Assembly: GCF_003334405.1 (NCBI RefSeq)
Contig: NZ_QOWM01000002.1
DNA: 64,000 nucleotides
Origin: Escherichia coli
Lineage (GTDB): Bacteria > Pseudomonadota > Gammaproteobacteria > Enterobacterales > Enterobacteriaceae
Reading direction: 5' to 3' (one strand)
Shown: positions 1 to 64,000 of the stretch, one piece after another
Layout: each line of letters starts with the position of its first letter
How positions within the stretch are numbered: position 1 is the stretch's first letter
Made by a program: the position numbers and the translations under genes
The notes under the pieces: model-generated
Seen by the model: the letters and a program-made list of their open reading frames with translations, nothing else
What the model was told of the DNA's origin: nothing
Databases searched by the model: none

Positions 1-1285
<1,285 letters not shown>

Positions 1286-1330
1286 TAATTTCACTATTTT
1301 CAGAAGGATAATTAATCTTTCTACGTGCAC

Positions 1331-1382
1331 GAACGGTCCCCTCGCCCCTTTGGGGTGAGGGTTAGGGTGAGGGGAACCCGTT
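1331..1382. repeat. GC-rich imperfect palindromic element (CCCCTCGCCCC...GGGGTGAGGG...GGGTGAGGGG) between convergent tldD and aaeR; possible bidirectional terminator
   Basis: Inverted repeat visible in sequence; related copy at 19192-19224. Confidence 0.5.
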
Positions 1383-1418
1383 GGCACAGGTTTGTACAAC
1401 GTAACAGTACAATATGAA

Positions 1419-2348
1419 TTACTTCTCTTTCCCGCGCCCGTGCATCTCCTGAAACAATTTACCGACCTCAACAAAATAATCCGTCAGCGAGTTGATCACG
1501 ACCTGTACCTTCAGCGGCAGCTTATCTTTTTCGGTATATAACGCATAAACCGGGCGTGGATCTGACTGGTAACGCGGCAGCAGGATCTCCAGCTCCCCAC
1601 GATTGATCTCGTTGATCACCCACATCAGCGGCACGTAGGCGATCCCGGCACCCGCCGTCAGCCAGCGCACCAGCGTCATCGGATCATTAGTCACAAATCT
1701 TCCTTGTGGGATCAGGCGAGTCGAGATCCCTTCCGGTGCGATCAGTTCAAATTCATTGTCGGGCCGCACGCTGTATTCAAGCCATGAATGACTACTCAAA
1801 TCGGCGGGTTTTTCCGGTATGCCGTATTGTGTGAGATAGCTTTTCGCGGCGCACACCACCATTGGCATCGCGCCCAGACGGCGGGAAAACAGGCTGGAAT
1901 CCTGCAACGCGCCGACGCGGATCACCACATCCAGACCGTCGGCAATCAGGTCGGGGGCTGGAATTCCGGTAACCAGATTGACGCTCAAACCTGGGTATTC
2001 TTTCAGCATTTTGGCTGTCAGCCCGGCGAGAACATTTTGTGCCATAGTTGAAGAACAGCCAATGCGTAGCGTCCCGATGGGGGTGTTATTGAAGGCATAC
2101 AGTTGCTCATGAACATCCTGCACTTCATGAAGCATACGACGGCAGCCCTGGTAGTAAATTCTACCGGCTTCGGTCAGGCCAATGCTGCGTGTGCTACGGT
2201 TTAACAGCTTTACCTGCAACTCATCTTCCAGTTTTGATACCGTCTGACTGATGGACGAAACGCTCATCTGTAGCTGTCTGGCGGCGGCGGTAAAAGAGCC
2301 AAATTCAACTACTTTGGCAAACACCGACATGCGTTTTAGTCGTTCCAT
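1419..2348 (-). CDS. aaeR: LysR-family transcriptional activator of aaeXAB
   Basis: 309 aa ORF, N-terminal HTH typical of LysR family; divergent from aaeX. Confidence 0.9.
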   Translation of the reverse strand: MERLKRMSVFAKVVEFGSFTAAARQLQMSVSSISQTVSKLEDELQVKLLNRSTRSIGLTEAGRIYYQGCRRMLHEVQDVHEQLYAFNNTPIGTLRIGCSSTMAQNVLAGLTAKMLKEYPGLSVNLVTGIPAPDLIADGLDVVIRVGALQDSSLFSRRLGAMPMVVCAAKSYLTQYGIPEKPADLSSHSWLEYSVRPDNEFELIAPEGISTRLIPQGRFVTNDPMTLVRWLTAGAGIAYVPLMWVINEINRGELEILLPRYQSDPRPVYALYTEKDKLPLKVQVVINSLTDYFVEVGKLFQEMHGRGKEK

Positions 2349-2530
2349 TATTCACTCTGACTTAAAAGTGATTTAGATCACATAATATAGATAACAGCAT
2401 AACAGTTACGCTAATATATTAAATATCAATCTACAGCAATGTTGCTCTCGCCCGGCTTTCCATGCCCTTCTCTGCGGCGACAGATGCTGAAAATAATAAC
2501 GCCTGCTCTCTCTTTACAACCAAGGTCAAC

Positions 2531-2734
2531 ATGAGTCTGTTTCCCGTTATCGTGGTGTTTGGGCTGTCCTTCCCACCGATATTTTTTGAATTGCTTTTAT
2601 CACTGGCGATTTTCTGGCTGGTGCGCCGGGTACTTGTGCCAACAGGTATCTACGACTTTGTCTGGCATCCGGCGTTGTTCAACACCGCGCTCTATTGCTG
2701 CTTGTTTTATTTGATATCGCGACTGTTCGTTTGA
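2531..2734 (+). CDS. aaeX: Small membrane protein AaeX
   Basis: 67 aa hydrophobic protein [11 protein letters not shown]...; ORF-track ORF trimmed to internal ATG at 2531. Confidence 0.85.
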
Positions 2735-2741
2735 GGTTGAA

Positions 2742-3674
2742 GTGAAAACACTAATAAGAAAATTCTCCCGTACGGCCATCACGGTCGTATTAGTCATTCT
2801 GGCCTTCATCGCAATTTTTAATGCCTGGGTCTATTACACCGAATCCCCCTGGACGCGTGACGCGCGCTTTAGCGCTGACGTCGTTGCGATCGCGCCGGAC
2901 GTTTCTGGACTCATTACCCAGGTGAATGTTCATGATAACCAGCTGGTGAAAAAAGGACAGATACTGTTCACCATCGACCAGCCGCGCTATCAAAAGGCGC
3001 TTGAGGAAGCGCAAGCCGATGTTGCTTATTATCAGGTACTGGCACAGGAGAAACGCCAGGAGGCCGGACGTCGTAACCGTCTCGGTGTGCAGGCGATGTC
3101 TCGCGAAGAGATCGACCAGGCCAACAACGTACTACAAACGGTTCTGCATCAGTTAGCGAAAGCGCAGGCGACCCGCGATCTGGCAAAACTGGATCTTGAA
3201 CGCACGGTGATCCGCGCGCCAGCAGATGGCTGGGTGACCAACCTCAACGTCTATACCGGTGAGTTTATTACTCGAGGATCAACGGCGGTTGCGCTGGTGA
3301 AACAGAACTCCTTCTATGTACTGGCCTATATGGAAGAAACTAAGCTGGAAGGGGTGCGTCCGGGGTATCGTGCAGAGATCACGCCGCTTGGCAGTAACAA
3401 AGTGCTGAAAGGGACTGTTGATAGTGTTGCCGCAGGGGTCACCAACGCCAGCAGCACGCGTGACGACAAAGGGATGGCGACTATAGACTCTAACCTTGAA
3501 TGGGTGCGTCTTGCGCAACGTGTTCCGGTTCGTATTCGTCTCGACAACCAGCAAGAGAACATCTGGCCTGCGGGCACCACTGCTACAGTGGTGGTCACTG
3601 GCAAACAAGATCGCGACGAAAGCCAGGATTCGTTCTTCCGTAAAATGGCCCATCGCCTGCGTGAGTTTGGTTAA
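2742..3674 (+). CDS. aaeA: p-hydroxybenzoic acid efflux pump, membrane fusion subunit AaeA
   Basis: 310 aa, GTG start, HlyD-like membrane fusion protein immediately after aaeX. Confidence 0.9.
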
Positions 3675-3679
3675 TCACG

Positions 3680-5647
3680 ATGGGTATTTTCTCCATTGCT
3701 AACCAACATATTCGCTTTGCGGTAAAACTGGCGACCGCCATTGTACTGGCGCTGTTTGTTGGCTTTCACTTCCAGCTGGAAACGCCACGCTGGGCGGTAC
3801 TGACAGCGGCGATTGTTGCCGCCGGTCCGGCCTTTGCTGCGGGAGGTGAACCGTATTCTGGCGCTATTCGCTATCGTGGCTTTTTGCGCATCATCGGCAC
3901 ATTTATTGGCTGTATTGCCGGACTGGTGATCATCATTGCGATGATCCGCGCACCATTATTGATGATTCTGGTGTGCTGTATCTGGGCCGGTTTTTGTACC
4001 TGGATATCCTCGCTGGTACGAATAGAAAACTCGTATGCGTGGGGGCTGGCCGGTTATACCGCGCTGATCATTGTGATCACCATTCAGCCGGAACCATTGC
4101 TTACGCCGCAGTTTGCCGTCGAACGTTGTAGCGAGATCGTTATCGGTATTGTGTGTGCGATTATGGCGGATTTGCTCTTTTCTCCGCGATCGATCAAACA
4201 AGAAGTGGATCGAGAGCTGGAAAGTTTGCTGGTCGCGCAATATCAATTAATGCAACTCTGTATCAAGCATGGCGATGGTGAAGTTGTCGATAAAGCCTGG
4301 GGCGACCTGGTGCGACGCACCACGGCGCTACAAGGCATGCGCAGCAACCTGAATATGGAATCTTCCCGCTGGGCGCGGGCCAATCGACGTTTAAAAGCGA
4401 TCAATACGCTATCGCTGACGCTGATTACCCAATCCTGCGAAACTTATCTTATTCAGAATACGCGCCCGGAATTGATCACTGATACTTTCCGCGAATTTTT
4501 TGACACGCCGGTAGAAACCGCGCAGGACGTCCACAAGCAGCTCAAACGCCTGCGGAGAGTTATCGCCTGGACCGGGGAACGGGAAACGCCTGTCACCATT
4601 TATAGCTGGGTCGCGGCGGCAACGCGTTATCAGCTTCTCAAGCGCGGCGTTATCAGTAACACAAAAATCAACGCCACCGAAGAAGAGATCCTGCAAGGCG
4701 AACCGGAAGTAAAAGTAGAGTCAGCCGAACGTCATCATGCAATGGTTAACTTCTGGCGAACCACACTTTCCTGCATTCTGGGCACGCTTTTCTGGCTGTG
4801 GACGGGCTGGACTTCCGGCAGTGGTGCAATGGTGATGATTGCGGTAGTGACGTCACTGGCAATGCGTTTGCCGAATCCACGCATGGTGGCGATCGACTTT
4901 ATCTACGGGACGCTGGCCGCGCTGCCGTTAGGGCTGCTCTACTTTTTGGTGATTATCCCTAATACCCAACAGAGCATGTTGCTGCTGTGCATTAGCCTGG
5001 CAGTGCTGGGATTCTTCCTCGGTATAGAAGTACAGAAACGGCGACTGGGCTCGATGGGGGCACTGGCCAGCACCATAAATATTATCGTGCTGGATAACCC
5101 GATGACTTTCCATTTCAGTCAGTTTCTCGACAGCGCATTAGGGCAAATCGTCGGCTGTGTGCTCGCGTTCACCGTTATTTTGCTGGTGCGGGATAAATCG
5201 CGCGACAGGACCGGACGTGTACTGCTTAATCAGTTTGTTTCTGCCGCTGTTTCCGCGATGACTACCAATGTGGCACGTCGTAAAGAGAACCACCTCCCGG
5301 CACTTTATCAGCAGCTGTTTTTGCTGATGAATAAGTTCCCAGGGGATTTGCCGAAATTTCGCCTGGCGCTGACGATGATTATCGCGCACCAGCGCCTGCG
5401 TGATGCACCGATCCCGGTTAACGAGGATTTATCGGCGTTTCACCGACAAATGCGCCGCACAGCAGACCATGTGATATCTGCCCGTAGCGATGATAAACGT
5501 CGTCGGTACTTTGGCCAGTTGCTGGAAGAACTGGAAATCTACCAGGAAAAGCTACGCATCTGGCAAGCGCCACCGCAGGTGACGGAACCGGTAAATCGGC
5601 TGGCGGGGATGCTCCATAAGTATCAACATGCGTTGACCGATAGTTAA
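3680..5647 (+). CDS. aaeB: p-hydroxybenzoic acid efflux pump subunit AaeB
   Basis: 655 aa polytopic membrane protein, 6 bp after aaeA. Confidence 0.92.
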
Positions 5648-5650
5648 GTC

Positions 5651-5680
5651 AAAACCGACGCCAAAAGCGTCGGTTTTTTC
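5651..5680 (+). terminator. Rho-independent terminator after aaeB
   Basis: Hairpin ACCGACGC-CAAAA-GCGTCGGT followed by TTTTTT. Confidence 0.7.
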
Positions 5681-5738
5681 ATGGCTATACTTAGCGATGC
5701 ACGGCAGAACTCGCCGCGAAACGTGACGGTGGCAACAG

Positions 5739-6011
5739 ATGAATATTTATACCTTTGATTTTGATGAGATTGAGAGTCAGGAGGATTTTTATCGTGACTT
5801 TAGCCAAACCTTTGGTCTGGCGAAAGATAAGGTACGCGATCTCGACTCACTATGGGATGTGTTAATGAACGATGTCCTGCCGCTACCACTTGAGATTGAA
5901 TTTGTTCATCTGGGAGAGAAAACGCGTCGCCGTTTTGGCGCGTTAATATTGCTGTTTGATGAGGCAGAGGAAGAGCTGGAAGGGCATTTGCGTTTTAATG
6001 TTCGTCATTAG
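5739..6011 (+). CDS. yhcO: Barstar-like (barnase-inhibitor family) protein YhcO
   Basis: 90 aa [24 protein letters not shown]... Confidence 0.85.
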
Positions 6012-6012
6012 C

Positions 6013-6040
6013 GCAAAAAAAAGCCCCCGAACCGGGGGCA
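6013..6040 (-). terminator. Rho-independent terminator for yhcN (minus strand)
   Basis: Hairpin GCCCCCG-AA-CCGGGGGC with A-run on plus strand, i.e. T-run after the stem on minus strand. Confidence 0.6.
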
Positions 6041-6066
6041 ATATCGTCGGACAAGACGATGAGGGT

Positions 6067-6330
6067 TTATTTGTACAGTTCAGCCGTAGCGTGCCAGGTG
6101 TCACCGCTACGAGCTTCAGTAATCTGGTAGGCCGTTGCGCCTTTCTCTTCCGCTTTTTTGTTCAGCATTTCACGCATATCCATTGGCGAAGACGCCACAC
6201 CACTTACGGATACGGTCCCGATTGCTTCACGATTTTGTGCTTGTGCAGCATCAATGGAGTCGGCAGCGAATGCACCGAAAGAGAGAACAGAAAGTACGCT
6301 TAATGCAGCAACAGTGGTTTTGATTTTCAT
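6067..6330 (-). CDS. yhcN: DUF1471 (YhcN/BhsA family) periplasmic stress protein
   Basis: 87 aa with signal peptide MKIKTTVAALSVLSVLSFGAFA; start moved to internal ATG. Confidence 0.85.
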   Translation of the reverse strand: MKIKTTVAALSVLSVLSFGAFAADSIDAAQAQNREAIGTVSVSGVASSPMDMREMLNKKAEEKGATAYQITEARSGDTWHATAELYK

Positions 6331-6694
6331 GATTTTTACCTCGACATAATCTTTTAGCTGGGCCTTTGTTTCGTGACCCATATCACAAAATCAAGTATAC
6401 ACTAATTATTGAGCTAATTAATACCGCGCTAACTGTTTCAGTTGATACTAAGTGTTAAAAATGTGAATTTTAATAACAAAAAAGAATTAAAAATACGGTT
6501 ATTTATCGTTAATTCTAGTTTTTTCAATTAGATAATGAATTTTGCATAATGTGCTTTTTTTACCTTATGTATTCATTGTGTGAATGACATGTCGCAGTAA
6601 AACGCACTATTCGTTAAATTAATCGCAGGGGAAAGCAGGGGGTTGAGAGGGATAAGCAACATTTTCCCCGCCGTCAGAAACGACGGGGCAGAGA

Positions 6695-7168
<474 letters not shown>

Positions 7169-7191
7169 TCACCCGATATGGTGGTTGATAC

Positions 7192-7227
7192 AACATTATT
7201 GTGCATACAGATGAATTTTTATGCAAA
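7192..7227. promoter_or_regulatory. Two adjacent ARG boxes (ArgR autoregulatory operator) in the argR promoter
   Basis: Minus-strand sequence TTTGCATAAAAATTCATC TGTATGCACAATAATGTT fits the TNTGAAT-W4-ATTCANW ARG-box pattern immediately upstream of argR. Confidence 0.7.
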
Positions 7228-7524
7228 CAGTCAGCCCTGAAGAAGGCTGAAATAATGTTATGAAAGAGCGGGATTTTATCAAATTTCGTTATTGAGAAAC
7301 ATGCCTGCGTCACGGCATGCAAATTCTGCTTAAAAGTAAATTAATTGTTATCAAATTGATGTTGTTTTGGCTGAACGGTAGGGTATATTGTCACCACCTG
7401 TTGGAATGTTGCGCTAATGCATAAGCGACTGTTAATTACGTAAGTTAGGTTCCTGATTACGGCAATTAAATGCATAAACGCTAAACTTGCGTGACTACAC
7501 ATTCTTGAGATGTGGTCATTGTAA

Positions 7525-8538
<1,014 letters not shown>

Positions 8539-8554
8539 TTGATTAGCGGATAAT

Positions 8555-8590
8555 AAAAAACCGGAGCACAGACTCCGGTTTTTTGTTTTG
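8555..8590. terminator. Bidirectional rho-independent terminator between convergent mdh and degS
   Basis: Hairpin CCGGAGCACAGACTCCGG flanked by A-run and T-run. Confidence 0.75.
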
Positions 8591-8600
8591 AGCGCACGAC

Positions 8601-9668
8601 TTAATTGGTTGCCGGATATTCCTGAATGGTGACCTGCAGCGTTAACTGCTTATCATCACGCATCACTACTACAGGGATCACCGAACCAGGGCGAATTTCC
8701 GCCACCTGATCCATCGTCTCCAGAGCAGAGATGGCCGGTTTGTTATCCACCGAAATAATCAGATCGTTGACCTGAATACCCGCATTCGCCGCCGGGCCGT
8801 CAGGTGACACTTCATTAACCACGATCCCTTGCAGTTGATCTATACCACCGCCCTGCGCGTGCAGTGGTGCGATCTCACGTCCGCCGATACCAATGTAGCC
8901 GCGGATCACGCGACCATCGCGGATCAGCTTATCCATAATTTTGGTTGCTAACTGGAAAGGAATCGCAAAGCCGATACCTTCCGGCGTTTCGCCATCGTTA
9001 CTCTTATCAAACGACAGCGTATTAATGCCCATCAGTTCGCCCAGCGAGTTCACCAGCGCGCCGCCAGAGTTACCGTGGTTAATGGAAGCATCGGTTTGGA
9101 GGAAGTTTTGCCGCCCGGTCGGGTTCAGACCGATTCGACCCGTGGCACTAATAATCCCCTGGGTAATGGTCTGCCCGAGGTTGTACGGGTTACCGATCGC
9201 CAGTACTACGTCGCCAATGTGCGGTACGCGACGTGCATTAATTGGAATGGTAGGTAAACCGCCAGTGGCATTAATTTTAAGTACCGCCAGATCGGTTAGA
9301 GAGTCAGATCCCACCAGCAATGCTTCAAATACACGTCCATCCTGTAAGGCGACGATGATCTGATCGGCGTCGTTGATGACGTGTTTATTGGTGATGATAT
9401 AACCGCGTTGATCCATGATTACACCGGATCCCAGGGTGCGGATCTCAAGCTGGTTGTGAGAGTTGGTGTTCAAACCACGGTTGTAAACGTTAACCACCGC
9501 TGGCGCGGCGCGGCGAACCGCCAGATTATAGCTGGCAGGCGTCTCATCGGTACTGTCAAATTGCGGAGTGGAAAGCGGGTTAAGGCTGCGCAGCGAAGGC
9601 ATGGCAACCAGCAGAATAGCGCCGACAATTAATCCAATCGCAACGGAACGTAAGAGCTTCACAAACAT
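8601..9668 (-). CDS. degS: Periplasmic serine endoprotease DegS (sigma-E stress sensor)
   Basis: 355 aa, HtrA-family trypsin domain plus single PDZ. Confidence 0.94.
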   Translation of the reverse strand: MFVKLLRSVAIGLIVGAILLVAMPSLRSLNPLSTPQFDSTDETPASYNLAVRRAAPAVVNVYNRGLNTNSHNQLEIRTLGSGVIMDQRGYIITNKHVINDADQIIVALQDGRVFEALLVGSDSLTDLAVLKINATGGLPTIPINARRVPHIGDVVLAIGNPYNLGQTITQGIISATGRIGLNPTGRQNFLQTDASINHGNSGGALVNSLGELMGINTLSFDKSNDGETPEGIGFAIPFQLATKIMDKLIRDGRVIRGYIGIGGREIAPLHAQGGGIDQLQGIVVNEVSPDGPAANAGIQVNDLIISVDNKPAISALETMDQVAEIRPGSVIPVVVMRDDKQLTLQVTIQEYPATN

Positions 9669-9757
9669 GATGGAGGCGTCATTAAAAAAGGGAACGGCAG
9701 CAGCATACCACGAGTTAACCGGACATCACACGTAAGCCTGATGCCCGGTTTACGACA

Positions 9758-11125
9758 TTAACGCATCAGCAGATAGATGCTTTCATTGCCGCGTACAATT
9801 TGCAGGGCGATGATGGCCGGTTTTGCCGCCAGCACTTTACGCATTTCAGCAATCGAGTTCACCCGATCGCGGTTGACGCCAATGATCACATCGTCTTTTT
9901 GCAAGCCAGCCTGAGCAGCTGGGCTTCCTTTGACAACTTCATCGATTTTAATACCTTTGCCGCCATCTTTTAGCTGACCATCGCTCAACGTTGCACCTTC
10001 CAGCGCTGGCGTGATCATTTCAGCGCTGGCCGACGAAGAGGTGCTGGTATCGAGCGTCACTTCTACTTCCAGTGGTTTGCCGTTACGCAGCAGGCCAAGC
10101 TTCACTTTCGTGCCCGGCTCGGTGGTCGCGATACGAGAGCGCAACTCAGCAAAGCTATTCAGCGGTTTGCCGTTGAGGCTGGTAATAATATCGCCCGCTT
10201 TGACGCCCGCTTTTGCCGAGCCAGAACCTGGCAACACTTCGCTGACAAACGCGCCACGCTGCACGTCAAGGTTGAAGGCTTTGGCGATATCGGCACTCAT
10301 CTCGGTGCCTTTGATGCCTAACAAACCGCGTTTGATTTCACCAAAGTCGATAAGCTGCTGCGCCAGTGTTCGCGCCATATTACTGGGGATGGCAAATCCA
10401 ATCCCGACGCTCCCGCCGCCAAGCGCAAGGATTGCAGTGTTGATGCCAATTAACTCACCGTTAAGGTTTAATAGTGCACCGCCGGAGTTACCGCGGTTAA
10501 TGGAAGCATCTGTCTGGATAAAGTTTTCCAGACCTTCAAGATTCAACCCGCTGCGGCCTAATGCGGAAACAATGCCAGAGGTGGCGGTTTGCCCAAGGCC
10601 AAATGGGTTACCGACCGCTACGGCAAAATCACCGACGCGCAATTTATCGGAGTCGGCAATAGCGATTTGCGTTAATTTGCTCGGGTTTTGAATTTGTAAC
10701 AGGGCGATATCGCTCTGGTCATCGCTACCAATCAGTTTTGCATCAAACTCGCGCCCATCATTGAGCTGAATACTGATTTTCTGTGCCTGATTAATCACAT
10801 GGTTGTTGGTCAGCACATAGCCTTTACTGGCGTTGATGATGACACCGGAGCCTAAACCTTCGAAGGGTTGTGCAGGTTGATCCGGTAAATCATCACCAAA
10901 AAACTTTTTGAATTCTTCCGGGATTTTCTGTCCCTGACTGGCCGTTCCTTCCACCCGTACGCTCACCACTGCCGGAAGCACTTTTTCCAGCATTGGAGCC
11001 AGACTGGGGAGAGGGGCCTGATCGGCAACCTGGCCTGGAATCGACGCGACGGCCTGAAATGACGCCGAGAGAGTTAACCCGACACTTAACGCTAATGCAC
11101 TCAACAGCTGGGTTTGTTTTTTCAT
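9758..11125 (-). CDS. degQ: Periplasmic serine endoprotease DegQ
   Basis: 455 aa with signal peptide MKKQTQLLSALALSVGLTLSA, trypsin domain and two PDZ domains; start moved to internal ATG. Confidence 0.94.
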   Translation of the reverse strand: MKKQTQLLSALALSVGLTLSASFQAVASIPGQVADQAPLPSLAPMLEKVLPAVVSVRVEGTASQGQKIPEEFKKFFGDDLPDQPAQPFEGLGSGVIINASKGYVLTNNHVINQAQKISIQLNDGREFDAKLIGSDDQSDIALLQIQNPSKLTQIAIADSDKLRVGDFAVAVGNPFGLGQTATSGIVSALGRSGLNLEGLENFIQTDASINRGNSGGALLNLNGELIGINTAILALGGGSVGIGFAIPSNMARTLAQQLIDFGEIKRGLLGIKGTEMSADIAKAFNLDVQRGAFVSEVLPGSGSAKAGVKAGDIITSLNGKPLNSFAELRSRIATTEPGTKVKLGLLRNGKPLEVEVTLDTSTSSSASAEMITPALEGATLSDGQLKDGGKGIKIDEVVKGSPAAQAGLQKDDVIIGVNRDRVNSIAEMRKVLAAKPAIIALQIVRGNESIYLLMR

Positions 11126-11278
11126 TATTCCTGCTCTCGTACCTGAATGATAAGAAAAGAGATTCAAAACAGTTTGATGTTATTGAATTTTCAGACGGCT
11201 AACAATGAGACACCAGATTAAATGATAGTCGGGGAGGGAGAGAAGAGGAGGGCGCAATGGCTGCGCCCGAAAAATAAA

Positions 11279-11677
11279 TTAGTCGCGCTTCGCGCCAGTA
11301 CGCAGCAGGCCGGATGCGCCTTCAGAATAGTCGCGAGGCATCTGCACCGGTGCCTGATCGTTGCTGGCTTCAGACTCTGCCAGACGATTACGGAACGGGT
11401 TTGCTTCAGCAGACAGTTCCGGCAGCAGGCTGCTGGAGCTTTTTGCCATGTGCTGATACAGCTGGCGATAGTCGTGCGCCATGGTATCCAGTAATTCCGC
11501 GCTGCGGGCAAAGTGGCTAACCAGCTCTTCGCGATACTCGTCCAGTTCAGCTTTATTCTTTTCCAGTTCGTACTGCAACGCCTGTTGCTGGCGTAGTTTA
11601 CGATTACCAAAACGCATGGCCACAGCACCAATAATGATGCCGACGACTAACCCAATTAGCGCATATTCCCAGGTCAT
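11279..11677 (-). CDS. zapG: Inner membrane cell-division protein ZapG (YhcB)
   Basis: 132 aa, N-terminal TM helix MTWEYALIGLVVGIIIGAVAM then coiled coil. Confidence 0.88.
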   Translation of the reverse strand: MTWEYALIGLVVGIIIGAVAMRFGNRKLRQQQALQYELEKNKAELDEYREELVSHFARSAELLDTMAHDYRQLYQHMAKSSSSLLPELSAEANPFRNRLAESEASNDQAPVQMPRDYSEGASGLLRTGAKRD

Positions 11678-11870
11678 GAACATCTCCCGTTGTCTTTTGT
11701 TTCCGTAGGGTGTTGGCTTCAGGCTCCATGCCTGCGGCTGATTATGCCACTATAACCGTTAATTCCACAGAAGTGGAATCCCGACTGCATATCGCGTAGT
11801 GTAGAACGGCCTTTTTTTCGTCAACCGTGAACAACGGCGTACCGATTATTCAAGGAATAACAATAAGATC

Positions 11871-12998
11871 ATGCAAAGCGTTACCCCAACATCGCAATAC
11901 CTGAAGGCGCTTAATGAAGGCAGCCATCAACCCGACGACGTTCAAAAAGAGGCCGTCAGCCGCCTGGAAATTATTTATCAGGAACTCATCAATAGCACGC
12001 CACCAGCCCCCAGGACGAGTGGGCTAATGGCGCGGGTCGGTAAGCTGTGGGGTAAACGCGAAGACACAAAGCATACGCCAGTGCGTGGCTTATATATGTG
12101 GGGCGGTGTAGGACGCGGGAAAACCTGGCTGATGGACCTTTTCTATCAAAGCCTGCCGGGAGAGCGGAAACAGCGCCTGCACTTTCACCGTTTTATGCTG
12201 CGGGTGCATGAAGAGCTAACTGCCTTACAGGGGCAGACCGATCCGCTGGAAATTATTGCCGATCGCTTTAAAGCCGAAACTGACGTGCTCTGTTTTGACG
12301 AATTTTTTGTTTCTGATATTACCGATGCCATGCTACTTGGCGGTCTGATGAAAGCCCTGTTCGCTCGCGGTATTACCCTGGTAGCGACGTCAAATATTCC
12401 GCCGGATGAACTTTATCGAAATGGCCTGCAACGTGCGCGTTTTCTGCCTGCAATCGATGCCATTAAACAGCATTGTGATGTAATGAACGTGGACGCTGGT
12501 GTTGATTATCGTCTGCGTACACTCACTCAGGCGCATCTGTGGCTTTCGCCACTTCACGATGAAACCCGGGCGCAAATGGATAAACTATGGTTGGCGCTGG
12601 CGGGGGGGAAACGAGAAAATTCACCGACGTTAGAAATCAACCATCGGCCATTAGCAACAATGGGCGTCGAGAACCAGACGCTGGCGGTCTCTTTTACTAC
12701 GCTGTGCGTCGACGCCCGCAGTCAGCATGACTATATTGCGCTCTCACGTCTCTTTCATACGGTCATGTTGTTTGATGTACCAGTTATGACGCGGTTGATG
12801 GAGAGCGAAGCGCGGCGCTTTATTGCGCTGGTGGATGAGTTTTACGAGCGCCATGTCAAATTAGTGGTGAGTGCAGAAGTGCCGCTGTATGAAATTTATC
12901 AGGGCGATCGGCTGAAGTTTGAGTTCCAGCGTTGCCTGTCACGTCTGCAAGAGATGCAAAGCGAAGAGTATCTGAAGCGCGAGCATTTGGCGGGTTAA
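11871..12998 (+). CDS. zapE: Cell division ATPase ZapE (AFG1-like)
   Basis: 375 aa with Walker A GGVGRGKT. Confidence 0.92.
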   Translation: MQSVTPTSQYLKALNEGSHQPDDVQKEAVSRLEIIYQELINSTPPAPRTSGLMARVGKLWGKREDTKHTPVRGLYMWGGVGRGKTWLMDLFYQSLPGERKQRLHFHRFMLRVHEELTALQGQTDPLEIIADRFKAETDVLCFDEFFVSDITDAMLLGGLMKALFARGITLVATSNIPPDELYRNGLQRARFLPAIDAIKQHCDVMNVDAGVDYRLRTLTQAHLWLSPLHDETRAQMDKLWLALAGGKRENSPTLEINHRPLATMGVENQTLAVSFTTLCVDARSQHDYIALSRLFHTVMLFDVPVMTRLMESEARRFIALVDEFYERHVKLVVSAEVPLYEIYQGDRLKFEFQRCLSRLQEMQSEEYLKREHLAG

Positions 12999-13129
12999 AA
13001 CCTGTCACAAATCACAAAAAGGGGTCGATCTTTGACCCCGACTTCTCTATAATCCTGCGACCCCACGTTACAAGAAAGTTTTTTTCCCAAAACTTTTTGT
13101 GTGCTGGCATAGGCTATTCGAAGGGGTAG

Positions 13130-13645
<516 letters not shown>

Positions 13646-13657
13646 TCGGGATTATAG

Positions 13658-14053
<396 letters not shown>

Positions 14054-14085
14054 TTGGCTTCTGCTCCGGCAGAAAACAATTTTCG

Positions 14086-14113
14086 AAAAAACCCGCTTCG
14101 GCGGGTTTTTTTA
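14086..14113 (+). terminator. Rho-independent terminator after rpsI
   Basis: Hairpin ACCCGC-TTCG-GCGGGT followed by TTTTTTT. Confidence 0.8.
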
Positions 14114-14447
14114 TAGCTAAAATCTGAATCAGCGTAAAAACTGGAAAGTTGCTTTTTGCTGCCACCTGACAGACAGGTAAAACAAAAACCACATCGCCAA
14201 TAAGGGACTAAGTCAACTATTTCAGACTAAAGCGCATCTCTTTTTCCCCATTTCCGGCATCGACTCACCACAATGGTCGCAAAATCTGGTAAACTATCAT
14301 CCAATTTTCTGCCCAAATGTCGGGTATTGCTCATTTTTTGTTTGATTTTCGAACAAAGAGAGTCGTTCCTTATTGGGTAACACAACTTCTGACTGGCCAC
14401 CTGGTGGCTGGTAGCAGTAAAAATTCTGACTATACCTGGAGGTTTTC

Positions 14448-37642: not shown

Positions 37643-39979
37643 ATGAAGCAAATTCGTCTGCTGGCGCAGTATTATGTTGACCTGATGATGAAGTTAGGTC
37701 TGGTGCGCTTCTCAATGTTGCTGGCGCTGGCCCTCGTCGTTCTTGCCATTGTGGTACAAATGGCGGTAACCATGGTGCTGCATGGTCAGGTCGAAAGCAT
37801 TGATGTTATTCGTTCTATCTTCTTTGGTTTGCTGATTACGCCGTGGGCGGTCTACTTTCTATCGGTGGTCGTCGAGCAACTGGAGGAGTCACGACAACGT
37901 CTGTCACGGCTGGTGCAAAAACTGGAGGAGATGCGCGAGCGCGATTTGAGCCTCAACGTTCAGTTAAAAGATAATATTGCCCAGCTAAATCAGGAAATTG
38001 CCGTTCGTGAAAAAGCGGAAGCAGAACTGCAGGAAACCTTCGGCCAACTGAAAATTGAAATCAAAGAGCGCGAAGAGACACAAATTCAGCTCGAGCAGCA
38101 ATCCTCATTCTTACGTTCCTTCCTTGATGCTTCACCCGACCTGGTTTTTTATCGTAACGAAGATAAAGAGTTTTCCGGCTGTAACCGCGCGATGGAGCTG
38201 CTGACCGGAAAAAGCGAAAAACAACTGGTTCACCTGAAACCTGCTGATGTTTACTCACCGGAAGCCGCCGCAAAAGTCATTGAAACCGATGAAAAAGTGT
38301 TCCGTCATAATGTGTCACTGACCTATGAACAGTGGCTGGATTACCCGGACGGGCGCAAAGCCTGCTTTGAAATCCGTAAAGTGCCGTACTACGACCGCGT
38401 GGGTAAACGTCACGGTTTGATGGGCTTTGGTCGCGACATTACCGAGCGTAAGCGGTATCAGGATGCGCTTGAACGGGCCAGCCGCGACAAAACGACGTTT
38501 ATCTCCACCATCAGTCACGAATTGCGTACACCGCTGAACGGTATCGTCGGTCTGAGCCGCATTCTGCTGGATACCGAACTCACCGCCGAGCAGGAAAAAT
38601 ATCTCAAGACCATCCATGTTTCGGCCGTCACGCTGGGGAATATCTTTAACGATATTATCGACATGGATAAGATGGAACGGCGCAAGGTCCAGCTTGATAA
38701 TCAACCGGTTGATTTCACCAGCTTCCTTGCCGATCTGGAAAATCTCTCCGCATTGCAGGCGCAACAAAAAGGATTGCGCTTTAACCTGGAGCCGACGCTG
38801 CCATTACCGCATCAGGTCATTACCGACGGGACGCGTTTACGGCAGATCCTGTGGAACCTCATCAGTAACGCCGTCAAATTCACCCAGCAAGGCCAGGTTA
38901 CCGTGCGCGTGCGCTACGATGAAGGCGATATGCTGCATTTTGAAGTGGAAGACTCTGGTATCGGCATTCCGCAGGATGAGCTGGATAAAATTTTCGCCAT
39001 GTATTACCAGGTGAAAGACAGTCATGGCGGTAAACCTGCCACCGGCACCGGTATTGGTCTGGCCGTTTCTCGTCGTCTGGCGAAAAATATGGGCGGCGAT
39101 ATTACGGTTACCAGCGAACAGGGCAAAGGTTCAACCTTTACGTTGACGATCCACGCACCGTCGGTAGCAGAAGAGGTCGATGATGCGTTTGATGAAGACG
39201 ATATGCCTTTACCGGCGCTGAATGTGCTGCTGGTGGAAGACATTGAACTGAACGTGATTGTTGCGCGTTCTGTGCTGGAAAAATTAGGTAACAGCGTTGA
39301 TGTCGCCATGACCGGCAAGGCGGCGCTGGAGATGTTTAAACCGGGCGAATACGACCTGGTGTTGCTGGATATTCAGTTGCCAGATATGACCGGGCTGGAT
39401 ATCTCTCGTGAACTGACGAAACGTTATCCGCGCGAGGATTTACCGCCGCTGGTGGCCTTAACCGCTAACGTGCTGAAAGACAAACAAGAGTACCTCAATG
39501 CTGGAATGGATGATGTGCTGAGTAAGCCGCTTTCTGTTCCGGCGCTAACCGCGATGATCAAGAAATTCTGGGATACCCAGGATGATGAGGAGAGTACGGT
39601 GACGACAGAAGAGAACAGTAAATCAGAAGCATTGCTCGATATTCCCATGCTGGAACAGTATCTCGAACTTGTAGGACCGAAGCTGATCACCGACGGGTTA
39701 GCGGTGTTTGAGAAGATGATGCCGGGCTATGTCAGCGTGCTGGAGTCGAATCTGACGGCGCAGGATAAAAAAGGCATTGTTGAGGAAGGACATAAAATTA
39801 AAGGTGCGGCGGGGTCAGTGGGGTTACGCCATCTGCAACAGCTGGGTCAGCAAATTCAGTCTCCTGACCTTCCGGCCTGGGAAGATAACGTCGGTGAATG
39901 GATTGAAGAGATGAAAGAAGAGTGGCGTCACGACGTAGAAGTGCTGAAAGCGTGGGTGGCAAAAGCCACTAAAAAATGA
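37643..39979 (+). CDS. arcB: Aerobic respiration control sensor kinase ArcB (hybrid histidine kinase)
   Basis: 778 aa: TM, PAS, HisKA (SHELRTPLN), HATPase, receiver, HPt domains. Confidence 0.96.
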   Translation: MKQIRLLAQYYVDLMMKLGLVRFSMLLALALVVLAIVVQMAVTMVLHGQVESIDVIRSIFFGLLITPWAVYFLSVVVEQLEESRQRLSRLVQKLEEMRERDLSLNVQLKDNIAQLNQEIAVREKAEAELQETFGQLKIEIKEREETQIQLEQQSSFLRSFLDASPDLVFYRNEDKEFSGCNRAMELLTGKSEKQLVHLKPADVYSPEAAAKVIETDEKVFRHNVSLTYEQWLDYPDGRKACFEIRKVPYYDRVGKRHGLMGFGRDITERKRYQDALERASRDKTTFISTISHELRTPLNGIVGLSRILLDTELTAEQEKYLKTIHVSAVTLGNIFNDIIDMDKMERRKVQLDNQPVDFTSFLADLENLSALQAQQKGLRFNLEPTLPLPHQVITDGTRLRQILWNLISNAVKFTQQGQVTVRVRYDEGDMLHFEVEDSGIGIPQDELDKIFAMYYQVKDSHGGKPATGTGIGLAVSRRLAKNMGGDITVTSEQGKGSTFTLTIHAPSVAEEVDDAFDEDDMPLPALNVLLVEDIELNVIVARSVLEKLGNSVDVAMTGKAALEMFKPGEYDLVLLDIQLPDMTGLDISRELTKRYPREDLPPLVALTANVLKDKQEYLNAGMDDVLSKPLSVPALTAMIKKFWDTQDDEESTVTTEENSKSEALLDIPMLEQYLELVGPKLITDGLAVFEKMMPGYVSVLESNLTAQDKKGIVEEGHKIKGAAGSVGLRHLQQLGQQIQSPDLPAWEDNVGEWIEEMKEEWRHDVEVLKAWVAKATKK

Positions 39980-40091
39980 CCCCGGCTAGACCGGGGTGCG
40001 CGAATACTGCGCCAACACCAGGGAAATCTTGGCTGCGCCGTAAATTATTATGATGAGTTACAAGGGCACAGCACTGTTTTTCAGGCCGCAC
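39971..40091 (-). ncRNA. arcZ: ArcZ (RyhA/SraH) Hfq-dependent sRNA, antisense to the arcB 3' end
   Basis: Minus-strand sequence GTGCGGCCTGAAAAACAGTGCTG...CCCCGGTCTAGCCGGGGTCATTTTTT matches the ArcZ sequence as I recall it and ends in an intrinsic terminator hairpin plus U-run. Confidence 0.85.
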
Positions 40092-40208
40092 GCAGTTAAG
40101 ATAGCAAAACTTAAATGATTTGTTACATGAATCAGTTAAATGTGTGATGCGTACCATTTTTATTAAAAAAATTAATGTGTTTCAGTCAATTGCGAAAGGA
40201 TGATCACA

Positions 40209-40862
40209 ATGAAGAAAATTGGCGTAATTCTGAGCGGATGCGGCGTCTATGACGGTTCTGAAATTCATGAAGCGGTGTTGACGTTGTTAGCTATTTCACG
40301 CAGCGGTGCGCAGGCGGTCTGCTTTGCACCGGATAAGCAGCAGGTTGATGTTATCAACCATTTAACTGGCGAAGCGATGACGGAAACGCGCAATGTGCTG
40401 ATTGAAGCGGCACGAATAACGCGCGGTGAAATCCGTCCTCTGGCCCAGGCCGATGCCGCTGAACTGGATGCGTTGATTGTGCCGGGGGGGTTTGGCGCGG
40501 CGAAGAATTTAAGCAATTTTGCCAGTCTTGGTAGCGAATGCACCGTTGACCGTGAATTAAAGGCGCTGGCACAAGCGATGCATCAGGCCGGAAAACCGCT
40601 TGGTTTTATGTGTATTGCCCCGGCGATGCTGCCGAAAATTTTCGATTTCCCGCTGCGTTTGACCATCGGTACTGATATCGATACCGCAGAAGTGCTGGAA
40701 GAGATGGGCGCGGAGCATGTGCCGTGTCCTGTCGATGATATCGTGGTTGATGAAGACAATAAGATTGTCACCACCCCAGCATATATGCTGGCGCAGAACA
40801 TTGCAGAAGCGGCGAGCGGCATTGATAAGCTGGTTTCCCGCGTGCTGGTTCTGGCTGAATGA
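40209..40862 (+). CDS. elbB: DJ-1/PfpI-family protein ElbB
   Basis: 217 aa [21 protein letters not shown]...; start moved to internal ATG. Confidence 0.9.
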
Positions 40863-41587
40863 GTAAAAGCCGCTTAACGGTGTTTAGTTTCGTTCGCCGT
40901 TTTCTTTTGCGGTTAATGGTTGTCCTCGCCGTTTTCTGGGGCGGGGGCATCGCGTTGTTTAGCGTTGCGCCTGTTCCCTTCTCAGCGGTAATGGTCGAGC
41001 GACAGGTCAGCGCCTGGCTGCATGGCAATTTTCGTTACGTGGCACATTCTGACTGGGTCAGTATGGATCAAATCTCGCCGTGGATGGGACTGGCGGTGAT
41101 TGCCGCAGAAGATCAGAAATTTCCTGAGCACTGGGGCTTTGATGTCGCTTCCATTGAGAAAGCCCTGGCGCACAACGAGCGCAATGAAAACCGTATTCGC
41201 GGTGCTTCAACGATTTCTCAACAGACAGCCAAAAATCTCTTTTTATGGGATGGGCGTAGCTGGGTTCGAAAAGGGCTGGAAGCCGGATTAACGCTGGGGA
41301 TAGAAACGGTCTGGAGCAAAAAGCGTATCCTGACGGTTTACCTGAATATCGCCGAATTTGGCGACGGTGTGTTTGGCGTCGAAGCTGCGGCACAACGTTA
41401 TTTCCACAAACCCGCGAGCAAACTTACCCGGTCGGAAGCTGCATTACTGGCAGCTGTATTACCTAATCCACTTCGTTTCAAAGTCTCCTCGCCATCGGGC
41501 TACGTGCGTAGCCGTCAGGCGTGGATTTTACGGCAGATGTATCAGTTAGGCGGTGAGCCGTTTATGCAACAACACCAGCTGGATTAA
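40859..41587 (+). CDS. mtgA: Monofunctional biosynthetic peptidoglycan transglycosylase
   Basis: 242 aa with N-terminal TM and GT51 motifs (…[13 protein letters not shown]…). Confidence 0.93.
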
Positions 41588-42216
41588 GCTTCGCGCGAAG
41601 TGAGGGCCAGCGTTTTGCTCTCACGAGGTTGCAGATCTTTCTGCAGGGCAATAGCCAGCGCCGGTTGGGCGATAAATCGTTTCCATAACCGCTCTTGCTT
41701 ACGCAGACAACACCACTTCGACCAGGTCGCCAGTGGAATCAATGTGCTTTCACCAATGTTGTCGCAGACGACCGGGATAACCTCTGACTCACTGATGCGG
41801 TGACAGAGGATATTCTGCGGCTTCAGCGACATCGTCACGATACGGTTATCCTGCAAATAACGCTTCAGCTGTTTCAGTAGCTGGCGCAGTTGTGCAATGT
41901 CTTCTTCGTAACGGCATTGTTCAGCAAATTCGGTCAGCGTAATGGAAGGCTTGCCGTCAAAATCTGCAATCACATCGTAGACATAACCGGTTCCGCAATC
42001 CGTCTCAACGGTACCGTGATAGCGCGGTATTCCACTCCAGTCTTTTAACCGGCGACCAAGATGCGCGTAGTACTTTAACTCACGGCGGATCTCTTTATCG
42101 CCACCATCGCCACGATGGTAGACAATCTTGATACAGCGTTGGGCATCTTCCGGATGCGCATAACATTTCCGATGTCTTCCGGTGCCCAGGGGACTTTGTT
42201 CAGATAAGCGAATCAT
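41584..42216 (-). CDS. yrbL: PhoP-regulated protein YrbL
   Basis: 210 aa [24 protein letters not shown]...; start moved to internal ATG; stop overlaps mtgA stop. Confidence 0.85.
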
Positions 42217-42266
42217 GCCATCTCCTGGAAATATTTTCTGACGATCTCCAGTATGGTCGATTAACT

Positions 42267-42283
42267 TAAACAAAACCTAAACA
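42267..42283. promoter_or_regulatory. PhoP box (direct repeat TGTTTA-N5-TGTTTA on minus strand) upstream of yrbL
   Basis: Minus-strand TGTTTAGGTTTTGTTTA about 50 bp upstream of the yrbL start. Confidence 0.7.
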
Positions 42284-42429
42284 ATGCCTCTTAAGGTTTT
42301 CTTAAGGTTCTTCTGAAAGTGAAAAGCGCACAAAATGTACAAATGACGTTGATTGAGAACGATTTCAGTACGTGATTTTCTTATTGTCGGGGGGAGTTTG
42401 AAGGGAGTTGTATGTCAAAGTGATGAAGA

Positions 42430-42702
42430 TTAATCTTCATCAAAACCAGAATTAAAGAGGGCGATAACGGCGGCCAGTGCTTCCTCTTCCTGTGGACCGG
42501 TCGCTTCAACTTCAATCTGCCGTCCTTTGGCAGAATCCAACATCAGCAGCGCAATAACGCTGTTGGCTTCAGCCTCGGTGCCTTCGTCATTACGTAAGAG
42601 CACTTCAGCGTCAAAACCCTGCATTAATTCAAACAGCTTCATTGCAGGCCGGGCATGCATGCCCAGCTTGTTTGTGATTTCAACAGTTTGCTTGACGGTC
42701 AT
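42430..42702 (-). CDS. ptsO: Nitrogen-related phosphocarrier protein NPr
   Basis: 90 aa HPr-like protein. Confidence 0.93.
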
Positions 42703-43553
42703 GGTTTACGTTTTTCCAGCGTACGATGGCGTGACTGGACGTTTTTACCGCGCGAGCGGAAGTAGTCTGCCAGTTGCTCTGCAATATACACCGAACGGTG
42801 CTTCCCGCCGGTACAACCAATGGCGACCGTCAAGTAGCTACGGTTGTTGGTTTCCAGCATAGGTAACCATAGCTCAAGATAGCTTCGCGTCTGGTAGATA
42901 AAATTGTGTACTTCTGTGTGGCGGTCGAGGAACGCGGCGACAGGTTTATCAAGACCTGTCATTGGACGCAGTTTCGGATCCCAGTGCGGGTTCGGCAAGA
43001 AGCGCACGTCAAAGACGTAATCTGCATCGATAGGGATACCGTGTTTGAAGCCGAAAGACTCAAAGACCATGGTCAGTTCGCGTTCACGTTTACCCAGCAG
43101 ACGGGTACGCAGCATTTCAGCCAGCTCGTGAACGGACATTTCTGAGGTATCGACAATCAGATCCGCTCGCGAACGCAGAGGCTCCAGCAAATCGCTTTCT
43201 TTGTCGATAGCACTTTCCAGCGACAGGTTTTTGCTGGAAAGCGGATGCAGTCGGCGCGTGTCACTGTAACGACGAATTAAGGTATTACGGTCGGCATCCA
43301 GGAACAGGAGTTGCGGTGAGAAAGCGTCAGGCAGGTTACTCATCGCCTGTTCGAATATTTCTGGTGACTCCGGCATATTACGAACATCAATGCTGACGGC
43401 GGCAGAAATCTCGCGATCGGCCAGGGTTCGAGCCAGATCGGGTAACAACACTACGGGAAGGTTATCCACGCAGTAAAAACCCATATCTTCCAGCGCACGC
43501 AGGGCGACAGATTTACCTGAACCTGAACGTCCGCTGACGATCATCAGTACCAT
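42699..43553 (-). CDS. rapZ: RNase adaptor protein RapZ (YhbJ)
   Basis: 284 aa, Walker A GRSGSGKS at N-terminus. Confidence 0.93.
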
Positions 43554-43598
43554 GTACTGTTTCTCCTCACAACGTCTAAAAGAGACATTACCGAATAA

Positions 43599-44090
43599 CT
43601 ACGCTTCATCCGGAGTACCTTCGGTATCCGTAATGATTTGATACAGCTCTTCATCGCTCTGGGCTGCGCGTAAACGGCGGCAGATGGTTTTGTCCGCCAG
43701 ACGTTTCGCCACCAGCGACAGAGTATGCAGGTGCGTTTTAGTTTGGTCTGCCGGCACCAGCAGGGCAAAAAGTAAGTCCACCGGTTGGTTGTCGATGGCA
43801 TCGAAAGCTATAGGCGTTTCGAGCTGAACGAAAACGCCAACGGCGCGCAGAGTATCTTCTTCCAGTTTGCCATGCGGAATGGCAATACCATTGCCGATAC
43901 CGGTACTGCCCATTTTTTCCCGCGTCAGGATAGCTTCAAAAACCACCTGAGGCGGCAGGCTAAGTTGTTTCGCCGCCAGCTCGCTGATGATTTCCAGGGC
44001 GCGTTTTTTGCTCTGACAGTGGACGCGGCTTCGCGTACATTCCCTGTTAAGAACACTGCTAAGCTGTAGAGTTGTATCATTATTTGTCAT
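43599..44090 (-). CDS. ptsN: Nitrogen PTS enzyme IIA (EIIA-Ntr)
   Basis: 163 aa MTNNDTTLQLSSVL...; start moved to internal ATG. Confidence 0.93.
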   Translation of the reverse strand: MTNNDTTLQLSSVLNRECTRSRVHCQSKKRALEIISELAAKQLSLPPQVVFEAILTREKMGSTGIGNGIAIPHGKLEEDTLRAVGVFVQLETPIAFDAIDNQPVDLLFALLVPADQTKTHLHTLSLVAKRLADKTICRRLRAAQSDEELYQIITDTEGTPDEA

Positions 44091-44207
44091 AATTTCACCT
44101 AAGAACCTGCCCACTCAAACAGTGGAACAGGCTCGGAGCATTAACCGTACAAATGGCCCGTTGTGCCGCACAACAGACCGCCATGCACATGCTAATTGCC
44201 CGGACAA

Positions 44208-44495
44208 TTAGTGTTGTTTCAGTTTATCTTTATGTTTGGTCAACTGGCGTGCCAGCTTATCAATTAAGCCATCAATGGCAGCGTACATGTCCTGACCTTC
44301 CGCGCTGGCATGAATTTCACCACCGTTTACATGCAGTGTTGCATCTGAGGTGTGGGTGACTTTCTCCACTTTCAGAACAACATAGACCTGGTTGATTCGG
44401 TCAAAATATTGCTCAAGTTTGGCAAATTTGGCTGTAACAAATTCGCGCAGTGCCTCGGTGATCTCGACGTTATTTCCGGTAATGTTGAGCTGCAT
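44208..44495 (-). CDS. hpf: Ribosome hibernation promoting factor
   Basis: 95 aa MQLNITGNNVEITEALREFV...; start moved to internal ATG. Confidence 0.93.
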   Translation of the reverse strand: MQLNITGNNVEITEALREFVTAKFAKLEQYFDRINQVYVVLKVEKVTHTSDATLHVNGGEIHASAEGQDMYAAIDGLIDKLARQLTKHKDKLKQH

Positions 44496-44517
44496 AGTGT
44501 CTTCCTTATCGGTTGGG

Positions 44518-45951
44518 TCAAACGAGTTGTTTACGCTGGTTTGACGGCGGAATGGATAAAGACTCTCGGTACTTCGCAACAGTGCGGCGTGCCACCATGA
44601 TACCTTGTTCCGACAGCAAAGAGGTTAACTTGCTGTCGCTCAACGGTTTCGCTGGGTTTTCCGCCGCGATTAATTTCTTCACCAGCGCACGAATCGCCGT
44701 GGAGGAAGCTTCGCCGCCGCCCTCGGTATTGACGTGACTGGAAAAGAAATACTTCAGTTCAAAAATGCCTCGTGGACTATGCAGGTATTTTTGCGTGGTC
44801 ACGCGAGATATCGTCGATTCATGCATTTCGACAGCCTGGGCGATATCGGCCAGTACCATCGGTTTCATATATTCTTCACCTTGCTCAAAGAAGGCTTGCT
44901 GCTGTTCAACGATACAGCGACTCACGCGCAGTAGCGTATCGTTACGGCTTTCCAGACTCTTGATCAACCATTTGGCATCCTGCAGATTGCTGCGGATAAA
45001 CTGGCTGTCACCATCGTTGCGCGCGTTATTGCACATCGAGGCGTAGTGCTGGTTGATTTGCAGACGCGGAATGCTGTCACTGTTGAGTTCTACCGTCCAG
45101 TGACCGTTATGCTTACGCACCAGCACATCTGGAATGACATACTCAGGTTCGCCAGTCTGGATCGACTGCCCGGGGCGCGGATCGAGCGACTGGATCAGAT
45201 TGACGGCTTCTTTCAGCACATCTTCTTTCAGACGCGTGACGCGCATTAAAGTGCGGAAGTCGTGATTGGCTAACAGATCGAGATGATCGCTAATGATCAG
45301 TCTGGCCTCTTCCAGCCACGGCGTGGTCTTATCGAATTGGGAGAGTTGGATCAGCAGACAGTCACGCAGATCTTTTGCCGCCACACCGACCGGATCAAAC
45401 CGTTGGATCCGCTTAAGGACGGCTTCAACTTCGTCGATGTCGATCTCTTCATCGCCTATACTTTCGAGAATATCTTCCAGCGGGACAGTCAGATAACCGG
45501 TTTCATCAACGGCATCGACGATAGAGGTAGCAATAGCGCGGTCAGTGTCGGAAAACGGTGTCAGCTCAACCTGCCACATCAGGTAATCCTGCAAGGTCTG
45601 CGTCGTTTCGCCCTGGTAGACCGGCAGCTCGTCGTCAATGTAGTCACCGCTGGTGCCGGATGGTGTACCAGCGGTGTAAATGGTGTCCCAACTGGCATCG
45701 AGCGGCAGCTCTTCCGGCATCTCTTTTTGTTCGAGCGCGTCGGCGGTGTCCAGCGTTTCACTGTCTTGCGTTTCGCGGGTGTCGATTTCTTCATGAGTGT
45801 CGATTTGCTCAAGCAGCGGATTACTCTCCAGCGCCTGCTGTAGCTCCTGCTGAAGTTCCAGCGTCGACAACTGCAACAGACGAATTGCCTGTTGGAGCTG
45901 TGGCGTCATCGCCAGTTGTTGGCTAAGCCTGAGTTGCAAACCTTGCTTCAT
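44518..45951 (-). CDS. rpoN: RNA polymerase sigma-54 factor
   Basis: 477 aa; Q-rich N-terminus, acidic region, C-terminal RpoN box ([10 protein letters not shown]). Confidence 0.97.
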
Positions 45952-45998
45952 GTTCAGAATCGTACTCTCCTGCTAAAACGTCGCAAACTTCTACCCTA

Positions 45999-46724
45999 TC
46001 AGAGTCTGAAGTCTTCCCCAAGGTATACACGCTTAACGTGTTCGTCTTGTAAGATTTCTGTAGGCGTGCCGTGGGCGATCAAATGCCCCTGACTGACGAT
46101 ATAAGCGCGTTCACAAACCGCCAGTGTTTCACGCACGTTGTGGTCAGTGATCAGCACGCCCAGGCCGCTGTCGCGCAGGTGCTCAATGATGCGTTTAATG
46201 TCGATAACCGAGATCGGGTCAACCCCGGCAAACGGTTCGTCGAGCAGAATAAATTTCGGATTCGCAGCCAGTGCGCGGGCAATTTCTACACGGCGACGTT
46301 CACCCCCGGAGAGTGACTGCCCCATGCTGTCACGCAGGTGCTCAATGTGAAACTCTTCCATCAGCTCGTTCGCGCGGTCTTCACGTTGTTCAGCAGACAA
46401 GTCGTCACGAATTTGCAGTACCGCCATCAGGTTATCGTAAACGCTGAGGCGACGGAAAATGGAGGCTTCCTGTGGCAGATAGCCGATACCGCGGCGCGCG
46501 CGTGCATGCAGAGGCAGCAGACTGATATCGTCATCATCAATAATGATGTTGCCCGCATCGCGCGGCACAATGCCTACAACCATGTAGAAAGTGGTGGTCT
46601 TACCGGCACCGTTTGGCCCCAGCAGACCGACAATTTCCCCGGAGTTGACGGTCAGGCTGACGTCTTCTACCACGCGACGGCCTTTATAGGCTTTTGCAAG
46701 GTTCTTTGCAGTTAATGTTGCCAT
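45999..46724 (-). CDS. lptB: LPS export ABC transporter ATP-binding protein LptB
   Basis: 241 aa, Walker [13 protein letters not shown] signature LSGGERRR. Confidence 0.96.
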
Positions 46725-46730
46725 AACGAA

Positions 46731-47288
46731 TTAATTACCCTTCTTCTGTGCCGGGGTCTGGCCTTTGTTGTTTTTGTCCTGCAGCTGCGACGGCACCAGA
46801 ACGGTTGTTACGCGCTTGCCTTTGTCGCTGAAAGCCTGCATTTTCTGCTCTTTCACCAGGTAAGTGATCTTATCGCCCTTAATGTTGCTATCGACCTGCT
46901 GCAGATAAGCATTACCCGTCAGAACGACAAAATCTTTTGCCAGTTCGTAGTGCATCTGGGAAGCGTGACCTTCAACGGGTTTACCGTTGTCCTGCATCTG
47001 GTAGAACGTTGCCGGTTTACCGTAGCCGTCAATCACTTCTTTACCTTGTTCGCCGCCCGGACGGGTAACGACCACTTTGTCGGCATTAATTTTGATGGTG
47101 CCCTGGGTGACGATGACATTACCGGTAAAGGTAACCACGTTGCCTTGCATATCAAGAGATTGCTGGTCCGATTCAATGTGGATCGGCTGATCAGTGTCTC
47201 CGGTTACGGCAAATGCCGGAATGCTGGCGGCCAGAAGTGAGCTGGCAAGCACAAGATTAAGGCTGAGTTTGTTTGTTTTGAATTTCAT
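46731..47288 (-). CDS. lptA: LPS transport periplasmic protein LptA
   Basis: 185 aa with signal peptide; start moved to internal ATG. Confidence 0.93.
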   Translation of the reverse strand: MKFKTNKLSLNLVLASSLLAASIPAFAVTGDTDQPIHIESDQQSLDMQGNVVTFTGNVIVTQGTIKINADKVVVTRPGGEQGKEVIDGYGKPATFYQMQDNGKPVEGHASQMHYELAKDFVVLTGNAYLQQVDSNIKGDKITYLVKEQKMQAFSDKGKRVTTVLVPSQLQDKNNKGQTPAQKKGN

Positions 47289-47832
47289 AGGATGTTCTAA
47301 CCTTTTCAATCAGCTCGGCGTTCTTGCTGCGTAAGTTGCCGCGCATTTTCAGACCGCTGGAGTTAAATGTTGTTCCGTATAACGTGACGAGGTCTTCAGA
47401 GGTAACATCCTGCGTCACCAGATTGATCTGCGCGTTATCCGTCGTGATTCTGCGAAGTTGAGAGTCTGGCACAAGTGCGTTGACTTCAACGTGTCCATAT
47501 AAATAGAGCATCCGGTCATTGGTCAGCTTGGCTTTATCTGCTTTTACGGACCATGTCGGGATTTTATCCTTATCAAACGTGGTAAGTACCGGCTGCGTAA
47601 ACCACGAAACGGCCTGATCGGAATAATATTCAACGTGTTGAGCAATCAATCGATAGCTTAGTGCCCCTTCTGGGTTATAGACGAGCGTGTCCGTATGCTC
47701 GCTTTTATAGGTGGGATCATTGTTGTTGACGACCACCTGGGCGGTATCGTCTTTTTCGGCCATATTAATGCCGATCATCACCAGAACCGCCAGTGATAAC
47801 ACAATGATAACCCAACGTCTGGCTTTACTCAT
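47257..47832 (-). CDS. lptC: LPS export system protein LptC
   Basis: 191 aa with N-terminal TM anchor; 32-bp overlap with lptA start. Confidence 0.93.
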   Translation of the reverse strand: MSKARRWVIIVLSLAVLVMIGINMAEKDDTAQVVVNNNDPTYKSEHTDTLVYNPEGALSYRLIAQHVEYYSDQAVSWFTQPVLTTFDKDKIPTWSVKADKAKLTNDRMLYLYGHVEVNALVPDSQLRRITTDNAQINLVTQDVTSEDLVTLYGTTFNSSGLKMRGNLRSKNAELIEKVRTSYEIQNKQTQP

Positions 47833-48395
47833 ATCGATTGCCCTTTGGCTTCATCCAGTTTGCCCTGCGCCAGGAGTAATAAGTCGCAAACTTCGCGCAC
47901 TGCGCCACGACCGCCAGCAATGCGCGTCACGTAATCGGCGCGCGGGATCAACAGTGGATGCGCATCGGCCACGGCGACGCTTAAACCCACTTTTTCCATT
48001 ACCGGCCAGTCGATGAGATCATCGCCGACATAAGCCACATTTTCCGGGGCAATCGCCAGTTTTTCCAGCAGATCGCTAAAGGCGATCAGTTTGTTTGACT
48101 GCCCCTGATACAAGTGAGTGATCCCCAATGTGGCACAACGATCTTCTACCAGTTTAGCCTTTCGCCCGGTAATGATAGCGACTTCAATATCAGAGGTGAG
48201 CGCACAACGAATGCCATAACCGTCACGAACATTGAACGCTTTCAGCTCTTCGCCATTATTGCCCATATAAATCAGGCCATCTGACAGTACGCCATCGACA
48301 TCGAGGATCAGCAGACGAATGTTCTCTGCTTTTGCTATAACGTCGGCGCTGACAGGGCCGTAACAGGTCGCAAGCGACGCACCTGCTTTGCTCAT
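47829..48395 (-). CDS. kdsC: KDO 8-phosphate phosphatase (HAD family)
   Basis: 188 aa with HAD motif LILDVDGVLSDG. Confidence 0.93.
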   Translation of the reverse strand: MSKAGASLATCYGPVSADVIAKAENIRLLILDVDGVLSDGLIYMGNNGEELKAFNVRDGYGIRCALTSDIEVAIITGRKAKLVEDRCATLGITHLYQGQSNKLIAFSDLLEKLAIAPENVAYVGDDLIDWPVMEKVGLSVAVADAHPLLIPRADYVTRIAGGRGAVREVCDLLLLAQGKLDEAKGQSI

Positions 48396-48415
48396 TGTTG
48401 TTTATCCTTGAATCT

Positions 48416-64000: not shown

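What the first reader, a model, noticed from the sequence alone, without database searches (positions are those of the whole stretch)
1331..1382. GC-rich palindromic element after tldD, with a sibling copy after nanA
The tldD/aaeR convergent spacer contains a nested palindrome built from CCCCTCGCCCC and GGGGTGAGGG(TTAGGGTGAGGGG), flanked by AACGG/CCGTT. A shorter relative sits directly after the nanA stop codon at 19192-19224. They share the core CCCCTCGC...GGGTGAGGGG and are distinct from the canonical REP sequences at 60111-60209. They may be terminators, a minor dispersed repeat family, or protein-binding sites.
Basis: seen in the sequence. Interest (0 to 1): 0.35.

Follow-up and report, generated by a model that had tools for sequence, protein, structure and literature searches.

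The report
Known BoxC repeat plus decayed relative
The GC-rich element after tldD is a catalogued copy of E. coli's BoxC ("triplex motif") repeat, and the hairpin after nanA is a collapsed leftover of the same family. Both are ordinary, but tracing the family showed that its copies bracket DUF559/YcjD nuclease genes in many bacteria, which may explain how it spreads.

Summary
Window 1339-1374 (CCCTCGCCCC-TTT-GGGGTGAGGG-TTA-GGGTGAGGGG) is identical to MG1655 3,390,494-3,390,529. Holder et al. 2015 list this as TMECO no. 14 (= BoxC = PIT element).

Site 1 (after tldD):
- It fits the published consensus and carries the family's conserved 5' flank.
- It has about 18 BLAST-detectable relatives per E. 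coli genome.
- It lacks a terminator consensus, and published assays found no terminator activity.
- The locus is indel-polymorphic: only about 37% of 5,422 genomes keep the spacer at 95% identity or more.

Site 2 (nanA-nanT hairpin, 19187-19227):
- It fails the consensus, and BLAST finds only itself.
- The orthologous Pseudocitrobacter spacer holds an inverted pair of full BoxC copies between the same flanks. Kluyvera holds a degenerate copy.
- It is therefore best read as a collapsed BoxC remnant.
- It is near-invariant in 99.8% of genomes.

Beyond the finding, DUF559/YcjD nuclease genes are bracketed by inverted BoxC copies. This holds in Mitsuaria (3 of 3), four other lineages (4 of 4) and E. 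coli ycjD. BoxC-encoded peptides appear in 49/120 and 78/120 homologues, against 0/135 controls. I found no paper describing this.

Verdict: a known element of low interest in itself, with a moderately interesting lead attached.

The parts
41..1285 (+). tldD coding sequence (3' part of the gene; context). Its stop codon lies 53 nt before BoxC block 1.
   Evidence: ORF list; annotation of identical E. coli records.
1327..1338 (+). Conserved 5' flank of BoxC (GCAC-N3-ACGGTC).
   Evidence: Alignment of 10 K-12 paralogues shows (a/t)C(g/a)GTC directly before CCCTCGCCCC in all of them, and gcaC further upstream in most.
1339..1348 (+). BoxC block 1, the pyrimidine block CCCTCGCCCC.
   Evidence: Identical to TMECO no. 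14 in Table 1 of PMC4666352.
1349..1351 (+). Loop 1 (TTT).
1352..1361 (+). BoxC block 2, the purine block GGGGTGAGGG. It pairs with block 1 through 9 Watson-Crick pairs plus one G-T. Most family members, including the O157 allele at this locus, have A instead of this T.
1362..1364 (+). Loop 2 (TTA), which defines 'type A'.
1365..1374 (+). BoxC block 3, the purine block GGGTGAGGGG. It is the mirror repeat of block 2: 8 G-G, one T-A and one A-T in antiparallel register. Together with block 2 it also forms a four-G-run motif.
   Evidence: (12-nt direct repeat 1350-1361 / 1362-1373).
1375..1382 (+). 3' flank. AA is shared by most paralogues. CCCGTT is local to this spacer; it pairs with the 5' flank here but is not conserved in the family.
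1419..2348 (-). aaeR coding sequence (context), convergent with tldD.
18292..19185 (+). nanA coding sequence (context).
   Evidence: Translation; annotation.
19187..19227 (+). The nanA-nanT hairpin, read as a collapsed BoxC remnant. The outer arms CCCCTCGC (19193-19200) and GGGTGAGGGG (19212-19221) correspond to outer BoxC blocks. The middle TCGCCCCTACC (19201-19211) retains part of a block 1.
   Evidence: The orthologous spacers of Pseudocitrobacter (inverted pair of full copies) and Kluyvera (degenerate copy) are.

Best explanation
What is shown:
- Site 1 is copy no. 14 of the E. coli K-12 BoxC family, also published as PIT elements and as TMECO (triplex motif of E. coli). This is a roughly 50-nt non-coding dispersed repeat made of a pyrimidine block, its near-complement and a mirror copy of that complement, plus a conserved 5' flank.
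- It sits as a passenger in the convergent tldD/aaeR 3' spacer and has no terminator anatomy.
- Its visible effect is local instability. In most E. coli genomes the element has lost 6, 7 or 12 nt from block 2, the kind of change expected from slippage between the two 12-nt direct repeats or across the hairpin.

What is shown by orthology and otherwise inferred:
- Site 2 is what remains after such decay of BoxC material in the nanA-nanT spacer. The outer blocks survive and form a plain hairpin that can no longer fold three ways.
- This remnant is fixed and nearly invariant in E. coli. It probably persists as a harmless or mildly useful RNA hairpin inside the nan operon.

What is inferred about the family's origin (about 0.4 on its own):
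- BoxC copies are the inverted end-repeats of a small selfish unit that encodes a DUF559/YcjD Vsr-like nuclease.
- Solitary copies such as site 1 would be its non-autonomous relics, as REPs are to RAYT genes.
For: Identity of site 1:
- The core is identical in sequence and coordinates to TMECO no. 14.
- It matches the published consensus, with 0 matches expected by chance.
- The flank is shared with 9 other K-12 copies.
- BLAST finds a median of 18 and up to 35 places per genome in 5,426 genomes.
- BoxC is listed at 56 bp and 32-33 copies in K-12.

Instability of site 1:
- The 133-nt spacer is >=99% identical in only 957 of 5,422 genomes and <95% identical in 3,396.
- Sampled alleles carry 6-, 7- and 12-nt deletions inside block 2. 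One strain has the whole spacer replaced by a REP-type sequence.
- This agrees with PMC4666352.

Site 2:
- The half-motif occurs only at these two sites.
- The Pseudocitrobacter spacer has reverse and forward full copies between the same flanks (TGA GTT.TT.. / ..GGGTGAGGGG A..AAACGCATC). Kluyvera has ACGGCC-TCCTCTCCC-TGAA-GGGAGAGGA-GAAGGGGAAA.
- Collapse of inverted pairs to hairpins is already described.
- The spacer is >=99% identical in 5,396 of 5,409 genomes.

DUF559 link:
- All 3 DUF559 ORFs in 1.07 Mb of Mitsuaria loci are bracketed by a forward and a reverse BoxC.
- The same is true for 4 of 4 further lineages examined at DNA level, two of which were chosen because their proteins showed no BoxC tail.
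- E. coli ycjD ends inside a reverse BoxC, with TMECO no. 9 downstream.
- BoxC-encoded peptides occur in 49/120 and 78/120 homologues, against 0/135 control proteins.
- The family assignment is DUF559/PRK09767.
Against: Site 2:
- It fails the consensus, lacks the ACGGTC flank and has no BLAST relatives.
- Independent insertion of BoxC into the same spacer in different genera is not excluded.
- I could not sample Escherichia albertii or E. fergusonii.

Insertion signature:
- No clean empty site was found. At tldD/aaeR (strain N96) and at adk/hemH the BoxC-free alleles differ over the whole spacer.
- Insertion boundaries and target duplications therefore remain unknown.

DUF559 link:
- The enterobacterial YcjD set is largely one orthologous locus, so it may count as a single event.
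- K-12 ycjD has no BoxC upstream.
- O157 keeps an intact site 1, although the ST11/phylogroup E lineage is reported to carry eefRABCD in place of ycjD.
- Mitsuaria pairs are mostly reverse-then-forward (27 of 30), while the unit itself is forward-gene-reverse.
- No activity of any DUF559 protein on BoxC is known.

Triplex:
- Triplex formation was seen only with single-stranded oligonucleotides. In vivo DMS footprinting was negative.
Confidence: 0.85

Rival explanations
1. The two elements are transcription terminators or 3'-end protecting hairpins. Site 1 would be a bidirectional terminator for the convergent tldD and aaeR genes. Site 2 would be an attenuator or stabiliser between nanA and nanT.
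For: - Both lie just 3' of stop codons and fold strongly as RNA.
- Six of ten K-12 copies examined sit in convergent spacers.
- The site 2 spacer is more conserved than the adjacent coding sequence.
- Its G-U pairs form only in the sense transcript.
- REPs are now reported to act as dual terminator-stabilisers (bioRxiv 10.64898/2026.03.23.713779).
Against: - There is no T-run after either hairpin on either strand.
- Published assays found no promoter or terminator activity for PIT elements.
- Site 1 is truncated in most E. coli genomes and replaced in strain N96 without loss of the genes.
- No Rfam family matches at either site.
Confidence: 0.15
2. Site 2 is an unrelated GC-rich hairpin whose arms resemble BoxC blocks by chance or convergence. 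Only site 1 belongs to the family.
For: - Site 2 fails the consensus.
- Its flanks differ.
- BLAST finds only itself, with a median of 1 place per genome.
- Its evolutionary behaviour (invariant) is opposite to that of site 1.
Against: - The half-motif is expected 0.00 times in the window.
- The shared stretches are TCCCCTCGC, CCCCT and GGGTGAGGGGAAA.
- Orthologous spacers in two other genera carry full or degenerate BoxC between shared flanks.
- The collapse of pairs to hairpins is a documented fate.
Confidence: 0.12
3. BoxC is a functional DNA structural element selected in its own right. It would act as an intrastrand triplex or G-quadruplex that the cell uses to pause replication, generate adaptive variation, or bind a host protein.
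For: - The blocks are in perfect triplex register, and the purine half is a four-G-run motif.
- NMR and CD show a stable triplex for near-identical oligonucleotides.
- The same three blocks recur in distant lineages with different flanks.
- One variant changes T-A.A to C-G.G in all three blocks (L156 upstream copy).
- Loci containing the element are more variable than controls.
Against: - The duplex form dominates when the complementary strand is present, and the in vivo footprint was negative.
- No association with gene function was found.
- Copies decay freely by deletion.
- Retention of one exact sequence, rather than any triplex-forming sequence, points to common descent or a sequence-specific partner.
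Confidence: 0.1
4. The BoxC-DUF559 adjacency is real but not functional. BoxC copies may simply insert preferentially beside DUF559 genes. Alternatively, the inverted copies may drive inversion of the gene rather than its mobility.
For: - 'DUF559 domain-containing protein' is enriched (odds ratio 14) among predicted programmed-inversion targets in PMC9881135. That result also reflects flanking inverted repeats.
- Most enterobacterial cases are one orthologous locus.
Against: - The two flanking copies co-vary with each other within each lineage: complementary loops in L155, a shared 22-nt insert in Caulobacter, and variant blocks in NC10.
- They sit at fixed distances from the start and stop codons in unrelated genomes.
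- This pattern is what is expected for the ends of a single unit.
Confidence: 0.3

Closest known systems
BoxC (Bergler 1992; Bachellier 1999) = PIT elements (Hoyne 2000, 2002) = TMECO (Holder 2015, PMC4666352)
   Same: Site 1 is literally member no. 14 of this family: the same sequence, coordinates, consensus, flank, intergenic position and population instability.
   Different: Nothing differs for site 1, apart from a T instead of the usual A in block 2. Site 2 has only one purine block and a 4-nt TCGC duplication, so it lies outside the consensus.
REP/BIME elements and their RAYT (Y1 transposase) genes, the 'REPtron'
   Same: - Short GC-rich intergenic palindromic repeats, often in inverted pairs and often 3' of genes.
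- They replace one another in the same spacers: REP in place of BoxC in strain N96, Citrobacter, Yokenella and Enterobacter.
- A small nuclease-type gene is bracketed by inverted copies.
   Different: - The sequences are unrelated.
- BoxC has three blocks rather than one hairpin.
- Copy number is about 20-30 rather than several hundred.
- The associated gene is a PD-(D/E)XK Vsr-like DUF559, not an HUH/Y1 enzyme.
- No activity has been shown.
MITEs of enterobacteria (ERIC/IRU and similar)
   Same: Non-autonomous dispersed intergenic repeats with inverted symmetry, and presence/absence polymorphism between strains.
   Different: - No target-site duplication or clean empty site was found for BoxC.
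- Solitary BoxC copies are not bounded by terminal inverted repeats.
H-DNA / intramolecular triplex and G-quadruplex motifs
   Same: A homopurine-homopyrimidine mirror repeat, with triplex formation proven in vitro for the oligonucleotide and associated local genetic instability.
   Different: It is one specific conserved sequence with conserved flanks, spread as a repeat family. It is not a compositional class, and the structure has not been detected in vivo.
Vsr-fold homing endonucleases (I-Bth0305I, PDB 3r3p), placed in the same PD-(D/E)XK group as DUF559 in PMC3424549
   Same: They provide a precedent for a Vsr-like nuclease acting as the engine of a selfish element. The only solved relative of YcjD is 3HRL, deposited as 'endonuclease-like protein'.
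   Different: Homing endonucleases sit in introns or inteins and have no flanking repeat family. Nothing is known about YcjD substrates.

Membership tests
BoxC / PIT / TMECO | Matches CCCTCNCCC-N3-6-GGGNGAGGG-N3-GGGNGAGGG | tested here: met
   Site 1 matches at 1339-1373, with 0 matches expected in shuffles.
BoxC / PIT / TMECO | The same consensus, applied to site 2 | tested here: not met
   Site 2 has only one purine block. It matches only the relaxed half-motif.
BoxC / PIT / TMECO | Listed in the published K-12 catalogue | tested here: met
   Site 1 is TMECO no. 14, 3,390,529-3,390,494, type 'A mm'. Site 2 (MG1655 3,372,644-3,372,676) is not listed.
BoxC / PIT / TMECO | Multi-copy and dispersed in the genome | tested here: met
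   The site 1 query finds a median of 18 places per genome, up to 35, in 5,426 of 5,426 genomes. The site 2 query finds a median of 1.
BoxC / PIT / TMECO | Conserved flanks of the roughly 56-bp BoxC unit: (a/t)C(g/a)GTC at the 5' end and GAA at the 3' end | tested here: met
   Site 1 shares the flank with 9 K-12 paralogues. Site 2 shares only TC and GAAA.
BoxC / PIT / TMECO | Intergenic location | tested here: met
   Site 1 lies between the tldD and aaeR stop codons. Site 2 lies between nanA and nanT.
BoxC / PIT / TMECO | Homology by position: is site 2's spacer occupied by full copies in relatives? | tested here: met
   Pseudocitrobacter has an inverted pair and Kluyvera a degenerate copy. 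Salmonella has none, in line with the published absence of TMECO there.
BoxC / PIT / TMECO | Folds into an intrastrand purine-motif triplex | not testable with these tools
   The register is compatible. NMR and CD data exist for type A and type B oligonucleotides that differ from site 1 by one base.
REP / BIME | REP consensus hairpin (GCCGGATG..CATCCGGC type) | tested here: not met
   There is no resemblance. True REPs are present at 60111-60209 for comparison.
Intrinsic terminator | GC-rich hairpin followed by a T-run | tested here: not met
   No site was called at either element on either strand.
MITE | Terminal inverted repeats with a target-site duplication, and clean empty sites | tested here: inconclusive
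   BoxC-free alleles at tldD/aaeR and adk/hemH differ across the whole spacer, so no junctions can be read.
REPtron-like unit (repeat family plus cognate nuclease gene) | Nuclease gene bracketed by inverted copies of the repeat | tested here: met
   - DUF559 genes in Mitsuaria, 3 of 3.
- Burkholderiaceae MAG, a JGI metagenome, an NC10 MAG and Caulobacter, 4 of 4.
- The 3' side of E. coli ycjD.
- Peptide footprints in 49/120 and 78/120 homologues against 0/135 controls.
REPtron-like unit (repeat family plus cognate nuclease gene) | The encoded protein binds, cuts or mobilises the repeat | not testable with these tools
   No experimental data were found.

The most novel reading that the evidence does not exclude
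BoxC/TMECO elements are the cis-acting inverted ends of a widespread selfish unit that encodes a DUF559 (YcjD-type, Vsr-fold) nuclease. The unit occurs in Alpha-, Beta- and Gammaproteobacteria and in an NC10 genome. The nuclease would recognise the three-block fold and mobilise or homogenise the copies. Solitary copies such as the one after tldD, and collapsed hairpins such as the one after nanA, would be its non-autonomous debris. This would give BoxC an origin and YcjD/DUF559 a function, in the way RAYTs did for REPs.
Probability: 0.35. Interest if true: 0.65.

Novelty: already known. Interest (0 to 1): 0.35.

Why it matters
It can be annotated as BoxC/TMECO no. 14, a repeat that the current RefSeq K-12 record leaves unannotated. 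The nanA-nanT hairpin can be annotated as a BoxC-derived remnant.

The wider question stays open. BoxC was described in 1992, and its origin, mode of spread and function are still unknown. The bracketing of DUF559/YcjD genes by inverted BoxC copies makes that question directly testable by a genome census and a simple nuclease assay. It would also assign a role to a very large family of uncharacterised proteins.

The contrast between a hypervariable full element (site 1) and a frozen hairpin remnant (site 2) is a neat natural illustration of the published claim that instability requires all three blocks, not just the hairpin.

Tried and rejected
- Rfam at gathering thresholds: nothing at either site. 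The only hits in the window were ArcZ and the greA leader.
- Terminator and promoter consensus scans: nothing at the elements.
It gave neither a taxonomic census nor any E. coli copies.
- BLAST of site 2 against 5,426 genomes: it found only itself. The test is weak, because short shared words fall below the E-value limit in a 28-Gb database.
- MAFFT alignment of the nanA-nanT spacers: it misplaced the BoxC pair, so I aligned the flanks by eye.
- Search for clean empty sites at tldD/aaeR (strain N96), adk/hemH and zntA/tusA: BoxC-free alleles replace the entire spacer, or none were sampled.
- Attempt to relate ycjD presence to BoxC copy number or intactness across E. coli: the search tool lists too few rows per query to cross-match genomes. 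The few rows seen hint at fewer copies where ycjD is absent, but this is confounded by phylogeny.
- PADLOC: no defence-system match for the DUF559 proteins.
- Literature searches for TMECO, intrastrand triplex after 2015, DUF559, ycjD, and a nanA-nanT stem-loop: no paper links BoxC to DUF559 or describes the nanA-nanT hairpin.
- RepRanger paper: it does not mention BoxC.
- My coordinate guess for the REP region in NC_000913 was off by about 2 kb, and I did not pursue it.
Full report
**1. The observation**

Both sequences are present as described.

Site 1 reads GCACGAACGGTC (1327-1338), CCCTCGCCCC (1339-1348), TTT, GGGGTGAGGG (1352-1361), TTA, GGGTGAGGGG (1365-1374), then AACCCGTT.
- Besides the inverted arms there is a 12-nt tandem direct repeat, 1350-1361 / 1362-1373.
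- Block 2 pairs with block 1 through nine Watson-Crick pairs and one G-T.
- Block 3 is the mirror image of block 2, with eight G-G, one T-A and one A-T in antiparallel register.
- The design is therefore pyrimidine-purine-purine, not just a nested palindrome.

Site 2 reads CCCCTCGC (19193-19200), TCGCCCCTACC, GGGTGAGGGG (19212-19221). It begins 8 nt after the nanA stop codon. Its stem arms are 19187-19203 / 19211-19227.

Neither site is a chance event.
- The published three-block pattern occurs once in the window.
- The relaxed half-pattern occurs only at these two sites.
- Both have 0.00 matches expected in shuffles.

**2. What site 1 is**

The window is E. coli K-12-like DNA, in reverse orientation relative to MG1655.
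- The 133-nt tldD/aaeR spacer is identical to MG1655 3,390,450-3,390,582.
- The 36-nt core is identical to MG1655 3,390,494-3,390,529.
- Table 1 of Holder et al. 2015 (PMC4666352) lists exactly this sequence and these coordinates as TMECO no. 14, type 'A mm'.
- The same paper states that TMECO is the element first called BoxC in the 1990s and rediscovered as the 'potential intrastrand triplex' (PIT) element by Hoyne and Maher.
- Other papers give BoxC as 56 bp with 32-33 copies in K-12.
- A 59-nt query around site 1 finds a median of 18 and up to 35 places per genome in all 5,426 complete E. coli genomes.
- The RefSeq K-12 record annotates nothing in this spacer, which explains why the element looked unexplained.

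**3. Anatomy of the family**

I fetched nine other K-12 'A mm' copies and put them in register.
- All carry (a/t)C(g/a)GTC immediately before CCCTCGCCCC.
- Most carry gcaC a few bases further upstream, and most carry GAA after block 3.
The 3' CCGTT is peculiar to this spacer.
- Of the ten loci, six are convergent 3' spacers and two lie inside operons (pstA-pstB and yihS-yihR).

**4. How site 1 behaves in the population**

The spacer is >=99% identical to the window in only 957 of 5,422 genomes. It is 95-99% identical in 1,069, 90-95% in 2,756 and 80-90% in 640.

Sampled alleles show the following.
- O157 has the canonical GGGGAGAGGG in block 2.
- Three strains have 6- or 7-nt deletions inside block 2.
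- Strain S6 has a 12-nt deletion that leaves the plain hairpin CCCCTCGCCCCTCTGGGGTTAGGGG.
- Strain N96 has the whole spacer replaced by an 81-nt REP-type sequence.

This reproduces the published finding that TMECO loci are unusually variable and that degenerate copies are common.

**5. What site 2 is**

By the family's own criteria, site 2 is not a member.
- It has one purine block.
- Its flanks differ.
- It is not in the catalogue.
- BLAST finds only itself.

It does share TCCCCTCGC, CCCCT and GGGTGAGGGGAAA with BoxC. I therefore fetched orthologous nanA-nanT spacers through NanA and NanT homologues.
- Pseudocitrobacter faecalis has, between the same flanks (TGA-GTT.TT on the left; GGGTGAGGGG-A..AAACGCATC and TTCATACCAAAGCG on the right), two copies:
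  - a reverse full copy, CCCCTCACCC-TAA-CCCTCTCCC-TCAA-GGGAGAGGGG-ACGGT;
  - a forward copy, CCCTCTCCC-TGA-GGGAGAGCG-CCG-GGGTGAGGGG.
- Kluyvera has one degenerate forward copy.
- Salmonella and Klebsiella aerogenes have none. Holder et al. report that TMECO is absent from Salmonella.
- Yokenella, two Citrobacter species and Enterobacter bugandensis have REP-type sequence instead.

Holder et al. describe inverted TMECO pairs collapsing by internal deletion into simple hairpins. The E. coli sequence is what such a collapse would leave. I judge this about 80% likely. Independent insertion into the same spacer is the alternative.

In contrast to site 1, the 108-nt spacer is >=99% identical in 5,396 of 5,409 genomes. 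Strains that differ at several positions in the flanking coding sequence are identical across 19160-19310 apart from one T-run length change.

**6. Function**

- Neither site has a hairpin followed by a T-run on either strand.
- No Rfam family matches at either site.
- The literature reports no promoter or terminator activity, no effect on RNA polymerase, and DNA polymerase arrest only in vitro.
- A stable triplex was shown by CD and NMR for single-stranded oligonucleotides that differ from site 1 by one base. With the complementary strand present the duplex forms, and in vivo DMS footprinting was negative.
- For site 1, the supported effect is therefore local indel instability, not regulation.
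- For site 2, three observations allow a modest RNA role inside the nan operon: the strong sense-strand hairpin (z -5.1, against -1.0 for the antisense strand), its position in the 108-nt spacer between the co-oriented nanA and nanT genes, and its invariance. The role could be 3'-end protection of a nanA segment or partial attenuation, as now reported for REP325. This is inference only.

**7. Wider distribution**

- The genomes were Mitsuaria (Roseateles) chitosanitabida with at least 143 copies, a Methylomirabilota/NC10 MAG, a Contendobacter MAG and an unnamed MAG.
- In all of them the blocks are the same, CCCTC[T/G]CCC, GGGAGAGGG and GGGTGAGGG. The flanks are lineage-specific.
- Holder et al. 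counted 3,610 copies in 262 proteobacterial genomes.

**8. An association not found in the literature**

While inspecting Mitsuaria loci with several copies, I found a 139-aa ORF 20-25 nt downstream of a forward BoxC, with a C-terminal tail that is itself encoded by reverse BoxC sequence.
- It is DUF559 (Pfam E = 2e-38).
- It matches the NCBIfam model for E. coli YcjD (E = 1e-28, below that model's equivalog cut-off).

The evidence for a general association is as follows.
- Mitsuaria: a profile search of all 1.07 Mb of fetched loci found three DUF559 ORFs. All three have a forward BoxC just upstream and a reverse BoxC at or just after the stop codon. The third was missed by the strict pattern only because its loop 1 is 7 nt long.
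- E. coli K-12: ycjD lies next to fabI (envM), the locus whose sequencing paper (Bergler 1992) is cited for the first description of BoxC. Its stop codon sits in a reverse BoxC that has lost 12 nt, and TMECO no. 9 lies 168 nt downstream.
- E. coli HR12-1: the reverse copy is complete, CCCTCACCC-CAA-CCCTCTCCC-TGAAA-GGGCGAGGG, with the stop codon TGA in loop 1. A recent paper notes a '12-nt insertion at the 3' end' of ycjD in some lineages without explaining it.
- Homologues of the Mitsuaria protein, searched with the tail removed: among the 120 best, 49 carry strong BoxC-encoded peptides. Of these, 24 are N-terminal (..PLSRxRERVRVR), 46 are C-terminal (..PHPNPLPQAGEG, PSPQPSP, LTPALS) and 21 have both.
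- Homologues of YcjD: among the 120 best, 78 carry such peptides, typically ..LPSPRPSP at the very end.
- Controls: none of 135 NanA/NanT proteins carries them.
- DNA-level checks: four further homologues all showed forward-gene-reverse bracketing. Two of these, from NC10 and Caulobacter flavus, were chosen because their proteins showed no such tail.
  - The flanking copies co-vary within each lineage: complementary loops in one, a shared 22-nt insert in loop 2 in Caulobacter, and variant blocks CCCTCCCCC / GGGGGAGGG / GGGTGGGGG in NC10.
  - In the upstream NC10 copy, a T-A.A position is replaced by C-G.G in all three blocks.
- Literature: searches for DUF559 and ycjD found no paper that connects them with BoxC. 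One survey lists 'DUF559 domain-containing protein' as enriched among predicted programmed-inversion targets, which is probably the same inverted repeats seen from another angle. DUF559 is grouped with Vsr and a Vsr-fold homing endonuclease in the PD-(D/E)XK classification. Its only solved relative is 3HRL.

**9. Shown versus inferred**

Shown:
- the identity of site 1;
- its flanks, copy number and polymorphism;
- the lack of terminator anatomy;
- the occupancy of the nanA-nanT spacer by BoxC in two other genera;
- the invariance of site 2;
- the physical bracketing of DUF559 genes by inverted BoxC copies in several unrelated lineages.

Inferred:
- that site 2 descends from a BoxC pair;
- that deletions arise by slippage;
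- that DUF559 proteins act on BoxC;
- that solitary copies are relics of such units.

Against the last inference:
- the enterobacterial cases are largely one orthologous locus;
- K-12 ycjD has no upstream copy;
- O157 keeps an intact site 1, although its ST11/phylogroup E lineage is reported to carry eefRABCD in place of ycjD;
- close pairs in Mitsuaria are mostly reverse-then-forward, 27 of 30;
- no clean empty site was found.

**10. Verdict**

The finding as given is an already known repeat (site 1) plus a decayed derivative of it (site 2). Interest in itself is low, about 0.15.

The DUF559 association raises the overall score to 0.35. It would make the long-standing question of what BoxC is directly testable. 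I put the functional reading at about 0.35 probability.

Noticed in passing
L045 5881-6600; L046 1113-1752; L048 11500-12030; L152 2180-2460 (MG1655 ycjD 3' region); L153, L155, L156, L157, L158: DUF559/YcjD-type nuclease genes are bracketed by a forward BoxC just upstream and a reverse BoxC at the stop codon. This holds in Mitsuaria, a Burkholderiaceae MAG, a JGI metagenome contig, an NC10 MAG, Caulobacter flavus and (on the 3' side) E. coli. BoxC-encoded peptides occur in 49/120 and 78/120 homologues against 0/135 controls. I found no description of this in the searched literature.
   Followed up: partly
L127 1425-1505 (E. coli strain N96, tldD/aaeR spacer): In this strain the whole BoxC-bearing spacer (133 nt) is replaced by an 81-nt spacer containing a REP-type sequence (GCCGGATGCGGCATAAACGCCTTATCCGGCC). 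About ten of 5,426 genomes lack full coverage of the K-12 spacer.
   Followed up: partly
window 19250-19293: There is a second small hairpin, GTGGGCATCGCCCAC, just upstream of the nanT ribosome-binding site (GGGAGA). It is conserved together with TTCATACCAAAGCG in E. coli, Kluyvera, Pseudocitrobacter and K. aerogenes, and partly in Salmonella. That is more widely than the BoxC remnant.
   Followed up: no
L010-L116 (Mitsuaria chitosanitabida loci): Of 30 close BoxC pairs, 27 are in reverse-then-forward orientation, with 25-272 nt between the copies. These interiors share no homology between loci and often consist of short tandem repeats.
   Followed up: partly
L156 380-400 and 735-775 (NC10 MAG JACPAT010000070.1): This is a variant core, CCCTCCCCC / GGGGGAGGG / GGGTGGGGG. 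In the upstream copy one T-A.A position of the canonical element is C-G.G in all three blocks. This is a single example of three-way covariation, consistent with selection on the three-block fold.
   Followed up: no
L134 vs L159/L160 (adk-hemH spacer): E. coli has two unrelated alleles of the adk-hemH spacer. One is a K-12 type of about 230 nt containing BoxC. The other, in O157 and strain D10, is about 130 nt with a different hairpin (GCAGCAGATCTGC..GCAGGTCTGCTC). Only 2,913 of 5,426 genomes have the K-12 type.
   Followed up: partly
MG1655 fabI-ycjD-sapF region (L152, L158): The ycjD 3' region is covered at 80% or more in only 3,366 of 5,426 genomes. A 2026 paper reports ycjD and the eefRABCD efflux operon as alternative occupants of this site by phylogroup. 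Downstream of ycjD there is also a duplicated fragment of the gene's 3' end with a second, degenerate reverse BoxC.
   Followed up: partly
window 1419-2348 equivalents in NZ_CP144930.1 and NZ_CP144926.1: Two strains carry an IS1B insertion that splits aaeR into two LysR-domain ORFs.
   Followed up: no
L132 (E. coli 01G17CRGN001): In this strain nanA and nanT are annotated as partial pseudogenes that meet in the middle. A deletion has removed the nanA 3' end, the spacer with the hairpin and the nanT 5' end.
   Followed up: no
window 39984-40091 (-) and 61736-61857 (+): Rfam gathering-level matches to ArcZ sRNA (120.8 bits) and the greA leader (127.5 bits). Both are expected features of this K-12 region.
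   Followed up: no
protein collection, cluster of E. coli NanA: The 90%-identity cluster that holds NanA also contains full-length NanT proteins. The two families were presumably linked by a fused or mis-called sequence. This is a database artefact worth knowing about when using cluster membership.
   Followed up: no

Follow-up and report, generated by a model that had tools for sequence, protein, structure and literature searches.

The argR operator in an Escherichia coli chromosomal window: two ARG boxes separated by a 2-bp spacer

The 38-bp element at 7190..7227 of the window (the whole stretch of 64,000 nucleotides that was analyzed) is the already known operator of E. coli argR, and as such belongs to textbook biology. 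It almost certainly acts in the negative autoregulation of argR, a role for which we infer ArgR binding, the promoter overlap with its transcription start, and the extent of repression. Autoregulation by ArgR through tandem ARG boxes had been proposed in a preliminary description of this DNA, and is supported here by an independent matrix, by conservation, by the literature and by identity to K-12. The gene argR is both the regulated gene and the source of the repressor, with the cognate ArgR protein encoded directly next to the operator (Table 1).

The cellular level of ArgR, the master regulator of arginine metabolism, is set by negative autoregulation of argR, which gives the site functional importance. 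The argR operator is catalogued in regulatory databases, and its conservation in Gammaproteobacteria has been shown by comparative genomics. The operator of E. coli K-12 was reportedly described by Lim, Oppenheim, Eckhardt and Maas in 1987, and ARG boxes are said to have been defined in 1992 by Charlier et al. and by Tian et al. Finding the site again validates the scan and brings no new biology. What is gained is a correction of the coordinates to 7190..7227 with a 2-bp spacer, the observation that the proximal box is degenerate in E. coli compared with most relatives, and the clean recovery, by a matrix built independently, of both known ArgR sites in the window.

The window derives from the E. 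coli chromosome. A stretch of 1.1 kb around the site is matched in all 5426 complete E. coli genomes, many of them at 100% identity, with argR annotated in every one and the region annotated as argR and mdh. Within the 70 bp closest to the site, identity is 100% in 5368 of the 5426 genomes. In one complete E. coli genome a plasmid bears a further copy of the argR-mdh region, giving 5427 places in 5426 genomes. The argR-mdh intergenic region (7166..7599, 38% G+C) is base-for-base the same as K-12 MG1655 3384269..3384702 (100% identity), and the operator falls at K-12 coordinates 3384641..3384678, where K-12 = 3384703 + (7165 − window coordinate). Locus, sequence and arrangement, two ARG boxes with a 2-bp spacer, show no difference from the K-12 operator. 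The length of 434 bp previously given for the divergent region shared with mdh is exact, and the placement of the boxes at its argR-proximal end also holds, as they lie 25-62 bp from the argR ATG.

The two ARG boxes and their register

Circularity was avoided by building the matrix from 11 other ArgR-controlled promoter regions of K-12 (argA, argE/CBH, argD, argF, argI, argG, carAB, artJ, artP, hisJ and astC), with argR excluded. Starting from many different seeds, an unseeded palindromic EM motif search of these 11 promoters arrived at AATGAATAATTATTCATT, its box pairs lying 21 bp apart. The resulting matrix comprises 22 boxes from the 11 operators and has an information content of 13.9 bits.

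An ArgR matrix scan, which had been suggested as the means of checking the site, places the pair (22.64 bits) well above chance. The distal box, at 16.69 bits, is the top single ARG box in the 64 kb. Only three sites in the window match the consensus WNTGAATWWWWATTCANW with up to 3 mismatches, and the distal box is among them. The proximal box is a degenerate match. Although its score of 5.95 bits is by itself not separable from chance, it is the sole positive register at the right distance from the distal box. The operator reads ...ctgTTTGCATAAAAATTCATC tg TATGCACAATAATGTTGT atcaaccaccatatcgggtgactt ATG on the argR strand.

The spacing between the box centres settles the extent of the operator. 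At argR the pair scores 22.6 bits with centres 20 bp apart, 7.2 bits at 21 bp and 4.2 bits at 18 bp, and the pair at 7190..7227 is the best at 20-bp spacing anywhere in the 64 kb, where the runner-up reaches 10.7. With this spacing and the proximal register at 7190..7207, the true extent is therefore 7190..7227 (38 bp) and not 7192..7227. The preliminary description, which had seen two adjacent 18-bp palindromes at 7192..7227, was right about the two 18-bp boxes, but the boxes do not abut and the first does not start at 7192. Two other arrangements were tried and rejected. Directly abutting boxes at 7192..7209 and 7210..7227 leave the proximal one at −12.45 bits, with the best pair at 18-bp spacing reaching only 4.2, and with the canonical 3-bp spacer (21-bp spacing) the pair drops to 7.2 bits, from 22.6 at 20 bp. 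Two boxes with a 2-bp spacer at 7190..7227 are consistent with the "2 or 3 bp" described between the two 18-bp boxes of hexamer-bound ArgR operators (PMC4381063). In the rest of the 434-bp intergenic region, the matrix scan found no further ARG box above an out-of-phase register at 7200 (6.6 bits).

The sequence match is confirmed as real and far better than chance. Among 20,000 first-order Markov sequences, each 434 bp long and matched to the intergenic composition, 19 held a pair of at least 22.64 bits at a spacing of 20 or 21; the same threshold was reached in 1 of 300 simulated 64-kb windows whose composition followed that of the window. Only one pair in the window scores higher than that of argR, at 36482..36520 (26.1 bits). 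The two best pairs of the matrix are thus the argR and gltBDF sites, so that both loci in the window with known ArgR binding were recovered.

Two lone ARG-like boxes were also seen, at 30823..30840 (15.5 bits) and 27022..27039 (13.3 bits). One lies in a 472-aa ORF adjoining gltB (probably gltD) and the other in a 738-aa ORF, in an AT-rich stretch. Both are probably chance matches, because neither has a partner box.

Table 1. Features of the argR-mdh region, and the gltBDF ArgR site, in window coordinates.
Feature	Coordinates	Strand	Sequence	Basis and remarks
argR CDS (156 aa + stop)	6695..7165	-		NCBIfam NF003457 'transcriptional regulator ArgR' (equivalog), 289.8 bits vs cutoff 194
Proximal ARG box	7190..7207	-	TATGCACAATAATGTTGT (argR strand)	degenerate match; 5.95 bits; neighbouring registers strongly negative
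Putative -10 hexamer	7198..7203	-	CACAAT (CATAAT in most relatives)	sequence and alignment; inside proximal box
Inter-box spacer, 2 bp	7208..7209	-	TG (argR strand)	pair score peak at 20-bp centre spacing
Distal ARG box (promoter -35 side)	7210..7227	-	TTTGCATAAAAATTCATC (argR strand)	2 mismatches to consensus; 16.69 bits
Putative -35 hexamer of the operator-overlapped argR promoter	7221..7226	-	TTGCAT	read from sequence; inside distal box
Upstream promoter-like site, candidate second argR promoter	7255..7282	-	TTGATA-16-TAACAT	only sigma-70-type scan match in 7100..7650
mdh, malate dehydrogenase	7600..8538	+		TIGR01772, 466 bits
gltBDF ArgR site	36482..36520	+	TATGCATGAAATTTCGGT aat TTTGATTGATTATGCAGT	best pair in window; intergenic, gltB (31483..36051, -) / yhcC (36585..37547, +)

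Conservation across relatives and competing readings

An ArgR protein scan of species-representative genomes yielded 79 loci across Gammaproteobacteria. Of the 26 Enterobacterales, 23 have a box of at least 15 bits in the 150 bp upstream of argR, as do 19 of the 53 other Gammaproteobacteria, and control windows (850–1000 bp upstream, and inside coding sequence) contain no box of that strength. In Enterobacterales the best pair almost always has the form TTTGCATAAAAATTCAT(C/T) nn TATGCATAATAATGTT.., with a 2-bp spacer and an end ~25 nt before the ATG; both the spacer length and this distance are kept in most members of the order. The divergent arrangement of mdh and argR is itself retained in 70 of the 79 gammaproteobacterial loci, as judged from an AAGGIGQ motif, typical of Mdh, encoded on the opposite strand within the 1.5 kb upstream of each argR.

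Upstream of argR, strong conservation across Enterobacterales is confined to the ARG boxes. When 24 Enterobacterales are aligned over positions −165..+3, 20 columns are invariant. The 38-bp operator accounts for 16 of them, 12 in the distal box, and the other four consist of a single upstream T, two Gs in the ribosome-binding site and the A with which the start codon begins. Relative to E. coli, mean identity is 0.91 in the distal box and 0.77 in the proximal box, compared with 0.35 in the inter-box spacer, whose bases vary freely among relatives, and 0.5–0.6 in the flanks. Conservation within the proximal box is higher in the left half, TATGCA(C/T)AAT (0.84), than in the right (0.70).

In the proximal box most relatives carry TATGCATAATAATGTTGT, which scores 12.4 bits, as against ~6.0 in E. 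coli. Window position 7201 is C (CACAAT) in E. coli, E. albertii and two Citrobacter species, and T (CATAAT) in most Enterobacterales. Replacement of T by C lowers the score of the proximal ARG box from 12.4 to 6.0 bits and at the same time weakens the putative -10 hexamer.

Part of the conservation of the boxes could reflect promoter function instead of ArgR binding, because in both boxes the conserved bases overlie the putative -35 and -10 hexamers. A rival reading holds that the conserved block is a plain sigma-70 promoter of argR (-35 TTGCAT, -10 CA(C/T)AAT) whose likeness to ARG boxes is incidental and on which ArgR does not act. The invariant bases do include the TTG of the -35 and the CATAAT-like -10, and the proximal box attains only 5.95 bits. 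However, the distal box is conserved as a whole, including AAAAATTCA in the promoter spacer, where sigma-70 promoters lack sequence constraint, and it ranks first among the ARG boxes of the 64 kb by a matrix built without argR. Strong ARG boxes also recur upstream of argR in distant Gammaproteobacteria, within different surrounding sequence, and ArgR autoregulation is stated in the literature (PMC7248756; PMC5343134). Taken together, we regard a promoter free of ArgR control as very improbable.

Even less credence is due to the two other readings that were weighed. A functionless product of chance in an AT-rich intergenic region might be suspected at 38% G+C, a composition at which 37 of 200 simulated 64-kb runs contained a pair of at least 22.6, and lone boxes of 13-15 bits do occur inside coding sequence elsewhere in the window. 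Yet the probability for the actual 434 bp is ~0.001, position, spacing and sequence are conserved across Enterobacterales while flanks and spacer diverge, and control windows contain no such boxes. Chance is effectively refuted by the conservation data, and statistics and conservation together exclude it, so that its remaining probability is negligible. Similarly, it is scarcely conceivable that the boxes serve the divergent mdh, or both genes, and not argR alone. The region is shared, the divergence of mdh and argR is kept in 70 of 79 loci, and at gltBDF ArgR acts from >300 bp upstream (PMC1784095). Nonetheless, the mdh ATG is 373-410 bp away from the boxes as against 25-62 bp for that of argR, in relatives the boxes track the argR start at ~25 nt whatever the intergenic length, and mdh was not found as an ArgR target in the literature searched. 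The preferred reading remains that of an operator of argR.

Putative promoters and the proposed course of repression

The literature places argR under its own product: ArgR is described as controlling "its own synthesis" (PMC7248756), and argR is counted among the conserved core members of the ArgR regulon in Gammaproteobacteria (PMC5343134). In the family at large, arginine-loaded hexameric ArgR binds two ARG boxes that usually overlap a promoter (PMC6640053; PMC4381063). At the operator described here, the hexamer loaded with L-arginine would bind both boxes cooperatively and on one face of the DNA, the box centres being 20 bp, or about two helical turns, apart owing to the 2-bp spacer. The distal box would hold the -35 (TTGCAT) and the proximal box the -10 (CACAAT) of the proximal argR promoter. 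Because the boxes contain both putative hexamers, bound repressor would exclude RNA polymerase, and argR transcription would fall when arginine is plentiful.

The TTG of the putative -35 is invariant in the 24 Enterobacterales. The σ70-like TTGCAT-17-CACAAT inside the two boxes lies below the threshold of the consensus promoter scan, and so went uncalled there. Its 17-bp spacing predicts a transcription start near 7189..7191 and a leader of ~25 nt. The upstream promoter-like site TTGATA-16-TAACAT is conserved within Enterobacteriaceae. Lim et al. reportedly described a second argR promoter in 1987, and we take 7282..7255 to be a candidate for it, independent of the operator and with a predicted start near 7248. 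This site, ~50 bp upstream, probably supplies basal, less repressible transcription. The promoter and terminator scan of the argR-mdh region detected no terminator, and an Rfam scan of 6000..8000 at E <= 1 returned only meaningless snoRNA-like matches and no known RNA element.

Two further elements of the intergenic region may be mentioned. A hairpin, UCAGCCUU-cuuc-AGGGCUGA, at 7232..7249 on the minus strand (ΔG -10.7 kcal/mol, z -3.15) is flanked by the upstream promoter-like site and the ARG boxes; any transcript from the upstream promoter would begin with it. Enterobacteriaceae retain its GCC...GGC stem with a loop that varies. Midway through the argR-mdh intergenic region, a palindrome, CATGCC-N8-GGCATG, occupies 7303..7322. 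Its motif CGTGAnnCAGGCATGT is conserved in Enterobacteriaceae, while the left arm is altered in E. albertii, and this combination points to binding by a protein more than to an RNA hairpin.

A more speculative view, which we consider doubtful, is that the design of the operator, with its 2-bp spacer, its boxes doubling as -35 and -10 hexamers and the change at 7201, amounts to a tuned, lineage-specific set-point for ArgR, and that the hairpin at 7232..7249 may also shape transcripts from the upstream promoter. If true, autoregulation would be looser and promoter strength lower in Escherichia and Citrobacter than in their relatives.

Relation to other ArgR operators

Like argR, the biosynthetic operators (argF, argI, argECBH, argA, argD, argG and carAB P2) consist of two 18-bp imperfect palindromes matching wNTGAATwwwwATTCANw; theirs overlap a promoter and are bound by hexameric, arginine-loaded ArgR, as is predicted for argR. 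They differ from argR in the length of the spacer, which is 3 bp: the pair score of each of the 11 reference operators is highest at a centre spacing of 21 bp, as opposed to 20 bp at argR. Their pair scores are also mostly higher. When scored by leave-one-out, the reference operators span 12.2 to 38.0 (median 28.5), and the argR pair, at 22.6, falls inside this range at its weak end. The argR operator is thus comparatively weak among ArgR operators, and what sets it apart from the biosynthetic ones is the 2-bp spacer and the degenerate proximal box.

The ArgR site of gltBDF provides a second comparison within the window. The same matrix finds it as an ARG-box pair, but unlike argR it has a 3-bp spacer and lies >300 bp upstream of the promoter. 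Its DNase I footprint by ArgR far upstream is established, and ArgR is thought to disturb a complex of Lrp, IHF and RNA polymerase there rather than to occlude the promoter (Paul et al., 2007, PMC1784095).

In a full-text literature search the sequence of the proximal box had no match, and that of the distal box was found only in a paper on decoy engineering (PMC7826281). The synthetic "consensus" ArgR decoy of that work, TTATTTGCATAAAAATTCATT, is a few bases off the natural distal argR box, and the primers used to clone it carry the native flanks of the argR operator, TGTATGCACA and CAGTCAGCCCC (PMC7826281). Elsewhere in the window, two RNA elements match Rfam at the gathering threshold, namely the ArcZ sRNA at 39984..40091 on the minus strand (120.8 bits) and the greA leader at 61736..61857 on the plus strand (127.5 bits).

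Follow-up and report, generated by a model that had tools for sequence, protein, structure and literature searches.

The minus-strand interval 39971 to 40091 of the window, by which we mean the whole 64,000-nt stretch of Escherichia coli DNA analyzed here, is almost beyond doubt arcZ, and ArcZ is the best explanation of the whole unit from promoter through terminator. Rfam release 15 was searched over the entire window at gathering thresholds. The ArcZ family (RF00081) matched positions 39984 to 40091 on the minus strand with 120.8 bits (E = 4.1e-27), exceeding the gathering threshold of 66 bits and covering the covariance model in full (positions 1 to 106 of 106). The model ends within the terminator loop, and the 3' remainder down to 39971 consists of the hairpin arm and the U-run. 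The 121-nt RNA also folds more stably than shuffled controls (minimum free energy, z = -2.71), and its transcription start site (TSS) is the G at 40091.

The comparison with E. coli K-12 agreed with this assignment. Positions 39940 to 40210 (271 bp, promoter and terminator included) are 100% identical to MG1655, in which the ncRNA gene arcZ (b4450; RF00081; synonyms sraH and ryhA) is annotated at 3350577 to 3350697 (+) with a length of 121 nt. K-12 ArcZ thus has the same sequence, length, neighbors, and 9-nt overlap with arcB, and we found no difference within the gene. A previous sequence-only reading had placed a 121-nt ArcZ on the minus strand at 39971 to 40091 and had named an Rfam comparison as the check. 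Since this region is identical to K-12, that interval is exactly the annotated arcZ, and the sequence, coordinates, and strand given in that reading were all exact. There is no evidence against the ArcZ identity of the interval. Of 5426 complete E. coli genomes, 5417 carry a 501-bp stretch around arcZ, with at least 99% identity in 5264.

Features of the arcZ locus and of the rest of the window (window coordinates).
Feature	Position	Strand	Basis
arcB, sensor kinase, 778 aa, convergent partner	37643..39979	+	ORF list; RefSeq annotation of identical DNA
arcZ/arcB overlap	39971..39979	both	Direct reading; 9 nt
Rho-independent terminator	39971..39997	-	8-pair stem 39997-39979, then CA, then U6 39976-39971
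arcZ gene, full-length 121-nt primary transcript	39971..40091	-	Rfam match and K-12 identity
Processed active 56-nt ArcZ (predicted 5' end)	39972..40027	-	RNase E motif, Term-seq 3' end, rule in PMC11331407
Conserved seed / RNase E specificity block CCCUGGUGUUGGCGCA	40008..40023	-	Exact match
5' stem-loop of unprocessed ArcZ, GCUGUGCC / GGCGCAGC	40032..40072	-	Rfam consensus structure
arcZ promoter, inferred	40098..40126	-	Position relative to TSS, conservation
Conserved upstream block TCACACATTT..CTGATTCATGTAACAAA	40098..40148	-	Nearly invariant in alignment of 21 Enterobacteriaceae
elbB, neighbor on other side	40209..40862	+	RefSeq annotation, translation
greA leader, RF01769	61736..61857	+	Rfam, 127.5 bits

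The 3' end of the gene is a Rho-independent terminator. A terminator scan called, on the minus strand alone, the hairpin ACCCCGGTCTAGCCGGGGT with 8 pairs at 39997 to 39979 and CATTTTTT directly after it. This is the GC hairpin and U-run with which the RNA had been said to end, and the 8-pair stem plus T6 provides the terminator and U-tail of the Hfq-binding 3' module that characterizes ArcZ. Published Term-seq data place a strong ArcZ 3' end at K-12 position 3350696 (+) (Adams et al. 2021, PMC7815308, supplementary file 1). It was detected in three growth conditions and falls into the internal class with respect to arcZ and the antisense class with respect to arcB (PMC7815308). This position corresponds to window position 39972, one base short of the annotated end of ArcZ. 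Beyond the hairpin on the plus strand, the terminator scan found no U-tract, and GCGCGAAUAC comes next. With a U-tract on the ArcZ strand only, the hairpin is not a canonical bidirectional terminator. The arcZ-arcB pair resembles convergent genes with shared terminators and 3'-end antisense RNAs in that the hairpin sequence is common to both genes and the 3' ends are complementary. It differs from them in this one-sided U-tract and in that the main documented action of ArcZ is in trans.

We then examined the sequence upstream of the TSS, where the sequence-only reading had suggested looking for a sigma-70 promoter. A strict two-hexamer sigma-70 scan of 39800 to 40300 (cutoff, 9 of 12) returned no promoter. 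However, there is a -10 element TATCTT at 40098 to 40103 with an extended -10 TG at 40105 to 40106 (TGcTATCTT), and a weak -35 element GTAACA at 40121 to 40126 (4 of 6 consensus bases) lies at a spacing of 17 nt. In an alignment of 21 Enterobacteriaceae genera or species, TTGCTATCTT was invariant and GTAACA was invariant or nearly so. The putative arcZ promoter falls below the strict cutoff because it combines an extended -10 with a weak -35. We therefore rejected the idea that arcZ has no promoter, given conserved elements at the right distance from the TSS; the suggested check failed as a strict consensus scan. From this conservation we infer that the elements upstream of the TSS comprise the arcZ promoter and a presumed regulator-binding region.

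A search with the 15-bp ArcA box allowing up to 3 mismatches gave 4 matches in the window, none near arcZ and not above chance. ArcA ChIP-seq shows no ArcA site upstream of arcZ (Park et al. 2013, PMC3798270). A 2024 review states that ArcA-P binds the arcZ promoter region (Dubois et al., PMC11331407). Without a box or a ChIP-seq site, the route of ArcA repression is less settled than the review implies.

ArcZ depends on Hfq (Dubois et al. 2024, PMC11331407), and its cleavage by RNase E at an R-N|W-U-U motif just before CCCUGGUGUUGGCGCA releases a 56-nt active 3' form (PMC11331407). In the window the seed CCCUGGUGUUGGCGCA reads from 40023 to 40008 with the R-N|W-U-U motif directly 5' of it. 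The predicted RNase E site is AG|AUU at 40029 to 40025, with the cut between 40028 and 40027, and the distance from 40027 to the Term-seq end at 39972 is exactly 56 nt. Two other sRNAs, MicL and RprA, resemble ArcZ in that RNase E cuts a longer primary transcript into a stable, Hfq-dependent 3' fragment (PMC11331407) carrying the seed and the Rho-independent terminator/Hfq module (PMC11331407). Unlike ArcZ, they have other seeds and targets and do not lie tail to tail with a controlling sensor kinase.

Read together with what has been published for the same sequence in K-12, these elements suggest the following scheme. The extended -10 promoter would start the 121-nt minus-strand transcript at 40091, and the hairpin and U-tail would end it at 39971 or 39972. 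As described for K-12, Hfq would bind ArcZ, cleavage at AG|AUU (40028|40027) would leave the stable 56-nt 3' fragment, and the single-stranded CCCUGGUGUUGGCGCA would pair in trans with many mRNAs. ArcZ regulates rpoS and other targets (PMC11331407, PMC4152358), and by these accounts it would activate rpoS and repress flhDC, mutS, sdaC, tpx, and others. At low oxygen ArcAB represses arcZ, and ArcZ in turn represses arcB (PMC11331407), which would amount to mutual negative feedback between ArcB/ArcA and ArcZ. ArcZ connects the oxygen-sensing ArcB/ArcA system with motility, mutagenesis, and the RpoS-driven general stress response, which makes it biologically important.

The genes arcZ and arcB converge, with arcB on the plus strand (37643 to 39979) running toward arcZ (40091 to 39971), and the start of elbB lies 118 nt from the arcZ TSS on the other side. 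The 3' end of arcB reads GCC ACT AAA AAA TGA, with the stop codon at 39977 to 39979 followed directly by CCCCGGCTAGACCGGGG. The ArcZ tail UCAUUUUUU is templated by the complementary arcB codons AAA AAA TGA (Lys-Lys-stop), and the third base of the stop codon also takes part in the closing pair of the terminator stem. In this way the ArcZ terminator is built into the end of arcB, with two Lys codons and a stop templating the U-tail over 9 shared bp. The sequence-only reading had noted that the ArcZ 3' end overlaps this stop codon, that the transcripts are convergent, and that the arrangement was known. We likewise observed the overlap at 39971 to 39979, and the same 9 nt are annotated in K-12, where arcB (b3210) spans 3350689 to 3353025 (-), and described in the literature. 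Since the Term-seq 3' end is at 39972, the transcribed overlap is 8 nt, versus 9 nt as annotated, and the minimum transcribed complementarity between ArcZ and arcB mRNA is accordingly 8 to 9 nt.

We surveyed arcZ loci across the Enterobacterales using the 16-nt seed CCCUGGUGUUGGCGCA as the search pattern in a species-representative genome collection of about 300 Gb, which gave 120 loci. About half of these were chance matches in unrelated phyla lacking a downstream GCGC(A/G)CCCC plus T-run and were discarded; chance matches are expected with a pattern of only 16 nt in about 300 Gb. The 57 loci that we kept (the window plus 56 others) have the seed, the downstream GCGC(A/G)CCCC, and the T-run. 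All 57 of these canonical loci have a convergent arcB. The overlap is 9 to 11 nt in 44 of the 57, with ArcB ending in Lys-Lys and the ArcZ tail U(C/U)AUUUUUU transcribed from the arcB end AAA AAA T(G/A)A. These 44 loci span the Enterobacteriaceae, Yersiniaceae, Pectobacteriaceae, Morganellaceae, and Hafniaceae. Another 12 of the 57 keep both genes with no overlap or one of no more than 2 nt: Pantoea (4), Tatumella (2), Mixta, Rosenbergiella, Hafnia, Morganella, Superficieibacter, and Pluralibacter. Overlap has thus been lost in Erwiniaceae and a few others. In Pluralibacter, read by hand, ArcB ends in AWVAGK followed by TAG and the overlap is about 0. In Pantoea sp. 1.19, the arcB frame extends 23 nt into the hairpin. 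The seed and terminator of arcZ are unchanged in the lineages that lost the overlap. Because 44 of 57 loci across several families keep it, the overlapping arrangement looks ancestral to the order and lost several times. An ancestral overlap agrees with a statement in the review (PMC11331407) and extends it slightly.

The survey sequences also supported the RNA structure. The 3' half of ArcZ is near-invariant among the 56 distinct sequences. Across them, 96.9% of the cells of the terminator stem are paired, with compensatory changes from G-C to A-U at two pairs in 12 to 13 of the 56. In the 5' hairpin, 8 of 8 pairs had changed on both sides, as read from a rough alignment in which 61.6% of cells are paired. 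The covariation score for the 5' hairpin and terminator together exceeded 500 of 500 shuffles and every slid control. The seed helix showed no variation because the search pattern fixed the seed sequence.

A coding alternative is a small protein from the 62-aa ORF at 39969 to 40157 on the minus strand. This ORF is in the ORF list and runs open through the full length of ArcZ. The mapped TSS, however, is 66 nt downstream of its ATG, which leaves the start codon off the ArcZ transcript, and in the 5' half of ArcZ the indels between species ignore the reading frame while base pairing persists. We rejected it as a coding sequence on these grounds and give it next to no chance. The overlap with arcB may be mere economical packing, in which the terminator makes use of the A-rich end of arcB, and all cross-talk between the genes runs through trans pairing and ArcA-dependent transcription. 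The span of just 8 to 9 nt fits this account, as does the independent loss of overlap in the genera listed above with seed and terminator intact. With 12 of 57 loci lacking an overlap of more than 2 nt, a functional cis-antisense duplex is not needed for ArcZ to exist. Against packing stands the exact register, the stop codon abutting the stem and the Lys-Lys codons serving as U-tail template, which is kept in 44 of the 57 loci. This indicates long-term retention and is by itself no proof of a regulatory role. We judge packing to fall a little short of an even chance.

Alternatively, the overlap could be a working cis-antisense module, in which arcB mRNA runs into arcZ, a long duplex destabilizes both RNAs, and the 9 bp are only the minimum. 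Between the arcB stop codon and elbB, the terminator scan found no intrinsic terminator on the arcB strand. The first hairpin plus U-run on that strand mirrors the ArcZ 5' stem-loop and ends in U5 at 40077 to 40081, and an arcB transcript stopping there would complement about 110 nt of ArcZ. With its 25-nt loop and a run of just five U residues, this candidate arcB terminator (40032 to 40081) is weak. For the arcB strand, the Term-seq data contain no 3' end at K-12 3350300 to 3350699, a range that takes in the interval between the arcB stop codon and elbB. In the other direction, a published region of Rho-dependent termination within arcB on the ArcZ strand, with its peak at K-12 3351461 and a Rho score of 15.2 (PMC7815308), corresponds to about window position 39207 and suggests that transcription on the ArcZ strand reads through into arcB, although the peak position is imprecise because the 800-nt upstream scoring window just takes in the ArcZ 3' end. 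Reviews call ArcZ a 3'-end antisense RNA of arcB (PMC11331407, PMC4152358), but the mechanism, arcB mRNA as an antisense RNA that destabilizes ArcZ, is termed "speculated" (PMC11331407), and in the same 12 loci the genes are apart or share no more than 2 nt. We hold a cis-antisense module to be possible but less likely than not. In its strongest form, the true RNA-RNA overlap would be much larger than 9 nt, with arcB mRNA extending through most of arcZ (to 40032 to 40081) and ArcZ read-through entering arcB until Rho acts; we consider this reading rather unlikely. The Term-seq, terminator, and Rho data allow such a larger two-way antisense relation without showing it. If it were true, the locus would act through transcriptional interference and duplex formation in both directions in addition to the trans activity of ArcZ, and the dual coding of Lys-Lys-stop and U-tail, kept in 44 of 57 loci, would be a sign of selection for this two-way module. 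A literature search gave nothing useful on a convergent or terminator treatment of arcZ-arcB or on Term-seq with ArcZ and arcB together.

Every aspect raised by the sequence-only reading is already known. The locus, its limits, and the arcB overlap were described between 2001 and 2010 and reviewed in 2024, and the mutual repression of ArcZ and ArcB and the RNase E processing to 56 nt are likewise published. The locus is therefore a clean positive control for reading from sequence alone. It also shows that ORF tracks, and the PGAP annotation of most strains, miss arcZ. As had been pointed out, an ORF track cannot show this gene, and the RefSeq (PGAP) record of a 100%-identical strain has no arcZ feature.

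The reading had also called arcZ the one RNA gene in the window. This agrees with the K-12 annotation, in which arcZ is the sole feature of the counterpart region annotated as ncRNA, and ARAGORN found no tRNA genes in the window. It does not hold for Rfam, which returned exactly two matches in the window, ArcZ and the greA leader. Over its full length, the window aligns collinearly to K-12 3326668 to 3391868 in reverse complement, at 99.97 to 99.99% identity. The only structural difference is the IS5 copy that interrupts yhcE in MG1655 and is absent here, and the 64-kb window otherwise differs from MG1655 by about 10 substitutions or indels.

On the 5′ side of arcZ lies a block of ~50 bp (window 40098-40148, minus strand) that is near-invariant across 21 Enterobacteriaceae. 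A scan of the window for the 15-bp ArcA box, allowing up to 3 mismatches, gave no match in this block; two ArcA-box-like matches from elsewhere in the window are listed in the table. One of these precedes mdh, an ArcA-regulated gene. The published accounts of the arcZ promoter are in conflict: ArcA ChIP-seq (PMC3798270) found no ArcA site upstream of arcZ, whereas a review (PMC11331407) states that ArcA-P binds the promoter.

For the strand antisense to arcB, BCM/DirectRNA-seq data place a Rho-dependent termination region at K-12 position 3351461 (Rho score, 15.2; p 1e-68; Adams et al. 2021, PMC7815308). This corresponds to window ~39207 (minus strand), within arcB, although the position is imprecise because the 800-nt Rho scoring window barely reaches the ArcZ 3′ end. 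Such a region is consistent with read-through past the ArcZ terminator. On the arcB strand, window 40032-40081 (plus strand) holds the mirrored ArcZ 5′ stem-loop followed by ACUGUUUUU. Together, these are a possible weak arcB terminator ~100 nt beyond the arcB stop codon; no Term-seq 3′ end has been reported at 40032-40081 on this strand. A 62-aa ORF at 39969-40157 (minus strand), open through all of ArcZ, was rejected as spurious, its start being 66 nt upstream of the ArcZ transcription start site.

Three loci from the arcZ-seed search of species-representative genomes carry an ArcZ-like sequence or an altered arcB end. In Serratia oryzae (locus L052, 1249-1277), 23 nt identical to the processed 5′ end of that species' own ArcZ lie directly upstream of a minus-strand ATG, so that the ribosome-binding region of this mRNA is perfectly complementary to the ArcZ seed. 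By eye, the gene looks ADP-ribosylglycohydrolase-like. The stretch is likely a perfect ArcZ target site or a captured fragment. Mixta sp. Marseille-Q2659 has a second, short ArcZ-like copy (locus L088, 1712-1782, plus strand; Rfam, 30 bits) that carries the seed plus a terminator of its own and lacks the 5′ hairpin. An IS1 element directly adjoins this copy, and a Zn-dehydrogenase-like ORF lies downstream of it. In the same strain, the canonical ArcZ (locus L089) scores 62.6 bits, below the Rfam gathering score of 66. In Pantoea sp. 1.19 (locus L070), the arcB 3′ end has 7 A's rather than 8, and the frame misses the usual stop. This arcB ends …EKNDPGL*, its stop being a TAG within the loop of the ArcZ terminator, and overlaps arcZ by 23 nt. 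The difference could reflect genuine variation or a sequencing error in the homopolymer.

The sequence-only reading had taken ArcZ to be the one RNA gene in the window. This was not upheld, since the greA leader is a second RNA element. The weak naRNA4 and ES036 matches are probably intergenic REP-type repeats.

Additional RNA-element and ArcA-box-like matches in the window
Feature	Window position	Strand	Details
greA leader (GraL region)	61736-61857	+	Rfam RF01769, 127.5 bits, E 6e-23
naRNA4, ES036	60132-60214		Rfam, both sub-threshold: 40.5 bits, 31.5 bits
ArcA-box-like match	7336-7350	+	2 mismatches; between mdh and argR, on the upstream side of mdh (K-12 ~3384532)
ArcA-box-like match	8805-8819	-	3 mismatches

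The IS5R that splits yhcE in K-12 MG1655 is absent from the window (~25114-25117). Apart from this element, only ~10 substitutions or indels separate the 64-kb window from MG1655.

Follow-up and report, generated by a model that had tools for sequence, protein, structure and literature searches.

Results

The convergent ends of mtgA and yrbL

In the analyzed window, the whole stretch of 64,000 nucleotides of Escherichia coli DNA, the genes mtgA and yrbL converge tail to tail on a single TTAA tetranucleotide (Table 1). Direct reading of the positions 41580–41589 gave t-g-g-a-T-T-A-A-g-c, and the tetranucleotide is flanked as CAGCTGGA-TTAA-GCTTCGCG. According to the ORF list the mtgA stop codon TAA occupies the positions 41585–41587 of the plus strand, and the yrbL stop codon TAA is the reverse complement of the positions 41584–41586 (TTA) on the minus strand. 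The preliminary description had claimed that the two stop codons overlap within TTAA and leave no intergenic space. The sequence and the ORF list agree with it to the base, and not a single nucleotide separates the two genes. At its other end yrbL is annotated to start at the ATG at 42216, while the mechanical ORF list begins at an upstream TTG at 42273.

Table 1. Features of the mtgA–yrbL region, in window coordinates.
Feature	Position	Strand	Evidence and remarks
elbB CDS	40209..40862	+	ORF list, RefSeq; upstream of mtgA, 4-bp stop/start overlap ATGA at 40859-40862
mtgA CDS, monofunctional peptidoglycan glycosyltransferase, 242 aa	40859..41587	+	ORF list, RefSeq, TIGR02070 (E = 8e-87)
Rho region peak, yrbL-strand transcription, antisense to mtgA	~40969	-	mapped from K-12 3349699; ~615 nt past the yrbL stop
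Stem-loop UCCACGCCUGACGGCUACGCACGUAGCCCGAUGGCGAGGA of the yrbL-strand RNA	41486..41525	-	fold, MFE -19.9 kcal/mol, no U-tract; antisense to mtgA codons 210-223
TTAA tetranucleotide with both stop codons	41584..41587		sequence, ORF list, RefSeq annotation
yrbL CDS, PhoP regulatory network protein, 210 aa	41584..42216	-	ORF list, RefSeq, NF007671 (E = 5e-120)
Rho region peak, mtgA-strand transcription, antisense to yrbL	~41860	+	mapped from K-12 3348808; ~273 nt past the mtgA stop
PhoP box TGTTTA-GGTTT-TGTTTA (TGTTTAGGTTTTGTTTA) upstream of yrbL	42267..42283	-	sequence; Salmonella counterpart TCGTTTAGGTTTTGTTTAA (PMC3335776)

As judged from family models and from conservation across genera, both stop codons are true, conserved ends of proteins, and a misread stop was excluded for both genes. 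The NCBIfam equivalog model NF007671 covers YrbL from end to end (residues 1–210 of 210). The model TIGR02070 covers residues 13–231 of MtgA, and a tail of 11 residues remains beyond the profile. In the other 14 loci that carry yrbL this tail, GGExFMxxxxLx*, is equally long; across all 80 other Enterobacteriaceae mtgA loci the GGExFM motif is conserved, and the match nearly always extends to residue 241 or 242. The YrbL C-terminus ...LTSREA* is common to Escherichia and Salmonella, and in the latter the genes do not overlap; the variants SSREA, SSRKA and SSRQA are found in other genera.

These results leave next to no probability for the overlap being an artefact of annotation or reading, with one of the ORFs ending earlier or not being a gene. 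Apart from the general miscalling of ORF ends, such a reading could draw on the last 11 residues of MtgA lying outside TIGR02070. Against it stand the complete match of YrbL to its own equivalog model, the conserved length and motif of the MtgA tail, and the retention of LTSREA even in the non-overlapping Salmonella pair. A sequencing error is opposed by the 3187 genomes which are at least 99% identical across the 71-nt junction sequence. The artefact explanation is thus effectively refuted.

The 71-nt junction was present at an identity of at least 90% in 5415 of the 5426 complete E. coli genomes. With a 1.6-kb junction query all 5426 genomes gave matches, 5414 of them with a coverage of at least 80%. 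The RefSeq annotation of strain TUM9754, which is identical across the 1.6-kb query, has the same 4-bp overlap, as does that of K-12 MG1655 (yrbL 3348452..3349084 on the plus strand, mtgA 3349081..3349809 on the minus strand). The overlap is still annotated in three more divergent variants of the junction, with identities of 93.0%, 95.8% and 98.6%.

From its stop/start overlap with mtgA, elbB probably leads the transcript whose end lies within yrbL. A second same-strand 4-bp overlap of the ATGA type joins the rapZ stop and the npr start at 42699–42702. Between arcB and elbB lies the small RNA ArcZ (Rfam RF00081, 120.8 bits; 39984–40091, minus strand), which converges on arcB and has its published 3' end at window position 39972. 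In K-12 arcZ (3350577..3350697) overlaps the 3' end of arcB (from 3350689), forming a tail-to-tail pair of an sRNA and a coding sequence about 1.5 kb from the TTAA. The greA leader (Rfam RF01769, 127.5 bits) was found at 61736–61857 on the plus strand, upstream of greA.

Overlap length and other convergent pairs in the window

Overlaps of 1–3 nt between convergent stop codons are impossible: TAA, TAG and TGA cannot share one to three terminal bases with TTA, CTA and TCA, and four nucleotides (YTAR) are therefore the minimum. The tetramers TTAA, CTAA, TTAG and CTAG have been described as the minimal convergent overlap, with a jump in the length distribution at four (Lillo and Krakauer 2007, PMC2174442). 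The same study counted 58 convergent overlaps in E. coli, and across 58 genomes its Tables 2 and 3 list 1890, of which 1218 are at least 5 nt long, leaving 672 of the 4-nt type. It also pointed out that in convergent overlaps any terminator has to sit within the coding sequence of the partner.

The mtgA–yrbL junction has all the features of this minimal overlap, i.e. two coding genes on opposite strands, a YTAR tetramer, and stop codons that are real and conserved. Read from the annotation, mtgA and yrbL are the only overlapping pair among the nine intact convergent pairs of the window. Eight of the others have gaps of 41–185 nt; the ninth gap, the 59 nt between nanQ and its neighbour, was taken from TUM9754 alone, and the window differs in that stretch. 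A tenth convergent junction, formed by IS1 and pseudogene fragments, was set aside from the count. The overlap is thus unique locally, yet it belongs to a well-known class and is in this respect ordinary.

Outside the region 23658–29764 the window is 99.4–99.8% identical to TUM9754. Within that region the window has about 6.1 kb, and TUM9754 about 1.9 kb, in which IS1 is present twice along with fragments of genes, namely of a PDDEXK nuclease and a MobH relaxase pseudogene.

Search for intrinsic terminators

Scanning of the region 40100–42800 on both strands found no intrinsic terminator near the junction. The scan produced two sites, compared to the 3.2 expected by chance, and the nearest stem (41349–41364) lies inside mtgA. 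The RNAs downstream of each stop codon folded no better than shuffled sequences (z = -0.7 and -0.9), and an Rfam scan of the whole window gave nothing at the junction, its only findings being ArcZ and the greA leader. Also the G+C-rich hairpin with an A-tract and a T-tract that a bidirectional intrinsic terminator would place at the stops was absent. All these analyses agree with the earlier claim that there is no room for a terminator between the convergent genes.

History of the junction across Enterobacteriaceae

The stop codons of mtgA, yrbL and npr were located in 80 mtgA loci from species-representative genomes of Enterobacteriaceae, the window being the 81st. A yrbL gene adjoins mtgA in 15 of the 81 genomes (the window and 14 loci), and the remaining 66 have no yrbL homologue adjacent to mtgA. 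The distance between the two genes is -4 in nine of the 15 genomes, and it is realized by three different tetramers: TTAA in Escherichia, Citrobacter amalonaticus and Pseudocitrobacter, CTAA in Superficieibacter, and TTAG in Siccibacter turicensis. In C. koseri and Pseudescherichia vulneris the gap is -26; there the C-terminal sequence of YrbL differs and the ORF continues to the next stop. Gaps of +1, +6 and +74 were found in Pluralibacter, S. colletis and Salmonella, respectively. In Salmonella the homologous protein ends (...QLN* and ...LTSREA*) are parted by 74 nt of REP-like hairpins. This spacer, GCCGGATGGCGACG...CGTCTTATCCGGC in the S. enterica subsp. diarizonae locus, includes two to three such hairpins (-32.9 kcal/mol), in agreement with the Salmonella intergenic region described earlier for this junction (PMC3261920).

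In the genomes lacking an adjacent yrbL, mtgA converges directly on npr. The distance between these two genes is -4 in four genomes, 0 in two and +1 in nine, while most of the others have gaps of up to 242 nt and one has a gap of 1510 nt. The -4 tetramers are TTAA in three Leclercia loci (L051, L053 and L069) and TTAG in Silvania (L063), and tight mtgA–npr junctions are also present in Kosakonia, Buttiauxella and Cedecea loci. As the -4 state occurs across genera both with yrbL and with npr, the mtgA 3' end without a spacer is old and recurrent and has had two partners. The distribution fits -4 being the point at which the loss of a spacer halts, since further loss would alter a protein. In the Citrobacter freundii group, which has no yrbL at this site, mtgA is followed by a REP-like sequence (GCCGGATG...CTTATCCGGCC).

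A cassette origin of yrbL was considered and rejected. A TTAA at either end of yrbL (npr-TTAA-[yrbL]-TTAA-mtgA) would point to a target-site duplication, or to a microhomology deletion leading to the npr-TTAA-mtgA arrangement of Leclercia. The scenario was ruled out because only Escherichia has TTAA at the npr stop, where the other genera with yrbL have TAAg, TAAa or TAGg.

The npr stop codon (42430–42432) is centred in a perfect 20-nt palindrome, GATGAAGATTAATCTTCATC (window 42422–42441, minus strand), which is likewise confined to Escherichia. In a divergent Escherichia genome (L004) the sequence is GACGAAGATTAATCTTCGTC, in which two compensating changes preserve the hairpin at the npr stop, and an unrelated genome (L021) has a palindrome of its own, GATGAGGACTAAGTCCTCATC, at the same position. 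The palindrome is possibly the 3'-end hairpin of the rpoN–npr operon.

Published transcript ends and Rho-dependent regions

The available transcript evidence comes from K-12 MG1655, a strain different from that of the window. The 61-nt sequences printed with the published 3' ends match the window exactly, one of them spanning the stem-loop, and this fixes the coordinates. The dominant Term-seq 3' end of the yrbL strand, K-12 3349181/3349182, lies antisense to mtgA and was detected under each of the three growth conditions (Adams et al. 2021, PMC7815308). By the exact sequence match it corresponds to window 41487/41486 on the minus strand, 97–98 nt beyond the yrbL stop.

Rho-dependent regions have been reported on both strands (PMC7815308). 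The region at K-12 3349699 (plus strand), antisense to mtgA, had a Rho score of 14.6 (p-value 3.3e-54), with 280 and 21 reads without bicyclomycin and 613 and 672 reads with it. The region at 3348808 (minus strand), antisense to yrbL, had a Rho score of 3.2 (p-value 2.3e-5), a modest score resting on few reads (85 and 38 without the drug, 46 and 66 with it). The yrbL strand is C-rich and G-poor (C/G 2.1–2.5) 250–350 nt beyond its stop, upstream of the Rho region, and on the mtgA strand the C/G profile reaches up to 1.5 only. In addition, the ExcludonFinder study (PMC12288877) names yrbL–mtgA in its set of 165 convergent MG1655 excludons, all of them detected in 50% or more of 58 RNA-seq samples.

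The preliminary description had proposed that the transcripts must read into each other's 3' ends, and the K-12 Term-seq, bicyclomycin and excludome data, which had already been published, bear this out. In K-12 read-through increases when Rho is inhibited (PMC7815308), and the Term-seq ends, the Rho regions and the excludome list place the two transcripts across each other as in an excludon. The claim can be refined in one respect: Rho stops transcription inside the partner gene, so that there is no indefinite run-on (PMC7815308).

The same data weigh on the possibility that a cryptic bidirectional intrinsic terminator lies in the coding sequences beside the TTAA and leaves little true antisense read-through, which is very improbable. 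Predicted rho-independent terminators inside the partner have been reported for about 20% of the E. coli genes with convergent overlaps (PMC2174442), and short palindromes do occur beside the junction, e.g. CTTCGCGCGAAG at 41590–41601. However, neither strand has a hairpin followed by a T-run near the junction, the mapped 3' end lies 97 nt into mtgA at a stem-loop without a U-tract, and bicyclomycin raises read-through on both strands (PMC7815308).

Transcripts reading through from the rpoN–npr operon, rather than those started at the yrbL promoter, could account for the yrbL-strand 3' end; the published list has no dominant Term-seq 3' end in the interval from npr to yrbL (PMC7815308). Another dominant 3' end, found in all three conditions, lies 129 nt into the yrbL ORF (K-12 3348581, window 42087, minus strand). 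With a Rho score of 1.2 it is not Rho-dependent (PMC7815308), and it could represent premature termination or processing within yrbL.

Stem-loop at the yrbL-strand 3' end

The mapped yrbL-strand end coincides with the last paired base of the stem-loop at 41525–41486, which has the structure (((.((((....((((((....))))))....)))).))). The sequence continues with AGACUUUGAA, which has no U-tract. In Rho-dependent transcripts the precise steady-state end has been found just 3' of stem-loops without a U-tract, which block 3'–5' exonucleases (Dar and Sorek 2018, PMC6061677). Here as well the steady-state 3' end lies directly 3' of a stable stem-loop lacking a U-tract, and it fits the protective stem-loop model of that study. 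The stem-loop is encoded antisense within the conserved transglycosylase domain of mtgA, and must therefore be maintained via synonymous sites.

For 74 Enterobacteriaceae genomes, the 40 nt corresponding by homology to the stem-loop were folded in antisense and compared. The mean energy was -14.6 kcal/mol in genomes with a gap of at most 8 nt (n = 32) and -10.3 to -10.4 kcal/mol in those with a larger gap (n = 42; Mann-Whitney p ~1e-5), both the measure and the gap threshold having been picked after the data were seen. The difference held at gap thresholds from -4 to 45, and gap and fold energy were correlated (Spearman rho 0.60, p 2e-8). On the sense strand of the same segment no difference between tight and spaced junctions was detected (one-sided p 0.19, two-sided p 0.31). 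When 600 nt of mtgA were scanned in 40-nt steps of sequence, the antisense-only signal was confined to the 40-nt segments covering the stem-loop; the last 45–51 nt of the gene gave a signal on both strands. Phylogenetic regression (PGLS, Brownian motion) on a neighbour-joining tree of a single gene, constructed from the rest of mtgA, gave a slope of -4.6 kcal/mol for the absence of a spacer (p 2e-4) and of -5.0 for the presence of yrbL (p 3e-4).

Many members of the two groups share an identical peptide, and among these it is synonymous sites that differ (e.g. TAC versus TAT for Tyr), though in some lineages the peptide itself differs, as in Buttiauxella (GYVRQRQQWI). Buttiauxella is also an exception in having a gap of +1 and yet weak hairpins. 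The stem-loop embedded in mtgA of Salmonella, where a REP spacer is present, is weak (-11.9). For the inner helix, 80.7% of the cells are paired in species with tight junctions and 68.5% in species with spaced junctions; when the structure is mirrored onto the sense strand, the values are 68.3% and 69.2%, respectively. As this difference in pair counts is modest, the comparison is kept as suggestive: it suggests that the embedded stem-loop is more stable in species without a spacer, an association that may be new.

A further-reaching interpretation is that, where no spacer parts mtgA from its neighbour, yrbL or npr, the neighbour's 3'-protecting stem-loop has come to be encoded antisense to mtgA codons 210–223 and is maintained by the choice of synonymous codons, and that it decays where a spacer with a REP or terminator hairpin exists, as in Salmonella. 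This is put forward tentatively, as an idea somewhat more likely to fail than to hold. If it is true, one gene's coding sequence also houses the 3' UTR structure of its opposite-strand neighbour, and synonymous sites are constrained by the RNA structure of that neighbour's transcript, which bears on analyses of codon usage and dN/dS near convergent gene ends.

PhoP control of yrbL and possible interference with mtgA

The gene yrbL has been well studied as a PhoP-activated and PmrA-repressed gene, and in Salmonella it has both a PhoP box and a PhoP-dependent start site (PMC3335776). Given the canonical PhoP box in the window, transcription of yrbL, and with it the antisense read-through into mtgA, would depend on PhoP and Mg2+.

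This raises an alternative in which the pair is a regulatory excludon: yrbL transcription, switched on by PhoP at low Mg2+, would lower mtgA through collision of polymerases or cleavage of the duplex by RNase III, and the overlap itself would have been selected. Cell-wall glycan synthesis would then be tied to the PhoP regulon. The listing of the pair in the E. coli excludome (PMC12288877) speaks for this, although the ExcludonFinder calls rest on overlapping coverage alone, which follows automatically when coding sequences overlap. The PhoP box and the known activation by PhoP and repression by PmrA (PMC3335776) point in the same direction, as do the yrbL-strand RNA, which extends antisense over mtgA for 97 nt or more, up to about 600 nt, and the persistence of the -4 state in several genera. 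In the literature, however, neither anticorrelated expression of the two genes nor a PhoP-dependent change of mtgA was found, and the read counts under standard conditions are low on both strands (PMC7815308). Furthermore, Salmonella, where the PhoP control of yrbL has been studied best, has a REP-like spacer between the genes, and in 66 of the 81 genomes no yrbL homologue adjoins mtgA. A regulatory excludon is accordingly considered unlikely.

Discussion

The evidence is best explained by a minimal 4-nt YTAR overlap of two genuine genes, without an intrinsic terminator, in which Rho ends both transcripts inside the partner gene, and this reading is held with considerable confidence. The genes could not be packed more tightly without altering a protein, and the overlap is old and stably inherited. 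Since there is neither a spacer nor an intrinsic terminator, each RNA polymerase would pass the TTAA and transcribe the antisense strand of the partner gene, where Rho would terminate the RNA because it is untranslated. The elbB–mtgA transcript would in this way end about 270 nt into yrbL, and the yrbL-strand transcript within about 600 nt into mtgA. The latter is probably trimmed back by exonuclease to the stable stem-loop without a U-tract in the mtgA antisense, which would produce the discrete 3' end about 97 nt beyond the yrbL stop. The overlap, its conservation and the lack of an intrinsic terminator are shown here, and the 3' end and the Rho regions by published data; we infer that an exonuclease does the trimming, that the stem-loop protects the end, and that the arrangement has no dedicated regulatory purpose. 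The conservation of the -4 state across genera, together with the link between stem-loop and spacer, could mean that the arrangement has been selected rather than merely tolerated.

The junction is already known on three levels, namely from the reference annotation, as a member of an established overlap class, and through the published overlap of the mtgA and yrbL transcripts. It therefore has little weight as a discovery; its value is rather that of a clean and well-documented example of convergent genes without a spacer, whose transcripts are terminated by Rho inside the partner. The same junction has been solved differently in relatives, by a REP spacer in Salmonella and with another partner gene in Leclercia.

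Comparison with known systems

The geometry is the same as in the class of 4-nt tail-to-tail overlaps (PMC2174442), with a YTAR tetramer holding one stop codon per strand and both proteins unaltered, and there is no difference in kind. What is added to the class here is the history of the mtgA–yrbL junction across Enterobacteriaceae.

As in convergent excludons (PMC12288877), the yrbL and mtgA transcripts overlap at their 3' ends. The hallmark of an excludon, however, is mutually exclusive expression through interference or RNase III, while this pair is known from transcript overlap, which comes automatically with overlapping coding sequences.

Bidirectional terminators and REP elements (Wang et al., preprint 10.1101/2022.10.23.513370; Harris et al., preprint 10.64898/2026.03.23.713779) serve the same need, the stopping and stabilizing of converging transcripts, and the REP-like 74-nt spacer of Salmonella at the mtgA–yrbL junction is a solution of this type. 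The E. coli junction differs from these systems in having no spacer, no hairpin followed by a U-tract, and no REP.

The junction also resembles the protected ends of Rho-dependent transcripts (PMC6061677, PMC7815308) in its discrete 3' end, its stem-loop without a U-tract, and the read-through sensitive to bicyclomycin; the C-rich stretch further downstream on the yrbL strand may be another point of resemblance. Unlike in the systems described in those studies, the stem-loop of the yrbL strand is located not in a 3' UTR but in the antisense of mtgA codons 210–223.

Follow-up and report, generated by a model that had tools for sequence, protein, structure and literature searches.

The window analysed here is a stretch of Escherichia coli DNA of 64,000 nucleotides in which yrbL lies among elbB, mtgA, npr, rapZ, ptsN, hpf and rpoN, a set of neighbours for which the earlier description as an otherwise housekeeping region is a fair one. 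yrbL occupies positions 41584..42216 on the minus strand and codes for 210 amino acids (RefSeq annotation of identical E. coli DNA), and RefSeq names its product 'PhoP regulatory network protein YrbL'. The protein belongs to Pfam family PF10707 (YrbL-PhoP_reg), which has a kinase-like fold and is found in all of the homologues. YrbL itself gives a faint protein-kinase signal, its K-12 annotation reads 'protein kinase-like domain-containing protein YrbL', and a kinome survey places the PF10707 family among the protein-kinase-like families. No phenotype has been reported for deletion of yrbL in PhoQ/PhoP feedback, in osmotic recovery (PMC5740661), or in Shigella invasion (PMC5775216).

yrbL (minus strand, ending at 41584) is convergent with mtgA (plus strand, ending at 41587), with a 4-bp overlap of the two genes at the stop codons; their transcripts must therefore overlap. 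On the other side of yrbL, a perfect hairpin with an 8-bp stem – GATGAAGA-TTAA-TCTTCATC, at 42422-42441 – spans the stop codon of npr and is not followed by a T-run; in other species, Citrobacter amalonaticus being one example, a distinct hairpin or terminator comes behind npr. An Rfam scan of the region for structured RNA (E<=1) returned only a below-threshold and meaningless snoRNA match.

Upstream of yrbL, on its coding (minus) strand, is a perfect direct repeat, TGTTTA-GGTTT-TGTTTA (TGTTTAGGTTTTGTTTA, the reverse complement of 42267..42283), with a distal half-site at 42283..42278 and a proximal half-site at 42272..42267. The first-pass annotation had described this repeat, with its 5-bp spacing, as a PhoP box, and its coordinates and strand proved exact; the distance to the start codon, given there as about 50 bp, is exactly 50 nt (42217..42266, with the ATG at 42216). 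A pattern search for the exact form TGTTTA-N5-TGTTTA finds one match on the two strands of the 64-kb window, where 0.0068 matches are expected analytically from base composition, and no match was seen in any of 100 dinucleotide-preserving shuffles. The degenerate form KGTTTA-N5-KGTTTA is expected approximately twice per 4.6-Mb genome, and with up to two mismatches to it (<=2) the window contains 15 matches versus 13.7 expected; relaxed matches are thus at chance level, and only the exact site stands out.

Eleven nucleotides (AGTTAATCGAC) separate the box from a −10 hexamer, CATACT (42250..42255, minus strand), which agrees with TATAAT at four of six positions, A2 and T6 among them. A consensus scan of 41500-42800 turned up no sigma-70 promoter that has a −35 of its own, which is how a promoter dependent on an activator should look, and the PhoP box takes the place of the −35. 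Box and gene share the minus strand, with the box upstream of the gene and in direct orientation. These are the features of the PhoP-activated promoter class known as architecture I: two (T/G)GTTTA hexamers arranged as a direct repeat with a 5-nt spacer, located 11-12 nt upstream of the −10, with both box and spacing kept in orthologous promoters.

The position of the −10, together with S1 mapping in Salmonella (PMC3335776) transferred by alignment, predicts that transcription of E. coli yrbL starts at approximately 42248-42243 on the minus strand. On the same strand there are about 23 nt from CATACT to the Shine-Dalgarno sequence AGGAG (42222..42226), which lies 5 nt before the ATG. A mechanical list of open reading frames begins yrbL at a TTG inside the box (42273, giving a 229-aa reading frame), which we regard as an artefact; the annotated ATG at 42216 has AGGAG in front of it. 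Several methylation sites are also present in this segment. A Dam site (GATC, 42243-42246) falls at the predicted transcription start, and the start codon of yrbL lies between two Dcm sites (CCWGG), one at 42224-42228 overlapping the Shine-Dalgarno sequence and the other at 42186-42190; in an E. coli dcm deletion, yrbL is among the five most significantly up-regulated genes (PMC11741368).

For PhoP binding, for the dependence of yrbL expression on PhoP and Mg2+, and for repression by PmrA we draw on published work. Zwir et al. 2012 (PMC3335776) analysed yrbL among other promoters, and derived PhoP box submotifs from DNase I footprinting in Salmonella; Salmonella yrbL heads their list of architecture I PhoP-activated promoters, with a single canonical box (TCGTTTAGGTTTTGTTTAA) in direct orientation and 11 nt from CATACT (Tables 1-2 of that study). 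A single S1 start was seen, and only in the wild type at low Mg2+ (10 µM), with none in a phoP mutant, and the authors predict class II activation for yrbL, as shown for mgtA. The Salmonella 5′ leader is 32 nt long and the distance from the −10 to +1 is 2 nt; this distance is unusually short, and there may be a small error in the assigned −10 or in the mapped start. yrbL has also been described as the earliest PhoP target to be transcribed in Salmonella (PMC4196223).

In Shigella flexneri the predicted yrbL site (tTGTTTAggtttTGTTTAa) is identical to the box in the window, PhoP-P shifts the yrbL promoter fragment in an electrophoretic mobility shift assay (EMSA), and deletion of phoPQ gives yrbL expression ratios of 0.02 by microarray and 0.07 by qRT-PCR – a fall of approximately 50-fold, and no other gene of unknown function is reduced as strongly in the mutant (PMC5775216). 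In E. coli, expression of a yrbL reporter climbs with optogenetically controlled PhoP, with a low dynamic range and as the least dose-responsive (PMC13215669), and osmotic upshift induces yrbL through PhoQ/PhoP (PMC5740661). The first-pass annotation had proposed that the box ties yrbL to Mg2+/PhoPQ control, naming PhoP ChIP or EMSA data and low-Mg2+ induction of a reporter as ways to check this and the lack of any PhoP-dependent change in yrbL expression as the result that would count against it. The proposal is well supported by the promoter layout, by conservation and by the published PhoP dependence: the EMSA exists, for an identical Shigella sequence; low-Mg2+ and PhoP-dependent expression are documented by the Salmonella S1 mapping and the PhoP-responsive E. 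coli reporter; and the test for the adverse result has been made, with the opposite outcome.

The 213-bp npr-yrbL intergenic region of the window is 100% identical to that of K-12 MG1655 (NC_000913.3, 3348239-3348451), with the PhoP box corresponding to 3348385-3348401, and published K-12 work therefore applies directly to the window sequence. A 1.3-kb stretch around the box matches all 5426 complete E. coli genomes with 95-100% identity, and the intergenic region is found in 5423 of the 5426. In other lineages of E. coli the common alleles include TGTTTA-GGTTT-CGTTTA and TGTTTA-GATTT-CGTTTA (seen on alignment of strains elppa4, AVS0662 and Ecol_AZ161 to 42200-42400), and the box of Escherichia sp. 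MOD1-EC7003 is CGTTGA-GGTTT-CGTTTA. Because of these other E. coli alleles, and of the CATTTA and TATTTA proximal half-sites that occur in other genera, the perfect TGTTTA/TGTTTA repeat is to be seen as the K-12-type allele and not as a requirement for function. In strain Ecol_AZ161 (NZ_CP019012.1, 2839979-2840270) homology to the yrbL promoter ends inside the −10 (CATAC|GTAAGCG...), where an IS66-family tnpA adjoins the break and the promoter is severed from yrbL; yrbL is also split in strain E1654, where it is annotated as 'YrbL family protein'.

Conservation of the promoter was followed at two sets of loci. A genome scan yielded 11 full-length loci from other Escherichia, Citrobacter and Salmonella plus one 420-bp fragment, and protein homologues led to a further 10 loci, in Salmonella, Siccibacter, Pluralibacter, Erwinia sp., Cedecea and Superficieibacter, at an Enterobacter hormaechei paralogue, and at three others (GCA_951660265.1, whose yrbL promoter closely resembles those of Salmonella; a metagenome scaffold; and a gut-metagenome locus beside dnaE). 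A 420-bp contig that carries the label Tannerella forsythia ATCC 43037 (NZ_JUET01000135.1) shares 99% identity with yrbL and the yrbL leader of E. coli, and its presence in a Bacteroidota assembly almost certainly reflects E. coli contamination.

An alignment of 12 Escherichia, Citrobacter and Salmonella sequences over the 184 nt that precede the ATG shows islands of conservation, with a majority identity of 1.00 for the −10, 0.95 for a PmrA box that lies beside the PhoP box (see below), and 0.89 for the PhoP box (0.90 and 0.89 for its two half-sites), against 0.54-0.69 for the spacers and the sequence far upstream. The PhoP box is free of gaps and the positions of its GTTTA / TTTA core are invariant, although the box as a whole has nine invariant positions of 17 versus 14 of 17 in the PmrA box. 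CATACT is invariant in 12/12 of the aligned sequences, and its 11-nt distance from the PhoP box recurs in nearly all of the promoters sampled, and in all genomes whose promoter module can be recognised. Escherichia, Citrobacter, Salmonella, Siccibacter and Superficieibacter share one rigid layout, which consists of the PmrA box, 5-7 bp (mostly 6), the PhoP box, 11 bp, CATACT, 33-36 bp, and the ATG. Distal half-sites take the forms TGTTTA, CGTTTA and CGTTGA, and proximal half-sites TGTTTA, CGTTTA, CATTTA and TATTTA, variation that, judged from the sequences, stays within the tolerance of the PhoP consensus. Anatomy, uniqueness, identity to K-12 and conservation are direct observations of this study, and the sequences also show purifying selection on the PhoP box, the PmrA box, and their spacing.

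More distant loci depart from this layout in different ways. Pluralibacter, Erwinia sp. and Cedecea combine a degenerate PhoP box with a persisting PmrA box, the latter in flipped orientation in Erwinia sp. and Cedecea. The E. hormaechei paralogue of yrbL (GCA_030868155.1) lies outside the npr-mtgA context, and keeps the PhoP box and a 20-bp block located further upstream (discussed below), with a decayed PmrA box. About 280 bp upstream of this paralogue is a tRNA gene (positions 248-324 of the extracted locus, L024) whose TTA anticodon would decode the stop codon UAA (ARAGORN 'tRNA-Stop'; Rfam tRNA, 50 bits). A human gut metagenome contig (ERZ920441) has distant YrbL homologues (~50% identity) as a convergent pair beside dnaE and a Kdo-kinase-like gene, and the sequence upstream of them lacks a PhoP box, a PmrA box and the 20-bp block; with this one distant locus examined, the promoter module appears to be confined to the closer enterobacterial homologues sampled.

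The PmrA/BasR box in the window, CTTAAG-GTTTT-CTTAAG, is located at 42290-42306 (about 3348362-3348378 in K-12) on the plus strand, opposite to yrbL, and lies upstream of the PhoP box at a distance of 6 bp. It is the sole exact match to this sequence in the window, and is contained within two 10-bp units (TCTTAAGGTT) at 42289-42298 and 42300-42309 that repeat with an 11-bp period. Its tandem half-sites (YTTAAK) with a 5-bp spacer are those of a PmrA/BasR box, for which the published definition is CTTAAG-N5-xTTAAT (PMC3973317). PmrA has been reported to repress yrbL (PMC3335776, PMC2681069, PMC4196223), with repression of the E. coli promoter given in PMC3335776 by reference to Zwir 2005, and in E. 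coli as well as Salmonella the PhoP and PmrA sites in the yrbL promoter are described as approximately 24 bp apart (PMC2681069); in the window the centres of the two boxes are separated by 23 bp. An EcoCyc-derived table gives the regulators of yrbL as 'BasR, PhoP' (PMC4145685). Moreover, E. coli B adapted to iron(III) shows up-regulation of basR, eptA and arn, with yrbL one of its most down-regulated genes (PMC13405929), as repression by BasR predicts. yrbL therefore has a two-input promoter, with a PhoP box and an adjacent PmrA/BasR box, and is not a pure PhoP target; the first-pass picture of control by PhoP holds, but it was incomplete, having missed both the PmrA/BasR box and the 20-bp block.

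We conclude, with a probability of roughly 0.97, that PhoP binds the E. coli yrbL promoter at 42267..42283, and no sequence evidence was encountered against this assignment. By this mechanism, PhoQ responds to low Mg2+, cationic peptides or osmotic upshift by phosphorylating PhoP, a dimer of which then occupies both TGTTTA hexamers head-to-tail. The hexamers substitute for the absent −35 and precede the weak −10 CATACT by 11 nt, one helical turn. PhoP so placed would recruit RNA polymerase in the class II, architecture I manner and give rise to a yrbL mRNA with a short leader of about 31 nt; that PhoP acts here as a class II activator in contact with RNA polymerase is presumed by analogy with mgtA. 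A PmrA/BasR dimer on the adjacent inverted CTTAAG-N5-CTTAAG, 6 bp upstream, damps this activation, and from its position at about −65 to −45 relative to the predicted start it would presumably interfere either with PhoP or with the alpha subunit of the polymerase. Activation by PhoP combined with damping by PmrA/BasR makes yrbL PhoP-activated and PmrA/BasR-repressed.

Three other accounts of the site deserve consideration. In one, the promoter is controlled mainly by PmrA/BasR, as part of the circuit for iron and lipid A modification, with the PhoP box being secondary or lineage-specific. The greater invariance of the PmrA box in the alignment is in keeping with this, as are its survival – in either orientation – beyond the degenerate PhoP box in Pluralibacter, Erwinia sp. 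and Cedecea, and the position of yrbL among the most down-regulated genes when BasSR is activated in iron-adapted E. coli B. However, PmrA is reported as a repressor of yrbL and not as an activator, transcription is abolished in the Salmonella phoP mutant and reduced 50-fold in the Shigella phoPQ deletion, and it is the PhoP box, not the PmrA box, that holds the −35 position; the Enterobacter paralogue, moreover, has retained its PhoP box and let its PmrA box decay. We consider a mainly PmrA-controlled promoter very improbable.

It is more improbable still that the repeat matches the PhoP consensus by chance, in an AT-rich spacer and with no regulatory role. The expectation of about two degenerate K-forms per E. 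coli genome and the chance-level number of relaxed matches in the window are the points in its favour; but the exact form, expected about 0.007 times, is present once, in the correct orientation and 11 nt from a −10, its spacing is fixed across genera in which the spacers themselves diverge, and PhoP binding and PhoP dependence have been published (PMC3335776, PMC13215669, PMC5775216). Equally hard to credit is the notion that the site serves another OmpR-family regulator, or a plus-strand transcript antisense to npr, since, although tandem hexamers with an 11-bp period are common in the OmpR family and the PmrA box faces the plus strand, the hexamers are the exact PhoP consensus, the published EMSA used PhoP-P (PMC5775216), the plus strand has neither a promoter-like −10/−35 nor a conserved RNA, and the sequence between the boxes and npr is unconserved. 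A plus-strand promoter driven specifically by the PmrA box was considered and rejected as well, since a −10 at class II distance and a conserved −35 are both lacking and the sequence downstream is not conserved.

The PhoP-activated promoter proposed for yrbL can be compared with several that are well characterized. The closest is the orthologous Salmonella enterica promoter (PMC3335776), which has the same architecture I layout as the window; its distal half-site is CGTTTA rather than TGTTTA, so that it is the K-12 allele that forms a perfect repeat, some of the sampled Salmonella genomes have TATTTA as the proximal half-site, and the transcription start is mapped in Salmonella and predicted in the window. 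The mgtA and phoP promoters of E. coli and Salmonella resemble that of yrbL in having a direct (T/G)GTTTA-N5-(T/G)GTTTA repeat that overlaps the −35, one turn from the −10, and in being activated by low Mg2+, but the distance from box to −10 is 12 nt in mgtA and phoP and 11 nt in yrbL. mgtA further differs in its long regulatory leader of 264 nt, in contrast to the short leader and PmrA box of yrbL, and the phoP promoter, unlike that of yrbL, has a second, PhoP-independent start. The pmrD promoter – the 'bi-fan' partner of yrbL – shares both a PhoP box at the −35 and an upstream PmrA box for repression by PmrA, although the two boxes are approximately 38 bp apart in pmrD and approximately 23-24 bp apart in yrbL (PMC2681069). 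The 20-bp block upstream of yrbL likewise distinguishes the two, as the K-12 pmrD promoter contains no copy of it.

This block is situated at 42323-42342 (3348326-3348345 in K-12), where the yrbL strand reads TTGTACATTTTGTGCGCTTT; it is upstream of the PmrA box, with 16 bp between the two, and lies at about −80 to −100 from the predicted start. Its consensus on the yrbL strand is TTGTACATTTnGTGCkCTTT, and 18 of its 20 positions are invariant among the 12 Escherichia, Citrobacter and Salmonella sequences, compared with a majority identity of 0.54-0.61 in its flanks; in the same 12 aligned promoters it is better conserved than the PhoP box. It is also present in Siccibacter (TTCTACATTTTGTGCGCTCT), Superficieibacter and Pluralibacter (GTAC-N5-GTGCTCTTT), and upstream of the Enterobacter paralogue at another locus. 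The start-to-start distance from the block to the PhoP box is 58-60 nt wherever both could be located, the PhoP box of Pluralibacter being too degenerate to place. In C. amalonaticus the block lies downstream of a clear npr terminator, and it is thus part of the yrbL upstream region rather than of the 3′ end of npr. It is asymmetric, is present as a single copy in the window, and has no match in Rfam.

Various identities were considered for the block. An element shared with the pmrD promoter is excluded by its absence from that promoter in K-12, and a small open reading frame beginning at its TTG meets an early stop in E. whittamii. A comparison by eye with the consensus sequences of known binding motifs yielded no convincing candidate: an RstA box fits in its first half and fails in its second, OmpR and CpxR sites have the wrong period, a marbox agrees at 10 of 14 positions but would be too far upstream, the sigma-54 −24/−12 elements need GG where the block has TG, and MlrA finds one half-site only; the Fis core (G..YA.....TR..C) does fit, but this motif is too degenerate to inform. 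The literature that was found names BasR and PhoP alone as regulators of yrbL, and none for the block. We tentatively suggest that the block either binds a third regulator or acts as an upstream promoter element, a suggestion to which we give somewhat less than an even chance.

The PhoP box of yrbL is already known in full, down to the product name of the gene, and for approximately 20 years yrbL has counted as a reference member of the PhoP regulon in E. coli, Shigella and Salmonella. The box is of use as a positive control: a validated regulator site was recovered from raw sequence with its coordinates, strand and spacing right. The 20-bp block is the only residue of novelty at this locus, and may well be documented elsewhere; if it should prove to be the site of a third regulator, then the 'simple' yrbL promoter would be a three-input integrator.

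Follow-up and report, generated by a model that had tools for sequence, protein, structure and literature searches.

[quoted passage not shown] In the part of the Tian and Salis series cited in that review, coupling falls with distance and is absent at −25 nt. Natural overlaps tend to be short, more than 80 % of them being below 30 bp (PMC12548453). Two described types of gene pair come close to the lptC-lptA junction of Escherichia coli considered here. The classical −4/−1 pairs (ATGA, TAATG; trpE-trpD type) are likewise co-directional, encode pathway partners and have the stop of one gene near the start of the next; they are read from one mRNA, as the literature describes for lptC-lptA on the transcripts from yrbGp and kdsCp. 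However, the spacing at lptC-lptA is −32, which would oblige a terminating ribosome to move 29 nt backwards, and lptA possesses promoters of its own as well as an open start region. The coat-lysis pair of phage MS2 (−50 nt), as cited in PMC12548453, likewise combines an out-of-frame overlap of tens of nucleotides with a start inside the upstream gene. In the form in which it is cited there, this type depends on a structure that hides the downstream start, whereas the lptA start is among the least structured of its neighbourhood. The nearest relative of all is the locus itself in strain K-12, where lptC (b3199) and lptA (b3200) have the identical start, stop, 32-nt overlap and promoters inside lptC. 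Nothing differs, and the window, i.e., the whole 64-kb stretch of DNA that was analysed, represents another strain. The junction has been described by the Polissi/Dehò laboratory (Benedet 2016, PMC4986956, and reportedly also Sperandeo 2006 and Martorana 2011).

On the minus strand of the window, to which all coordinates below refer, the operon runs in the order yrbG-kdsD-kdsC-lptC-lptA-lptB-(rpoN). The lptC gene (47257..47832; ATG at 47832, TAA 47259..47257) encodes 191 aa and lptA (46731..47288; ATG 47288..47286, TAA 46733..46731) encodes 185 aa. The identities that an initial annotation of this DNA had assigned to the two genes hold, as judged from the ORF list with its translations, from RefSeq and from full-length NCBIfam matches. 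LptC scores 364.1 bits against the equivalog model NF008142 (TIGR04409; Pfam PF06835; curated cut-off 230 bits) over residues 1-191, end to end, and is identical in sequence to PDB 6s8n chain C. LptA scores 368.4 bits against the equivalog NF008143 (TIGR03002; Pfam PF03968; curated cut-off 234 bits), its residues 1-185 aligning with positions 1-184 of the 184 in the profile, and is identical to PDB 2r19 from residue 27 on. Codons 1-27 of lptA (47208..47288) encode a signal peptide with a lysine-rich n-region, a hydrophobic core and an AFA/V cleavage motif; translated from the ATG at 47288, the N-terminus of LptA reads MKFKTNKLSLNLVLASSLLAASIPAFA up to this site and VTGDTDQ after it. The cleavage site is predicted by inference and from database knowledge. 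The PDB constructs of LptA start at residue 27/28, directly after the predicted signal peptide, in agreement with the one originally proposed from this ATG.

A 1.2-kb query around the junction, under which kdsC, lptC, lptA and lptB are annotated, matches all 5426 complete E. coli genomes (5426/5426) at an identity of at least 99 %. One genome carries a second lptC-lptA copy on a plasmid (5427 places in 5426 genomes). The neighbouring junctions are of conventional design: kdsC and lptC meet in an ATGA (47829..47832), a 4-nt stop/start overlap with the classical coupling spacing, and lptA and lptB are separated by a 6-nt gap (46725-46730). Should classical coupling operate anywhere in this block, kdsC-lptC would be its more likely site.

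The stretch shared by lptC and lptA (47257..47288) has the sequence ATGAAATTCAAAACAAACAAACTCAGCCTTAA. It had been noticed as a 32-bp out-of-frame overlap, and this description is correct to the base, since the ORF coordinates, RefSeq and the literature agree on it. In the RefSeq record of K-12 MG1655, lptC occupies 3342836..3343411 and lptA 3343380..3343937, which gives the same 32 nt; the annotation of strain ER1709 agrees with K-12, and Benedet et al. (PMC4986956) state that the two genes “overlap for 32 nucleotides”. The overlap is thus already known, being both RefSeq-annotated and published. Within it, the lptA frame is offset by one base relative to that of lptC. The lptA ATG (47286..47288) takes its A and T from the TAT codon of LptC Tyr182 and its G from the GAA codon of Glu183, and it lies 29 nt upstream of the lptC stop codon (TAA, 47257..47259), which itself spans lptA codons 10-11. 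LptC, which ends in SYEIQNKQTQP before the stop, is encoded here from part of Y182 to P191 and the stop, and LptA from M1 to L10 plus two bases of N11. The “about 10 codons” of lptC said earlier to be overlapped consequently consist of two Tyr182 bases, nine sense codons and the stop. The pair is a true case of out-of-frame co-directional overlap, in that two real genes use different frames and the overlap is kept in relatives. No other co-directional overlap in the 50 kb around the locus in K-12 is as long, the rest measuring 1, 4 or 8 nt. Nine extra open codons alone are not unlikely to arise by chance, and the non-random part is their conservation.

Within the species, 5419 of the 5426 complete genomes carry the 81-nt junction without a single difference. 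For a wider comparison, loci from 80 Enterobacteriaceae species were collected with LptA as the query (LptA 80-100 % identical to that of E. coli). The ATG is present in every one of these (80/80) and the overlap is exactly 32 nt in 75/80, although these species, like the more distant samples below, are related to one another and the counts do not represent independent events. An earlier stop shortens the overlap in 3/80, to 20 nt in Pluralibacter gergoviae (earlier TAA) and to 17 nt in two others, and in 2/80 the lptC TAA has apparently been lost, giving an overlap of 101 or 170 nt. The latter two are the insect-associated Entomohabitans teleogrylli (L059; CTTCA; 170 nt) and Tenebrionibacter intestinalis (L070; CTTAC; 101 nt). 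Here an apparent mutation of the TAA, be it real or a sequencing error, lets the lptC frame (around locus positions 2501-2670) cross the whole signal peptide into the coding region of mature LptA.

The LptA homologues listed for E. coli came from Enterobacteriaceae only, at 82 % identity or more, and other orders were reached via contigs of diverged LptA representatives. Outside Enterobacteriaceae, the overlaps as called range from 8 to 38 nt and are all equal to 2 mod 3: 20 nt in Grimontia (Vibrionaceae), 8 nt in Ca. Providencia siddallii (Morganellaceae), 26 nt in Pantoea sp. Aalb (Erwiniaceae), 29 nt in Aeromonas, or 14 nt with the 175-aa RefSeq start, and 32/17, 38/17, 20/8 and 14 nt on further gammaproteobacterial contigs. 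It follows that the two genes keep one relative frame throughout, no matter which of the in-frame starts is taken. The LptA entries of Aeromonas (L091, locus 2501-2529) are in conflict with one another, proteins of 180, 175 and 187 aa falling into one 90 % cluster; of these, the 175-aa form, MKNANL..., has a more signal-peptide-like N-terminus than MPSISMKNANL..., the 180-aa form. An ATG built from TAT plus G also occurs in Grimontia, Pantoea sp. Aalb and the further gammaproteobacterial contigs, and loci with a homologous start share a conserved LptC Tyr codon followed by G (TAT GAA, TAT GGA or TAT GAC). The conserved frame, together with the Tyr-codon ATG in other orders, indicates that the arrangement predates the Enterobacteriaceae. 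Across relatives, the sole variable is how far LptC continues beyond this Tyr. Exceptions are one AT-rich contig with a truncated lptC, where a gap of 21 nt precedes lptA, and the 650-kb reduced genomes of the endosymbionts LN890288.1 and OZ026457.1 (L098/L099), in which the order is kdsC-lptC-lptB and lptA lies about 190 nt downstream of lptB. In these endosymbionts the lptC-lptA overlap is dissolved by rearrangement.

The shared bases do not constrain both proteins equally. Among the variant cells of the 32-nt overlap, 92/100 affect third codon positions of lptC, where lptA has its second positions, and the substitutions are almost all synonymous for LptC. Thus the LptC tail YEIQNKQTQP is identical in 69/75 species, while LptA residues 2-11 exist in 20 versions (F/S, K/R, T/I and others) that keep their basic character. 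This pattern implies that the LptC frame dominates and that the tolerant n-region of LptA absorbs the change. The broader LptC model TIGR04409 stops at residue 182, the exact site of the lptA ATG, and LptC residues 185-191 are disordered in the crystal structure (PMC2963376). Together these two limits mean that the overlap encodes mostly a tail beyond the folded domain of LptC.

Immediately before the ATG, and still inside lptC, lies the initiation region of lptA (47289..47318), which is A-rich, poor in structure and conserved at synonymous sites of lptC. Its Shine-Dalgarno (SD)-like AAGG (47301..47304), 12 nt before the ATG, is weak; the duplex energy of −3.4 kcal/mol ranks 35th among 45 neighbouring genes. 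Unfolding the segment from −20 to +15 costs 4.9 kcal/mol, the 4th lowest value among the same 45 genes (mean 9.8), and the minimum free energy of a 116-nt junction segment does not differ from that of shuffled sequences (z = 0.15), i.e., the junction has no extra stability. The consensus fraction at third positions of lptC rises from 0.61 over most of the gene to 0.75 at −94..−31 and 0.91 at −30..−1 relative to the lptA ATG, and the block CTGATTGAAAAGGTTAGAA upstream of the ATG is almost invariant. Judged from the alignment, such synonymous-site conservation of the 30 nt before the ATG fits a ribosome-binding region of lptA's own.

The literature describes two kinds of transcript that reach lptA. 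Those from yrbGp and kdsCp carry lptC and lptA on one mRNA, while others begin inside lptC, at the minor promoters lptAp1 and lptAp2 upstream of lptA, the former of which requires sigma-E (PMC4986956). When lptC is not transcribed, lptAB is still driven by a promoter within lptC, at a lower level (PMC8727689), and this lower level of LptA and LptB has been ascribed to weaker promoters (PMC4986956, PMC8727689). In the window, a sigma-E-like motif, GGAACAA-N16-TCTGA, occupies 47349..47376 inside lptC, 61-88 nt upstream of the lptA ATG. It is the sole match in the 64 kb, yet 28/100 shuffled sequences contain at least one, and the motif is a candidate for the published lptAp1, to which it probably corresponds. 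A sigma-70 promoter scan of 46700-47900 found nothing, and a 2012 NAR paper searched for sigma-E promoter coordinates does not mention the gene. A second and weaker sigma-E-like motif, CGAACTG-N17-TCTGA, is present inside lptA (46919-46947), about 200 nt upstream of lptB. The validated sigma-E promoter that Rhodius et al. 2006 place “far upstream of yhbG (lptB)”, within the neighbouring ORF, may match either motif, the one in lptC or the one in lptA, as far as that description goes.

The motif at 47349..47376 is intact in a minority of other genera, its GGAAC being kept in 31/75 species and its TCTGA in 8/75, and it looks lineage-restricted in this comparison. Being poorly conserved, it cannot account for the block of conserved sequence that precedes the ATG. 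This block extends further than an initiation site: over about 80 nt of lptC (47289-47367), the windowed consensus, taken over 79 Enterobacteriaceae species and including the synonymous sites of lptC, is 0.92-0.96, compared with about 0.75-0.85 elsewhere in both genes. Since a ribosome-binding region covers some 30 nt and the sigma-E motif is not conserved, the part from −31 to −79 needs another account. It might correspond to the lptAp2 promoter, to an element of a 5' UTR or to an RNA feature.

From the overlap of the first lptA codons with the end of lptC it had been concluded that translational coupling is implied. This does not follow, given the spacing of −32, lptA's own promoters and the open start region. 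The spacing lies outside the range in which termination and re-initiation are efficient (about −4 to +3 nt). Coupling through the unfolding of RNA was rejected as well: the lptA start region is not sequestered and has no secondary structure over it (z = 0.15; 4.9 kcal/mol), so that a ribosome on lptC would find no hairpin to unwind there. Moreover, lptA-lptB transcripts that originate from promoters inside lptC imply that lptA can initiate without translation of lptC. A literature search retrieved no paper joining lptA, lptC and “translational coupling”, and the old names yrbK/yhbN likewise yielded nothing relevant. Direct measurements of lptA initiation, in the presence or absence of lptC translation, did not turn up in the literature searched, and a modelling preprint that uses the synthesis-rate table of Li et al. 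gives no Lpt numbers. Coupling may nevertheless occur on the full-length operon mRNA.

The locus is the known junction of the lipopolysaccharide-transport genes lptC and lptA. The explanation that we consider probable is that initiation at this junction is mainly independent, and that the overlap is a compact and conserved arrangement rather than evidence of tight coupling. According to this explanation, most translation of lptA would begin de novo at a start region that belongs to lptA itself, is A-rich and unstructured, has a weak SD and lies within the 3' end of lptC. Since some of the lptA-lptB mRNA originates at promoters within lptC, this region would have to work alone. Where the long operon transcripts are concerned, ribosomes that end lptC may add some re-initiation or transiently block the site; at an overlap of 32 nt their contribution, be it positive or negative, would probably be small. 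Three points count against this account. The weakness of the SD and its distance of 12 nt from the ATG could mean that initiation needs upstream ribosomes; the conserved length and frame of the 32 nt, with LptC and LptA as physical partners, would fit selection for co-translation; and the reduced LptA/LptB level without lptC transcription may contain a share due to coupling that is not separated from promoter strength.

The strongest alternative is that ribosomes ending lptC at 47257-47259 re-initiate 29 nt upstream or are handed over locally, a tight coupling that would fix the LptC:LptA synthesis ratio on the operon mRNA. We regard this as unlikely. The two genes do overlap and are co-transcribed from yrbGp, the SD of lptA is weak and distant, the length and frame of the overlap are strongly conserved, the products belong to one complex, and the adjoining kdsC-lptC junction is a classical ATGA. 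However, coupling weakens as overlaps grow and was absent at −25 nt in the one systematic series, as it is cited in PMC12548453; some of the mRNA from which lptA is expressed begins inside lptC and carries no lptC ribosome; its start has no inhibitory structure to be unfolded; and the literature search found no report of lptC-lptA coupling. In addition, the LptA bridge probably requires more than one LptA for each LptC, which a strict 1:1 re-initiation could not supply.

A related proposal, on which we are decidedly doubtful, sees the overlap as a selected stoichiometry device in which lptC ribosomes feed or gate lptA initiation across the 29 nt of backward distance. It could draw on the ATG being locked into the Tyr-Glu codons and on the synonymous conservation that extends about 60-80 nt upstream. 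The interplay could also be negative, ribosomes on the last ~10 lptC codons covering the lptA start so that the overlap acts as a damper and not as a coupler. Geometry is what suggests this, the segment from the SD to the start of lptA being no further than one ribosome footprint from the last lptC codons, but LptA and LptB are higher, not lower, when a strong promoter drives lptCAB (PMC8727689), a condition in which transcription is changed too, and we hold a net damping effect to be very improbable. The weakest proposal, that lptA starts at another codon and that the 32-nt overlap is an annotation artefact, can be dismissed as almost certainly wrong: the TTG and GTG on which it relies do lie in frame within the open frame, and the TTG is the first possible start in the ORF list, but SD pairing is worse at both than at the ATG, the alignment to the NCBIfam LptA model begins at residue 1 of the protein made from the ATG, and neither alternative codon matches the ATG in conservation.

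The candidates are few. The lptA frame opens right after a TGA and offers three possible starts, TTG (−21), ATG (0) and GTG (+36). The upstream TTG (47307..47309), from which LptA would gain MKRLEHP and the overlap would grow to 53 nt, was rejected: its SD energy is −2.2 kcal/mol and an in-frame TGA separates it from the ATG in 6/80 species. Also rejected was the downstream GTG (47250..47252; codon 13), which lies outside lptC and would leave no overlap; it is missing in most of the 80 species and lacks an SD (+1.2 kcal/mol). A start at this GTG would strip the basic, lysine-rich n-region from the LptA signal peptide. The ATG at 47288, by contrast, is the only conserved start of lptA in the species comparison; RefSeq agrees with it, and the start codon first proposed is thereby upheld.

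Beyond bookkeeping, the overlap matters little. It is a practical constraint when lptC or lptA is to be engineered, for deleting or tagging the 3' end of lptC hits the start and the ribosome-binding region of lptA; the constraint is familiar in the Lpt field, where plasmid-borne copies are used to avoid it. The refinements offered here are small: a sole conserved start, the dominance of the LptC frame, an origin of the arrangement and its frame before the Enterobacteriaceae and an additional non-coding constraint on a stretch of about 30-80 nt of lptC ahead of the ATG. Were coupling at −32 true, the rules of translational coupling would gain a modest extension, and lptC-lptA would stand as an efficient natural case of long-overlap coupling, contrary to what synthetic constructs suggest.

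Some proteins encountered among the LptA relatives deserve mention. A metagenomic protein of 348 aa (P0189) has an N-terminal half that is weakly LptC-like (24 % identity over 160 aa, E = 0.002), and the same frame continues into a signal peptide resembling that of LptA and then an LptA domain. Possible origins are a natural fusion of LptC with LptA, a frameshift and an artefact of gene calling. Two other proteins, P0202 (362 aa) and P0269 (283 aa), also contain extra sequence beside the LptA domain, which in P0202 is without significant similarity to LptC.
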